The notes beneath the pieces are model-generated. The model saw only the letters and a list, made by a program, of their open reading frames with translations. It did not search any database and was not told the origin of the DNA. The translations under genes were made by a program, and so were the position numbers. A stretch of DNA of 64,000 bases from Balanoglossus misakiensis (taxonomy: Eukaryota; Animalia; Hemichordata): positions 13,075,337-13,139,336 of the forward strand of contig CM082584.2 of NCBI GenBank assembly GCA_040954595.2. Reading direction: 5' to 3'. Of this stretch, positions 1 through 64,000 are shown in pieces. Every line of letters starts with the position of its first letter. Position 1 is the first letter of the stretch.

Positions 1-3000
1 ATTTGGTCATTTTTTGAAAAAACCATGGGTTATAGCTCAGGAAAAATCGTCAAAATCGACGAAAATTTAGCGACATTCGCTGAAGTAGAATTTGGTCATT
101 TTTTGAAAAAACCCATGGGTTATAGCTCAGGAAAATCGTCATCCAAAAATCGACGATTTATCGACTTTGCGAAATTTGAAAATTTGGTCATTTTTTGAAA
201 AAAACCATGGTTATAGCTCAGGAAAATCGTCAAAAATCGACGATTTTCGACTTTGCGAAATTTGAAAATTTGGTCATTTTTTGAAAAAACATGGGTTATA
301 GCTCAGGAAAATCGTCAAAAATCGACGATTTTTCGACTTTGCGAAAATTCACCTTGAAAATTTGGTCATTTTTTGAAAAAACCATGGGTTATAGCTCAGG
401 AAAATCGTCAAAAATCGACGATTTATCGACTTTGCGAAATTTGAAAATTTGGTCATTTTTTGAAAAAACCATGGGTTATAGCTCAGGAAAATCGTCAAAA
501 ATCGACGATTTTTCGACTTTGCGAAATTTGAAAATTTGGTCATTTTTTGAAAAAACCATGGGTTATAGCTCAGGAAAATCGTCAAAAATCGACGATTTAT
601 CGACTTTGCGAAATTTGGAAATTTGGTCATTTTTTGAAAAAACCATGGGTTATAGCTCAGGAAAATCGTCAAAAATCGACGATTTTTCGACTTTGCGAAA
701 TTTGAAAATTTGGTCATTTTTTGAAAAAACCATGGGTTATAGCTCAGGAAAATCGTCAAAAATCGACGATTTTTCGACTTTGCGAAATTTGAAAATTTGG
801 TCATTTTTTGAAAAAACCATGGGTTATAGCTCAGGAAAATCGTCAAAAATCGACGATTTTTCGACTTTGCGAAATTTGAAAATTTGGTCATTTTTTGAAA
901 AAACCATGGGTTATAGCTCAGGAAAATCGTCAAAAATCGACGATTTTTCGACTTTGCGAAATTTGAAAATTTGGTCATTTTTTGAAAAAACCATGGGTTA
1001 TAGCTCAGGAAAATCGTCAAAAATCGACGATTTTTCGACTTTGCGAAATTTGAAAATTTGGTCATTTTTTGAAAAAACCATGGGTTATAGCTCAGGAAAA
1101 TCGTCAAAAATCGACGATTTTTCGACTTTGCGAAATTTGAAAATTTGGTCATTTTTTGAAAAAACCATGGGTTATAGCTCAGGAAAATCGTCAAAAATCG
1201 ACGATTTTTCGACTTTGCGAAATTTGAAAATTTGGTCATTTTTTGAAAAAACCATGGGTTATAGCTCAGGAAAATCGTCAAAAATCGACGATTTTTCGAC
1301 TTTGCGAAATTTGAAAATTTGGTCATTTTTTGAAAAAACCATGGGTTATAGCTCAGGAAAATCGTCAAAAATCGACGATTTTTCGACTTTGCGAAATTTG
1401 AAAATTTGGTCATTTTTTGAAAAAACCATGGGTTATAGCTCAGGAAAATCGTCAAAAATCGACGATTTATCGACTTTGCGAAATTTGAAAATTTGGTCAT
1501 TTTTTGAAAAAACCATGGGTTATAGCTCAGGAAAATCGTCAAAAATCGACGATTTATCGACTTTGCGAAATTTGAAAATTTGGTCATTTTTTGAAAAAAC
1601 CATGGGTTATAGCTCAGGAAAATCGTCAAAAATCGACGATTTTTCGACTTTGCGAAATTTGAAAATTTGGTCATTTTTTGAAAAAACCATGGGTTATAGC
1701 TCAGGAAAATCGTCAAAAATCGACGATTTTTCGACTTTGCGAAATTTGAAAATTTGGTCATTTTTTGAAAAAACCATGGGTTATAGCTCAGGAAAATCGT
1801 CAAAAATCGACGATTTTTCGACTTTGCGAAATTTGAAAATTTGGTCATTTTTTGAAAAAAACCATGGGTTATAGCTCAGGAAAATCGTCAAAAATCGACG
1901 ATTTTTCGACTTTGCGAAATTTGAAAATTTGGTCATTTTTTGAAAAAACCATGGGTTATAGCTCAGGAAAATCGTCAAAAATCGACGATTTTTCGACTTT
2001 GCGAAATTTGAAAATTTGGTCATTTTTTGAAAAAACCATGGGTTATAGCTCAGGAAAATCGTCAAAAATCGACGATTTTTCGACTTTGCGAATTTTGAAA
2101 ATTTGGTCATTTTTTGAAAAAACCATGGGTTATAGCTCAGGAAAATCGTCAAAAATCGACGATTTTTCGACTTTGCGAAATTTGAAAATTTGGTCATTTT
2201 TTGAAAAAACCATGGGTTATAGCTCAGGAAAATCGTCAAAAATCGACGATTTTTCGACTTTGCGAAATTTGAAAATTTGGTCATTTTTGAAAAAACCATG
2301 GGTTATAGCTCAGGAAAATCGTCAAAAATCGACGATTTTTCGACTTTGCGAAATTTGAAAATTTGGTCATTTTTTGAAAAAACCATGGGTTATAGCTCAG
2401 GAAAATCGTCAAAAATCGACGATTTTTCGACTTTGCGAAATTTGAAAATTTGGTCATTTTTTGAAAAAAACCATGGGTTATAGCTCAGGAAAATCGTCAA
2501 AAATCGACGATTTATCGACTTTGCGAAATTTGAAAATTTGGTCATTTTTTGAAAAAACCATGGGTTATAGCTCAGGAAAATCGTCAAAAATCGACGATTT
2601 ATCGACTTTGCGAAATTTGAAAATTTGGTCATTTTTTGAAAAAACCATGGGTTATAGCTCAGGAAAATCGTCAAAAATCGACGATTTATCGACTTTGCGA
2701 AATTTGAAAATTTGGTCATTTTTTGAAAAAACCATGGGTTATAGCTCAGGAAAATCGTCAAAAATCGACGATTTTTCGACTTTGCGAAATTTGAAAATTT
2801 GGTCATTTTTTGAAAAAACCATGGGTTATAGCTCAGGAAAATCGTCAAAAATAGACGATTTTTCGACTTTGCGAAATTTGAAAATTTGGTCATTTTTTGA
2901 AAAAACCATGGGTTATAGCTCAGGAAAATCGTCAAAAATCGACGATTTATCGACTTTGCGAAATTTGAAAATTTGGTCATTTTTTGAAAAAACCATGGGT

Positions 3001-6000
3001 TATAGCTCAGGAAAATCGTCAAAAATCGACGATTTTTCGACTTTGCGAAATTTGAAAATTTGGTCATTTTTTGAAAAAACCATGGGTTATAGCTCAGGAA
3101 AATCGTCAAAAATCGACGATTTTTCGACTTTGCGAAATTTGAAAATTTGGTCATTTTTTGAAAAAACCATGGGTTATAGCTCAGGAAAATCGTCAAAAAT
3201 CGACGATTTTTCGACTTTGCGAAATTTGAAAATTTGGTCATTTTTTGAAAAAACCATGGGTTATAGCTCAGGAAAATCGTCAAAAATCGACGATTTTTCG
3301 ACTTTGCGAAATTTGAAAATTTGGTCATTTTTTGAAAAAACCATGGGTTATAGCTCAGGAAAATCGTCAAAATCGACGATTTTTCGACTTTGCGAAGTTT
3401 GAAAATTTGGTCATTTTTTGAAAAAACCATGGGTTATAGCTCAGGAAAATCGTCAAAAATCGAAGATTTTTCGACTTTGCGAAGTTTGAAAATTTGGTCA
3501 TTTTTTGAAAAAACCATGGGTTATAGCTCAGGAAAATCGTCAAAAATCGAAGATTTTTCGACTTTGCGAATTTTGAAAATTTGGTCATTTTTTGAAAAAA
3601 CCATGGGTTATAGCTCAGGAAAATCGTCAAAAATCGACGATTTATCGACTTTGCGAAATTTGAAAATTTGGTCATTTTTTGAAAAAACCATGGGTTATAG
3701 CTCAGGAAAATCGTCAAAAATCGACGATTTATCGACTTTGCGAAATTTGAAAATTTGGTCATTTTTTGAAAAAACCATGGGTTATAGCTCAGGAAAATCG
3801 TCAAAAATCGACGATTTTTCGACTTTGCGAAATTTGAAAATTTGGTCATTTTTTGAAAAAACCATGGGTTATAGCTCAGGAAAATCGTCAAAAATCGACG
3901 ATTTTTCGACTTTGCGAAATTTGAAAATTTGGTCATTTTTTGAAAAAACCATGGGTTATAGCTCAGGAAAATCGTCAAAAATCGACGATTTTTCGACTTT
4001 GCGAATTTTGAAAATTTGGTCATTTTTTGAAAAAACCATGGGTTATAGCTCAGGAAAATCGTCAAAAATCGACGATTTTTCGACTTTGCGAATTTTGAAA
4101 ATTTGGTCATTTTTTGAAAAAACCATGGGTTATAGCTCAGGAAAATCGTCAAAAATCGACGATTTTTCGACTTTGCGAATTTTGAAAATTTGGTCATTTT
4201 TTGAAAAAACCATGGGTTATAGCTCAGGAAAATCGTCAAAAATCGACGATTTTTCGACTTTGCGAATTTTGAAAATTTGGTCATTTTTTGAAAAAACCAT
4301 GGGTTATAGCTCAGGAAAATCGTCAAAAATCGAAGATTTTTCGACTTTGCGAATTTTGAAAATTTGGTCATTTTTTGAAAAAACCATGGGTTATAGCTCA
4401 GGAAAATCGTCAAAAATCGAAGATTTTTCGACTTTGCGAATTTCGAAAATTTGGCCATTTTTTGAAAAAACCATGGGTTATAGCTCAGGAAAATCGTCAA
4501 AAATCGACGATTTTTCGACTTTGCGAAATTTGAAAATTTGGTCATTTTTTGAAAAAACCATGGGTTATAGCTCAGGAAAATCGTCAAAAATCGACGATTT
4601 TTCGACTTTGCGAAATTTGAAAATTTGGTCATTTTTTGAAAAAACCATGGGTTATAGCTCAGGAAAATCGTCAAAAATCGAAGATTTTTCGACTTTGCGA
4701 ATTTTGAAAATTTGGTCATTTTTTGAAAAAACCATGGGTTATAGCTCTGGAAAATCGTCAAAAATCGACGATTTTTCGACTTTGCGAAATTTGAAAATTT
4801 GGTCATTTTTTGAAAAAACCATGGGTTATAGCTCAGGAAAATCGTCAAAAATCGACGATTTTTCGACTTTGCGAAATTTGAAAATTTGGTCATTTTTTGA
4901 AAAAACCATGGGTTATAGCTCAGGAAAATCGTCAAAAATCGACGATTTTTCGACTTTGCGAAATTTGAAAATTTGGTCATTTTTTGAAAAAACCATGGGT
5001 TATAGCTCCGGAAAATCGTCAAAAATCGACGATTTATCGACTTTGCGAAATTTGAAAATTTGGTCATTTTTTGAAAAAACCATGGGTTATAGCTCAGGAA
5101 AATCGTCAAAAATCGACGATTTTTCGACTTTGCGAAATTTGAAAATTTGGTCATTTTTTGAAAAAACCATGGGTTATAGCTCAGGAAAATCGTCAAAAAT
5201 CGACGATTTTTCGACTTTGCGAAATTTGAAAATTTGGTCATTTTTTGACAAAACCATGGGTTATAGCTCAGGAAAATCGTCAAAAATCGACGATTTTTCG
5301 ACTTTGCGAAATTTGAAAATTTGGTCATTTTTTGACAAAACCATGGGTTATAGCTCAGGAAAATCGTCAAAAATCGACGATTTTTCGACTTTGCGAAATT
5401 TGAAAATTTGGTCATTTTTTGAAAAAACCATGGGTTATAGCTCAGGAAAATCGTCAAAAATCGACGATTTTTCGACTTTGCGAAATTTGAAAATTTGGTC
5501 ATTTTTTGAAAAAACCATGGGTTATAGCTCAAGAAAATCGTCAAAAATCGACGATTTTTCGACTTTGCGAAATTTGAAAATTTGGTCATTTTTTGAAAAA
5601 ACCATGGGTTATAGCTCAGGAAAATCGTCAAAAATCGACGATTTTTCGACTTTGCGAAATTTGAAAATTTGGTCATTTTTTGAAAAAATCATGGGTTATA
5701 GCTCAGGAAAATCGTCAAAAATCGACGATTTTTCGACTTTGCGAAATTTGAAAATTTGGTCATTTTTTGAAAAAACCATGGGTTATAGCTCAGGAAAATC
5801 GTCAAAAATCGACGATTTTTCGACTTTGCGAAATTTGAAAATTTGGTCATTTTTTGAAAAAACCATGGGTTATAGCTCAGGAAAATCGTCAAAAATCGAC
5901 GATTTTTCGACTTTGCGAAATTTGAAAATTTGGTCATTTTTTGAAAAAACCATGGGTTATAGCTCAGGAAAATCGTCAAAAATCGAAGATTTTTCGACTT

Positions 6001-7872
6001 TGCGAATTTTGAAAATTTGGTCATTTTTTGAAAAAACCATGGGTTATAGCTCAGGAAAATCGTCAAAAATCGACGATTTTTCGACTTTGCGAAATTTGAA
6101 AATTTGGTCATTTTTTGAAAAAACCATGGGTTATAGCTCAGGAAAATCGTCAAAAATCGACGATTTTTCGACTTTGCGAAATTTGAAAATTTGGTCATTT
6201 TTTGAAAAAACCATGGGTTATAGCTCAGGAAAATCGTCAAAAATCGACGATTTTTCGTCTTTGCGAAATTTGAAAATTTGGTCATTTTTTGAAAAAACCA
6301 TGGGTTATAGCTCAGGAAAATCGTCAAAAATCGACGATTTTTCGACTTTGCGAAATTTGAAAATTTTGTCATTTTTTGAAAAAACCATGGGTTATAGCTC
6401 AGGAAAATCGTCAAAAATCGACGATTTTTCGACTTTGCGAAATTTGAAAATTTGGTCATTTTTTGAAAAAACCATGGGTTATAGCTCAGGAAAATCGTCA
6501 AAAATCGACGATTTTTCGACTTTGCGAAATTTGAAAATTTGGTCATTTTTTGAAAAAACCATGGGTTATAGCTCAGGAAAATCGTCAAAAATCGACGATT
6601 TTTCGACTTTGCGAAATTTGAAAATTTGGTCATTTTTTGAAAAAACCATGGGTTATAGCTCAGGAAAATCGTCAAAAATCGACGATTTATCGACTTTGCG
6701 AAATTTGAAAATTTGGTCATTTTTTGAAAAAACCATGGGTTATAGCTCAGGAAAATCGTCAAAAATCGAAGATTTTTCGACTTTGCGAATTTTGAAAATT
6801 TGGTCATTTTTTGAAAAAACCATGGGTTATAGCTCAGGAAAATCGTCAAAAATCGAAGATTTTTCGACTTTGCGAATTTTGAAAATTTGGTCATTTTTTG
6901 AAAAAACCATGGGTTATAGCTCAGGAAAATGGTCAAAAATCGAAGATTTTTCGACTTTGCGAAATTTGAAAATTTGGTCATTTTTTGAAAAAACCATAGG
7001 TTATAGCTCAGGAAAATGGTCAAAAATCGACGATTTTTCGACTTTGCGAAATTTGAAAATTTGGTCATTTTTTGAAAAAAACCATGGGTTATAGCTCAGG
7101 AAAATGGTCAAAAATCGAAGATTTTTCGACTTTGCGAATTTTCAAAATTTGGTCATTTTTTGAAAAAATCATGGGTTATAGCTCAGGAAAATCGTCAAAA
7201 ATCGAAGATTTTTCGACTTTGCGAATTTTCAAAATCTGGTCATTTTTTGAAAAGAACATGGGTTATAGCTCAGGAAAATCGTCAAAAATCGAAGATTTTT
7301 CGACTTTGCGAATTTTCAAAATCTGGTCATTTTTTGAAAAAACCATGGGTTTTAGCTCAGGAAAATCGTCAAAAATCGAAGATTTTTCGACTTTGCGATT
7401 TTTGAAAATTTGGTCATTTTTTGAAAAAACCATGGGTTATAGCTCAGGAAAATCGTCAAAAATCGAAGATTTTTCGACTTTGCGAATTTTGAAAATTTAG
7501 TCATTTTTTGAAAAAAAACATGGGTTATAGCTCAGGAAAATCGTCAAAAATCGAAGATTTTTCGACTTTGCGAATTTTCAAAATTTCGTCGATTTTTGAA
7601 AAAACCATGGCTCAGGAAAATCATCAAAAAATGAGAATTTTTCGACTTTGCGAATGTTCAAAATTTGGTCGATTTTTGAAAAAACCATGCGTTATAGCTC
7701 AGGAAAATCATCAAAAAAATAAGAATTTTTCGACTTTGCGAATTTTCAAAATTTCGTCGATTTTTGAAAAAACCATGGGTTATAGCTCAGGAAAATCATC
7801 AAAAAATGAGAATTTTTCGACTTTGTGAATTTTCAAAAATTCGTCGATTTTTGAAAAAACCATGGGTTATAG
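1..7872. repeat. 87-bp tandem satellite array (~90 copies), runs off the left edge of the window
   Basis: Unit AAAACCATGGGTTATAGCTCAGGAAAATCGTCAAAAATCGACGATTTTTCGACTTTGCGAAATTTGAAAATTTGGTCATTTTTTGAA repeated head-to-tail. Copies are nearly identical to ~6900, diverge from ~7100, and the last partial unit ends at ~7872. Indels are frequent in the first ~360 bp. Confidence 0.98.
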
Positions 7873-8191
7873 TTGTGAATGATATCAGAAAGTGCGCCAA
7901 TTATGCATTTGTACTTGTAGCAGTGTGAGTAATATTAGATGATAAAAAGAAAAATTATACTGCATGCACTCAAAAAAAAACATTGTTAAAGACACCATTG
8001 CTTTAAAAATTTTCTTGCATTTTATTTCAGAAAACAATTACACAATTCATTATCACTGAAATTCTCATGATCCTAATATTAAAATCTCTTTTCTGTAACA
8101 CATTTCATATTTAAAAGTTACCAATGGGGCATAGGTAAATGTTTGTATGACTTCAATAAAATGTTTCTGCTCATTATTATATCTTTTATCA

Positions 8192-11145
8192 TTACACTGA
8201 GGAACATTTTCTTTTTTTCTTGTGTTTGACATTTTTTGGTGTTCTCTTTTTATGAATAGTCTGTGTGAGGTTTTTTTCCTCATCTTCCTTCTCATTTAAT
8301 GTTCTACATCTCCTTTTGTTCATTTTGATTCTTTCTGTCAGTCCGATAAATGTGGGCAACAAACATTCAATGGGGATAGGCGAGGGTGGTGACGATGGTG
8401 CGATTTCACTGACAGGCTGAGAACAATTCTCTCCTAGTTTGCTGATCTGTGAGACTTCAAAGTTGGATGTGTGATCTTGTCTGGTGCAGTCCATGATTAC
8501 CTCTCCACATTGATTGCTGGCAACGTCTGGCAGTATTGTCGTCCCAAGCATTTGGTCATACATAGGTGTGAGGGACAATGAGACATGTTTGGTTTCAGGA
8601 AATGTTTCAGGACTTACACTTGTATTCGCTTGTGGTTTCTCTTCAAGATTATCCACGATTTTTGTCTCACGGCTGCAATTCTGTTGTGAGCTGTTCCTAA
8701 GTTCTGTTTTATGCGTCCCTGCTATCCCAGTCTGTGTCGTTTCACAACTATGAGAGTAAGTGTCCTGTACAGAGTGGTATTCTGTTTCATACTGTGCTTT
8801 GGTTTTCAACATTTCACTTGTTTGTGGTGTTGCTTCAACAGTATTGTCATGAACACTCTTCTCAGCTGTAAATACATTATCCTCCATTTGCTCCACATGG
8901 CACAACGTTCTGCTGTCTTCACTCATTTCCGGCAAAACAGACGCAAAGCAAGGATCAATGTCTGCCACAAATCTGCCATTCCATTCATGTGTGTTAAACG
9001 CAGCGCTGCGACCAAAATCGTCCGAGTCATCCTGGAAATCATCCCATCTCTCCAAAGTCTCCATCACTCTGGCAACACAACTGCCTAGTTCAATGCCTTC
9101 ACTTGAGTGTCCATCTTGATTTTGCAGATCATCCTCTTCTGACGTTTTTGGCAGTGTAGTTCTTTCTTTTTCTGAAACCACATCTTTTTCAGTGTTCTTT
9201 AGCTTGGCATTGTTAGTCAAACCTTCTCCTGCTGTCAGACATGCACCGATCAATCTAGGGGGACCTTCAATACGTGGACGTTTCGCAAAGGGGGAAACAA
9301 GCAATATTTCATTCAACCTGTAGAGAGAAAGAAAAAGATAAGAGATAAGATATATGACATCACAATATATATAATGATGAGCAATGATAAACAAGTCGAC
9401 AAAAATCTCATATTTCAAAGATCTCCCAAGCTGTCTGAAAATGTAACTAATACAAAATATGATGCATTAGGTGAATTTCTTACCCTAGGGCCATGTTCTT
9501 ATTCATGAACTCTGACTGAAACTGCTCCAAACTTGGCAACTTTTCTATCATCAAATCAACTTTTGAGTAATTGCTGTCTTGACTGGCATACGCTCGGTGT
9601 GTGTCTGTCTGCAAGTGGGCTGCCAGGTCATCACATCGAACCAAACAACATTCGCAGTATCCAACTGGTTTGCTTTCTCGTACAGCTATGCCAGGTGTAG
9701 TCGTGGTAACATCTTCACCTTTGCCACGGCGACGGGAGGAATACCTGCGCCTCGGTTTGATCAGGCAAACTTTTGGCCAGCCTCCCTTACCAATCTGCCA
9801 ATATGATGGCTTGAACATACTGTTAAGAAAAGAAACAAAATGGTTTGAATATAATATTAAGGACAACTTTCTATAACGGATAGATTTTCTAGACAGTTTT
9901 CACTGAAAGATTCTTATAGCTTCATGCGATGAAAATGTGCATAGGAAAACAACAAAAATCATGAGCACAACTAACCTGCCATGGTCTTCAAATTTGATGT
10001 ATGGCTCTCTTAAAGTCCTTGGGCGTGGTTTCTTAGCATCGGCTATCCAAAGCTTAAACTCCTCCAGTAGGACGATCTTCACACCCCATGCTTTGGCGTT
10101 GGCTAATACATCAGTGCCACCAGCACTGCTGCGATATACAGCCTTCTGAAGAAGCAGTTTGCCGCGAGTCAGTGTTGTATAAGCTGGTGATTCTGAAGAA
10201 CCAGGGCTTGGAGAAGTGCTGATGTTGTCTGAATGTGGGCTTTGACCTGGTGATGAACACAGTGTTGATGTTTCCTTGCTGCTGCTGGTACGATCGGTCA
10301 CGACATAATTTACGGATTTGCTGAGAAAGCTTTCCACAACCTGAATTTTGAAAACAGAAAACTTGCATCGTAAATTCCATGTTCAACAGATGATGTCATC
10401 AGCTAATCCAAAGCTATTGTTTTACGATCAGTAGTCTATAACAAATGTGAATTTTTTTCAATAACTCACTTACCCCGCCTAATTCTTGAATGTCCTTCTC
10501 CATCAAACCAATTTTGTTAAAAGAACATTTCAAATACAGGTAGAAGGATTTTCCTGCCAAAGGTTTCTCATCCATGGTCAACTTTCTTCGGGCTTTTAAA
10601 GGTGTTCCATTCGACCCTACAGAAAATAATAGAAATGTTATCCTTCATGACAGATTACATGTACAGTCATGTTTACCAAATGCAATTTTTTTCTACTCCG
10701 GAAAGCATGCTAATATACCCAGTACATGTACTCCACTTGTCAACATATCATGGCAACCGTTGCTAATAGCAATTGAATCAGATATCACCATAACCAAAGA
10801 CAAACTAAGGGTTTAAATCTAATCACTGTAACAAGTCAGTGACATGGACAGCACTAGTTACTTTGATCACACTGGTCCGAAATCCTTAGCAGGCTACATC
10901 ATAATAATGGTCATAGCCTGTGATCATGAATGTTTAAAACGGAAATGACCGTCGCATATACATGAGGGGTAACTGTTTACAGTAATATACACGCAATCGA
11001 CGCAGGACATGGTTAACTTCCGAGTTGCATGCGAAAAAATATGACAAATCGTTCAATGTAGTCAACGATTACACTTGTATGAATTCATATGAGCTCGATA
11101 GTACTTACGTTCGCGTCCCCGATCATTGTTCAGTAGAGGAGCCAT
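8192..11145 (-). CDS. DBF4: DBF4/ASK-type Cdc7 kinase regulatory subunit, ~668 aa, 5 exons
   Basis: Exons 11145-11109, 10616-10474, 10340-9976, 9819-9484, 9317-8192, all GT-AG and frame-consistent (2007 nt). BRCT-like motif N KPLAGKSFYL..EKDIQELGGVVESFLSKSVNYVVT; TRGKLLLQKA and DVLANAKAWGVKI; motif M LREPYIKFEDHGSMFKP; motif C zinc finger GYCECCLVRCDDLAAHLQTDTH. Confidence 0.93.
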
Positions 11146-11160
11146 TGTTGACACAATTCA

Positions 11161-11480
11161 AGATGGGCGCCAGTTTTAAATCACGAAATCGACTCCTTCA
11201 GTAAAACGGGAAGACATCCATTCATTGGCGTAGTTCCACGATCATTATCGGGTTTTATCGCCCAGTGAACTAAGCTCAACCGATAAGTATAGTCAGTGAC
11301 CTGATATATCTGCAAAATTCTCAGAAAATCACACACAAATTCCGCAGAGCTGACAAACAATGTGGTTGCATATGGCCAGTGCTAATGTACATTTCAATGC
11401 GCTTTTCATTAATATTCAGTAGCAGTAGGTAATTAGCATATCGAATATTAGCATTTGAGCTACGCCCACTGATGACGTCA
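11161..11480 (-). promoter_or_regulatory. Putative DBF4 proximal promoter
   Basis: CpG-richer stretch directly upstream of the ATG. Minus strand reads TTTAAAACTGGCGCCCATC (E2F/CDE-CHR-like) at ~11162-11180. Palindromic CRE TGACGTCA at 11473-11480. Motif matches only. Confidence 0.35.
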
Positions 11481-13479
11481 CATATCAAAAGCAGTACAGT
11501 GAGGTCCGTAACTATGCATTATTATAGCGCACCATCCACTAGCAAGAGACGGACTGCAAGAAATATTGTGTGCCAAACTTTTTATTTGCAAATTATATGT
11601 GATTTATTTACTTCTGAAGGTAAAACAAGAATATGCATGAGATGTAAATAGACCTTTACTCAACAACACTTTGAAAAAGTCGCAGAAGTCTAAATGATTA
11701 ACAATAATCCACAGGTAATTACATGAAACTACATCAGAAAATAAACCTATTAAACTTATACCATATTTCTTACAAATCTGTACCATGTACAAAGGGGGTC
11801 ATTTACAAATTTGTACAAACTAGAATAGAAAGTTCGGTCCAAGAAAAGAGAACAGAGGTCATCACATTCCACAATGTATTTTTCCATGGATTTGCATGTG
11901 ATAATTTCCTTCACATTTGATGTTTATCAGACTATTATGGATACTGTTGAGGGAAATAATTTTAATCGTCAAAAGCTGGGATCCTCTTTATGTTAAACTA
12001 ACAGGCTTTATAAAAGACAACATACTTAATTTTGGATAGACAATGATATTCTGCATACAGCACAAGAAATAAACATTAAAACTTGGGAGTCTCTGCAGAG
12101 ATTTTTTCCACTTTATAATGTCAGTGTCACAAGTGCACATCCATCATACATGCAATTGCCACTAGATGCCGATATTGACTCACCCCCACCCCCTCTACTC
12201 CAATTCACAGGACCAACAATGTACAGTGCCACTATACAACCTCGAAAAGTCTCATCACAAAATGGCAAGCTTGGAAAGATCTACGCTCTGTATGGAAGAA
12301 ATATTTCTCTTCTTGATTACTACTTTGTTTAAAAATTACCACATAGCACCATTATTTATTTCATACAAAATAGTGGTTGGGAAGCTGACATGTTAGAAAC
12401 TGGCTTTCAACATTTTTGAAAACGGGAAGGATTTAGTATTTCAAGGCTGGCGACGAGAATAGTTGTCCTGGCTTTGAATTCAAATTCATCAGGGCTAGAC
12501 TTAGAAAATGGTGTATGGATAGAAGTATTAAACCCTGGAACACATACACGATTGGTATTATTGGTCTACAGAATTGAACAATTATCATGTCATCCAACTG
12601 GATTTGTCAGAAAATTCTCTAACTGTGATGCTTGGACCCCATAAAACTGAAACTGAGTTGCATTTGACTGACAAAAGGCACTTGTAACTTTCTTTGCTAG
12701 ACATATCTTACCAGAACACCATCCAAATATGCTGATCTTTGTCATTCATGACAGATTGAAAACAAAATTACTGAAGGAAAACAAAACAAAACAGAACTTA
12801 AACTTAACAATACCATCTAATTTCACGGAGGAAAAACTTTAAAACAGTGTCAAACAAAACCAACAGTAACAAATTGAAGTAAAGACACAAATAGCAAATA
12901 GTACAGAACTACTTTCATTGTCAAATGATCTGTGTACAGAGAAGTCTACAATTTGATGCACAAGTATTGAACTTTATATACCTTCCCGTTTCTTCTTTCA
13001 AGTAAGAAAAACTTGTTGACACAAAATATAAATCACCAGAAAAAGAAAACAAAGCAAAAAATGAAATACAGTTTAACATCTACAGAAGAAAATATTATTC
13101 TTCATGAAAAGAGCATCTAACCTTACAATCATTTGATCACCACAAATATGTGAATGCTGCCTTATAACTTAAAAGAACTTTGTAAATAATCTTCATGGAC
13201 TCCACAGAAGCCCAATTCACGTTTTTTTTCTTCTTCTTCAAAACTCATGTTATAGTCTGCTCACAAAAAATATTTTCAATTCATATACTCCAACTACATT
13301 TCAGTGTATACTCAGTTCAACATTACCAGATATATTTCATTTTTTTAACTGGTTTATCTAACATCACTTGGTGGTCAGCTTTTCCACTGCAGTTTAGAAA
13401 ATCAAATATTTCATAGATCACAAAGTTTTGGTTGCAAATCTCTTTGTAAAGAATATGCCTCAGTATGGACTTTTACTGA

Positions 13480-13514
13480 CCATTAGAAAACAATGGGTTT
13501 GGTGAAAGGGTTAA
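13480..13514. mobile_element. Partial/deleted copy of the same piggyBac-like MITE (right end)
   Basis: CCATTAGAAAACAATGGGTTTGGTGAAAGGGTTAA shares AGAAAACAATGGGTTTGG and the GTGAAAGGGTTAA terminus with 14059-14107. Confidence 0.55.
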
Positions 13515-14014
13515 GGAAAGTGAAGTCCAGTGGTATTTTTCAATTTTGCATTTCCTGCCTGATTCCATCATTTCTCTGAATTTATAAACAACTTTTTGTT
13601 CAATTTGGCCACACAATTTCTGTCATTTGTAGAGAAAAGATCTGAGACCAAGATTGAGATTGAGAATAAACCAATACAAAGGAAATGATTGACTTTTTTT
13701 TAAATCCAAATTTTTGATACTGGTCCAAAGGGTGGAACAATTTGACAACTTCAAAAACAAGATGCTTCCATCTTCATGACAGTTCTAATGAATGAAAACT
13801 TCAACGACAATTTGATAAGTAATCTCTTGGAAATCAATGGCTGGTATCTGTCTCCATTCTCTTGTGTGAGAATATTCTAGGAAAAATCTATGTTGAGCTT
13901 TGCAAGATCTGGCAATATTGCAGCAATCAAAAATCAAGGTTTGAATTCACACCCTCATATTCATTGATCAGTTCCCAATTTTTTTTTTGCGCAATCTAAT
14001 TTTTTTTTTACACA

Positions 14015-14107
14015 TTAACCCTTTCACTCCCAGTTTCCTCTATAGAGGTCCAACCATACCATAGAAAACAATGGGTTTGGACTAAACCATGGTTGTGAAA
14101 GGGTTAA
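14015..14107. mobile_element. piggyBac-like non-autonomous MITE (~85 bp) in the probable DNAJC14 3' UTR
   Basis: TTAA|CCCTTTCAC...GTGAAAGGG|TTAA: TTAA duplication and CCC/GGG termini typical of piggyBac. A related partial copy lies at ~13480-13514. Confidence 0.7.
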
Positions 14108-14348
14108 AACTGAAACGTTTCACTTGATTTTGTCATTATTCTTGGGAAACCTGGTTTCATACGTTTCAACACCGGTTACCAGCTATGTTACCATTCAAGA
14201 TTCGTACATGTGTAAATGAAAAAGCATCGATCAAGTACTTCTTCATGGAAAGAAATCTTCAGCAATATATGCCGCACACATCAAGTCCTTGCCAATCCTT
14301 GTCTTGAGTCGTTGTTAATCAAATCCTATGATTCTCTAAGCATCTTCA

Positions 14349-17300
14349 TCATCGTCCCCTCTTCTTCTTTCGCTTTTTCTTGTTTCCTCCCCCTCCTCCC
14401 GCTGCACCACTCCCACCACCTCCTCCAAATCCAAACCCTGAGGAATTTCCCGTGTTCATTCCGTGTCCCATTCTGGATCCCATTCCAGATCCCGTTCCAG
14501 GTCCAGGTTGTGTGCCGTCATTGTTTTCATACTGCATGTGGTTGAACAAGTCTTTCAGGAAATCATTGAGTTCTGCTTCCCTGTGGATCAAGAAACAGGA
14601 ACGTTGACAGAAAAATAGAGATTGGAATCAATAAAACTAATCTCTCCCCATTCACAAGCTGGGTATTTCCACTGAAATTCTATTTCCTGCCTTTTATATT
14701 CCCTATCACTGGACAATCAGGGAAAGCTTGTGTATAAATCCTTACCCTTCTCTCGGTCGTTGATGTTGGTTGCGTCGTCTTCCAGCACTTTCAAACCTAC
14801 ACTGTACCACATGGCCGTTCGGTTCTATACTGTTTATTTTCTGCATGTTAAAAAAAATATTGTGAAATCTTCTTAATTACTTACTAAAGGGTTACTCAAA
14901 AATACAGCTACATGAAAAATGTTGCAGCCTCAGTCCACATACAGACAAGATTCTGTCAAATATGTTTACAAACCTGACAAGCAGCCCATTCAGTCACATC
15001 GTAAATATTACTATCCATACAAGCATAATAGTACCATTTAAAACCAAGATATGATGTTTCTGCCCATATATCACCCTAGAAATAAAAAAACATCCAGTTA
15101 TACACCATAAGAAATCACAACATCATCATACGAGTTTTCATTTGAGAAAGATGGTCTATTTGCTACCATAAGAAGTCTTCGATTATTCTCAGGAAAAATA
15201 TTAAAACCTGGTTGTTTTTTCATTTAATTATCTCTTTTGATACACTTAGCACCTGTCTGTAACCTGCAATGGTACAGTGTATTCTGTTTAAGATTAAAAA
15301 TCATATCTACTGGATATTAAATTCAGCCATACCTCTTTAGCTGGATGTCGTATATCACATTTTTTGCAATATCTAGCGCTATAAATCTGTCTGTCTGTTT
15401 CCAGTCGCATGTGCTTGCCTCCACAGTTCTCGCATGGCATAGTGTTTGCTGCCTAAGGGGAGAAGAACAGTTTATAGCTACAGCTTAGAAAATTGAGGCT
15501 TGACCATGACAACAATGGGATTCATTATAAGCGCATACACACACATTTGGTAGGTCATACATACACACATATACACCGATGTTTAGACAGTTTGCATTGC
15601 TGTCATTTAAACTCACCTCTTTCATCTTTTGATGGAGTTTGGTAAAGAAATCATTGATGTCTTTCTGTGAAAGGAAAACAGGAACATACAGCACATCAGT
15701 GATGAATATTAAGATTTTTTTCATATCTGGATTAGTACTGGCTATGCAGTAAAAGAGTATTAAATTCAGGGTCAGAGTGCAAAGGTCAAAAGTGAAGTCC
15801 AACTCACCATTGCTTCTTCCATTTCTCCATCTTCCATTGTCTCTGTATCATATGCTTTTCTTTTACTCTGGGGAAGAAACATAGTGCAAGGAAAAGTTCA
15901 GTAAAGATATTTTTAAGACAGCTACATGTAAATTGAGATTTTTGTACTTGAATCATAGTGTCATGACTGAGTTGGCCCAGCCGTTGGAACAATGCAAGAA
16001 GAGACGTACCGGGTCTCCAAGGATCTCAAAGGCATGTCCGAGAATCTTGAACGCTTCCTCAGCACCAGTTTGTGTGTTCTGTAAAATAAAGGGGGGGGCC
16101 ATCAGGATTACTTAGTTTTCAGTGGAACCTTTCAACACAATACAGGACCACAAAACTTCTTGTGTCCACACAGAAACTTGTAGCAGGGTGTATGGTTCTC
16201 TCTTACCTTGTCAGGGTGAACTAGCATGGCTTGTCTTCTATAATATTTCTTGATATCTTCATCAGATGCATCCCTCGACACACCCAATACATTATATGGA
16301 TTTTTGCCTTCACAGGATAATAGCCTTTGGATGGCTTCTTCTCCTGAAAAATAAAATGTGTGCAAAATGTTATCCAAGTGTGAAAAAGAATCTTACACAC
16401 CCAAGGGTCTGGGAAAAGATTTCCTGCACATTCGTTAGAGATCGTTTCTCTGACACAATCTGCACACAAATGTGAGACAAAATATCCCCAACTTAACTTA
16501 ACACAGTTCACAAACCAGGAGAATCACTTTCATTTTTGGTTATCAAATCAATTCTTCCTACCTGTAGATGGAAGTCTTATATTCTGTGTTGGCCCATTGC
16601 TTGTTGCTTCTTTCTTATTGTTCCATGTAAAACCACCATTTGTATATCGACTTTGGTTCTTGGTCCATTTCTCTTTTACTTTCACTTTCACTTTATTCCA
16701 CACAAGGCTGGTGTACTCCACGACAAACTTCCAGGAAATATTAGCACTGTGAAAATAAAGTAAGATGTAAGTTGTTACAGTTTGTCAATGCTGTTTCTCT
16801 CAATTAAATTGTGTTCTCTGGTTGAATATATAGCAACATTTGAGTCATATGAGACACTTACCATCTGATGACAAGCGCCAGAAGAATCAAGAGCAGCATG
16901 GTGATCAACATGACAAAACGGATGACCGATCTACCAATGAATATCATACCTCTGTACCACATGTCACCTAAAAAAAAGATACACAAAGGTACTTAGAAAT
17001 CAAAGTTTTCTTCCGGAGATGAACACAGGATTTTCAGATTTGGACCATAAGCATTTCTTACTTACCATCAGCATAGCCATTATTGCTTTCTCTTTCTTTT
17101 TGTTGCAAACCACTGCGGGGTCTTCTTTCTTCGTGTCTTTTGTGGGGACCGACTGTAGGTTTCTGTGCTGCATGTTTCGTGTTGTTGGTGGGTCTGGAAG
17201 GAGAATCAACTCTCCTTCCCTTTTCTTCCTTGCGTCTTTCTTCGTTGGGTTGTGGGTCTTGTTGTGGGGTCTCCTTTGTCTCTTGGGTCTTAGTCTCATT

Positions 17301-18746
17301 GTGTTTCGAGTCGTCCTGTTCTGGGTTCACTTTGGGCTTCTTTTCACTGCATGATGGAGTCTCTTTCCGAGTCTGGAAAATTCTTTTGGGATCAAAGAAC
17401 GAGTGGTTGTTTGTTCTTCTCTTCTCCCATTCATCATTAGGCTTGTCTCCATCCTTTGCACCATCTCCTGAACCTTTCATATCAACATAGTCTGCAGACA
17501 CATACTTCCCGGTTCTGACATCGAAGCGAGTGCCAACACTTCCGCACCGACCATACTGAGAACCACCAACAGAGGCGTTGCAAGCATAACTGCCTTCATC
17601 TTCTGATTTAGGGGATGCGTCACTTTCATTGCTAACACAGTCATCTTTGCATTCTTTACATGCTTTGCAGTCATCCTCAACCTCCAGATCGCCTTCACTG
17701 ATTTGCCCAACACAGTCACCTTGGCTAACACTTACATGATTCTTTTCTTTAGTGCTGTTCTTGGAAGCCGTGGCTCTGCCCCTGTCCCTGCAGGAGCTTC
17801 TCTTAGAGTCGGCACTCTTGCATTTTGCATCTTTAGTGGGATGTGGTTTTGTGGCTTGGATGTTGAAATCATCTAGTCCATACTTGGAGTTGGGGTCGAT
17901 TGTGCTCTTTGCTTTTGAGTTGTTAGACTTGACTGCACTGAAGTCATCTAATGCATATGCAGATTTCATCTTTGGTCGGTGGTTTGTATTGGTGTTGCCG
18001 CTCCTCATCAACTTTGCGTGTCTAGGTGGGACGTTTCTCGCAGAAGAAGATGAGTGCCACTTGGTGGATTTGGTGCCAGACTTCCCTGCTTTCTGAGTTG
18101 GTTTGATGGGTTTGGGAACCTGGTCTGGGCTGGCTGGCATGCTGGCAACATCAGAGTAACTCTTCAACTTAGCTGAAGCTGATGTACGACTCGTATTCGA
18201 ACTGTTGCTGAGATCCGACGTGTTAGATATGTGTGATTCTGTACTACCGTAGGTATCTGAGGCAGATGTCAAGTTGGAGTATGTGTTCATGGCAGCGGTA
18301 TACATATTCCTTCCTTCATCTACAGCCGCCTCTGTAAAATCGTACGGGGGCATGAATCCGGGATAAGTACTGGCCGTAGCATGATTACTTGCATCTGGTG
18401 TGGAATCAGGACTATTACCTTCAAAGGCACTATAATTAAAATACCCAAAGTCATCAGGGCTGGAGAGTGAGCGACCACGGAAACTGTAGTCGTTGGTTGT
18501 GGGAGGAGGACTATTCCATGAATTTGGAAGCTGATACGCAGAGTCGGTGGATGCCAAAAGGTTGGACCAGAAAGCAGCATCGAAGTCACCTCCGGCAGAT
18601 AAATCAGGAACAGTCTGATCACCACTCATTCCATCAGGCGGATCTACTGGATTTGATATCAAACTGGAAAAGTCAAATGTAGGCTGGTCATTCCTCATTC
18701 CGGGATACATCCCGTGACGGAATTTGGATTGATCTTCCGGATCCAT
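14349..18746 (-). CDS. DNAJC14: DnaJ homolog subfamily C member 14 (DRiP78/Jiv-like), ~944 aa, 11 coding exons
   Basis: Exons 18746-17066, 16967-16862, 16746-16562, 16343-16207, 16078-16010, 15867-15808, 15664-15617, 15452-15333, 15075-14974, 14840-14746, 14580-14349 (2835 nt, frame-consistent). Long low-complexity N-terminus, TM segment ([18 protein letters not shown]), [14 protein letters not shown] domain with HPD ([21 protein letters not shown]), Jiv-type Cys domain ([39 protein letters not shown]) and a basic tail. Confidence 0.92.
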
Positions 18747-18947
18747 CTTCAGCCCACCATTACAACCCCTGCAAGAACAGATGGGATCTAAATGAATATG
18801 GGGGAATTATAAAACACAAATCTCCCATTAACGATTAAAATTAGTGAAACCAAAATTTGAATGGAAGGTTAAAATAAAATGTTGTAAATGTTCTGTCAAC
18901 GATGTATTAAAAATTAAACTACTCATAACTGGTAGAGGTAAATTCAT

Positions 18948-18997
<50 letters not shown>

Positions 18998-19029
18998 CAT
19001 CATCATTGTTGTTGTTGTTGTTGTTGTTG
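18948..19029. repeat. Compound microsatellite (GAT)16 + (TTG)8 in DNAJC14 intron 1
   Basis: Directly visible trinucleotide runs joined by GCATCATCA. Confidence 0.95.
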
Positions 19030-19589
19030 CAACCACATACCCAAAGATGTAACAAAACAAACTGATATTATTATATAGATTTCGTGACTTTTAAACTTGA
19101 TGGACAAACAGTCCGATTCGCCTCGTAAATAAGAGTTCACTCTTCCGGAACATGAAAGTGACAAAAGCCTAGCAACACAACCGCACTGCGCTGCGTGCGC
19201 GTAAAATGTGGGCGCGGTACGTCATCGCCTACGAAACATGGTACCGCCTATACAGTTTCCAACAACATGCAACAGTGCATCTTCAATAATAGCCGTCCCG
19301 GCAACGACTTACAAAACCGTAGCAACAATCAGAACAACTTTCACTTTCACGATTGTACCTCCAACATGCCAAGACCAGACTCATGACAACTGCGGTGTGG
19401 TCGGTCATCAAAAATTACATGACTCGGCACATCACAACCAGTCCGTTGGGCTTTGTTCAAATATGCTAAGCTGTTATCGTGCAAAGATTATCGTCAGAAA
19501 AGCCACGGTGTTTATATCTAAATGCTTTTTAAAATTTGCAAAATTTCCGATAGACAAGGGAAAGTGTGAATAACAACAAGGGCTCTCAC

Positions 19590-19638
19590 CTCAACTAAGC
19601 ATCCGCCATTTTCTTTGCAAGAACAGTCAATGACGTCA
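19590..19638 (-). promoter_or_regulatory. Putative non-coding first exon and promoter of DNAJC14
   Basis: Donor GAG|GTGAGA at 19590/19589; matching acceptor TTGCAG| at 18769/18768. YY1-type AAAATGGCGG at 19603-19612. CRE TGACGTCA at 19631-19638. Confidence 0.55.
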
Positions 19639-20649
19639 TAGTCTCTATCACGAACGTATGCGTCCCTGTAATGTAAATACCTGTGTATCGAGGATATATA
19701 TTACACAAAAATGTATAGGAAACAAAATTTCAAGTAAATTTATGACAACGTGATTTTTGGTAAACGTTACTATGTAAATATTTATTTCTTAGCATGTTGT
19801 TAACTGCTTATGACGAACGAGGCTATACAAGGAAGCGCTCTTGAGATCAAAGGTCACCGAGGCTGTGAACACGTTTCCTATACTTTTTATATCATCGTGC
19901 TATAAAATGCCAGTAAAAGTTCTGTATAACACGATGCCCGGTAATAGCATAATGTTTGAATAAGTATCGGACCAGCTATCACGCAAGAGAGTGGCGTGAG
20001 TCATGTCCTCAGCCCTAAGTAGTCGTATTTTGCTACAGAGGGCGTAGTAGCAAGTGTCAAACAGGATATTGTGGACCTATACTGAAAAAGTTGTCAACAT
20101 TGAAATCTCTGCCTTCCGAGGTTCAAACAGTCGACGACGAAGCAGACACGTACATTTACTTCTTATTAATTGTGTTTTATACAAATCAGTATGTCAGAAT
20201 AATTTATGACGGAAATTTCCCAATGCCTCCTTATAGCTGACACATTGTCAACTTCATTAAATGATAAAAAGTAAATACGATCTTGGCGGAAAAGGATAAA
20301 AATCAGAGTGCCCCTGCAGTTAGCGTATGTAGCTTCTGGTTTATTTGACGGGCCAAAGTTTTCTGGACTGTTTCAGCGTGTTCTTTTTCATCTCTATTTT
20401 CAACTAATATGTGTTGTCATATGTTTGAATGACAGCCGACGCTTTATTTCATGTCCGACTGCACAGTTTCAAGTTGTCTCGCGGAAGAGAAATTCGGCAA
20501 CTATAATATTTCTACCAACGCCTCTGCCAACCATTGATTTATGAGCGTTGACATAACTTTCATGCTGACATCTCAAACTGGGTTCCTGTCCAACTGACCA
20601 ATAAAATGCAACGACGCTAGAAGTGTTGTTGAACATACTTTCCACACAG

Positions 20650-20736
20650 GCAGTCACTTAGCTCTGCGTGGCAGGGCTGTGTTGTCACGGCGAGCCGTAA
20701 CCAACACAGCCCTGCCACGCAGAGCTAGCAGTCACT
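20650..20736. mobile_element. 69-bp palindromic MITE-like insertion with 9-bp target-site duplication
   Basis: Perfect 26-bp inverted repeat (20659-20684 / 20702-20727) flanked by direct repeats GCAGTCACT (20650-20658, 20728-20736). Confidence 0.8.
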
Positions 20737-21445
20737 AAGACTCCTGAGCTGCCTGATTACACACGGGGATCAGCTGATTCCTTAAAATTCAAAGAGGTAA
20801 GTCTGTTTTTATAAAACGCTTCCAGCACTACGTATTTCAGGCATACTTCTTTGCTTACAAGACATACTAGAGTAGATCACATAATTAGTCGCGGTGTAAA
20901 GTTGGCGAAGAAAAATCCAATTTCTTCGGCCTACAGTGTCAAACTGGTCAAGGTGGACGATTTCGTTCTTTTGCGCAGTTTCACCCCAAGTCTATAGGCC
21001 TACTTGCTGAAATTCTGGTGAACCTTTCTACCCTGGCTGAAAATATGGCAGTAAATCAGGTCTGAAAACTATTGTTATTCAAGGCAAGATAATTGCTAGG
21101 TCAGAGAAACAATTTGAAAAAAATGGAAATTGCAATGGAGTCATATTGGACCATTGCCAAGTGGTGGTACCAGGTGTCCTGTTAGGGGTAAAGGTTTTCA
21201 GATAAAGATGATTGATTAGCTTTCTACATATTTGATTATTTGACAACCATATAGGCATTACTAAATTACGGGCGCTTATAATCATTTTGTCAATAAATGA
21301 GCATATCCTAATAATGAATTCGAAATATCACTCCACTCTCGTCCCGCAAGTATCGCTCACAGAGGTCATTGAATTGTGTGATAAAGTATAAAAATGATGA
21401 CAGCTTTTGCATTAATTTTCCGTAGGTGTACAGTTCTCAGAAAAG

Positions 21446-24347
21446 ATGCCCGCGGAGAGAGTCCTTGGTGATATACACACCTGGCTTTCTGGAAAAAGCA
21501 AATTTCGCAGTTACAATCTTACATTTATTTGTAAAGATGAGGAGGTGAAGGCGATGTATGAAGAGGCTGGTAGGAAAGGAAACCTTCCGTTCAACAGAAG
21601 CAAAGTTATGTTCTTGGGAGATGCCCGTGTAGGAAAAACAAGTCTCCGACGTTTGCTGACCGGTGAGACATTTCAAGAGAACGAGCCGACAACGGAAGGA
21701 ATTGAGACTCAAATGTACGAATCCAAAGAAGTCGATCACAACTGGCGCGAATGTGTACAGAAGAGGTTTTCTGAATTTGAATTTGCTTCGTCTTGGTACA
21801 CCGCCTTGCAGTCTTTGAAGCAAGAACTACAATCAAGAAATTCATCTGACAAGGATTGTAGAAAGTTACAATCCTCGACAGAGGTTCCAACCTTTAGCGG
21901 TGTCGCCAGTTACATATGCAAAATATACCTAATAATGGTATTCATTTGCGCAGTAACCTTGGGTGATGGTTTTGCATTTGGTATCGCTCCATTTGAATGG
22001 GCTTTATTTATTGGATATTCTTTGGTCGGTTGCGACTTTCTGACGGAGACCTATCGTTTTGGCACTGGCTTAGCTCTCATTCTCCTTTTGGATAATTACA
22101 TAAGATGTCATTTCACGTTAACAGCCATATTGTTGAATATTGAAACGTTTTGTCTGAACATAGCCACAGTGAAGTACTTCGTCTTCTGTTTACCTTTCGT
22201 CATATTCAGTTGTATATTTGGCATTCTTGATGGTGTCGGTTGTCGAAGTGGTATCGCTTTTGGCCTGTGCCTGCTGCGACCACCGGGGGCGCTCTATTCC
22301 TCTGCAGAGAATCGCATTCAGCCGGATTTTGTAGACCGCCTTCCATTGGTATTTGAAACGATATTGGCTGTGAGCGGTCATTTTCTGGGCGTGATAATAA
22401 TGCGGTGTGTGATGGTTTCATTGGGGCGAATACCCTTCTCTCGTATCTCTGACTTGGCATGGGCTACACTTGCTTTGTTATTGATCGGGGTGACTTGGTC
22501 GATATTACCATGGCTCAGCGATTACTTCCTTCCACTTTTAGTTGGTCTTCTCCATGGGTTTGGGAAAACAACAGGGAATTTCCTTGGAAGAGAAATCGAT
22601 GAATCCACTGGTTTTGGGTATTTTACTCTGAAAGGAATCGGTGCAATCTTGGGATTGCTTCTCGGATTTCTGATAGGATGGTCATTTCAAGTTACAGGAT
22701 GTTCGTCTTTATCCTTCCTTATCTTCATCGCCTCAGTTTTAACTCATCCTCTTGTGGAACTTTGCGGGTATTGGGAGGTGACCAGACAAGAAATCCCCGT
22801 GAGGTGTGTCAGTAAAGCAATTGGGAATCAAAGGCGAGGTTACAAGAGGATGCCAACCAGACTAAGCCTGTGGGATTTCGCGGGACAAGAACTGTATTAC
22901 CATACCCACCACGTGTTTCTGGCCAGTCATGCGGTGTACCTTGTAGTGTTCAATCTCAAAGATGCAGTCCGCAATAGAACTCGACAACTTCACCGGATTC
23001 TGTTCTGGTTGCACTCGATTTCAACCCACACTGACAATAAAGATGCAGTCATTTTTCTTGTTGGAACTCACAGCGACAGTGTTGGACTCTCCGACAGGAA
23101 TGACGTTTCCAATTACCTGTACGAAAATCTCTACGATAACTTTTGTGACCGTTTGGTACTGAAGAATGACAACTGCGTTGTGTTTATGGTCGAGAATTCC
23201 AACATTCACGATTATGAAGCGCAGAACATTAAAGAGCATATTCACAGAATGGTTCTGGAAGCAGACTACATGACCGAAGAGTTTCCGATCAAGTACCTCC
23301 ACTTCTATGAACTGATCATAAGCAGGCGACAAGAAAGTACGGGAAAAGGCTGCTGTCGTAGTATTGCACGCTGCAACGAAGTCAGAGATTTCGTCCGCAG
23401 GAAATGTGGAATAACTGACGATGAGAGCTTTCATCAGTTGCTGAGCTTCTTCCATCGAGCAGGTGAGATAATCTACCATCCAGGTGATCAAACTCTCAAA
23501 GATTACGTCATCTTTGACCCACAACTACTTGTCGACGTGATGAAAACACTCGTGACTATTCCACCTCGTTGTGAACGACATCACAGGGTTGCTCCTTACT
23601 GGCATCAGCTTGAGACGAGAGGAGTTTTACACATTTCTCTAATGGAACACATTTTGAAAGAAAAGAATCTACCAAATGATATTGTTTCGCTGTTACAAGC
23701 TTATGATCTGATATGTCCGATACCAAATCAATCCTCCACCTCAGAGGAACTGTTCAGTGTGCCGAGCCTAATGCCCCCATGCTCAACGATGAACCCCGTG
23801 GATTGGTGGACCTATGGCAAAGATGAAGAAACCTACTATTTCAACTTTGGGTATTTTCGACCCGATGCCGTCTTCTGTCGCCTTCTAGCACGCTGTTCGA
23901 ACGCAGATAAACTGACAGATTACTCGGAAACCAGACAGATATTCCTCGATGCCGGAAAATTTTCATTTGGTTCGAAAGTCACCTTCAAACTGGAGCTTAT
24001 TCATCACTTGCCGGAGCAAAACCTGATAAAGGTCACAGCACAGACAGCAACAGACAGTGACTCCAGGATGTTCATAGGCTGGGTCATAGGTCAACTGGGT
24101 ATAATAAGAGAAAGGGACTTCAAATACCTGAAGTATGAGTTTGGTATTCCGTGCCCTGTACAACAACACAACATGTTGAAAAGTGCCGAGAAGATTCACA
24201 TCATTGAATTGGCGAGTGACAAGGACAGTGATCTGCCAGAGGCTGTGCCATTCCATTTTATCTGCGGAGGGCAACGTCACGTGGTAAACGTCTTCCAAAG
24301 GAAAGCTGATGTAAGGAACATTTATTTGTATCGCTATACATGCTAAC

Positions 24348-24384
<37 letters not shown>

Positions 24385-24970
24385 CTTCATCAAATGTAGC
24401 CAATAATGAGTCACTTCTGTCTTTATTTTCAGAAGCAGACCAAAATAAAATACGACACAAATATCTGCAAAATGCCACCATTACTTCACAGGAAAATATG
24501 TAATCTGTTGAATACTGAAAGTCTTTTAGCGGGCGATTGGAAAGTTCTAGCAAGTAAGTCATTAGTTTAGAAAATGAAAACATAATTTTTGTTTCCCAAA
24601 TAAATGTTGCCATACTGATAGAAACTGACTCTTATCAATTCTCTAAACTTGACCTTAAATAGTTGGGCAATACCTATTATTTAAATATCACCGACGCGAA
24701 GCATTACTATACTTCATTTCAATTTGACATACATTGATTGTTTCAGGCGAAATTGGCTGTACGGTAGAAGACGTGCAAGTGTTCGCCAGGGCCAATAATC
24801 CTACTGCTGAAGTTTTGCACTACTGGTCAACAACACACCTGACAACAATCAAGGACCTGTTGAATGTCTTAGCAAGACCATCCCTCTCTCGCAATGACGT
24901 CATTTCAACCATTAATGAGCACATTGTTTCTTTGAAAGGCGTTATTGATAATTTGGCATTGGAGAACTAA
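21446..24970 (+). CDS. Roco-family protein A: Roc GTPase with internal multi-TM insertion, COR domain, C-terminal death domain; ~1069 aa, 3 coding exons
   Basis: Exons 21446-24310, 24433-24553, 24747-24970, GT-AG and frame-consistent. P-loop GDARVGKTS, G2 TTEGI, G3 LSLWDFAGQ followed by YYHTHHVFL..AVYLVVFNL, G4 VGTHSD, G5 VENS. COR-like LLSFFHRAGEIIY..VIFDPQLLVDVMK..LLQAYDLIC..VPSLM. Death-domain-like ICNLLN..DWKVLASEIG..PTAEVLHYW..TIKDLLNVL..RNDVI. Probable non-coding 5' exon ending at 20796 (AG|GTAAGT) splicing to 21426. Confidence 0.88.
24348..24384. repeat. (GAT)12 microsatellite in a Roco A intron
   Basis: Directly visible. Confidence 0.95.
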
Positions 24971-26014
24971 CTAGTGAAATTCCATTATCGAATATGTAGA
25001 TGAGTTGAATTTGAGCACCTGGGTGGTGTATACTTGAAAGTGAAAACAATAGACTATCGAAGACCAGTCAAACGGGCAGATAGGCGAAATAACATACTAG
25101 AAGTTCATCTGTTCGTGCACACTATATTGCATTTCTGTCATAATTATATATGCCAGACATTTTTGCGAATGTACGGAGTTCAGTACAGTATAGAGTACAG
25201 TTCAAAATAGTGCAGTACAGATAAACAACAGAGTACACAGGAAAAAAAACGAAATCCTTGAAAGAAAGATATATATTCTCAGTTCATGAATATGTTGTGT
25301 TATTTACATACCAGAAACATAAAGGGGTAATATATGCTCACCTGTTGTTTGATGGATCGGACTTCGGCAAACCCGAATGAATGGCGCTTTCCGAAGGGTC
25401 CCGCAAATTTTCAGCGTCATCCTCGTCAACTCTTACTGGGTTTTGTTTGTACTTCACACCTTATCGTGTTTTAGATGCATGAATAAGGTTTATGCCGTCG
25501 CTAACCAGCACGTTTCTTCCACCGTGAAAGTGATGACATGAACGAAGTGGCGCCGTACTCTTGTGTGAAAGCACCTGGTGAAGCTATAAATCGCACGTGA
25601 TCACTCTCGACCAATTGAAATATCTATACAAAACAGCTGTACACGTACCAATCCCTAATTGGTTGACATGAAAGCAGTGGCTGCTAATTTAATGAAATTT
25701 TGCAAGTAGGTCAAATTCATTCAGTCAATCAATCAATCGGTCAGGAAGAAATCCAACACGAATTCATAAAGACGATTAATACTTGTTTATTATCAGATAT
25801 CCACTCATATCATAATACAATTAATGTCAACCTGTTTTGTGAAATGTAAAAATTACTGAACACTTGACTTTGACAATGTAAAACTGTTATGCATGTAACT
25901 CGAATAAATTCATGGTATATAAAACTGACGCGTGCAAGAGTATAAATTGTAACAATTTCAATGTATTGTATGGCACAACAGGTCTTACATATTTTTTACT
26001 GACGTTCTCTCAGT

Positions 26015-28804
26015 CTACGGACCAGGTTGTGGGTTTAAGTCTCGTGCATTTGTAATCTGACAGACTACAATGCTTTGTCTCCTTGATTCACAAATGATTT
26101 TCATCCTTCCATCAAGTCGGAGAGGAAGCTCGCCATTTGTCAGCGAAATCACGTGGAGTATCTCTGGATTCTGGAACTGGGCATGCGCCTTGAAAGGACA
26201 CAGAACACCAAACGTATACTCCAAATATGGAAAATCCCTCTTGCGTATCTCTTCCAAGTGCTGATAAAGCCAGCGAATGCAGGAGCTCGAGTCTGTTGAC
26301 TGCGCTTTCTGTATTCTAACTTTGATCAGGTTCTGTTCTGGTTGGTGATGCAACAGTTCCAGTTTGTAACATACTGTGGATGTTGTGAAGAAACCCACGT
26401 TTGAATAGATGTGTCTCTTAATGTTAAGGTCTGTCGCTATTGATGGCTTTTGGCAACGGGCTAGGAGACGCACGAAAACAGCATCTGGTAGAAAGCCCTT
26501 GAAGTTGATGTAAAATATGTCGTCATCTTCTTTATCTGCCCACCATCCACAGTGTCGTTCATTACAGGGCGACAGTAAACTGGGCACGATGAACTTTCTG
26601 CTGTTTACTTCATCAGAAAGTGGACATATCAAATCATACGCCTTCAGCAAGGACTCAACAACTGGCCTTGTCAAACCATTCAAATCACTAATGTGACTTA
26701 GGAGACGTACATCAAGTATTGCTTTCTCAGTTAACATCTTCCAACTTGACTTGAGATTGTTTGATTGCTTTTTAACTGATGGGGCCTTCATCAGATACAT
26801 CATGACATCAACGAGAACTTGAGGATCTAAAATTATGAAATCTTTCAATATGTCATCATCAAACTTGTATATTATTTCTCCGGCCTGATGGAAAAGGTTC
26901 AGCATATGTTGAAATTCATGTTCTTCTGTGATGCCATATTTGGTCTCAACTTCCTGTTGTGCTTTTCTGTAGGCATATATCATTTGTCCATCTTTCTCCG
27001 GACCCGGTTTTCTTTTCTCTTCCAAAAAGTCATAAAAATGCTCAAATCTGATTGGAATATCTTCTTTGACATAATCTGCCTCCTTGATGTATTTCAAAAT
27101 GCAATTTCGAAGAATATTTGTGTCTTTATCAGGTGGTTTTGAGTTCTCAATGGGAAAGACGTGGGTGTTGTCAGAATTCAAAACCAGACGATCGTAAAAC
27201 TTACTGGTTTTACTAAGTTTGTTATCAAAATATTGTGCTACCATGTCTCTCTGATTTTGGTCAACACTATCCCTGTGGGTACCAACAAGAAAAATTACAC
27301 TATCTTTGTGTTTCGCATGAGTGAAGATAGAATGTAGCCAAAACAAAATCCTGTTTAGTTGTTGTTCTAAATTGACGACTGCGTCCTCATAATTAAACAC
27401 TACTAAATAAACAGCGCGATTTGGCATGAACACGTGATGGGTGCTGTAATAAATATCATCACCTGCAAAGTCCCATAGACTCAATCTTGTGGAAAGATCT
27501 TGTACACCCTTGACCAGACGACTCATAGCATCAGTGATCAACGAAATTGGAACGCTCTGTTTGGTTATTTGAAAATGCATGTAGAATTCAATTATTGGAT
27601 GCATTAGGACAGAAATAATGAAAACCGATGACGGCAAGTTAAAATTATTTGGGAGCTGAAATTTCCAATCCATGAACGTACCTATAAGAATTCCTAGAAG
27701 TATTCCCCCACATTTCTTTGTACGGTATGAAGGATTAATCTTCATCTCAATTTGTCTGGCATGCAAACTTATAATTATAAAAGAAAAACAAAGTAAAATT
27801 CTTAACACAAATGAGACGAACGATTTTAACAAAAACGAAACGAACACAACAATTGCAACCAGATACGCCTTGTTGAATACACGCCAGACTCTTAATAAAA
27901 TAACCCCCAATATAATTGCCGAGAAAAACGTTAGACCGTCAACAGTGTGTCTGCTGTCGGGAATAAATTCCGTCCAATCGTACTCGCCACGATTTAGCAA
28001 ATGTTCAGGAGGAACAAGGATACATAGCGTCAGAGCCACATTTGACCTAAAACCTGTACTCGTAATACTGCCAAAAAGTGCTCCCAATAAAAGGGCAAGT
28101 ATGATCATCAGAAAGAACCACTCATACGATGACGTATGGGTGGGTGTATGATCACTGGAAATCAACAAATTCCCGGCAAAGTATCGTAGTAAGTGGTCAG
28201 CCGTCAATAGAAGTGGAACCACTGCTGCAAATTTATATGCACTGTAAAGATCTTCACCAGTTAACATAAGGGAAAGAAGTGAAATCATTTCAAGTAGTCC
28301 AAAACCTAGTATAAACACATTCTTGAAAAGGACAATGTACGCTATGAACGCCAGAAGAAAGAATTTCACTATCACAAGGCCTTCAAACATTGTCTTAAGA
28401 TTCTGCGTGGTCGACTTTTGCATTGGAGGAACACGAACTTTCAATAGATGTTTAGCAGTGTACCACGATGCTACGGACTCAAACTTATTTTTCTCATCTT
28501 CCTTAGGTTTCATCCATGTATCGTCAACTTCATTCACCTCACGTATTTGCGTCTGTATCCCCTCAGTGGAAGGTTCGTGTCTACGGAATCCCTGTCCTGT
28601 TAACTGACGCACCAGGCTTGTTTTTCCAACACGAGCATCACCCTGGAATAAAACTTTACTGCGATTGAATGGTAACTTGCCGTTTCCTTCTGCTGTCTTG
28701 TAAACGTCTTCTACTTTCTTGACATTGGATAAAACGCCTCCGTGGGTGAGAATTGACCCGAAATCTTCTTTCAGCCAATCTTTAGTGTTGGACGAATCTT
28801 CCAT
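26015..28804 (-). CDS. Roco-family protein B: Roc GTPase with internal multi-TM insertion, COR domain, no death domain seen; ~929 aa, single coding exon
   Basis: Uninterrupted ORF with first ATG at 28804 (MEDSSNT; the ORF track start at 28816 is a GTG). GDARVGKTS (28642-28616), STEGI, LSLWDFAGD, VGTHRD, IENS; COR-like MLNLFHQAGEII..ILDPQVLVDVM..LLKAYDLIC. Collinear with paralog A. Acceptor at 28827/28826, upstream donor at 29239/29238, minus-strand AATAAA at 25791-25786. Confidence 0.87.
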   Translation of the reverse strand: MEDSSNTKDWLKEDFGSILTHGGVLSNVKKVEDVYKTAEGNGKLPFNRSKVLFQGDARVGKTSLVRQLTGQGFRRHEPSTEGIQTQIREVNEVDDTWMKPKEDEKNKFESVASWYTAKHLLKVRVPPMQKSTTQNLKTMFEGLVIVKFFLLAFIAYIVLFKNVFILGFGLLEMISLLSLMLTGEDLYSAYKFAAVVPLLLTADHLLRYFAGNLLISSDHTPTHTSSYEWFFLMIILALLLGALFGSITSTGFRSNVALTLCILVPPEHLLNRGEYDWTEFIPDSRHTVDGLTFFSAIILGVILLRVWRVFNKAYLVAIVVFVSFLLKSFVSFVLRILLCFSFIIISLHARQIEMKINPSYRTKKCGGILLGILIGTFMDWKFQLPNNFNLPSSVFIISVLMHPIIEFYMHFQITKQSVPISLITDAMSRLVKGVQDLSTRLSLWDFAGDDIYYSTHHVFMPNRAVYLVVFNYEDAVVNLEQQLNRILFWLHSIFTHAKHKDSVIFLVGTHRDSVDQNQRDMVAQYFDNKLSKTSKFYDRLVLNSDNTHVFPIENSKPPDKDTNILRNCILKYIKEADYVKEDIPIRFEHFYDFLEEKRKPGPEKDGQMIYAYRKAQQEVETKYGITEEHEFQHMLNLFHQAGEIIYKFDDDILKDFIILDPQVLVDVMMYLMKAPSVKKQSNNLKSSWKMLTEKAILDVRLLSHISDLNGLTRPVVESLLKAYDLICPLSDEVNSRKFIVPSLLSPCNERHCGWWADKEDDDIFYINFKGFLPDAVFVRLLARCQKPSIATDLNIKRHIYSNVGFFTTSTVCYKLELLHHQPEQNLIKVRIQKAQSTDSSSCIRWLYQHLEEIRKRDFPYLEYTFGVLCPFKAHAQFQNPEILHVISLTNGELPLRLDGRMKIICESRRQSIVVCQITNARDLNPQPGP

Positions 28805-31800
28805 TATTCCAAGCACTTCTAAAATTCTGCCAAGATAGAGACCGAAAAAAGAATAAAGTCCAATACTGCAGTTAACAAATACATGTATGGTTATTTCAGA
28901 TGAGTTCCGGGTAGTGTGAAGTGGGGGCTAAACTTTGTCGTGTAGCCATTGTCTTGTTACATTGAAAGTACTGCCTCTCCTTGGGTTTTTCACGTACGCA
29001 TAGACGCCATATACTTCAGGGGAGTAACCGTCCGATCCAGGGGTTGGCCTGCAGTGGACGCGCTGATAATTGCTGTGCAAACAAACACAATGGCTAGAGT
29101 GCAGTCTACTTTAACAAAAATGGCACACATAACTTTCTTAACTAAACCTTTTCATGAAAAAGTTGCTGACGTATACATGATTCCCCTTTTCACTTACAAT
29201 CCTATTTCTTACAGTGATCGAATAGGGATATAGCTTACCTTTAAAAAATAAATGGAAGTCGAACCCAGTGGTTGTTCTTTGGGCCCTTGAAGTGCTTTGT
29301 ACAAATCACACCTCCCTTCAAACTTAAACACCCTCGGACCATGCACATTGAGAAAATGGAAATCTGTGCTCAAAAGGCAAGCATTAATCCCGACATTCGG
29401 TGATGGGTTCAATCGGCATATTTTGAACAGTCGTGAAGCCTGATTCTAGGAGCGTACGTACACTCGACGCTTCCGCGGCTCTACTGGTCAACATCCACTT
29501 CAGATTTTGAGACGCGCTATTGAGAGTGATATAGGTCGCCATTAAAGTTCGTTTACCAATAATCTCCGTGCGGCCTACATTTTCTACCGATCGGGTCAAA
29601 TGTCATGCCATATCATCGCCCCAGGCAAACAAAAGAACTGTCCACTATACTCGATCGATTGTGTTTGTTATAAAATATACTGTTGGCAGTCGCTCACGCC
29701 TTCTTTGCCTAAATTAGTGTCACATGCATATCATTCGCGACTTCCGTGTGAAATCAGTGCTCCGTGAAGGTGACCATGGTTTCAGTCAATACCTTCGAAA
29801 ACCAGCAACAGTCAACAGTCTAGCTGTGAAAGCAAAACTGAGGATATGATGGAAACCATTCCTAGTAAACTTATTTTCTGATCTTCTAGCGTAGTAATAT
29901 TAGAGTAGCATTAATTGTGCATTAGTAGTACAGAACATTTGTTGAAACAGTAACGCAACAAACATGAATAAATAATAGCAACAGAGACAGAGTGTATTTT
30001 CAAAGTTTTGCTCTTATTTTAATGGAGATTTCTGCATCTATAAGATGAGGGAGGGATCTGTGGGGGTTCTTGTACATTACAGGACAAACAAATGAAAGGG
30101 GTTGCTGTATAACGCCTCCTCAACTAATCAGAGAAGACTTCTTCCAAACTACGTAATACTGCAACAAAGATTTGAAGGTACATGAGACTAGATGCCTAAG
30201 TACCAATCCAAACACTGGGACCTCGGTTTGTTTTATTTTTCATATTTTTTTATCAGTGTCTGCCTTCAATAATATTATATTGCCATACACAAAGACTCAT
30301 CACAAATAGTTGGAAAATTCTGTCAAAAAACTACAGTTTCATATACATATGCAGGTATGACACAACAGATCACTTGTAACTTGAACAAAATGAGCTATCT
30401 CGACATGTATGCTCCCATAGCAACCTCTCAGTGGTGGTGTTACATGTGCTCCCAATAAACAAGAGTAAATGCAATCAACACCACATAAGGGCGCCGGCCA
30501 AAATATTGCAAATTCTCAAACTGAACACATCTAGATAGTGCTACCCAAAAGGATATTTGTCATCGTTTCTCTTAAAATAACTATTTATAATATTAATGCA
30601 ATATACAGAGCAATAATGTACTGTTTTAATATTCAAGTCCTCTGTTTTTTTATGGTGCTCTTGGTGGCAACGACACAGTTGCATTAACAGTTGGTAATGG
30701 ACCCTGTAGTGGTTTGGAGCGAAGAAAATATTGGATGGAAAAAGCTAGGAATCAGGCGAGAAATGACCTACTTTTAAAAAAAAACAAGTCTTGGCATGTG
30801 ATAGACTGAAACATCGCTTAGAACTGTATCAGTAGTATTCATAAAAATGTGAACACTTGTAGAATACGCTACTGACACAGTAATAAGTCATGTTTCCATT
30901 TTGGGGAGGATAGGTATGATCACTGCAGATTTTATGCAAGAACAAGCTCAGACCCTATGACAAATGAGCCAAAGAAAGAAAAACACAAAAAATTAATTTC
31001 ACATACATATAGTACATACACTTTTCCTTTATTCTATCTAAAACTTAAGTAAAATTAATTGGACTTTTTTAATTTCTCTCCATCTTCAAAAAAAATGTCT
31101 TCTCAGAATCCTCTTCTTTTTTTTAAACCTCTACACTGGACTTCTGATATGTTCATAAAATATGACTGGGTTTGTTTGAGATTTGTTCTCTCCAGGGTAA
31201 TCTGCTCTGGTTTGGAAATGATTTACAATGGTACAAGCTAACTTCAATATAACATACACAATTTTCTCTCCCCTCTGTGAAAGAATGATTCAGGCATATA
31301 TATTTTTTTGTCTTGTTTTCGTTTTCGTTTGAAGACTTCTCTCAAATACAAAATGTTGTGACATCTGACAGTAAAAATGAAAAATATATAAAAGAGACAG
31401 GAAAAAACACATAAACCAGCAAAGATTTTGTTCTGGAGATCAACTGACATTTTTGAATCTCTGTATTAAAGCAATTCAGCCTGGTACCCGGGGGATTTAC
31501 AAGTTCAAGTTCACAATGAAACCAAAATGGGACAAAGGCTACAACGCTAACAACAGCCATACTAAGAAATACAAATGGTATTTTTTTTCTTTCATTCTCG
31601 GAAAGTATGGCAACACACACATCTTTACTCTAACTGTATAAATACATTCTTCTGAATTCTTGAACATTTTTCTCTGGAGTTTTAAAAAAGCAACTTTCTA
31701 AAAAATAATCAGAAATCTACAGTGATTCTTTGCTTCTGAGTTGACAATGTCTCGTTCAGAGTTATATATATATATCATAGGAGGAAAAAATAGAAATAGC

Positions 31801-32135
31801 TACAAGACATCAAAGTCAAGTGTGGTGGGGTGGTTTTTTTCTTTACAAGGTGATGGCAACTTGCTGGAGAATGAATGTTAAGGTCCGCGAGTTTCAAGAT
31901 ATTACGCAGCAGCCAATCAGATGCTTTTATTTCAGTCACATGGTCAAAGCCAGTGTTAGGGTCACGTGATCACCACTGACCAATCAGGGATAGTGTAATA
32001 AATTTAAGTAAAAAAACAAGGGTTTCAGCCATCTGGTTGCCAAGGACTACTGGTAAGATTTTGTTGGAAGGAAAGAAGTGTTAGTGTTCTAATTAAGTGG
32101 TGTCTTCCTCGCTGCAGTCATGGCAACAAGGACTA

Positions 32136-32184
32136 CTACACTTTCATGCATAATTTTTTCACAAAATTTTGCATGAAAGTGTAG
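32136..32184. other. Hairpin / inverted repeat downstream of the SSBP stop (probable 3' UTR)
   Basis: CTACACTTTCATGCA...TGCATGAAAGTGTAG is a perfect 15-bp stem, extended by AATTTT/AAAATT after one mismatch, with a 5-nt loop. Confidence 0.75.
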
Positions 32185-33341
32185 AGGTACTGGTTAGGTA
32201 TGAGAGACTAACCTGGAACTTTTAAAATCAAGCAATCTCTGGTAGGGACTTGGCCTCGAGCTGAAAAGGTGGCATGGCATTTGTAATATTATTAGGATCA
32301 ACATTCACTCTCCCGCAGATTGCCAAAATATAACAACAAAAAGACACGCACAAAAAAAAGAGAAAAAATTTCATTATGCTTCCTCTACAGAATAACAGCA
32401 TTAATTTGCCTGGAGAAGCTATCAATTAACCCTTTAATTACTAGTGATAATCTTAAAATGACGTCATCATAGTCACAAATTTGACCAATTTTTTGGCTAT
32501 TGCACAGTCCTCTGTAGAAACAGCAGTAAGAACAACTGGTTTTCTTTTTTTTTAATATAATGCTGTATCCATTGCATTTGATTTTGCAAAGGAGAAAAAA
32601 GAATATATTACAAACAGCTTTGAAGAGCAGGAATAAATAAAATGTACTGACAAATTTTACCTACAGACAAAATACACTTTTTTTTTCACAGCAATGGAAA
32701 TGTGTTCCAGCTTAGGCACAGCATAAGGCAAATTCTGGGTATGTCCTTTTACTCGAAGATTCATTTATAGATTTGTTTATATATATCTTTATGCTTTATT
32801 TCCCTGGCAGTTCATTATTTCCGAATGCACACTTTTATTTATTTATTAATCTTCTGTTTAATCTCTGAGGCTAACAAGTTTGAAAATAATTCTGTACAAA
32901 AGGTGATAAGCTCTCTTAGAGTATAAAATTTATTTCACAACTGTCATTGTTTCGGCGAGTAATGTAACGCCAGTGAGCTGCTGAGTTTTTTACGGATTTT
33001 GTCTCCTGATTTTGAAAATGAGTTGGATACGGAGAGATCTAAGAGAGGCTGGTTTTCATCTCCTAGTTTCCTTTTTTACTCAAACTCTCTCTTTTTTTCC
33101 TACTTATTTTGGTTTTGGCTACACAGCTATAGGAATGTCTAACACCCAGATTGCTTTTATGCTATGCTTGGTACACAAAATTCCCATGAAGAAATAACAT
33201 AACAGAACATAAAATAACATGAAAAATGTTTTTTTTTTCGTATCTCTGTGGAGTTATGAGAGTACTATACAGGTATATTTCAAGTGAATTACACAAAGTC
33301 TTGTGATAAATCACATGGAGACCCACGAAATAGGAGATATC

Positions 33342-36300
33342 TTATTGCATGAAATATTCGGGATGGTCTGACGGTGTGTCTTTCTCAAATCGTTTTGCCT
33401 CTTCTTGCATACTTTCTTTGATCTTAAGTATGGCTGCAGATTCGTTATGATCCTGGCAAAGAGAGTCAACAAAAGGTGTTAAGAAAAAAATACCGAACTT
33501 TCCATTAACCATGGGGGGTTTAAAGCTATCAAAAAAAGACATGCCTGACGCTGATAAAAAGCAAAAAAAAAAAGTAAAGAAAAAAAATATAATTTTTTGT
33601 TAGTTTTTTTATTTGGGGTTTGCATAGTAGACACAGAAATGAAGCCGTTTTTTGAACCAACCCCCAGAGAGAGAGAGAGAGGGAGAGAGAGAGAGGACGA
33701 GAGGAAAAGTGTTTGTTTGTTTGTTGTTTGAGTTTACATTGCTCGAGAACCAGTTTGTCTCTTGTTGCTGACTACAGAGGTACATTTTTGTGGGTATAAG
33801 CCAGCACGCAACTTTCTCAAACAGCGACCTGTCTCCACGGTCAGTACAGTGTCATCTGTTTGAGGAAACATAACGCATAACTGCCCTTAGACATTTTTTT
33901 GAGTTACCCCTTTTTCATAATTCTTCGAAGGAAAAAAAGGCAAAAAAAATTCACAGATACCAACTTGGTTGGTGAGTACATGAACAAAATACCCTGCTTA
34001 GAGAAACTAAAAAAAAGTTAATTTTCAAGTTGCATCAGTGCCCGTTGGTTGCCGACAGCAACCACTGATATGGAGGCTCTGACGCCAGATTTCTTCTTGA
34101 GGCCCACATCAACAACTCTGTATATCTGAATACTCAGATACAACACTTACATTGTCTTGAAATGGTGGTAGGAATTGACCACCCATGTCTGGATTTTCTT
34201 CCCTGGGAGTGCCAGGCCCTGGGCCAGGACCCACACTGTTAGGCGAACTCTTTGGTATTCCATCCAGCTCACCTGTTGAGGAAATCAAATTATGACGTGA
34301 AGAAGGCACAACGCATTACTTCTTAGCTGCCACTGTTTTGTCCGATGTCTGTTTGGTAACAGTACTTGAAATTAACAGTACATGTAGTTCAGGTGCCCCA
34401 GACAACCAAAGTTTGTGTTTCAACTTCTAATTCCAATAAAGTGGTTGTCCAGTCAGTCACACAGCAAAAGCAAGGTAACATACACCACAAGATGGACCTC
34501 AACCATCTTGATTCTATGCCAGGGTGCACTTTGTTCAGTATCGATGATCACAAAACAATCAGCAACCATACTGAATCACAGGAACTGATGCGTATATGTG
34601 CATCATATAGTGCAGTGTACATTGACATGTTCAGTTCAGGTCTGTATGAGTAATGGTCCGGTGATGAACAATCTTTACATAATGGCCTCCAGCTGCCATA
34701 TTGGATCTTATCTCAAAACAAATCGATGGGCATACGTAATCATCGTCTATATAACAAGTTCAGAATGACATTGATCCAGGCATCACTGTGAGGGATAGAC
34801 ACACACACACAAACACACATACGCAGATGGATGGAGCCCAGCCCATAAACCATCCACCCCACCCCCACTCTCCTCTCTGACTAACAAAGACGGGTTCACT
34901 GATATTGACCGAGGATACCAAGAAATGTCAAAAACCATAAAGTTCATTACATCAGGGGCAGGCTGTATTTCTCTCATAGGGATGGTTCAAATTTCAGATT
35001 TAGCGACAGCCATGGCGAGTTACACACTGAAAGTAATGAATTCTGACAAGACTTACCATTCATGGCGGGCATGTTTTGGCCTCCCATAGCTGACATGGGT
35101 CCATCTGGCCCTGTTCCCATAGGGAAATCCTGAAGTACAACATATGAAGACATACAACATTTTATGTCAGGAAGGGGACAAGACAAACCCTGTCTGAGAT
35201 GTTTTGAATTACAAAATGCATCTAGTTGTACGCTGTTTTTGCACATGAAATAGTGAGCGTGAAATCACACTACCAGCTATGCGGAACAAAGACAACAGTC
35301 TCTTTGGATACTGTCACCATGGATGCTGTAGTCATTGATACTGTTACTATGGAAACTCACCCCTGGCATATTACCCCCTGGTACTGGTTTCATCATAGAG
35401 TACATGCTGTCTCCTCCTGAATTACTTGAATCTGTGAAACAATACAGATAATTGAAGTATGACATCATAACCATTGCTTTGAGACAAATATAAGAATGTT
35501 AGTGTAATCACTTTCACCTTATTTTCCAGACAGTGATAAAGACTTGGCGTTTGAAATAATTCTACAAGATCCCTGTCTGGAGATTGAAGCAATAATACTC
35601 TGTCACATTATAGTTTATTAATTCATTAATTGATCAATTAACGACCATCATTGCTGTGAGCAGCCATCTTGTTTTCCAGAGAAAAACAATCATTAACTTG
35701 AATTAGTGTGTTATTATTAATAATGCATCTGAAAGATTATTTTTTTGTTTCTTGTTTTGTGGGAGGAGGGGATTCAGCCTCTGCCATGCTGTTTAACATC
35801 ACCCATCCCTCTGAAATGAAATATTTCTTACAGTAGTTATCAGTGAATAGTGTGAATTTAAGTCCATCTCTATTAAATGATTTTACTTATCAGTACAACT
35901 ACATTAATGTTGTAAACTATGGTAGGGCTATATCTCGGTATGGATAAGCCCGTGGTTATTTCATTGAGGTTTTCATACAGGTTGTGATCAGGTTGGGTGC
36001 TAGGGTCCAGGGGTGCCAGTAAGTATTCTATAAGTTGTGATGGGAAGGCTTTTAAGGGATAGATGAAGTTGTGATTTTATGTGTGTGATTGAGAATAAAT
36101 CTTTTGACCCAACCATTCAATCCACTTACACACAAACACACATGTACACTTTTTGGCCGAAATTTTGTGCACTGGCAACAGGTACTATCACACAGATTAA
36201 CATCCTCAGAACGGAGCCATGTAGCCAAACACACAGACAGAAACAAACATCAAAATCAAGAACAAGTTGGTAATCAAACAGACTTTGTCACAGACTTTTT

Positions 36301-39300
36301 ATAACCATCATGCACACTCACTTATTCGGACAAAACAAACAGGCTTCACATATTGTCATGTGTCCCCCTTACATGCAGGTGTGAAGAGAAGTTAAAGGGG
36401 AGGGGGGGAGGGGTGAAACGTCAGGGGTTAGAGGTCACATATCCTTCACTTGAAAGGTAGAGTTGTTCACCTTTGTGGAGATGGTTACCTTGAGGAAGAC
36501 GGTGATTTGACTGAGGACCTTGTCCTGTGAGGGGATAGACAGTAGGGGGGTTACACTGATTGTTGAGCATTGAGGCACAAAGTACAGAGCTGTGATCTTG
36601 TGTGAGGTGAGAGGGCAAAGGTCATCCTGGTATTTGTCGATGCAGGTATTTTTCTGTCATTGTTGAAACCATGTCTCATGGAACAATCCACCCAGGACAA
36701 TACAACTGGTGGAAAAAGGCCTGAGGGTCATGCATAGCGCCCCCTAGAGGAGCTAAATAAGTACATGGATCTGGATGGGAATGTTTGGGAAACTCCGCCT
36801 CAAAAATAACCCATCACTACTTTCCTGCACCTCACCCCCAACTCAATGGGATGATCAACAGCATAGTAATAGTCATATTGTATGAACTTTGCTGGACTAC
36901 TGCTTTGTAACATGTCTATGTGGCCAAAAAACCCACTAAAGTTTGACTAATTCAATTGGCATGGCAGAGGCTAGACCAAGCTCGCCGTTCTCCCTAATGC
37001 AAGTTAATGGTAGTGGACACTTGATTGCATGGGCTGTCAAATGTTCTATGTTTCACGTTTACAAGAGTAACTGTCACACCTATCGTTTATTTTCTATTCA
37101 CATGGTGGCTGCTAACAGCAACATGTTGGAAGTGACAAAATATTTTAAAATTCTAAACAGGACAGCAGTCATTTCCTTGCCAACACGGTTTCCGACACAC
37201 AATGGCTGTCAAAACTAACATCTTTTGGAGAGCTTGAAGGATTTATTTTTCTGTACCATTAAGCTACAAATTAATCATACACAATTTCAATAAAATGACA
37301 GTTGACATGTTAAATGGGCATTGACTTAAGGACACAAAGCTAAACAGATTTTAAAATTTGCCATCCACAACAGAATTCCCCCACCACAACTTGATGCACA
37401 TCAATCAATCAATGGCCACTCACCTTGTGGGCTCGGCATAATTGGTGTCCCTGGAGGCCCTCCTCCACCCGGTGGACCCTGTGGAATGAACAAAAATCAT
37501 TAATGTTAACAACAAGCCTTAAAATTCAAGTTCTGGATTTACTTTAATTGACCCGTGGGTTAAAAAAGATCTTAAAACTGATCTAGTCTTTAAGACGGTA
37601 AAACCGGCTTCATTAGTGTCTTCTGACAAGAGAGTCTCTAGAATACAAATCTGTATTGGTGACTTCACATCACAGAAGAAATATCCCATTTATGAATGTT
37701 CTGCTAGACAGACAACGTCAAACACTTACCCCTGGCCCATAATTCCCTGGTGATGATTGTGAATAATTCATCTGTTGGCAAGAATGAGAAAATAAATAAT
37801 ACCAATTATGTAATGGTGAACCCAAGGAGAATTCAATACAAGTTGGAGAATGCATCGAATTGACAGAATTGTGAGACAGCAGGGTAAATTGTGGTAATTG
37901 GATATTCTATAAAAAAAGATTTCAAATCAAGCTTTGTGTGAAAAATTGAGCGTGTTTACTTACAGTTGATGTGTTAGTCTGCCATGGTCTTCCCGCCCCT
38001 GGCCTAGAATACAGAAACACAAGAGATGACGATATTTAACGAGACAAAATGGAGATGAAAAGATCTGCCTAAGAGTTAGAACTCACCAATGAAGCAAAGT
38101 ATATGCATTTGACAATCTTAATCTGACTGCTGAGAGAAAACAGAAGAATCACTTACATAGTCATTGGCATTCCTGGTCCCATTGTATTATTGTGGGGTGG
38201 CCTCATTCCCCCACCGTAACTCTAAAAAGCAAAATGAAAATATTCTTGTTCAGTGGATTTTTATTATCACAACCAAAAAGGAAACTGTTTGTTTTTGAGT
38301 ATGGAAAGGATTGAAGGCAATGAATTGTGGGAAGGCTCTTACCGGTTGCATCGGCATCCCCCTGGGAGGGTTCATCCTCTGCATCGGTCCACCCATATTC
38401 GGATGACCTGAAAACAACCAAAAAATAGAATACATGAAATCAACCAACAGACTTTATCATCTGGCAACCCTCACAGTATTCCTAGCCTTTTTATCAGAGG
38501 CACCCAATTTATCCCTGAGGCATTCCAGATAAAGCTAGCACTAAATCATTTTGTGGAATGATTACAACTTGTGCATGAAGTCCATTTCCTTCAAGATTTC
38601 AATGCAACTATTGTCTGACGATTCAGTTCAGAAATTGCAGCTGCCTTTAACACCCTGGGTAAGATTCTGGAATTCAGCAGAGACAAGAAACTGGGAATGG
38701 TGAAAGATTGTCTCTGAAACCAACCTCAGGTATGTGGAATGGCAACTTATCAACTTAAATTGTCGGGGCAATAGGCTCAAACCCATTTCGCAGTGTTATG
38801 CCTTGATGATAACATGAGAAAAGCATCTCCAGAGTTTGAACACGTCCTTGCAAAACAACAGGGAGTGAAGATCTTTTGCCTTCTCATGGCAGGATGTTAT
38901 TAACCATTTTTTATTAAAGAAAAACAAGGTCACGCTGAGGTCAAGAGTTTGTGTGAAGAGAATTTGTGGTTTCAGAGAAAGTTGATGGAGATTGAATGAT
39001 GGGAGAATCAACAAAGCATGACAAATGGCACTGCCCCAGAGGATGGCACTGACGACTTGACCTTTTGGCCTTTCTTGAGAAGTAAAAGTTGTTCAACATT
39101 TACAAATGGAAAATATCAATTTTGAACCACTCAATTCAGAGAAAGTGTTTTTGTTCCCCCAAATGTGATTTGGCAAAGTCAGACATCACTTCCATTCTTT
39201 GTGGACCTAATAAATCAGTTGGTCGTGTGAAATTGAAAGAGAAGGATCATTTACATGCAATCTTGGTGGGCTCTTTTATGCTCCAGTCTGTAAATTACCG

Positions 39301-42300
39301 AGTTCATTGACTCAAGGCAGTTGGACTCTGCTTCTCTTCACACATAACATCAAGCACAACATATCCATTAACGCCACTCAGTCAACAAAACTAAATGTTA
39401 CGATTATCAACAAATGGACTCCTTCAAGGAGAAGGGTAATTAGCCAACTCGGAGCAGGAACTCGTGACACATACTTGGCAGTATAGCAAATTCGTGAGTT
39501 TTTTAACTTCCAAAGAAACGCGTCTCTGATTTCTCTTCCTGAGCCACTATTATCCTTATCACACGTGGAGAAGTCTGTATGATGTCTTATCTTGAAGGAA
39601 AGAAATCATACTGAATAAAAGCTCTCTTGCTTAATAAATAAGTTTCTCCGTGAATTAATTATAACACTGAGATCAAGAATCATGCTTGGGGAAAGGGATT
39701 GCGACCATGTCAGCCGTGGGGTAATCAGTCAGTCTGCCAGTAATGCATAAAAGACTGCAGACGCCAATGCTTGGGCTTACTGGCGTACATGTCAATGAAC
39801 AGAGCCTGGGGTACTTCAGTCACAGAGACACAGCAGAAAAACAAACTCGAAAAAATACACATTCCAGATATCACCCCAGTGGAACGTATCACGGATTTGC
39901 ATTAACTGCGCAGATGAAAGCAAAAACCCAAAGATTGCAGGTAATTGATTTCAAAGCCTCGCTCGGCCAAAACAGGGAGGATTCTAATAGCAGAGAGGAC
40001 ACACAATGTGAAGTGTTAAGAACCACTCAAGCATAGTGCCAATTCCGTTTGCTAACCTAACACAATACAATTCATAAACCTCACCAACTGAATGAGAGAG
40101 TAACATACAATTTATTTTGATCATTTGTTGCACGTCACTGAGCAGTGAGCAGCCGCGTCCTACAATAAAATTTGTGCCGGATCTCGTGTTCACAAACACG
40201 CTGTCATTCTGTGTGAGCATCCAATCAGAAACTGGAATACTAATCGAGAACTGCAATACCAAATCACTTGCTTCATCAGTGGTTGCATAGACTCCATTGG
40301 GAAGATGATATACCATAGACCATATAGGATAATCATCCTGTCTGTGCACACATCCAATGAGACAGACAGACTAAATTGGTTTATCGAAGATCAACTACCG
40401 TGCCTTCCAAACAAACAATACGGAGAATCAAAAGAAGTTCATTATTTGGCAGTAATTACTGTCCAGCTGAATTCAATAATGATCACATGAGCTCCCCTTT
40501 CTGCCCTGGAGTCATTAAAACATGTCTTTTTCTTGTTTCCTGAAATCTAAAACATCTGCATTTCAAGACCAGCTTCCATTGACAATACCGCAAAACTACC
40601 TTTGTCTACTTTGGCTCTCTCTCCCTGGCTGCGAAAAAAGTCTTGCTTGATGGAAAGTGCGTTTCTTGACCTGCTCTCTCATGTAAGTACAAAACAGCTT
40701 TCAGAGAATACATTATATACAGATGTTTAGGAGGATAGTCAATAACATGAACTTTTGATGAAATATTTGACACAGGCCATTAGATACGCTCCAAATGGAT
40801 ATTTCATTTACTGTGAAAAGCACACACTTGAGACTCTAATACTTGAGTATAAAGCTTCTAAATATCTCGTTCTGTGAACCAAATATTAGCAGAGACAGGA
40901 ACTGGAAAGAGAGGTATGGAGACTAGGGTAACACACACTTCCAAAACATCCCAGGATGCACATCTGCAGAGCACATAAAGGTTGTTTTTTGAACATCAGC
41001 GATGGTCAATCGGAGCACTTCCCTTGAGGCGAAGAGAGTGAATGAACTTTCTGAGGGGAATATGTCATGGCAAGTAACTTGCCAAAGGCATCTATAATTG
41101 ACAAGCTCTCAAAATGGGATTGCGCTGCAGAAACTAGTATTCACAGTTCCTGATACAAAAACACGAGAGGAAATCAAACTGCCTCAAATGCCAGATTGTG
41201 TCCAGGAGTGCCACAGTCATGATTGCATCCTGGAGTTATACACATTGGAAAATATCACCAGAAACAAGGCAAAATGCTGGAAATGACCACAGACAGAAGA
41301 CGGATGATGACAGACAATCTCAAAGGTCTTGGCCAGTCATGTCCGTTCCAAGTACTGACTGTACAGGTGGGAGTTCAAAGCCAACTGTTACAAAGTGCCA
41401 GTGTCTTCTCCAGACAGCCAAATCGGGTATCGCTTTCTTAATCTCTAAAGGAAGACAGCAACTCTGGATGAAACCTATCACTGGGGATTAATTCTGATAT
41501 TCTCGATGATAACGATCTGTTTGACTCCAAGGGCAGTAAGTTTTCCCTCCCCCTTGAGGTAATGACAGAATTTGCACATCTAATCAGGTATGTTTATTCA
41601 TTTCACAAAGAGCTGATAAGGTGATTCAAAGATAATTTTTTTACTGAGAAAAAAGATGACGTTAACTCCCTCTATCATGAACAATCACGATATAGAGATA
41701 AAAATGTTTTATAATCCCATCAGCATAATCATTGTTATCATATTAATTTCTTCTGATAATCAAGTTTGTAGTTCACACGATGTCCTTTTTGTCTCTTCAC
41801 AAAGACCTACAGTAGCTTCCGTTTATTTTCTGCAAGGTCTTGCTACTTTTCCTCAGCTGAGCTCTGCCAACCAGCGATGAAAGGAAAGGGTATGGGATGG
41901 AATCTGTCTGCTTATTTCTGTCGGGAATAAAAGCAATCTTTTTTTCCTAATTACACTGCTCTACCACTGAGATACAAAATGAAAAAAAAAAAAAAACTTG
42001 CTTTGGAGGATGGCAGAATTCTTACCACGGCATGGCAACAAATTACACTTTGATAGATAAAGGTGTTCAGGCCGACTGTATCTGACGAACAGCTCCAATT
42101 CAGAAATCCTGTTGAGTATTGCGCCCTCCGGGAGTTGTTGGTGAAGAAAAAAAATCACAAAATCCCACTCAACAGACAGAAAAGCTTTAAGAAACCTATC
42201 CTGCTTTCCAAATATCCACTACAATAAAGCATAGTCCAAAGCTGTTTCCATTACTGAACAAACAAAGTCTGTCTGCTTTTCAGAGTGTGCAAGAGAGAGG

Positions 42301-44312
42301 AAAGCACTGTTATATAAATGAGCTGTGGGCTATTTGATAACACACAGGCATGGCATGATTAAATTTGTATAGTATAGGCTGTGGGTGACACCGCTCCCAG
42401 TAACGGTAATATATAAATTAAGAGTATAGCCTATTAACATTGAAATAAGAGCCAAGTAAGAGAGGCCGTTACTACCGATATTAATGATGGAGGAGACTCA
42501 GCCAATCAGTCTTGTCCACAATCTTGCTAATGTTTTCACACTACAGCTCCAGTAAATGGAATCGGCAACTCACAATAAGATAATTAACTTAAGCAAGTAG
42601 CATTCACGGCACGTTAATACTTTGCCGGCAAAAAAAAAGATCTTTTGAGGGAAGACAGACCCCCGTCGTCACCACCACAGCGGACAGCACAGCAAACAAT
42701 CTCAGTGTAGAAGTGCCGGGATGATTGTGTGTACACACTTCACTGCCGCTCTCCAACGGATAATGTGTGTTTCCGTCACATTCCTCTTCAGTGCCGGTAT
42801 GCAGGCGACTCCGGTGTCCTCCTCCTTGTCCTCGTGGTGTTGTTCAGCTGCCACTGGATGTATACACACACAAGTGCTCTCCTGGTAGCCGTGGACTCCT
42901 GCTTGTCCCGACGTAGGCAGCATCCGTGGGTTTGAATCATTTGGGAAGAGACTGCCTCTATATGTGCCCACTGTGAATGTCACAGCGTGGACAGACAGCT
43001 TTGCCACGGATATGTAACAACAAACCTCTGATGTCATACCACAGGGCTGAATATTACATGGGCATAATAAGGTGAGAGAATATCAGCCAAACTATATACA
43101 TTGTACTCAAAAATCTGAGACACTGCTGGTTTGAAGATGGCATAGAAATAACCATACTTTCCCTGTTCTTAACATCAGCGGCATTAATTAAGCAAAAACA
43201 AAACAACATTATGCAACTGAACATTACTTATGCAAATCAGCACAAAACAACTCTCAGTTTTTTCCTCAGCAGTGAGTGACACGATTAAACCCAACAGATC
43301 GAATTCGGACTCCCACATGTCAGTCAGCTGAAGTAAACACGGTTTCATGAACTACGACTCTGTCCAAATAACCAGCCTCGTAAAATTTTACAGGAATTTT
43401 CAGACCCGGGATTTCTAATATTGTTATAGGCTGGCAGTCACGGAAGCTTAAAAGCTTAGGTGCGAGTGTGGAATAGAAATTGCAGCTTAAAGAGTTTCCT
43501 CAATGGACAAGCCAGCTATGCAACCCAACGCTGTGTCCAATATTCTATGCACTAGACATCAGAAGCTATCTGGTGTTGAAAAAGAAACCTGAGATAGTAT
43601 GAGATGAGTGATGTCATCAGATACATCTTCTCTTCTCCTCCGAGGTATTCTGTGAAACACTAAAGCCACGGCTATTTCATTCTCGCCTCTCTCAGAAAAG
43701 GGATTTCTATGGATACCAGAGTAATAAATAACTATCATGCCAAAACCGATTGCTGCACTCATGCTCAACTAAATGCTAATGACCAATTCCATTTATTCTA
43801 GAAATAACCTAGGCTCCCTGGAGGTACTATTGATATTTTATTAAAGAAGTGTCTGGCAACAATCCCAACACGGCATGCAAGTGACAGTCTGCTTTTCTTT
43901 CCCTATTGCCCGCTTCATACAACTCCTGACACAATTGCTGCTGGAATTATTACAGCTCTAATAACAATTATCCCACAATGGCATTGCCCCTATAAACCTC
44001 AACAACCTCTATCTCACAAACTGCGCTTGTATAGCAGTATTTTTTATCTGCCTGAGAAGACTTGAGTTTTGTTCGTCGGCATTTTTTGGTTGGCTGCTAT
44101 ATTATTAAGGTTTCTATCTGTCTCTTTCTATACAGATGGTTGATTCCATCTCCCTATAGGCAAACATCAAATGATTTACAGGTTTCCACAATTGTCTTTG
44201 ACAAGGCCACGCAAGGCTTCATTGATCCAACTAAGCAGCTGCCAGGCCGTGATCTGTTTTTTTCCCTGTGAAGTGTTAAGATAGTAAGCTCACACAACGG
44301 AAGCATGTTCTC

Positions 44313-44345
<33 letters not shown>

Positions 44346-47300
44346 GAAACAAGCATCCATTATACACTGTGTGTTTGCCAAGTCATCTAGGAGACAACTG
44401 GAGCAATGCTGGGACAGGTATCTACTTAAGTGTGGTCCCCCATTCAGGCAACTTTCACCTTCATTACACTTGATCAACACGCAAACACATCGGAACTTCA
44501 ACAGCAGAAATGCGACTGGCCCCAGTGTAAACACAGCGGACATATTCATGCAGCCTCATGATTTTGGCAGCATTCTTTCAGTGGGATGAGACAACACAGG
44601 TATGTGAACAGTTTTGAAATTCAGGTATCACTTACAAATAATGCTTCACCCCTGCTTCAACATGCCAACCAGGTTACCTTGCAAGTTTTTCATCACATCA
44701 AATTAGCAGGAGGATAAGTTTCTGTTTTCACGTCAGATTTCCAAAACATTAGAATACAAAAGCACAACAATGCATCAGGAAAGATAGTCTGGAAACTTCT
44801 GAGTATACTATTAGCTTTTAAAATGCACCAGAGATCATAGACAGGGAAAAACCTACTTTACCCGTGCTTGTAATCAGCCAATCGGGATCTAAAGTAGCCG
44901 ACAACTACATAAATGCATTCTGACTAACAACTGTAGGGCACACTACTTGTGCTAATGATGCCCTAAAAATACTCCACAGACACACGGCTAAGGAAAAAAA
45001 ACGACATTCCCCATGCGCCGTGTCTACTCGCAATCCTGATTGAAAATGCCTGAACTCTTTGAGTGCTCTCAGACGTCTTGACTTATTTTCTCACGCAAAA
45101 AAGAAAAGCCAGAAATGTTTTGAACGAGTGACTACAGATGCCTGTTTGTTGTTTGCATTGAGTCTGCATTGACTGATTGATAATGTGGTCACTGCAGGTT
45201 ATAATGTGTAGAGCAGGGTACATGTGGGCTGCTGGCAACGTTTTGCGATGAATGAGAGAGAGAAGGGGGGGGGAGAGCCCCTGGGGAGAGTCATTCCTCC
45301 TGCCGACAATTTATGGTAAAGCGCCCGAGGGACACAGTGTGGGTGTCGTGTCCAATGAATCAAATACCTTCACTGGCCGAAAACAAATAAAACTTCCAGA
45401 TGCGAAATTCTCATAAAGTTCAAACTTTCTTGTCCGTCGAATCAGTCACATTTTCAACTAAAGGCATCAATTGTAGACTTTCAAGCATCACATCCGCAGA
45501 TGAATTCTTCTACAGACATATGAAAGAGATTACCCACAAGACGCGCAGGAAAGACCATATTTTTCATTGGAGGCAAATTTGTGACAGATTGATGGCATAC
45601 TTGACGCAATTACTGCAAATCAGGTCAATCCTATCATGGGTAGCTGTCAGCTTGAATTGCTCTCTTCTTAGATTACTGGGCATTGTCACTTCAGAACAGA
45701 AGCAATCTCGCTCAGGCAGATAGTCCTCGTTTTTAAGAGATTAGACGGGAATTAAGTCGGCCGAACAACAACGTCTTCTATTGGAAACAACAAAGCACTT
45801 CAAAGCACAGCAGAAACTGATTTTTGTGGATGAAATGTATTCGACCTTTTGAAGTGGCAGAAGGAGAGAGAGGGGGAGTCGTGCCATTTTTCGTTGAAGC
45901 TGGTGAGGATCAACTTTTTATTACTTTTCCTGACTTTGTCTAAGTAATCAAATGGAATTGTATGGTTTCCATGGTTTCTACTCAGGTAAGATGCTTGACT
46001 GTTTGATTTCAGTTGTCATAGCAACTAAGCAAAGGGGGATTCAGAGTACTGCAAACAAATCAGCGGCCTGTTACTGGCCAACGCAATGTTTGAGTGAAGT
46101 CTCATGGGAGAGGATCATGTTACTTCTTTGATATGTTTACACCATGTAGGCCGTGAAAACACCTGTTACACTGTCATCTACTTCTTGTAATAACATGGCT
46201 GCAAGCACCATTGCATTGTACAACTCTCTCAACAATCAGACATCGAAAACATACAACATACAAACACTCCTCAATGTTCGGTAATGATAAACAAATGATA
46301 AACCAGGCTACGTGATTGGCCATTGCACATACTATCAGATTGACAATGTCATTGTGGTGAAATTGCGCATGACAACACAAAGCAAGACTTGATATCAGGA
46401 CATGATTCTCCAATATAAAAGCTACTTCCCCCTGCCATAGGCACAGATTTCAACACTACTATTCCACCTGGAATGAACCTACAGGGCTCATCCATTCTGT
46501 TGGAGGTGGGAGTCCTTCTCCGAGGGGCACCTTGTTGACTTGTAAAACCCACTAATGGATTATCAATCTTAACCGTCTTGCATTCCCCCTGAACACCCAA
46601 GTGGAGAAAAGTGGGGGTCTTATAAATGTGGCTCTTCCGGCACATCAGGCTCTGTTCATAGTGTCATTTCACAGAATAACAAATCTCTCACCTTTTAAAA
46701 TATTCACAACAGCAGGTTGAAGATCTTGTGTATCATACAAAAGAAGAAAAAGATGGGAAAGTTCAGAATTTTCTCACCCCTTCGAGAATAGCAGAATCCA
46801 AAGTGTCAGGACTCATTAATCGATCTGATTTGAGGAATCACACAGCGGGTTACCCGAGCACCATAATTGTTATTCATTAAATGCCATGTCTATCCACTCC
46901 AGTCCTCCATTAAGGGGATAGAAAACGATTTAATGAGACTGTGAAAATGGTCCACTACACAATTGTGTTTCTGCCAAAAGCATTTGTCATCACATATGGC
47001 TTGGAGCTGCAGGAAAATCCCCATACAAGTTTCAATAGGCAAAGTGACACGATCGCCACCGGGATTGCGTTTTAACTGAAAAGAGACGCTGGGCTTGGGA
47101 CAGATGAAACCTGTCAGACTCCACTTTCCTCTCACACGATACAGACATAAATTTGCAGTTAATTTCACTGGGTTTCTAATGGAAATCACCGGGTAGCACT
47201 TAAATTATATTGAAGTTTCAGATACGCGGTCACGTGCTTGTACCACTGTGCTTGTAGGTTGGCATTTCAGTTGGGGTCAAGTCTCTACCAACAGACATCT

Positions 47301-50300
47301 TGAATTCAGGATTTTGGAGATAGGGACCTTCAGTGCGACTTACAGAGATAAGTATCATTATTGATATCCCGTGATGTAAGCTGCAGATATGACAATACTC
47401 TGTCGACCCACACGATAAAACTGAATCTTCAGATCCGCTTTACACACAGCAAGTCGGGCCCAAAGGCAACAGGCCGTGGTTTCTTGACGGATCTAATAAC
47501 GACCAGTTTCTCAGATTTCTCCTGGGGTACATATCCAAATTATTGGCAATAGTATGTATGGATATGCTACTGGCTGTGATGTTGATGCACACACACATGC
47601 AAGTATGGTATATGTATGCAAAACTTTCTCTAATTCTGTTTTTTTCTTTCTGTCCTATACATTTCAGGATCAACCCACAGGACAGGGGAATTATCAATCA
47701 CTTCTGTCTCCAAAGTTGATTGAAGTTTTTCAGTGCAACGACTGCACTGCGCAGGGGTTGTTTCATACTTGATTATTATTCCGTCAGGAACCGACCGGCA
47801 TCTGTGTGCGCTGGGCCATTTTCTTCCATCATCCCCGGGTGTAAATTGTGTTAATGATGCTGGCTGTCAGAAGCAGTGGCTGGCAGGATGCTGCGAAATG
47901 GAGTGGAGTGCTAGGATGGATGACGTTACCCGGCTGACACATATCAGCCATTATTGTGAACATAATGGAGGGTGATAGGGAGACATCCTTCACTCAGTGC
48001 CCCCAAGCCATCTCCTTGCTTAGGCTGACACCAACTTTTGTGTGCCATGTGTGAACCGGCACTAAGCTCTTACTCACAGGATATCATTAGCTCTACGTCT
48101 CTGGCATTCCAATATCTTTGGAAGTAGTACTAGTACATTACAGGCTGCTGGGGATTGCTGACTTGCCATTACAGAACATTTCTGAGATCTGCAAGTGCTG
48201 TGAACGCGTTCTTGGAAGCATGACCACTATGATCCTATTGGGGGAATTCCACTGAAACTGTTCCTATTGGGGGAATTCCACTGAAACTGTCAGACACGCA
48301 TCCGTGCCTGTTCTGAAATACAAGTCGCGTCTCCCGAGATTTTTTCTACATCCTTGTGCAGCTTGGAACGTCAGCCATGTAACGTGTAAGCATCGAGCAG
48401 AGGATACGTGTATAACCCACTGTTTACCAACAACTTTTCCAGCGTTTAACTCATTAGCATAGGAATATAAGTGACCCCATGCCCTCAAGCATTGACAGAG
48501 GAGTACAGGGCTCGGGATCGAACACCTTGTCAACACCACATCAACATCTGGATAGGAATCACACCAGTTAGAACACCTACAGACACTGCCAACATCTGAC
48601 AACTAGAATTCAAGGTAAGCCCTTCACCATCTTGGAATGAAGTCTCACACACTCAGAATTTCACACAAAGGTCTCGGAAACTAAAACGCCAGCCCCAATA
48701 CCTTTATCATTTACGCAACAGTACAGCGATCAAAAGCAAACAGTCATAAGCTGGTAAAATCCATCCACTGTAGCATTCCAGTCCTTGCGTTTCAAACCAA
48801 GTACCTCCTGAATTATTGAAAACGCGTATTACAAAATCTCTGAACTGTGAAATCATACCACTCATCCATACTCTGGGTTCCTAAAATAATTTTTGATTGA
48901 TGGCCAAATCAATAAGAGAAACTCAAAGTCTGATACAACACAAGTGATTTTCTACACAGCTGGATGCACATATGTTATCTGGGAGTAACAATTGATCAAA
49001 TAGAGTCAGGTAATTATACAGGCTGTGATTTGACACCCTGACTTTTATTCAATATGTCATATCCAAAATGATAGGCGCATAAAGCCTGGTCATTACATTT
49101 CAAGCAGAGATGGTGGTATTTCTCAATTAAGTGTTTCGATAACAGCAATGCTGGGACTCCGAAAGGATTGTCTTTCCATGAAAGGTACACTTTTCTACTT
49201 GTGTGTTTGGTTTTAATGAAAAATATCGCATTTGCAGTGAATAGGGAAGCCATATCGGGTACGCACCACCTGTTTTGTAGAGTAGTGCATTAATGCCTTT
49301 TCAGTGAAATCAACACCAGTTTCAAAAAACACTCACACAAGCATGCATGTATTATTATATTAAATGTCAAAAAGTGGACGACTAGAGCACAGCCAGCCAG
49401 TTCAAATAGAACGGTACTTTTACCACGCAAAATATTTAGGTAGTGTTTCCATATATCTAACGCTCATTTTCTAGCTTGAGATCATAATTCCATACATGTA
49501 ACTACAACAGTACTACTTGGGGTAAAGTCAGAGAGAACTTTTTGCATATTTTCTGATTGGCTATGTCGGTTATATGCAAATGGACAGTAAAAGTCACATT
49601 TGGCTAAGGGGAGGACTTGCCATGGTCACATGATGAGACACCATTGAACATTCTGCACCCCTTATTTATATTGCGATGATTTAAACAGTTCCAAAAGAAT
49701 GATGAACTGCCTGCACTAATTCTGTCCAAAAGGTTGTCATGGCAACATTTGGGATCTCATGTCTATGTTTTTTTAGAATTCAATACGGGCAGTCTTCGAA
49801 GCAAAAACAGGAAGTTTCCGCACAACTTTCCCATAAAACAGCAAAAGTCAAAAGGTCAAGACATGGCTATAGGTAGAATTGTTTAGTCATAGTTATCAAG
49901 GTTCAAGTGGGTGTATGTCTTTAATATGAAACTAAGACAGGATAGTATTAAACAGGAAGATGATATCAGATAAGTTTTATCTCAAGCTTGGCAAGTCATG
50001 TGCAAATTATCTCATCATTTGTGGAATTTAACGCTTTTGTGGATGTCATTAATTGGGAAAAAATATCATTACAGATTTAACAGATGTCTCTGTTCACTGG
50101 GGGTTGGATGTATCCCCAGCTACATGTTTACTATAAGCATTCTCATGGAATACCAAGTCTTGAATTGAAAAGACAGGTTCATTCATATGTGCTTTCCAGC
50201 CTCCTTCCTTGTTGAAATTTTCCTGATGAATTGCGAGTGGGTGCAGCCGTTGGCAAACAGGCATCACACAGCACTGTGCTTTATACGTACATTTTTCAGA

Positions 50301-53300
50301 TCAATTCTGGTGCCTAGCCAATACTTGTCAGTAACTCAAAGCAACTGAAAATTAACATCCATGTGGTTTCACTGGGCAATACGCAGATATAATTGAAAGA
50401 TTTAAGTGAAAAATGATGAAAGCCCTGCAGCTCCAGAATACAAAATTACCCAAGTGAAGTAACACTTGGACGGATAAATTTTCAGCCAGCTGACAAGAAA
50501 CACTCATTTACACAACCTCTTTTCAAACAGCTCTGATGCAAATTTCACAGTTGGTAATGTCTGTAATTAACGCTTAGATGTCAAATTCTGAAGTGCATTG
50601 GCAAAGAATGGTGAGAGAGCCACTTGAGTGAGAGAATGCAGGGCCTGAAAAAGCTTTTAATAGAAAACAACATTAAACAGAGGAGAGTGGAAGTGACTCC
50701 ATACAAGCAGATCTACTCCATTACTCAGTCCTGTGCCACAATTTCCTAAGACTAAAATAATTCCTCGCTTAATCTAGCTCACAGCGCTATTATCTTATCA
50801 ACTTCTATGCTTTGTCTGTTCTGCCATCGCTTTATCTTACTCTCAGCGGCCACTGTTCCCTCTCCTATCGCTAGGTGACGGCTAATTTAGATAATCTTCC
50901 TATCTCTGCAAATGATGCATTCTTGATGCCGCCAATAACAACACAAGTGCGCTGATAATGAATGGCTTGGGAGAGGCGGAAGGGAGTCGGCACTTAGCTC
51001 GTTGTCTACGTGCATGCGTATTGAAGTCCACCAACAGTTTGGTGGCACAGTTCAGGAGATGTACGGTTGATGACATACTTGTCAGGGATGTGCTAGCTCC
51101 TAGTTTTATGGCCAACTGATGTCATGTTGAAGGTGCAGTGTAGTGACTCTGACCAGTATATTTTCTTACAACATTCACCGGTGCGGAGTCTGCCAGGTCA
51201 GTTCAGTTGATCATATTTATTGTAATAATAACAAAACAAGTGATCACGCGTTGTTCAACCTTGTCTCCGATATAATGTATGGTGGACCCATTAACAGGAT
51301 CTATCAACCATTTCAAGATACATTTGAAATCTTTCTCGGCAAAAAATTCAAATTTTGAAGGCTTTTGTCACCCAGTGCCTGACATGAGGAGGCATGTATT
51401 GGCAAAAAGCTGGCGCCAACTTCATTTTAATATGGACCTGTGACTCTTTCCTGTTCAATATACATTTTCCTGTTCTCCCACTGCGCCGCAGCACATATCA
51501 GGCATGAATTCTCCCGGGGGTAATTAGGCAATAGGAATGGTTTATCTCGGGCTGTGTTCTTGATAAGCTTCAGTGTAGAGTAAATGGTTGCTACAGGCTG
51601 TGTACACTGGAATGCTTTCAATGGAGAACGGGATATGTGGCCGCTAGTGGGCGCCATACTGAGTAATTGGTTTATGCAATACCCAACAAGTCAGCATTTG
51701 TCCCTTGATGTACGTAACATGTAGTTTTATCACGGACAACAAAAAAATCTCATGGGTGCAAGAGTACAGCATATCACTCACATACTTACACACGCTTAAT
51801 GTCTCTTAATTGCTTGGTGTGACTTTATTTGGTAATTTGTCTCTGGTGTGCGTGTGCATGTACATGAAGGTTACATGTGGCATACGGTCTCATTCTGTCT
51901 TGCACCACTCACCTTGTTGCCTTGTGGGGTCCATTGTGTTTGGTAATAAAGGTTGTGACCCAGGTACTCCCCCTGGTGGCTAAAAAGTAGAAAAGACAAA
52001 GAACGGAATATTTTAGTAAACATTCTCATAAGAATGACACAGGTACTAGCATCACTAAAGGTCACTTGAAGCATCATCATTTCAAACTCTGTGAAGTCAG
52101 GATATGTGATGTTTAACGATAGGTGGCGCTATACAAGTCGAGGGAACATTATTTGCACATGCATGACTGAACATGTCTTTACAAGGCCAATGGTTTAAGA
52201 CCAGGTGACGTAACAGGTTTCTGAAGTGCAACGTTTCATTTTGTAAAAACATTGATCAATGCTTATGATGTGTATGTACTTCTATCACACTTAAATATAC
52301 ATAATTCACTCATGAAATTATCAAAATTAATTTTATAATGAGGATGGACTTTTAAAATCAGTCACCAAGAATACTTAATCATAGCAGAGAATATTCTTTG
52401 ACACTATAGTCAAATAGAACCGAGTATGCACTGGCAATTTTTCTGTTGCACAGGGCCTCACCACTGGGTTATTTTCATCGAGTGGGAGAGATTCTATATG
52501 AGTTTAGCTTCACATGGGCATCCATATATTTTCGTTCACTCGCCAGTTTGACCTTTCCTGGCTGGCTCAGTGACATTAGTGGCCACGTCTTTGTCATACA
52601 ACTTCCTTCATAAAAAGTGTGGGATGGTACATTGAATGTAGATGCGTACAATTCGTACTTGAACAGCAAATTCTGTGATTAGTGACAGTGTTATAGTAAA
52701 TATACAGCAAACACAAAATGCTAATTTGGTCATATTTATATCTACACATGGCTTCCACGATAAAAATTCTGCTGAAAATTTCCAGGAGATATCAGACAGT
52801 TTGTCTTTCCTGTTAGAAGCTTTATTTTGTGCTGGATATAGTTATGTTGTGTAGAGACACACACTGCGTGGGTTGTGTTTTAAATATTTCCCACATTCGA
52901 ACAATTTTCGTAGTGAGCCATCTACAAAGGAGGGTTACTGACTGACAAACAAGAAAGGCCCCCTATCTCTGTGAATCTACTCACTCTTCTTTGTGTGCAG
53001 GCGGAATGTCCTAAATACATAAATTTTGACCAACAATATGACGTTTTAGAGTGATGTGGAAAAAAAAGCTAGTAAAAAAAATCCAGCAGCACTGACCTTT
53101 GGAGCTGACAGCAGAAAATGTGACGCAGTGTCTACAACTGATAATTTATGTTTGTAAACAGACTATCCGCACTTGGAAAATATTTGCAATGTCATCACAT
53201 CCATTATTTTGTTTTCGATCCTCAAAATTTGTAGATATTTCTATATGAACACCTGTGTGGGTTTCTCCTTTGGACTAGACATTTCAAGAAACCCCATTTT

Positions 53301-56300
53301 TGGCTAACAAGTTATTTTTATGATCTGCATTCAACGAATTGTATATATCGCTGTGTACATTTGAAACAAGTCTGTTCTTGTTTCAAGGCTGAAGATGGCG
53401 CCCTCTATATATAGTCTGCGTTTGAAGCATAAACGAAAGGGGAAAAGTGTGTGGAATTGCCAGATGTACTGGCACTTTGTTTATTATTGTCCGTGTTTGT
53501 TAACTGTATTGTCTGTGTTTATGTTTAGGCCCCTTTAGTCATGCCTCACAAAAGAGTGGTGGTTTTAGGAATGGCAGGACCAGGGGGTTATACTCTGTTT
53601 CTTGTCTTCTTTGCTTGAGGAGGCTGTTAACAGAACAGAACATGTGACAAAGAAAGGTTACGCAAAAAAAACAGATATTTCTTGTCTTTTACCTGTTGTT
53701 GTGGCATTCTCATCGGCCGCGGCCCGCCTGGATACCTCGGCGACATAAACGGCTGAGAAAAAAAGTAGAAGAGGGAATTAAGCATCAGCAAGCAAAAGAA
53801 TGACTGCAGGCTAGGATTTAAAAAATACAAGATGGCTTCTTTCCTTGTTATCAGTCTGGGAAGCTCAGTCATGGATTTGAGAACAATATTTAACTATCAT
53901 ATTCTACTATAATCAATAAGTTTTTTGTAAAATTCATTTATAAAAGAAGTTTACGTAGAAATCTGTTCAAAGGTGAAACAATCCTACCTGATTATTATCC
54001 ATCATTTGACTGTGTGGAGGTATCTGAAAAACAAATTAAGAAAGAAAAGAATGAATCAGAAGAAAGAGAGAATCAGGTGCAGATAACTAGACACAATGTG
54101 ATTCCAAACCCCGGGATAATGTTTACATGAAAAGACAATCTGTGTGAAGATGTAAAACTGAAATTAAATTGATGATGAATTAATAAGAACAGAGTTATTC
54201 AATAAATTAATGATTAAATGTATCTCACAACTTGACTTTCTTGTTGCAGGTTGGGAGTGTATGCCATGGAGGAGAGACGTAACAACCAAACTCACCTGAT
54301 TTTGTGGCATCATGGGATTATTTGGATGTGGAGGTTGTGGATGAGGGGATGGTTGTGATACTTGAGGTTGCTATGGAAACAGGACAGAAATGAAAAGAGG
54401 TAAGTTGCCGTCTTGAAATGGACCAGAGTTGGTTGTTGTTGTTAAATGTTCGGTTTTGGTGAAAGGCACCAGAAAAAGGAATTTCACAGCAAACTGTGCA
54501 ACACACTTCCCTGCCTCAATTTCTGAAATCTCAAGAAACCAATGCTGTGTCCAGGTAAATGTTTATACCAGGGCTCCCTGAGGTGTATCAATGCAACCAT
54601 ATTATTGGTAAATGGAAGAACCACCACAGTACCCAATTCACTTACTAATGTACCCCAGATAAACTTTTCTGAGATAAACTTCTATCAAATGTATTCAGAT
54701 ACAGAGGACAGAATTAATACTCCTCGTCATCTTTTGTTTCTGCTTCTGCCTCTACTTTAATATTCACGACAAACAGATGTTTGCATTTTAACCAAACAGA
54801 CAAATTTAGTTTCTCCACATCTACAATCTATTATTGGACCCTTACAGCAACCAGCAAATGTTAAGGTGCAATACACCTTTCAGAAATAATTTTGGCTCTA
54901 AAACATTCACTGAATAAATGTAATAAAATTCTTCACGAAAAGGGAAAGTGGTAGGGGATGCAAAAATTATTTTTAAAATTTATTTTTGTAGTGGTGTTCA
55001 TATCTTTCTATATTAACATCAACAACTGGTATTGTCTTCTGCTGATACCATTGCTATGACGTGTTTATCTGACACCGTTTTGCCAGCAGAGGGACAAGAT
55101 TCTGATGGTTTTGTTTGGGGTTTTTAAAGGGGAGGTGACATAACTAGATATTTGAGTTCATTGTGTACTAGTTAATGACTTGACAGTTGAGGTCAGAGGT
55201 CAAGGATTTAAGACTCCATACCCCAGTCTGCCTTTGAAACTTTTACTGAAAACCTGAATATTATCAGTATGCTTGCATAGTAAAAGATTTTAATTTGTCT
55301 CATACTTCCTTGTGAATGCACTGGCTTGCCAATAAATGATTCAAAATACCACAAACGGTTTTAGTAGGACATAAAAGCTGCATATTGCGAGTGTGTAAAT
55401 TTACAAATCAGTTACCCATGGGTTTTTTCGTTCGAAATGCTGTACATATTTTTCAAACCCAATAATAGTATGAATAGTAGAATCAGAGTGATATCTTTTT
55501 AATATTGTTTCCAAAGCCATTTTAAACAGGATTTGTACGTGTAGAGGCCTTTACATGAATTATTCATGGAACACTATATCACACCTGGTGTATGTTTTAA
55601 TAATATTTGCCTTGTGTGAGTAACAAGGTATGTTCAAAGTCTATTGTCAGTATAACACTAATCAAGTTGTTATGCTACAATTTCAAAATAATGTCCAGGT
55701 CATGAGACTTGCATTTTTTCTTGGACCACAACCCTGATCTGCAGCTAATGCAGTAACTTAGCAACAGTAATTTGGCAAGCACATAAAATACTGATACATG
55801 TGTAGCTATGAGATTGACTAGACCAGCATGTTGCAGACAGAAAAAGAGGAGGGGGAGGAGACATCGGGGGTGTAAAAATCATATAAAAATAAATCATGTG
55901 GGATATGGTATAAACCTTGGCATAGTGCCATCCAGATTTTATTTGCAGTAAAACACTCTGCAAAGGGTCGCCCACTCATCACCATGTTCAGTCATATTAA
56001 ATGATGAACAATAGCATGAAAATCTATCTGCAATAGCGTTAGGTCGAGCACACAGAAAGACCAACCAGAAATCCTACTTAACTTTAAATGTGTAGAGTAA
56101 CTTAGCTTTGTATTTTACAAATAGTCTCCCCTGACTTCAATATTTTCAATAACGTACATTCACAAATACACACAACTGATATACTAATTGGCCATAATAT
56201 TTCTGTTTACTGAAAACAGATTTAGTATATCCACAAATAACATATTTTTCCATAATTTACCGGTAGTAAGCAACAGGGAAGCTCAAATTTCTGCATCAAT

Positions 56301-59300
56301 GTCATGTCAGTTGCCTGGTCAAGTTCCTTTCAGAATTAGAAATGAATATAGGCCATGTATCATAATATTCAAACAAGATTGCTTCACCCTCTGGCTGTCA
56401 ATACTAGGTCGTCATTATTTTTAAAATAGTCAATGTCCAATTTTTATGTTATATGTTTAATACTTAGCAAAAATGCATCTGCGATATCAACTTTTTGTTA
56501 TCTGTTTTTTTATGTTACGATTGTCTGTGAATACCAAACCTCAATGTATTCCTAATTTCAAAATAACCCAGGGCAGAGAACTGACCTAGAATACCAGGAT
56601 ATTCCTATTTTGTGGTCGGCATTTTATGGAAGCAATGTCTTGTTTATAGATACCAGATAAGGCCATGTATCAATATCCTTAATCCTGTAAAACAGAACAT
56701 ATTGGTCTGCACTTGGGGTTAGAACAATATTCTATTCATTGGTTTATTACACCGAATCTGCTTTAACATCTGACCGCAAAGAATAATTTCACAGTTTCAA
56801 TTGCATTAGCACCATAACCTCAATTCTCAATTCATGCCATACTCTTGTATATGGGCACGGAGTATCTGTCCTGACAATTTCCTTATTTACACACCAGCCG
56901 AAATGGATGTGTGTCAAAGTCAACTAAAGAAAATACATCGGGATCACATCTCCTCTCAGTCTCACAAAAATGACCGGAACTGATCGGCCGCAGCAAAGCA
57001 ACCCTGAGTACCGCACAGGAAGTGAAACTCCTGAAACCCTACAAGTATCCACAGATTTTCCAAGTCCTGCTTTTCACAATCGAGTTCTTTGATGTTTTTT
57101 CCACCACTGCTGAAACATATTTGGGTCTCTGAGCTGTGCAATGGAAAAAGCAGTTGTATGAGCAAAGTAGACACATACAAAGTCCTAGTTTATGTAATTG
57201 TGTGACCCAGCGATGCCCAAAAAATCTAATGATGAAGAAACAAATAACTTTCATTTGTTGTTAAAAGAATAGAGTATTCATTTTTTTGGAGAGGTTGACT
57301 TAAAACTATTGATCAACTTTGCAAATAAGTACATAAATGTACCTTTATATACCTAAATCAATTTATTGATTTGAACTGGAATTTTTCAGGTCTGGTGAAG
57401 TGCAAACTACATGTAAGTTGCCATAGCACCAGGTTGCTGGTCTTGTGAAATAATGTGGAATTATGTCGCTTTCTGCAGCATGTTGTGGATCAATTTTGGT
57501 CAAAGAAATCAATTTTTACAGCAAAGCTGCTCAAATTATGCTGTGATGGAAAACTGAAAATATTCACCCAGAGTGGCTCGGTTAGACTTGACACAACTGA
57601 AAACAAAGCATCCATGAACAAGATTTACATCTTTAATATTATTCGAGCCCTCTGTCTAGATATTTTGTAGCTAGGATGTTCTGCTTTATCAGGAATCCAA
57701 AGACTAGTATTTAGAAAAGATTACTGCATCGGTAGCTTTAGTACTACACACTCCTCAGCTAATAAAGAACTATTGGGCAACAGTACAAAAGACGAGGCAT
57801 TGAAATGTAACACACGCTATCCCTTCTGATCACAGTAAGATGTTGATTTCATACTTCTTCCCAGCAGCCAATCCTGTCTTTCCAGGCAAATACTGAGGTG
57901 TACCAAACAAATTAAAAGCAATTAGCTTGAGGCAGGACAACATCAGATGCTTCTCTCCTTTGAGACACGCGGAGTGAAACACATGTCCCAATAGGGGCAA
58001 TCTGATTTATCTCTGAAATTAATTTTATAGTTTAACTGGGATATTTTAAGATGATTAAGTAATAGCACCCCATATCTTCATAATTGAAATGTAATCTCTG
58101 ATAATTAAGTTGTTTGTAGTGCTAATTACAAAGTAAACAATCTGATCAGATCACCACAGTGGTCTCCCACTTTCTCCTGAACTCTAGTTGCTTTGCTTCA
58201 AATAACCATTTTAAGAAAATTATCTTGGAATCTGAAAAGTGCCTCTGGCAAACCTGTTGGCATCTTCTACCCTGGATTACGAGAAATGTTGAAAGCCATC
58301 CAATTTGCAATATTAAGTTGCGACTTATTCAAATGCAAATGTTCTTACTGACGATGGAAAGCATCTGTTACAATGTTCAGTAAAGAGAAATGGTAGCACT
58401 ATACACAACACCCGATGCCTTTTGAACTGCAATCCCGGGCAATTTCCATTACATACAACACGGGAACACTGCATACACATCCATTTAACATTTGTTTTAT
58501 AAATAATTTGATTCTTACAAAAGCACAACTACCAACCTCTAGGTTCATATTCACAATCCTACCAAAATCAGATCTATTACCCATAATTTTAATACCAGTT
58601 TCAATTAGTCAGTTTCAATTATTCCCCGATATTATGGCTTTGTTCGAAACATTTGACGGTTACAAATATCCGCGTCTCATTACGTCTGGTCTGACCAATG
58701 ACAATCTGACCTTAAAACTTTGGTTGGCAACAAATCATCATATTCTAGAAGGACGAACAGCTTGCGCTAATCATCATGAAAGGCCCTTGTTTGTGTTCCA
58801 TGTGGCAGATTTTATACTTCGCTGCACCGTAAACAAGAATTTTCAGGTCCCTGGGTTGAGAAGATGGCAAGATTAATGAATTTCACTTCATTCAAATTTC
58901 AGTTTTGTAACAAGCTAACAGAAATCCAAGCCACTTCCATTAACACTGGTATGCCTAGAGTTTAGTCGGACTTTATTATTAAAATCAGAGAGGTCAGAGT
59001 TTGTACACTACCCTGCACACACTGTTTACGTAAGGTGGGGTCTGCTCTACAAACTAAACATGTCATGACAGAGAGAATCTATGATTTGATCAGACTACAA
59101 AATTGCAGGGAGAAAAAAACACATGCTTTTCACTTGTACGTTGCCTAGGTAATTTACAGGCACTTAGAACAAAAAACATCCCACATACAAAATGATGCCG
59201 TAGAGTACAAAATGTTCTCCAGTCCATTCCTACAGGTGTACTCAAGGGGCCGGATTTTCAATTGAATTTTGATTGTTTTTGGTCTGTCACTTTATGTGCC

Positions 59301-60766
59301 TTGAACGAGACAAGGGCTGATTTCCGGGTCACTTGAAATGGCCGCCGATTTTCAAAATCAAACACTCAATCCATGCTATATATCTAGTATGCCAATATGC
59401 TTTCCATATTAACAGAAATTGGAGAGAAATGCCTTTGTAATACACACGATATATACAACGCAATGAACAGTAGCACTATCCGAAACAACAACTGCCAATG
59501 TGTAGGCATGCAGTTATATTTATAGCTACTGTCTCCCAATAGAAAATGCAAATTGATAAAAATTTAATGCCTGTGTTTTTATGTCTGTATTCAAATTAGT
59601 CAGATTATCTACAACAGATGGGTTAGTATAACAGGCAAAATTTCTTCTTTTGACATTTATTTTTCATGTGATGTATTTTTTTCTGCTCAATGGAACATGT
59701 CCGTTGGTCAGTCAGTAATTATACACTGCTTGTATGGATAGATATTATGGGATATAGAAACCAGAAGAAAGGTCATTAGCACAAAATACAAGATAATTCA
59801 AACACAGCCTGATGACCTGGGTTGGAACTAGAACAGCCACAGTATCAGTCAGCCCTCGAACTATTCCAGAATAGACAAAGATACCTGGCATAGATCTACC
59901 GGATCAGAATATCTCTGTCCTCAATGCAGAGCCCACTAATAATTTTCTCGGACAGCTACTACATATCTAAGGGCCTGTTCATAGAGCTAAGATGAGAATA
60001 ACCTCCAAGTACTTCAACTGAAGTGTTACATGACTCGCATACGAAACCACACAATCCTACCTCTGACAGTTACTTCTAACTAATAAAATTTTCATGCTAC
60101 AACTTGCAACATTACAATATGCCCTAAAATGTCAACTGACTCATAACTTAGAAGCTCTAGTAATACCCTGGTACATTCGGGCCATGTGACTGTTAGTGAC
60201 CTTGACAATCATAAAGGTCACATGTTGATAATGACAATGGCAGGGAGGACTGCATATTCTTGGTGTGTTTCATGCATAATCAGCTTTGATCTTAAGCTAT
60301 GAATTACCCCATCTGTACTTTAACAGGACTATTTTTTTTGCTTTTCTCACACAGGGTCAAAGGGCATTACAGGATTTGTTTTCACCTGTATGGCAACGTG
60401 ATGAACATCACTATGGCGATGTTGGAATTGTACGTAAGTTTCAGAGCAATGAACTGTGGGAAAGTGCGTGTTCGTGTCGGTGTTCTGAAGCCTACAACCA
60501 TTTGTATCCAGACTTGAAGAAACTCCCACTCAGGAAGTGACGAAAGGTCAAAATGCTACCGTAGTTTTGTGTTCCTGTCAGAGTAGCTGTATTTCTTTTT
60601 GCAATTTTTGTTGTCGTGTTTAGGGCACAGACTATTATTCTACTTCCTTGCTGTAAAATCCCGGAGACAAATAGGAACTTACCTGAAAGAAACCAGGTGG
60701 CATTGGACCACCTGGCATTTCATTTGGGGGCATTTGACCTAAAACTGGACTTGGAGCAGCGGCACT
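33342..60766 (-). CDS. SSBP3: Single-stranded DNA-binding protein SSBP2/3/4 (Ssdp) ortholog, 3' part; N-terminal LisH/LUFS exons lie beyond the window
   Basis: Exons 60766-60683 (SAAAPSPVLGQMPPNEMPGGPMPPGFFQ), 54370-54296, 54023-53988, 53752-53693 (PFMSPRYPGGPRP), 51979-51913 (PPGGVPGSQPLLPNTMDPTRQQ), 38407-38343 (GHPNMGGPMQRMNPPRGM), 38221-38157, 38003-37964, 37771-37730, 37478-37424 (GPPGGGGPPGTPIMPSPQ), 35431-35361, 35129-35057, 34272-34151, 33452-33342. All GT-AG and phase-consistent. The symbol denotes the family, not a specific vertebrate paralog. Confidence 0.92.
33666..33694. repeat. (GA)n microsatellite
   Basis: Directly visible imperfect GA run. Confidence 0.85.
44316..44344. repeat. 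(CT)n microsatellite
   Basis: Directly visible. Confidence 0.9.
48233..48290. repeat. Exact 29-bp tandem duplication
   Basis: TCCTATTGGGGGAATTCCACTGAAACTGT x2 (48233-48261, 48262-48290). Confidence 0.9.
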
Positions 60767-61935
60767 CTGTTCAGAAAAAGAAAAGAATAAAGAAACACAT
60801 GGCAAACATAATGACATAATACTGCTGTCATGGTTACAAATTTGGACAAAATACTCATGTGACACGCTGCCATGGTGATATAATGACAGAAAATTGCTCT
60901 ATCAGATCAGCAGTGTTAATTTTCATAAAACGCAATGACAGCTATTTCTAGTATTTTGTATTGAATTTTATCTCTTCATACGTAATTTGTCTAATTTCAC
61001 AAAAATAAATTTGTCAGTCAAGAAGTCTGCTTCCAACCTTGGTGGTAAGTCAAGTCACAAAAAGCGAAAATTGACTAATATCACAAACATGGCAGCTTGT
61101 TGATCACATGACTACATTGCTCTGTGAAAGCACTGTCCTATTTTCAGAAATCAATTTTTCGCATTGCCATTTCCATCTCAATGGTTTTCATATCTTCTTA
61201 GCCGATTCCAACTATACTAATGAAACTTTGGTAGACATAAAAAAATGAATGCTAAACCACAAACTATTGTCATGCAGGTGCAGGCAGAGGTTAGTACGAT
61301 ATCTGATGATGCATTCTACAGTTGCCGTGGTAACATCTTACGGAACAAGGAATGAATTTATACACACACAATGCTGCGGTTGGATGAAATACTTTTAAAA
61401 AAATTAGACAGGAAATTTTTCACAGACAAACATGTTTTTGCAGCCAAACACTAACGACCAAGTAATTTTATTGCATTTAATCACTTACACAAAATTGCTG
61501 TCTTAAAATCTAATGCACTTTGTCAAACCATGAAGACAAAACACAATTTTTGGTTCAGAACATTGTGTTGTCTGTGCAGAGCTCGGTGCATAGGCCCTTA
61601 CCCGCCAGGCAACTGTAAGCTGCATCATCAATATTTAACTATCACTAAATATCATTTTCAAAACATAAACCACAATGTTAGTATCAGTAGAAAAAGAACT
61701 GAAAAGACTGTCCAATCGTTGAATAGTTTACTTTGTTGCAAATCATTGGCACTGAAATGGACAAGGACGATATTTCCACCACATCACCAGAAAAATCACA
61801 TGATCAAGAGACGCTATAGCCGAAAACTCCTAAAACACTTTGATGTTGGTTAACTGCAGAAACATATCAGGCTCTCTGCAAGTGATATTTCTGGTGAGCG
61901 TGGTTCAGAGATGCAGAGATCATCCAGTGGTAAAT

Positions 61936-62014
61936 GAACAAAGCCCTGTGATTGGTTCAAATGTACACATAACCTTCTCAGTTGAATACGTCTAACCAAT
62001 CACAGGCTGTGTTC
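61936..62014. repeat. Short inverted-repeat element (MITE-like)
   Basis: CCTGTGATTGGTT / AACCAATCACAGG 13-bp perfect arms with imperfect GAACA/TGTTC extension. Confidence 0.55.
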
Positions 62015-64000
62015 TGTCTGGAAACATCTGGGTTTTTTTAAGTTTGGAATAAAAAAGAAGTGAGATCATAGAATAAATGCGAGATTGGACAATCCTTCAG
62101 TATAGAAATAAAGAGACAGATGAACAAAAAAATAAAAGTGGGGGCAGAAGGGTGATGATGATTGCTTTGATAAATTAATAGTCCAAAATAAGGGAATTAA
62201 TAATATCAAATATAACTTGATAATTCACCTAATCAGCATTACAGTTCTATAGTAAATTTGTTCATTATAATTCTATGGCAAATTTATTATATTAGAACCT
62301 AACCTTATTCAATTTTGGTATTGAAAGAATTTGACTAGTCCTTACTTTAATTTTTGTTTCAAATGCATACAAATTTGTGCTTGTTTAAGAGTAATGTACA
62401 ACGCTGTCTTCAACACACTAATGTAAGTTAACTTGTTGCTCTATCTAATAAATGTCACAAACATTTTCTTTTCGAGTTTGAACGTAGCTACTCCAACATT
62501 AATGGATTGAATTTATTAAATCCATACAGCCTCCTGGAGGCTTACATCTCAACAATGGAGTAACGATGTGTCCGCATCTTCATCTATTTCCACACTCTTA
62601 GGGGGTACTTTCTAGCCTCCTAGCTTTGAATATATTAATTGGGCTGTGTTTACTTTCAATTGTGCAATGCTCCCCCGCTTGGCCAACAAATCACCTACAC
62701 AGAAACCCGCCTACAAGTTGCCAATGCTAAATAGCGGGAGTGTTCAAACATGACTCAACAGCCAGGGGCTGGTGACAAAGGGCCACAGCAGCGGGATGGG
62801 CAGCATTGACTAGAAGAGCATAATGCTCTTTCTTTCCTAAAATGTGACTATCTCTTACACTTCATCCCATTTTAATACATATTTAACACATCTGTCCTGT
62901 CAATGTACATAAGTTAAACAGTGACCTACACACAAAACATGGCAGTTTGCATTTAGGTGAGACAGAAGGTCATAAATAAACCCAGACAACGAACTCTATG
63001 AGAATCTCGTGCTTTCTCTCTTTTTTTTCAATTCTCTGAACCTGCTGGTATTAAAAGGCCACCCAAGGTTCACCATTGTTCTAGAATTGTAAAATAGGCC
63101 AACCGGTACACCAGACTTTCAATGGCACACTCATAGTGTCGAGTAAACGAGTCTAAAGGTACGCATAGTACCATCATGTAAAAAGGTGTAACTAGTACCT
63201 TTATTTTGTATTGACCACTGTTTATATTCCCTTTTCTTTTCACAAAAGGCGTCAAGCAAAGGTGACCCAGTCTCCCCTGCAGATACAGTTACTGATCTTT
63301 ATGGGTCCCAAGGTGAAATCGACATCACTGGCATAATGCCAGTATCCAATCAGAAGCCAGCTTTCATTGCACACATTCAAAACATAACTATGCCCCTCAG
63401 AGGTAACGCATCTGATCGCCAAGACTGAATGCTAATACAATTACAACCCACTTTAGTATTTATTTAAAATGACGAACAGAAAACTATTCTACAATAAATA
63501 TTTTACACCATCAAAATTTCGATTAATTATTGTGAAATGGGAAGATATTAAACAACCATAGAAACTAATGATTTACCATATTAGGAAAATTGATTTGAAC
63601 ACTATCACATACATGTACTCTCAGATGGCTCATTGTCATAATAACAGTCCACTGATATTTACATATTCTGCTAAGATACATCATTAACAGTGGGAGACTA
63701 AATTTCGACCCAAATTGGTCATCATGTCTTTTTATTCCCTATGAATTCATTGAATTCATTAACTGAAATCTCACCCTGACTTGAAGATCAATATTCCACC
63801 GACAATCCCAGCCCCAGCTACCATCCATTATTCACGCTACCGTATTCCGCATTCCTCAAGACGAATTTCGTTCCTCAAGAGGCGAAAAGACTTCCCCTGC
63901 AAACACCCACATCAGCGCATTTGCAAACAAATCATTTTTTGAGATACTGCCTAATACTGAATCTTCTGCGTCTCATGGAAATTTAAGGACTAACGATGAA

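Follow-up and report, generated by a model that had tools for sequence, protein, structure and literature searches.

Tail-to-tail Roco GTPase genes with a predicted membrane insert inside the ROC domain in the hemichordate Balanoglossus misakiensis

Locus and gene structure

The window, by which we mean the whole 64,000-nucleotide stretch of B. misakiensis DNA that was analysed (contig CM082584.2, positions 13,075,337 to 13,139,336 of the forward strand), carries in order an 87-bp satellite, DBF4, a DnaJ gene, the two Roco genes designated A and B, and an SSDP/SSBP gene. The neighbours were assigned by Pfam matches to zf-DBF, DnaJ and SSDP, which bears out the placement of A and B between housekeeping genes in a preliminary description of the locus, where the DnaJ gene was named DNAJC14. 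A DBF4 exon showed 80% identity to its P. flava counterpart, compared with 58% for Glandiceps and 54% for Saccoglossus. The following features are referred to below.

1..7872: 87-bp satellite, about 90 copies with 97% matches
20797..21425, plus strand: predicted 5′-UTR intron of gene A, inferred from sequence (GTAAGT donor, AG acceptor 20 nt before the ATG)
21446..24310, plus strand: gene A exon 1, encoding the N-terminal ROC half, hydrophobic insert, C-terminal ROC half, COR-A and COR-B
21617..21640, plus strand: gene A P-loop motif, in exon 1
21893..22786, plus strand: gene A membrane insert (residues 150-447, about 300), predicted multi-pass, between ROC strands β2 and β3
22874..22888, plus strand: gene A DFAGQ motif (residue 477)
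24433..24553, plus strand: predicted second exon of gene A, encoding a linker and the first part of the death domain (splice sites, tblastn to relatives)
24747..24970, plus strand: gene A predicted exon 3, remaining death domain and stop (splice sites, tblastn, family profile)
25786..25791, minus strand: AATAAA, candidate poly(A) signal of gene B, 224 nt past its stop
26015..28804, minus strand: gene B, single coding exon of 929 aa, with split ROC, membrane insert and COR and without a death domain
27472..27458, minus strand: gene B DFAGD motif (residue 445)
27563..28408, minus strand: gene B predicted membrane insert (residues ~133-414)
28642..28619, minus strand: gene B P-loop motif

The satellite also holds long repetitive open reading frames on both strands, which are artefacts. 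A perfect 26-bp inverted repeat with a 17-nt spacer (20659-20727), possibly a MITE remnant, lies immediately 5′ of the predicted first exon of A, and GAT/TGA trinucleotide runs occur at 18948-18997 and 24348-24384, one of which opens the first coding intron of A.

The predicted GT-AG joins of gene A (21446-24310/24433-24553/24747-24970) gave a stop-free frame of 1069 aa from the ATG at 21446 to the stop at 24970; read through its intron, exon 1 stops 11 residues later. By tblastn, exons 2 and 3 matched the C-terminal death domains of Ptychodera and Glandiceps relatives (E down to 6e-18), and the predicted spliced tail scored 113 bits on the family death-domain profile and was 57% identical to PF00531-positive Ptychodera tails. 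Because neither exon matched any Pfam family when scanned alone, the death-domain label of A rests on homology to these PF00531-positive relatives. Given the predicted splicing, the sequence indicates that A carries a C-terminal death domain, as the preliminary description had noted along with the DFAGQ motif.

Exon 1 of A, modelled with AlphaFold (mean pLDDT 78.8), matched LRRK1, LRRK2 and bacterial Roco proteins (Foldseek E 3e-15; Z 25.7, rmsd 3.9, 460 aligned), and also the COR structure 3dpt (Z 16.0, rmsd 4.2, 273 aligned). A Rab aligned to the model over 172 residues spanning 47-611, a span across which the two ROC halves are predicted to close into a single G domain, from which the insert protrudes at the β2-β3 interswitch.

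As first described, A and B are collinear, diverged paralogs (37% identity over 925 columns) that lie tail-to-tail, with stops at 24970 and 26015, 1045 nt apart; both frames are intact, B as one open reading frame of 929 codons and A as the predicted spliced frame. Both matched Roc (PF08477, E 1e-19 and 4e-18, in two stretches) and COR-A in Pfam, the COR-A match being above the cut-off in A and just below it in B, and COR-B was weak in B. The P-loop, the switch-I Thr, G4 (THxD) and the G5-like motif are intact in both, and a scan of A, B and full-length relatives found no kinase domain. Per domain, B is 55-59% identical to A in ROC, 37-42% in COR and 24% in the membrane insert, and its model (pLDDT 78.5) folds as well as that of A.

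The membrane insert and its family

Seven hydropathy peaks of at least 1.5 were found in the A insert and six in that of B, and the spacing from switch I to DxxG is about 390-420 residues in both proteins. The inserts are helical in both models, with glycine-rich helices; on hydropathy and these models, the insert is predicted to span the membrane. The insert of B is about 25 residues shorter than that of A in one helix region and lacks several conserved glycines. The insert had no match in Pfam, none below E 2 among PDB sequences and no usable match in the Atlas, the fold searches being dominated by ROC-COR.

A profile of the insert built from hemichordates and echinoderms matched 58 of 186 proteins, including amphioxus P0037 and Tubulanus P0054, with 147 shuffled or reversed controls scoring at most 4.3 bits. 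HHalign comparison indicated that the insert is homologous to that of the Lingula clade (98%; reversed control 1.3%), and detected no homology to the inserts of the Acropora-type clade (P0030 and P0074-P0122; 0.1%) or of the caspase-bearing P0043 (5.9%). These last inserts are hydrophobic, have the same size and sit at the same ROC site as the hemichordate one; they may be very diverged or independent in origin. A shorter insert occupies this site in 57 other Roco proteins, in 55 of which it has no hydrophobic segment, which suggests that insertions are tolerated here. Conservation of the insert within recent Ptychodera clades is 61-83%, compared with 77-94% for the ROC halves, a difference that fits either relaxed or diversifying selection.

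Relatives were found in Ptychodera, Glandiceps, Patiria, Asterias, Anneissia, Amphiura, Branchiostoma, Lingula, Tubulanus and Acropora, and on sequence, membrane-split Roco GTPases appear to occur in hemichordates, echinoderms, amphioxus, a brachiopod and a nemertean. The tails of 30 scanned relatives comprised death (e.g. P0007, P0037 and P0048), TIR, caspase or no domain. Death tails are present in Branchiostoma and Lingula and borderline in Patiria; a TIR tail scored above the cut-off in Tubulanus P0054 and below it in two Ptychodera proteins; and P0043 (Branchiostoma floridae XP_035660786) combines a hydrophobic insert in ROC with a C-terminal caspase (E 1e-56). Another Branchiostoma floridae model, P0041 (1362 aa), contains two ROC-COR units with death domains and may represent two fused tandem genes. 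In view of the effector domains and the lineage expansion, the family likely triggers immune or cell-death signals.

Roco or AP-GTPase proteins with TIR, death or caspase tails are described, in the available text of the respective papers, for Aplysia (PMC9334734), anemones (PMC5094078), Trichoplax (PMC4104024) and prokaryotes (PMC8195603); death or TIR tails on invertebrate Roco proteins are already on record. According to the same portions of these papers, those proteins share with the A/B family the ROC-COR core, the swappable immune-type effectors and the lineage-specific expansions, but are soluble, sense through LRR or other repeats and have no membrane block inside ROC. Such a block was not described in the literature searched, although the source data of PMC8195603 or older papers on Roco evolution could list it. 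The proposal of an undescribed innate-immunity or cell-death module can be kept for the family, which looks undescribed, and not for A and B as a conserved unit.

Ancestry, linkage and the 3′ end of gene B

Phylogenetic analysis placed A as sister to six Ptychodera clusters (100/100) and grouped B with Glandiceps P0036 (XP_077992182; 100/100), its nearest relative at 48-52% identity. A clade of A and B was rejected (AU p 7e-30; 18 rows, ROC-C plus COR, LG+G4), this group having been taken from the preliminary description and tested after earlier trees. In Ptychodera, 16 clusters at 90%, some of which may be isoforms, lie on one 45.7-Mb chromosome, 15 of them with a death domain, and the same chromosome bears DBF4, the near neighbour of A in the window. 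No B orthologue was found among the annotated Ptychodera proteins, with no match above 39%; since this search covered annotated proteins, an unannotated or fragmentary Ptychodera B gene would be missed. In Glandiceps, DBF4 and both death-domain members found, P0017 and P0097 (331 aa, which could be a fragment of an A orthologue), lie on a 28.8-Mb chromosome and P0036, the B orthologue, on one of 24.25 Mb. Linkage of A and B was thus not seen in either species at the chromosome level among annotated proteins and, with A and B not being sisters, the idea of a conserved A-B unit was not supported.

The difference between DFAGQ in A and DFAGD in B might be taken to mark B as an inactive or decoy partner. 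Among 153 proteins with a P-loop found by pattern (which missed B; 22 had no located G3), 71 were insert-bearing, defined by an insert of 280-520 residues with at least three hydrophobic segments. D follows DxxG in 39 of these, Q in 27 and some other residue in 5. The family insert and a death domain occur together in 27 proteins, of which 15 have D at this position, 11 have Q and one has N. Isoforms and close paralogs are among the proteins counted, and the observations are not independent. The six Ptychodera co-orthologue clusters of A, all with death domains, carry D or N, LRRK2 carries R, and Q is found in only 10 of 20 reviewed Roco proteins in the available text of a preprint (PMC13345514). 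D is therefore the commonest state, also in members with a death domain, and DFAGD does not mark a decoy.

A dedicated membrane heterodimer joined through COR, in which A signals and B acts as co-sensor or dominant-negative brake, had been put forward by analogy with plant paired NLRs. Dimer formation through COR is established and, as far as the available text of a review goes, COR is the site of Roco dimer formation and Roco heterodimers are mentioned (PMC4104024); the ROC and COR identity that B keeps to A, its well-folding model and the death-domain loss that it shares with Glandiceps are in keeping with such a dimer. Plant pairs likewise consist of two adjacent, diverged paralogs of unequal domain content, but in the available text of PMC9528088 they are generally arranged head-to-head around a shared promoter, include an integrated decoy domain and depend on each other one-to-one, whereas A and B are tail-to-tail without a shared promoter or integrated domain, and their linkage was not seen in Ptychodera or Glandiceps. 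Neither a catalytically dead partner nor an integrated sensor domain was found, the G motifs of B being intact and no extra domain present, and one-to-one co-retention was not seen among the annotated proteins of two species, Ptychodera having six A-type clusters and no B-type one. The D/Q difference, as common family variation, and the low identity of the inserts (24%) likewise speak against the pair. A complex prediction of the A COR with the B COR scored 0.01 (without alignments; controls not folded) and counts neither for nor against it. Motif state, tree, linkage and orientation together make an obligate pair unlikely; B may still bind family members via COR, by analogy with other Roco proteins, and its adjacency to A in itself adds little.

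Less probable still is that B is a truncated paralog under relaxed selection and heading for loss. B has lost the effector. It retains 85 of the 92 columns that 32 other members of the family conserve, compared with 90 in A, four of its seven changes (A has two) falling in the membrane insert; moreover, no orthologue was found in Ptychodera, and P0036 is annotated without its N-terminal half, that is, the P-loop and insert, which suggests that the Glandiceps gene model may be incomplete. Against decay, the 929 codons of B are open, all 26 invariant columns are kept (in an alignment that includes B), the root-to-tip length is similar to that of A in a quick tree, and identity to P0036 is higher in ROC (61%) than in COR (47-50%), a pattern that fits purifying selection. 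P0036 ends at the same point after COR and likewise lacks a death domain, which supports, from sequence, a death-domain loss shared by B and its Glandiceps orthologue. B thus looks constrained rather than degenerate, and a conserved loss of the death domain in its lineage is what a regulator would show.

It is very improbable that B has unrecognised downstream exons with a C-terminal effector, which would make the asymmetry an annotation artefact. Its short tail after COR resembles a missed intron, much as exon 1 of A soon ends when read through, and a strong-looking minus-strand donor lies near 25341. Nevertheless, when all six frames of the window were searched with a profile made from the tails of 20 relatives, the only matches were the exons of A and the COR end of B (next best E 0.089), the latter being the sole match on the minus strand, so the absence of a death domain after COR, as first reported for B with its DFAGD motif, was upheld for the window. 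The best splice donor in the last 70 codons of B scored 0.6, compared with 3.2 and 5.1 for the introns of A, splicing within 1.1 kb would lengthen the frame by 44 residues at most, only 1 kb separates B from the last exon of A, and the Glandiceps orthologue stops at the corresponding point. Hidden death-domain exons, which the preliminary description had named as a finding that would overturn its view of B, were found neither by the profile nor by the donor scan.

Two candidates downstream of B were rejected. An in-frame death-domain remnant past the stop reached a score equalled by chance at 0.07-0.31 (11 plausible offsets), and a minus-strand exon candidate at 25623-25342 offered only short stop-bound frames without a family match. 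The latter segment is GC-richer, with a plausible acceptor and a strong CAG/GTGAGC donor, and is possibly a non-coding exon of B or of another transcript. The first AATAAA past the stop of A is at 25903 (plus strand) and that past the stop of B at 25791 (minus strand), positions from which the 3′ UTRs of A and B may overlap by about 100-150 nt.

Interpretation and comparison with known systems

The reading that we favour, at a probability of about 0.55, is that A and B are old, separately evolved membrane-split Roco proteins, that A is a death-domain switch, and that their adjacency does not reflect an obligate pair; B likely adjoins A because the family clusters on this chromosome. A would then be a membrane-anchored switch signalling through its death domain. 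With both ROC halves inferred to be cytosolic, the number of membrane crossings in the insert would be even; its outer loops would be short, with no ectodomain or LRR. A cue sensed in the membrane, be it a lipid, a partner protein or damage to the membrane itself, would put tension on the interswitch and shift the GDP/GTP state, altering COR-mediated dimerisation, and the death domain would thereby be clustered or released and an adaptor with a death domain recruited. In B, the membrane and switch functions would persist without an output of their own; at most, B would tune family members generally. More tentatively, the family may comprise overlooked invertebrate receptors without ectodomains, in which a multi-pass membrane sensor is built into the interswitch of an LRRK2-type GTPase and drives a death, TIR or caspase output that can be swapped, and the effector-less B, kept in acorn worms, dampens the signalling members through COR.

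A non-immune family whose insert is a transporter, channel or organelle anchor with a role in trafficking or development, which the glycine-rich insert helices, the housekeeping neighbours and the membrane-traffic roles of LRRK-type proteins might suggest, is the least probable reading, given the death, TIR and caspase tails and the large lineage-specific expansion typical of immune families, and the lack of insert similarity to known families in Pfam, PDB sequences and the Atlas.

LRRK1, LRRK2 and the Chlorobium and Methanosarcina Roco proteins share the ROC-COR tandem with A and B, as judged from Pfam, sequence and predicted fold, and have a variable residue after DxxG; compared with LRRK1, LRRK2 and bacterial Roco, A and B lack LRR, ankyrin and kinase domains, and their ROC is split by a predicted membrane block of about 300 residues. 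DAPK1 has the architecture kinase-ankyrin-ROC-COR-death, and A resembles it in having ROC-COR followed by a C-terminal death domain, but lacks the kinase and ankyrin parts and has the membrane insert inside ROC. To our knowledge, the Roco proteins described from animals so far are soluble and reach membranes through their partners. Anthozoan NLRs, as described in the available text of PMC5094078, are also NTPase-switch immune receptors tied to the membrane by several helices; they differ in using a NACHT ATPase and in that the three to five transmembrane segments are N-terminal and not inside the switch.

As relatives of LRRK2, the Parkinson's protein, A and B belong to a membrane-split Roco family that would offer a minimal system for the membrane control of a ROC-COR switch, of relevance to LRRK2, and P0043, with its ROC insert and caspase, would be a good test case for the switch-effector model. 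If the reading is true, a membrane block in a GTPase switch coupled to death, TIR or caspase outputs would represent a new design of innate sensor, present in several invertebrate phyla.
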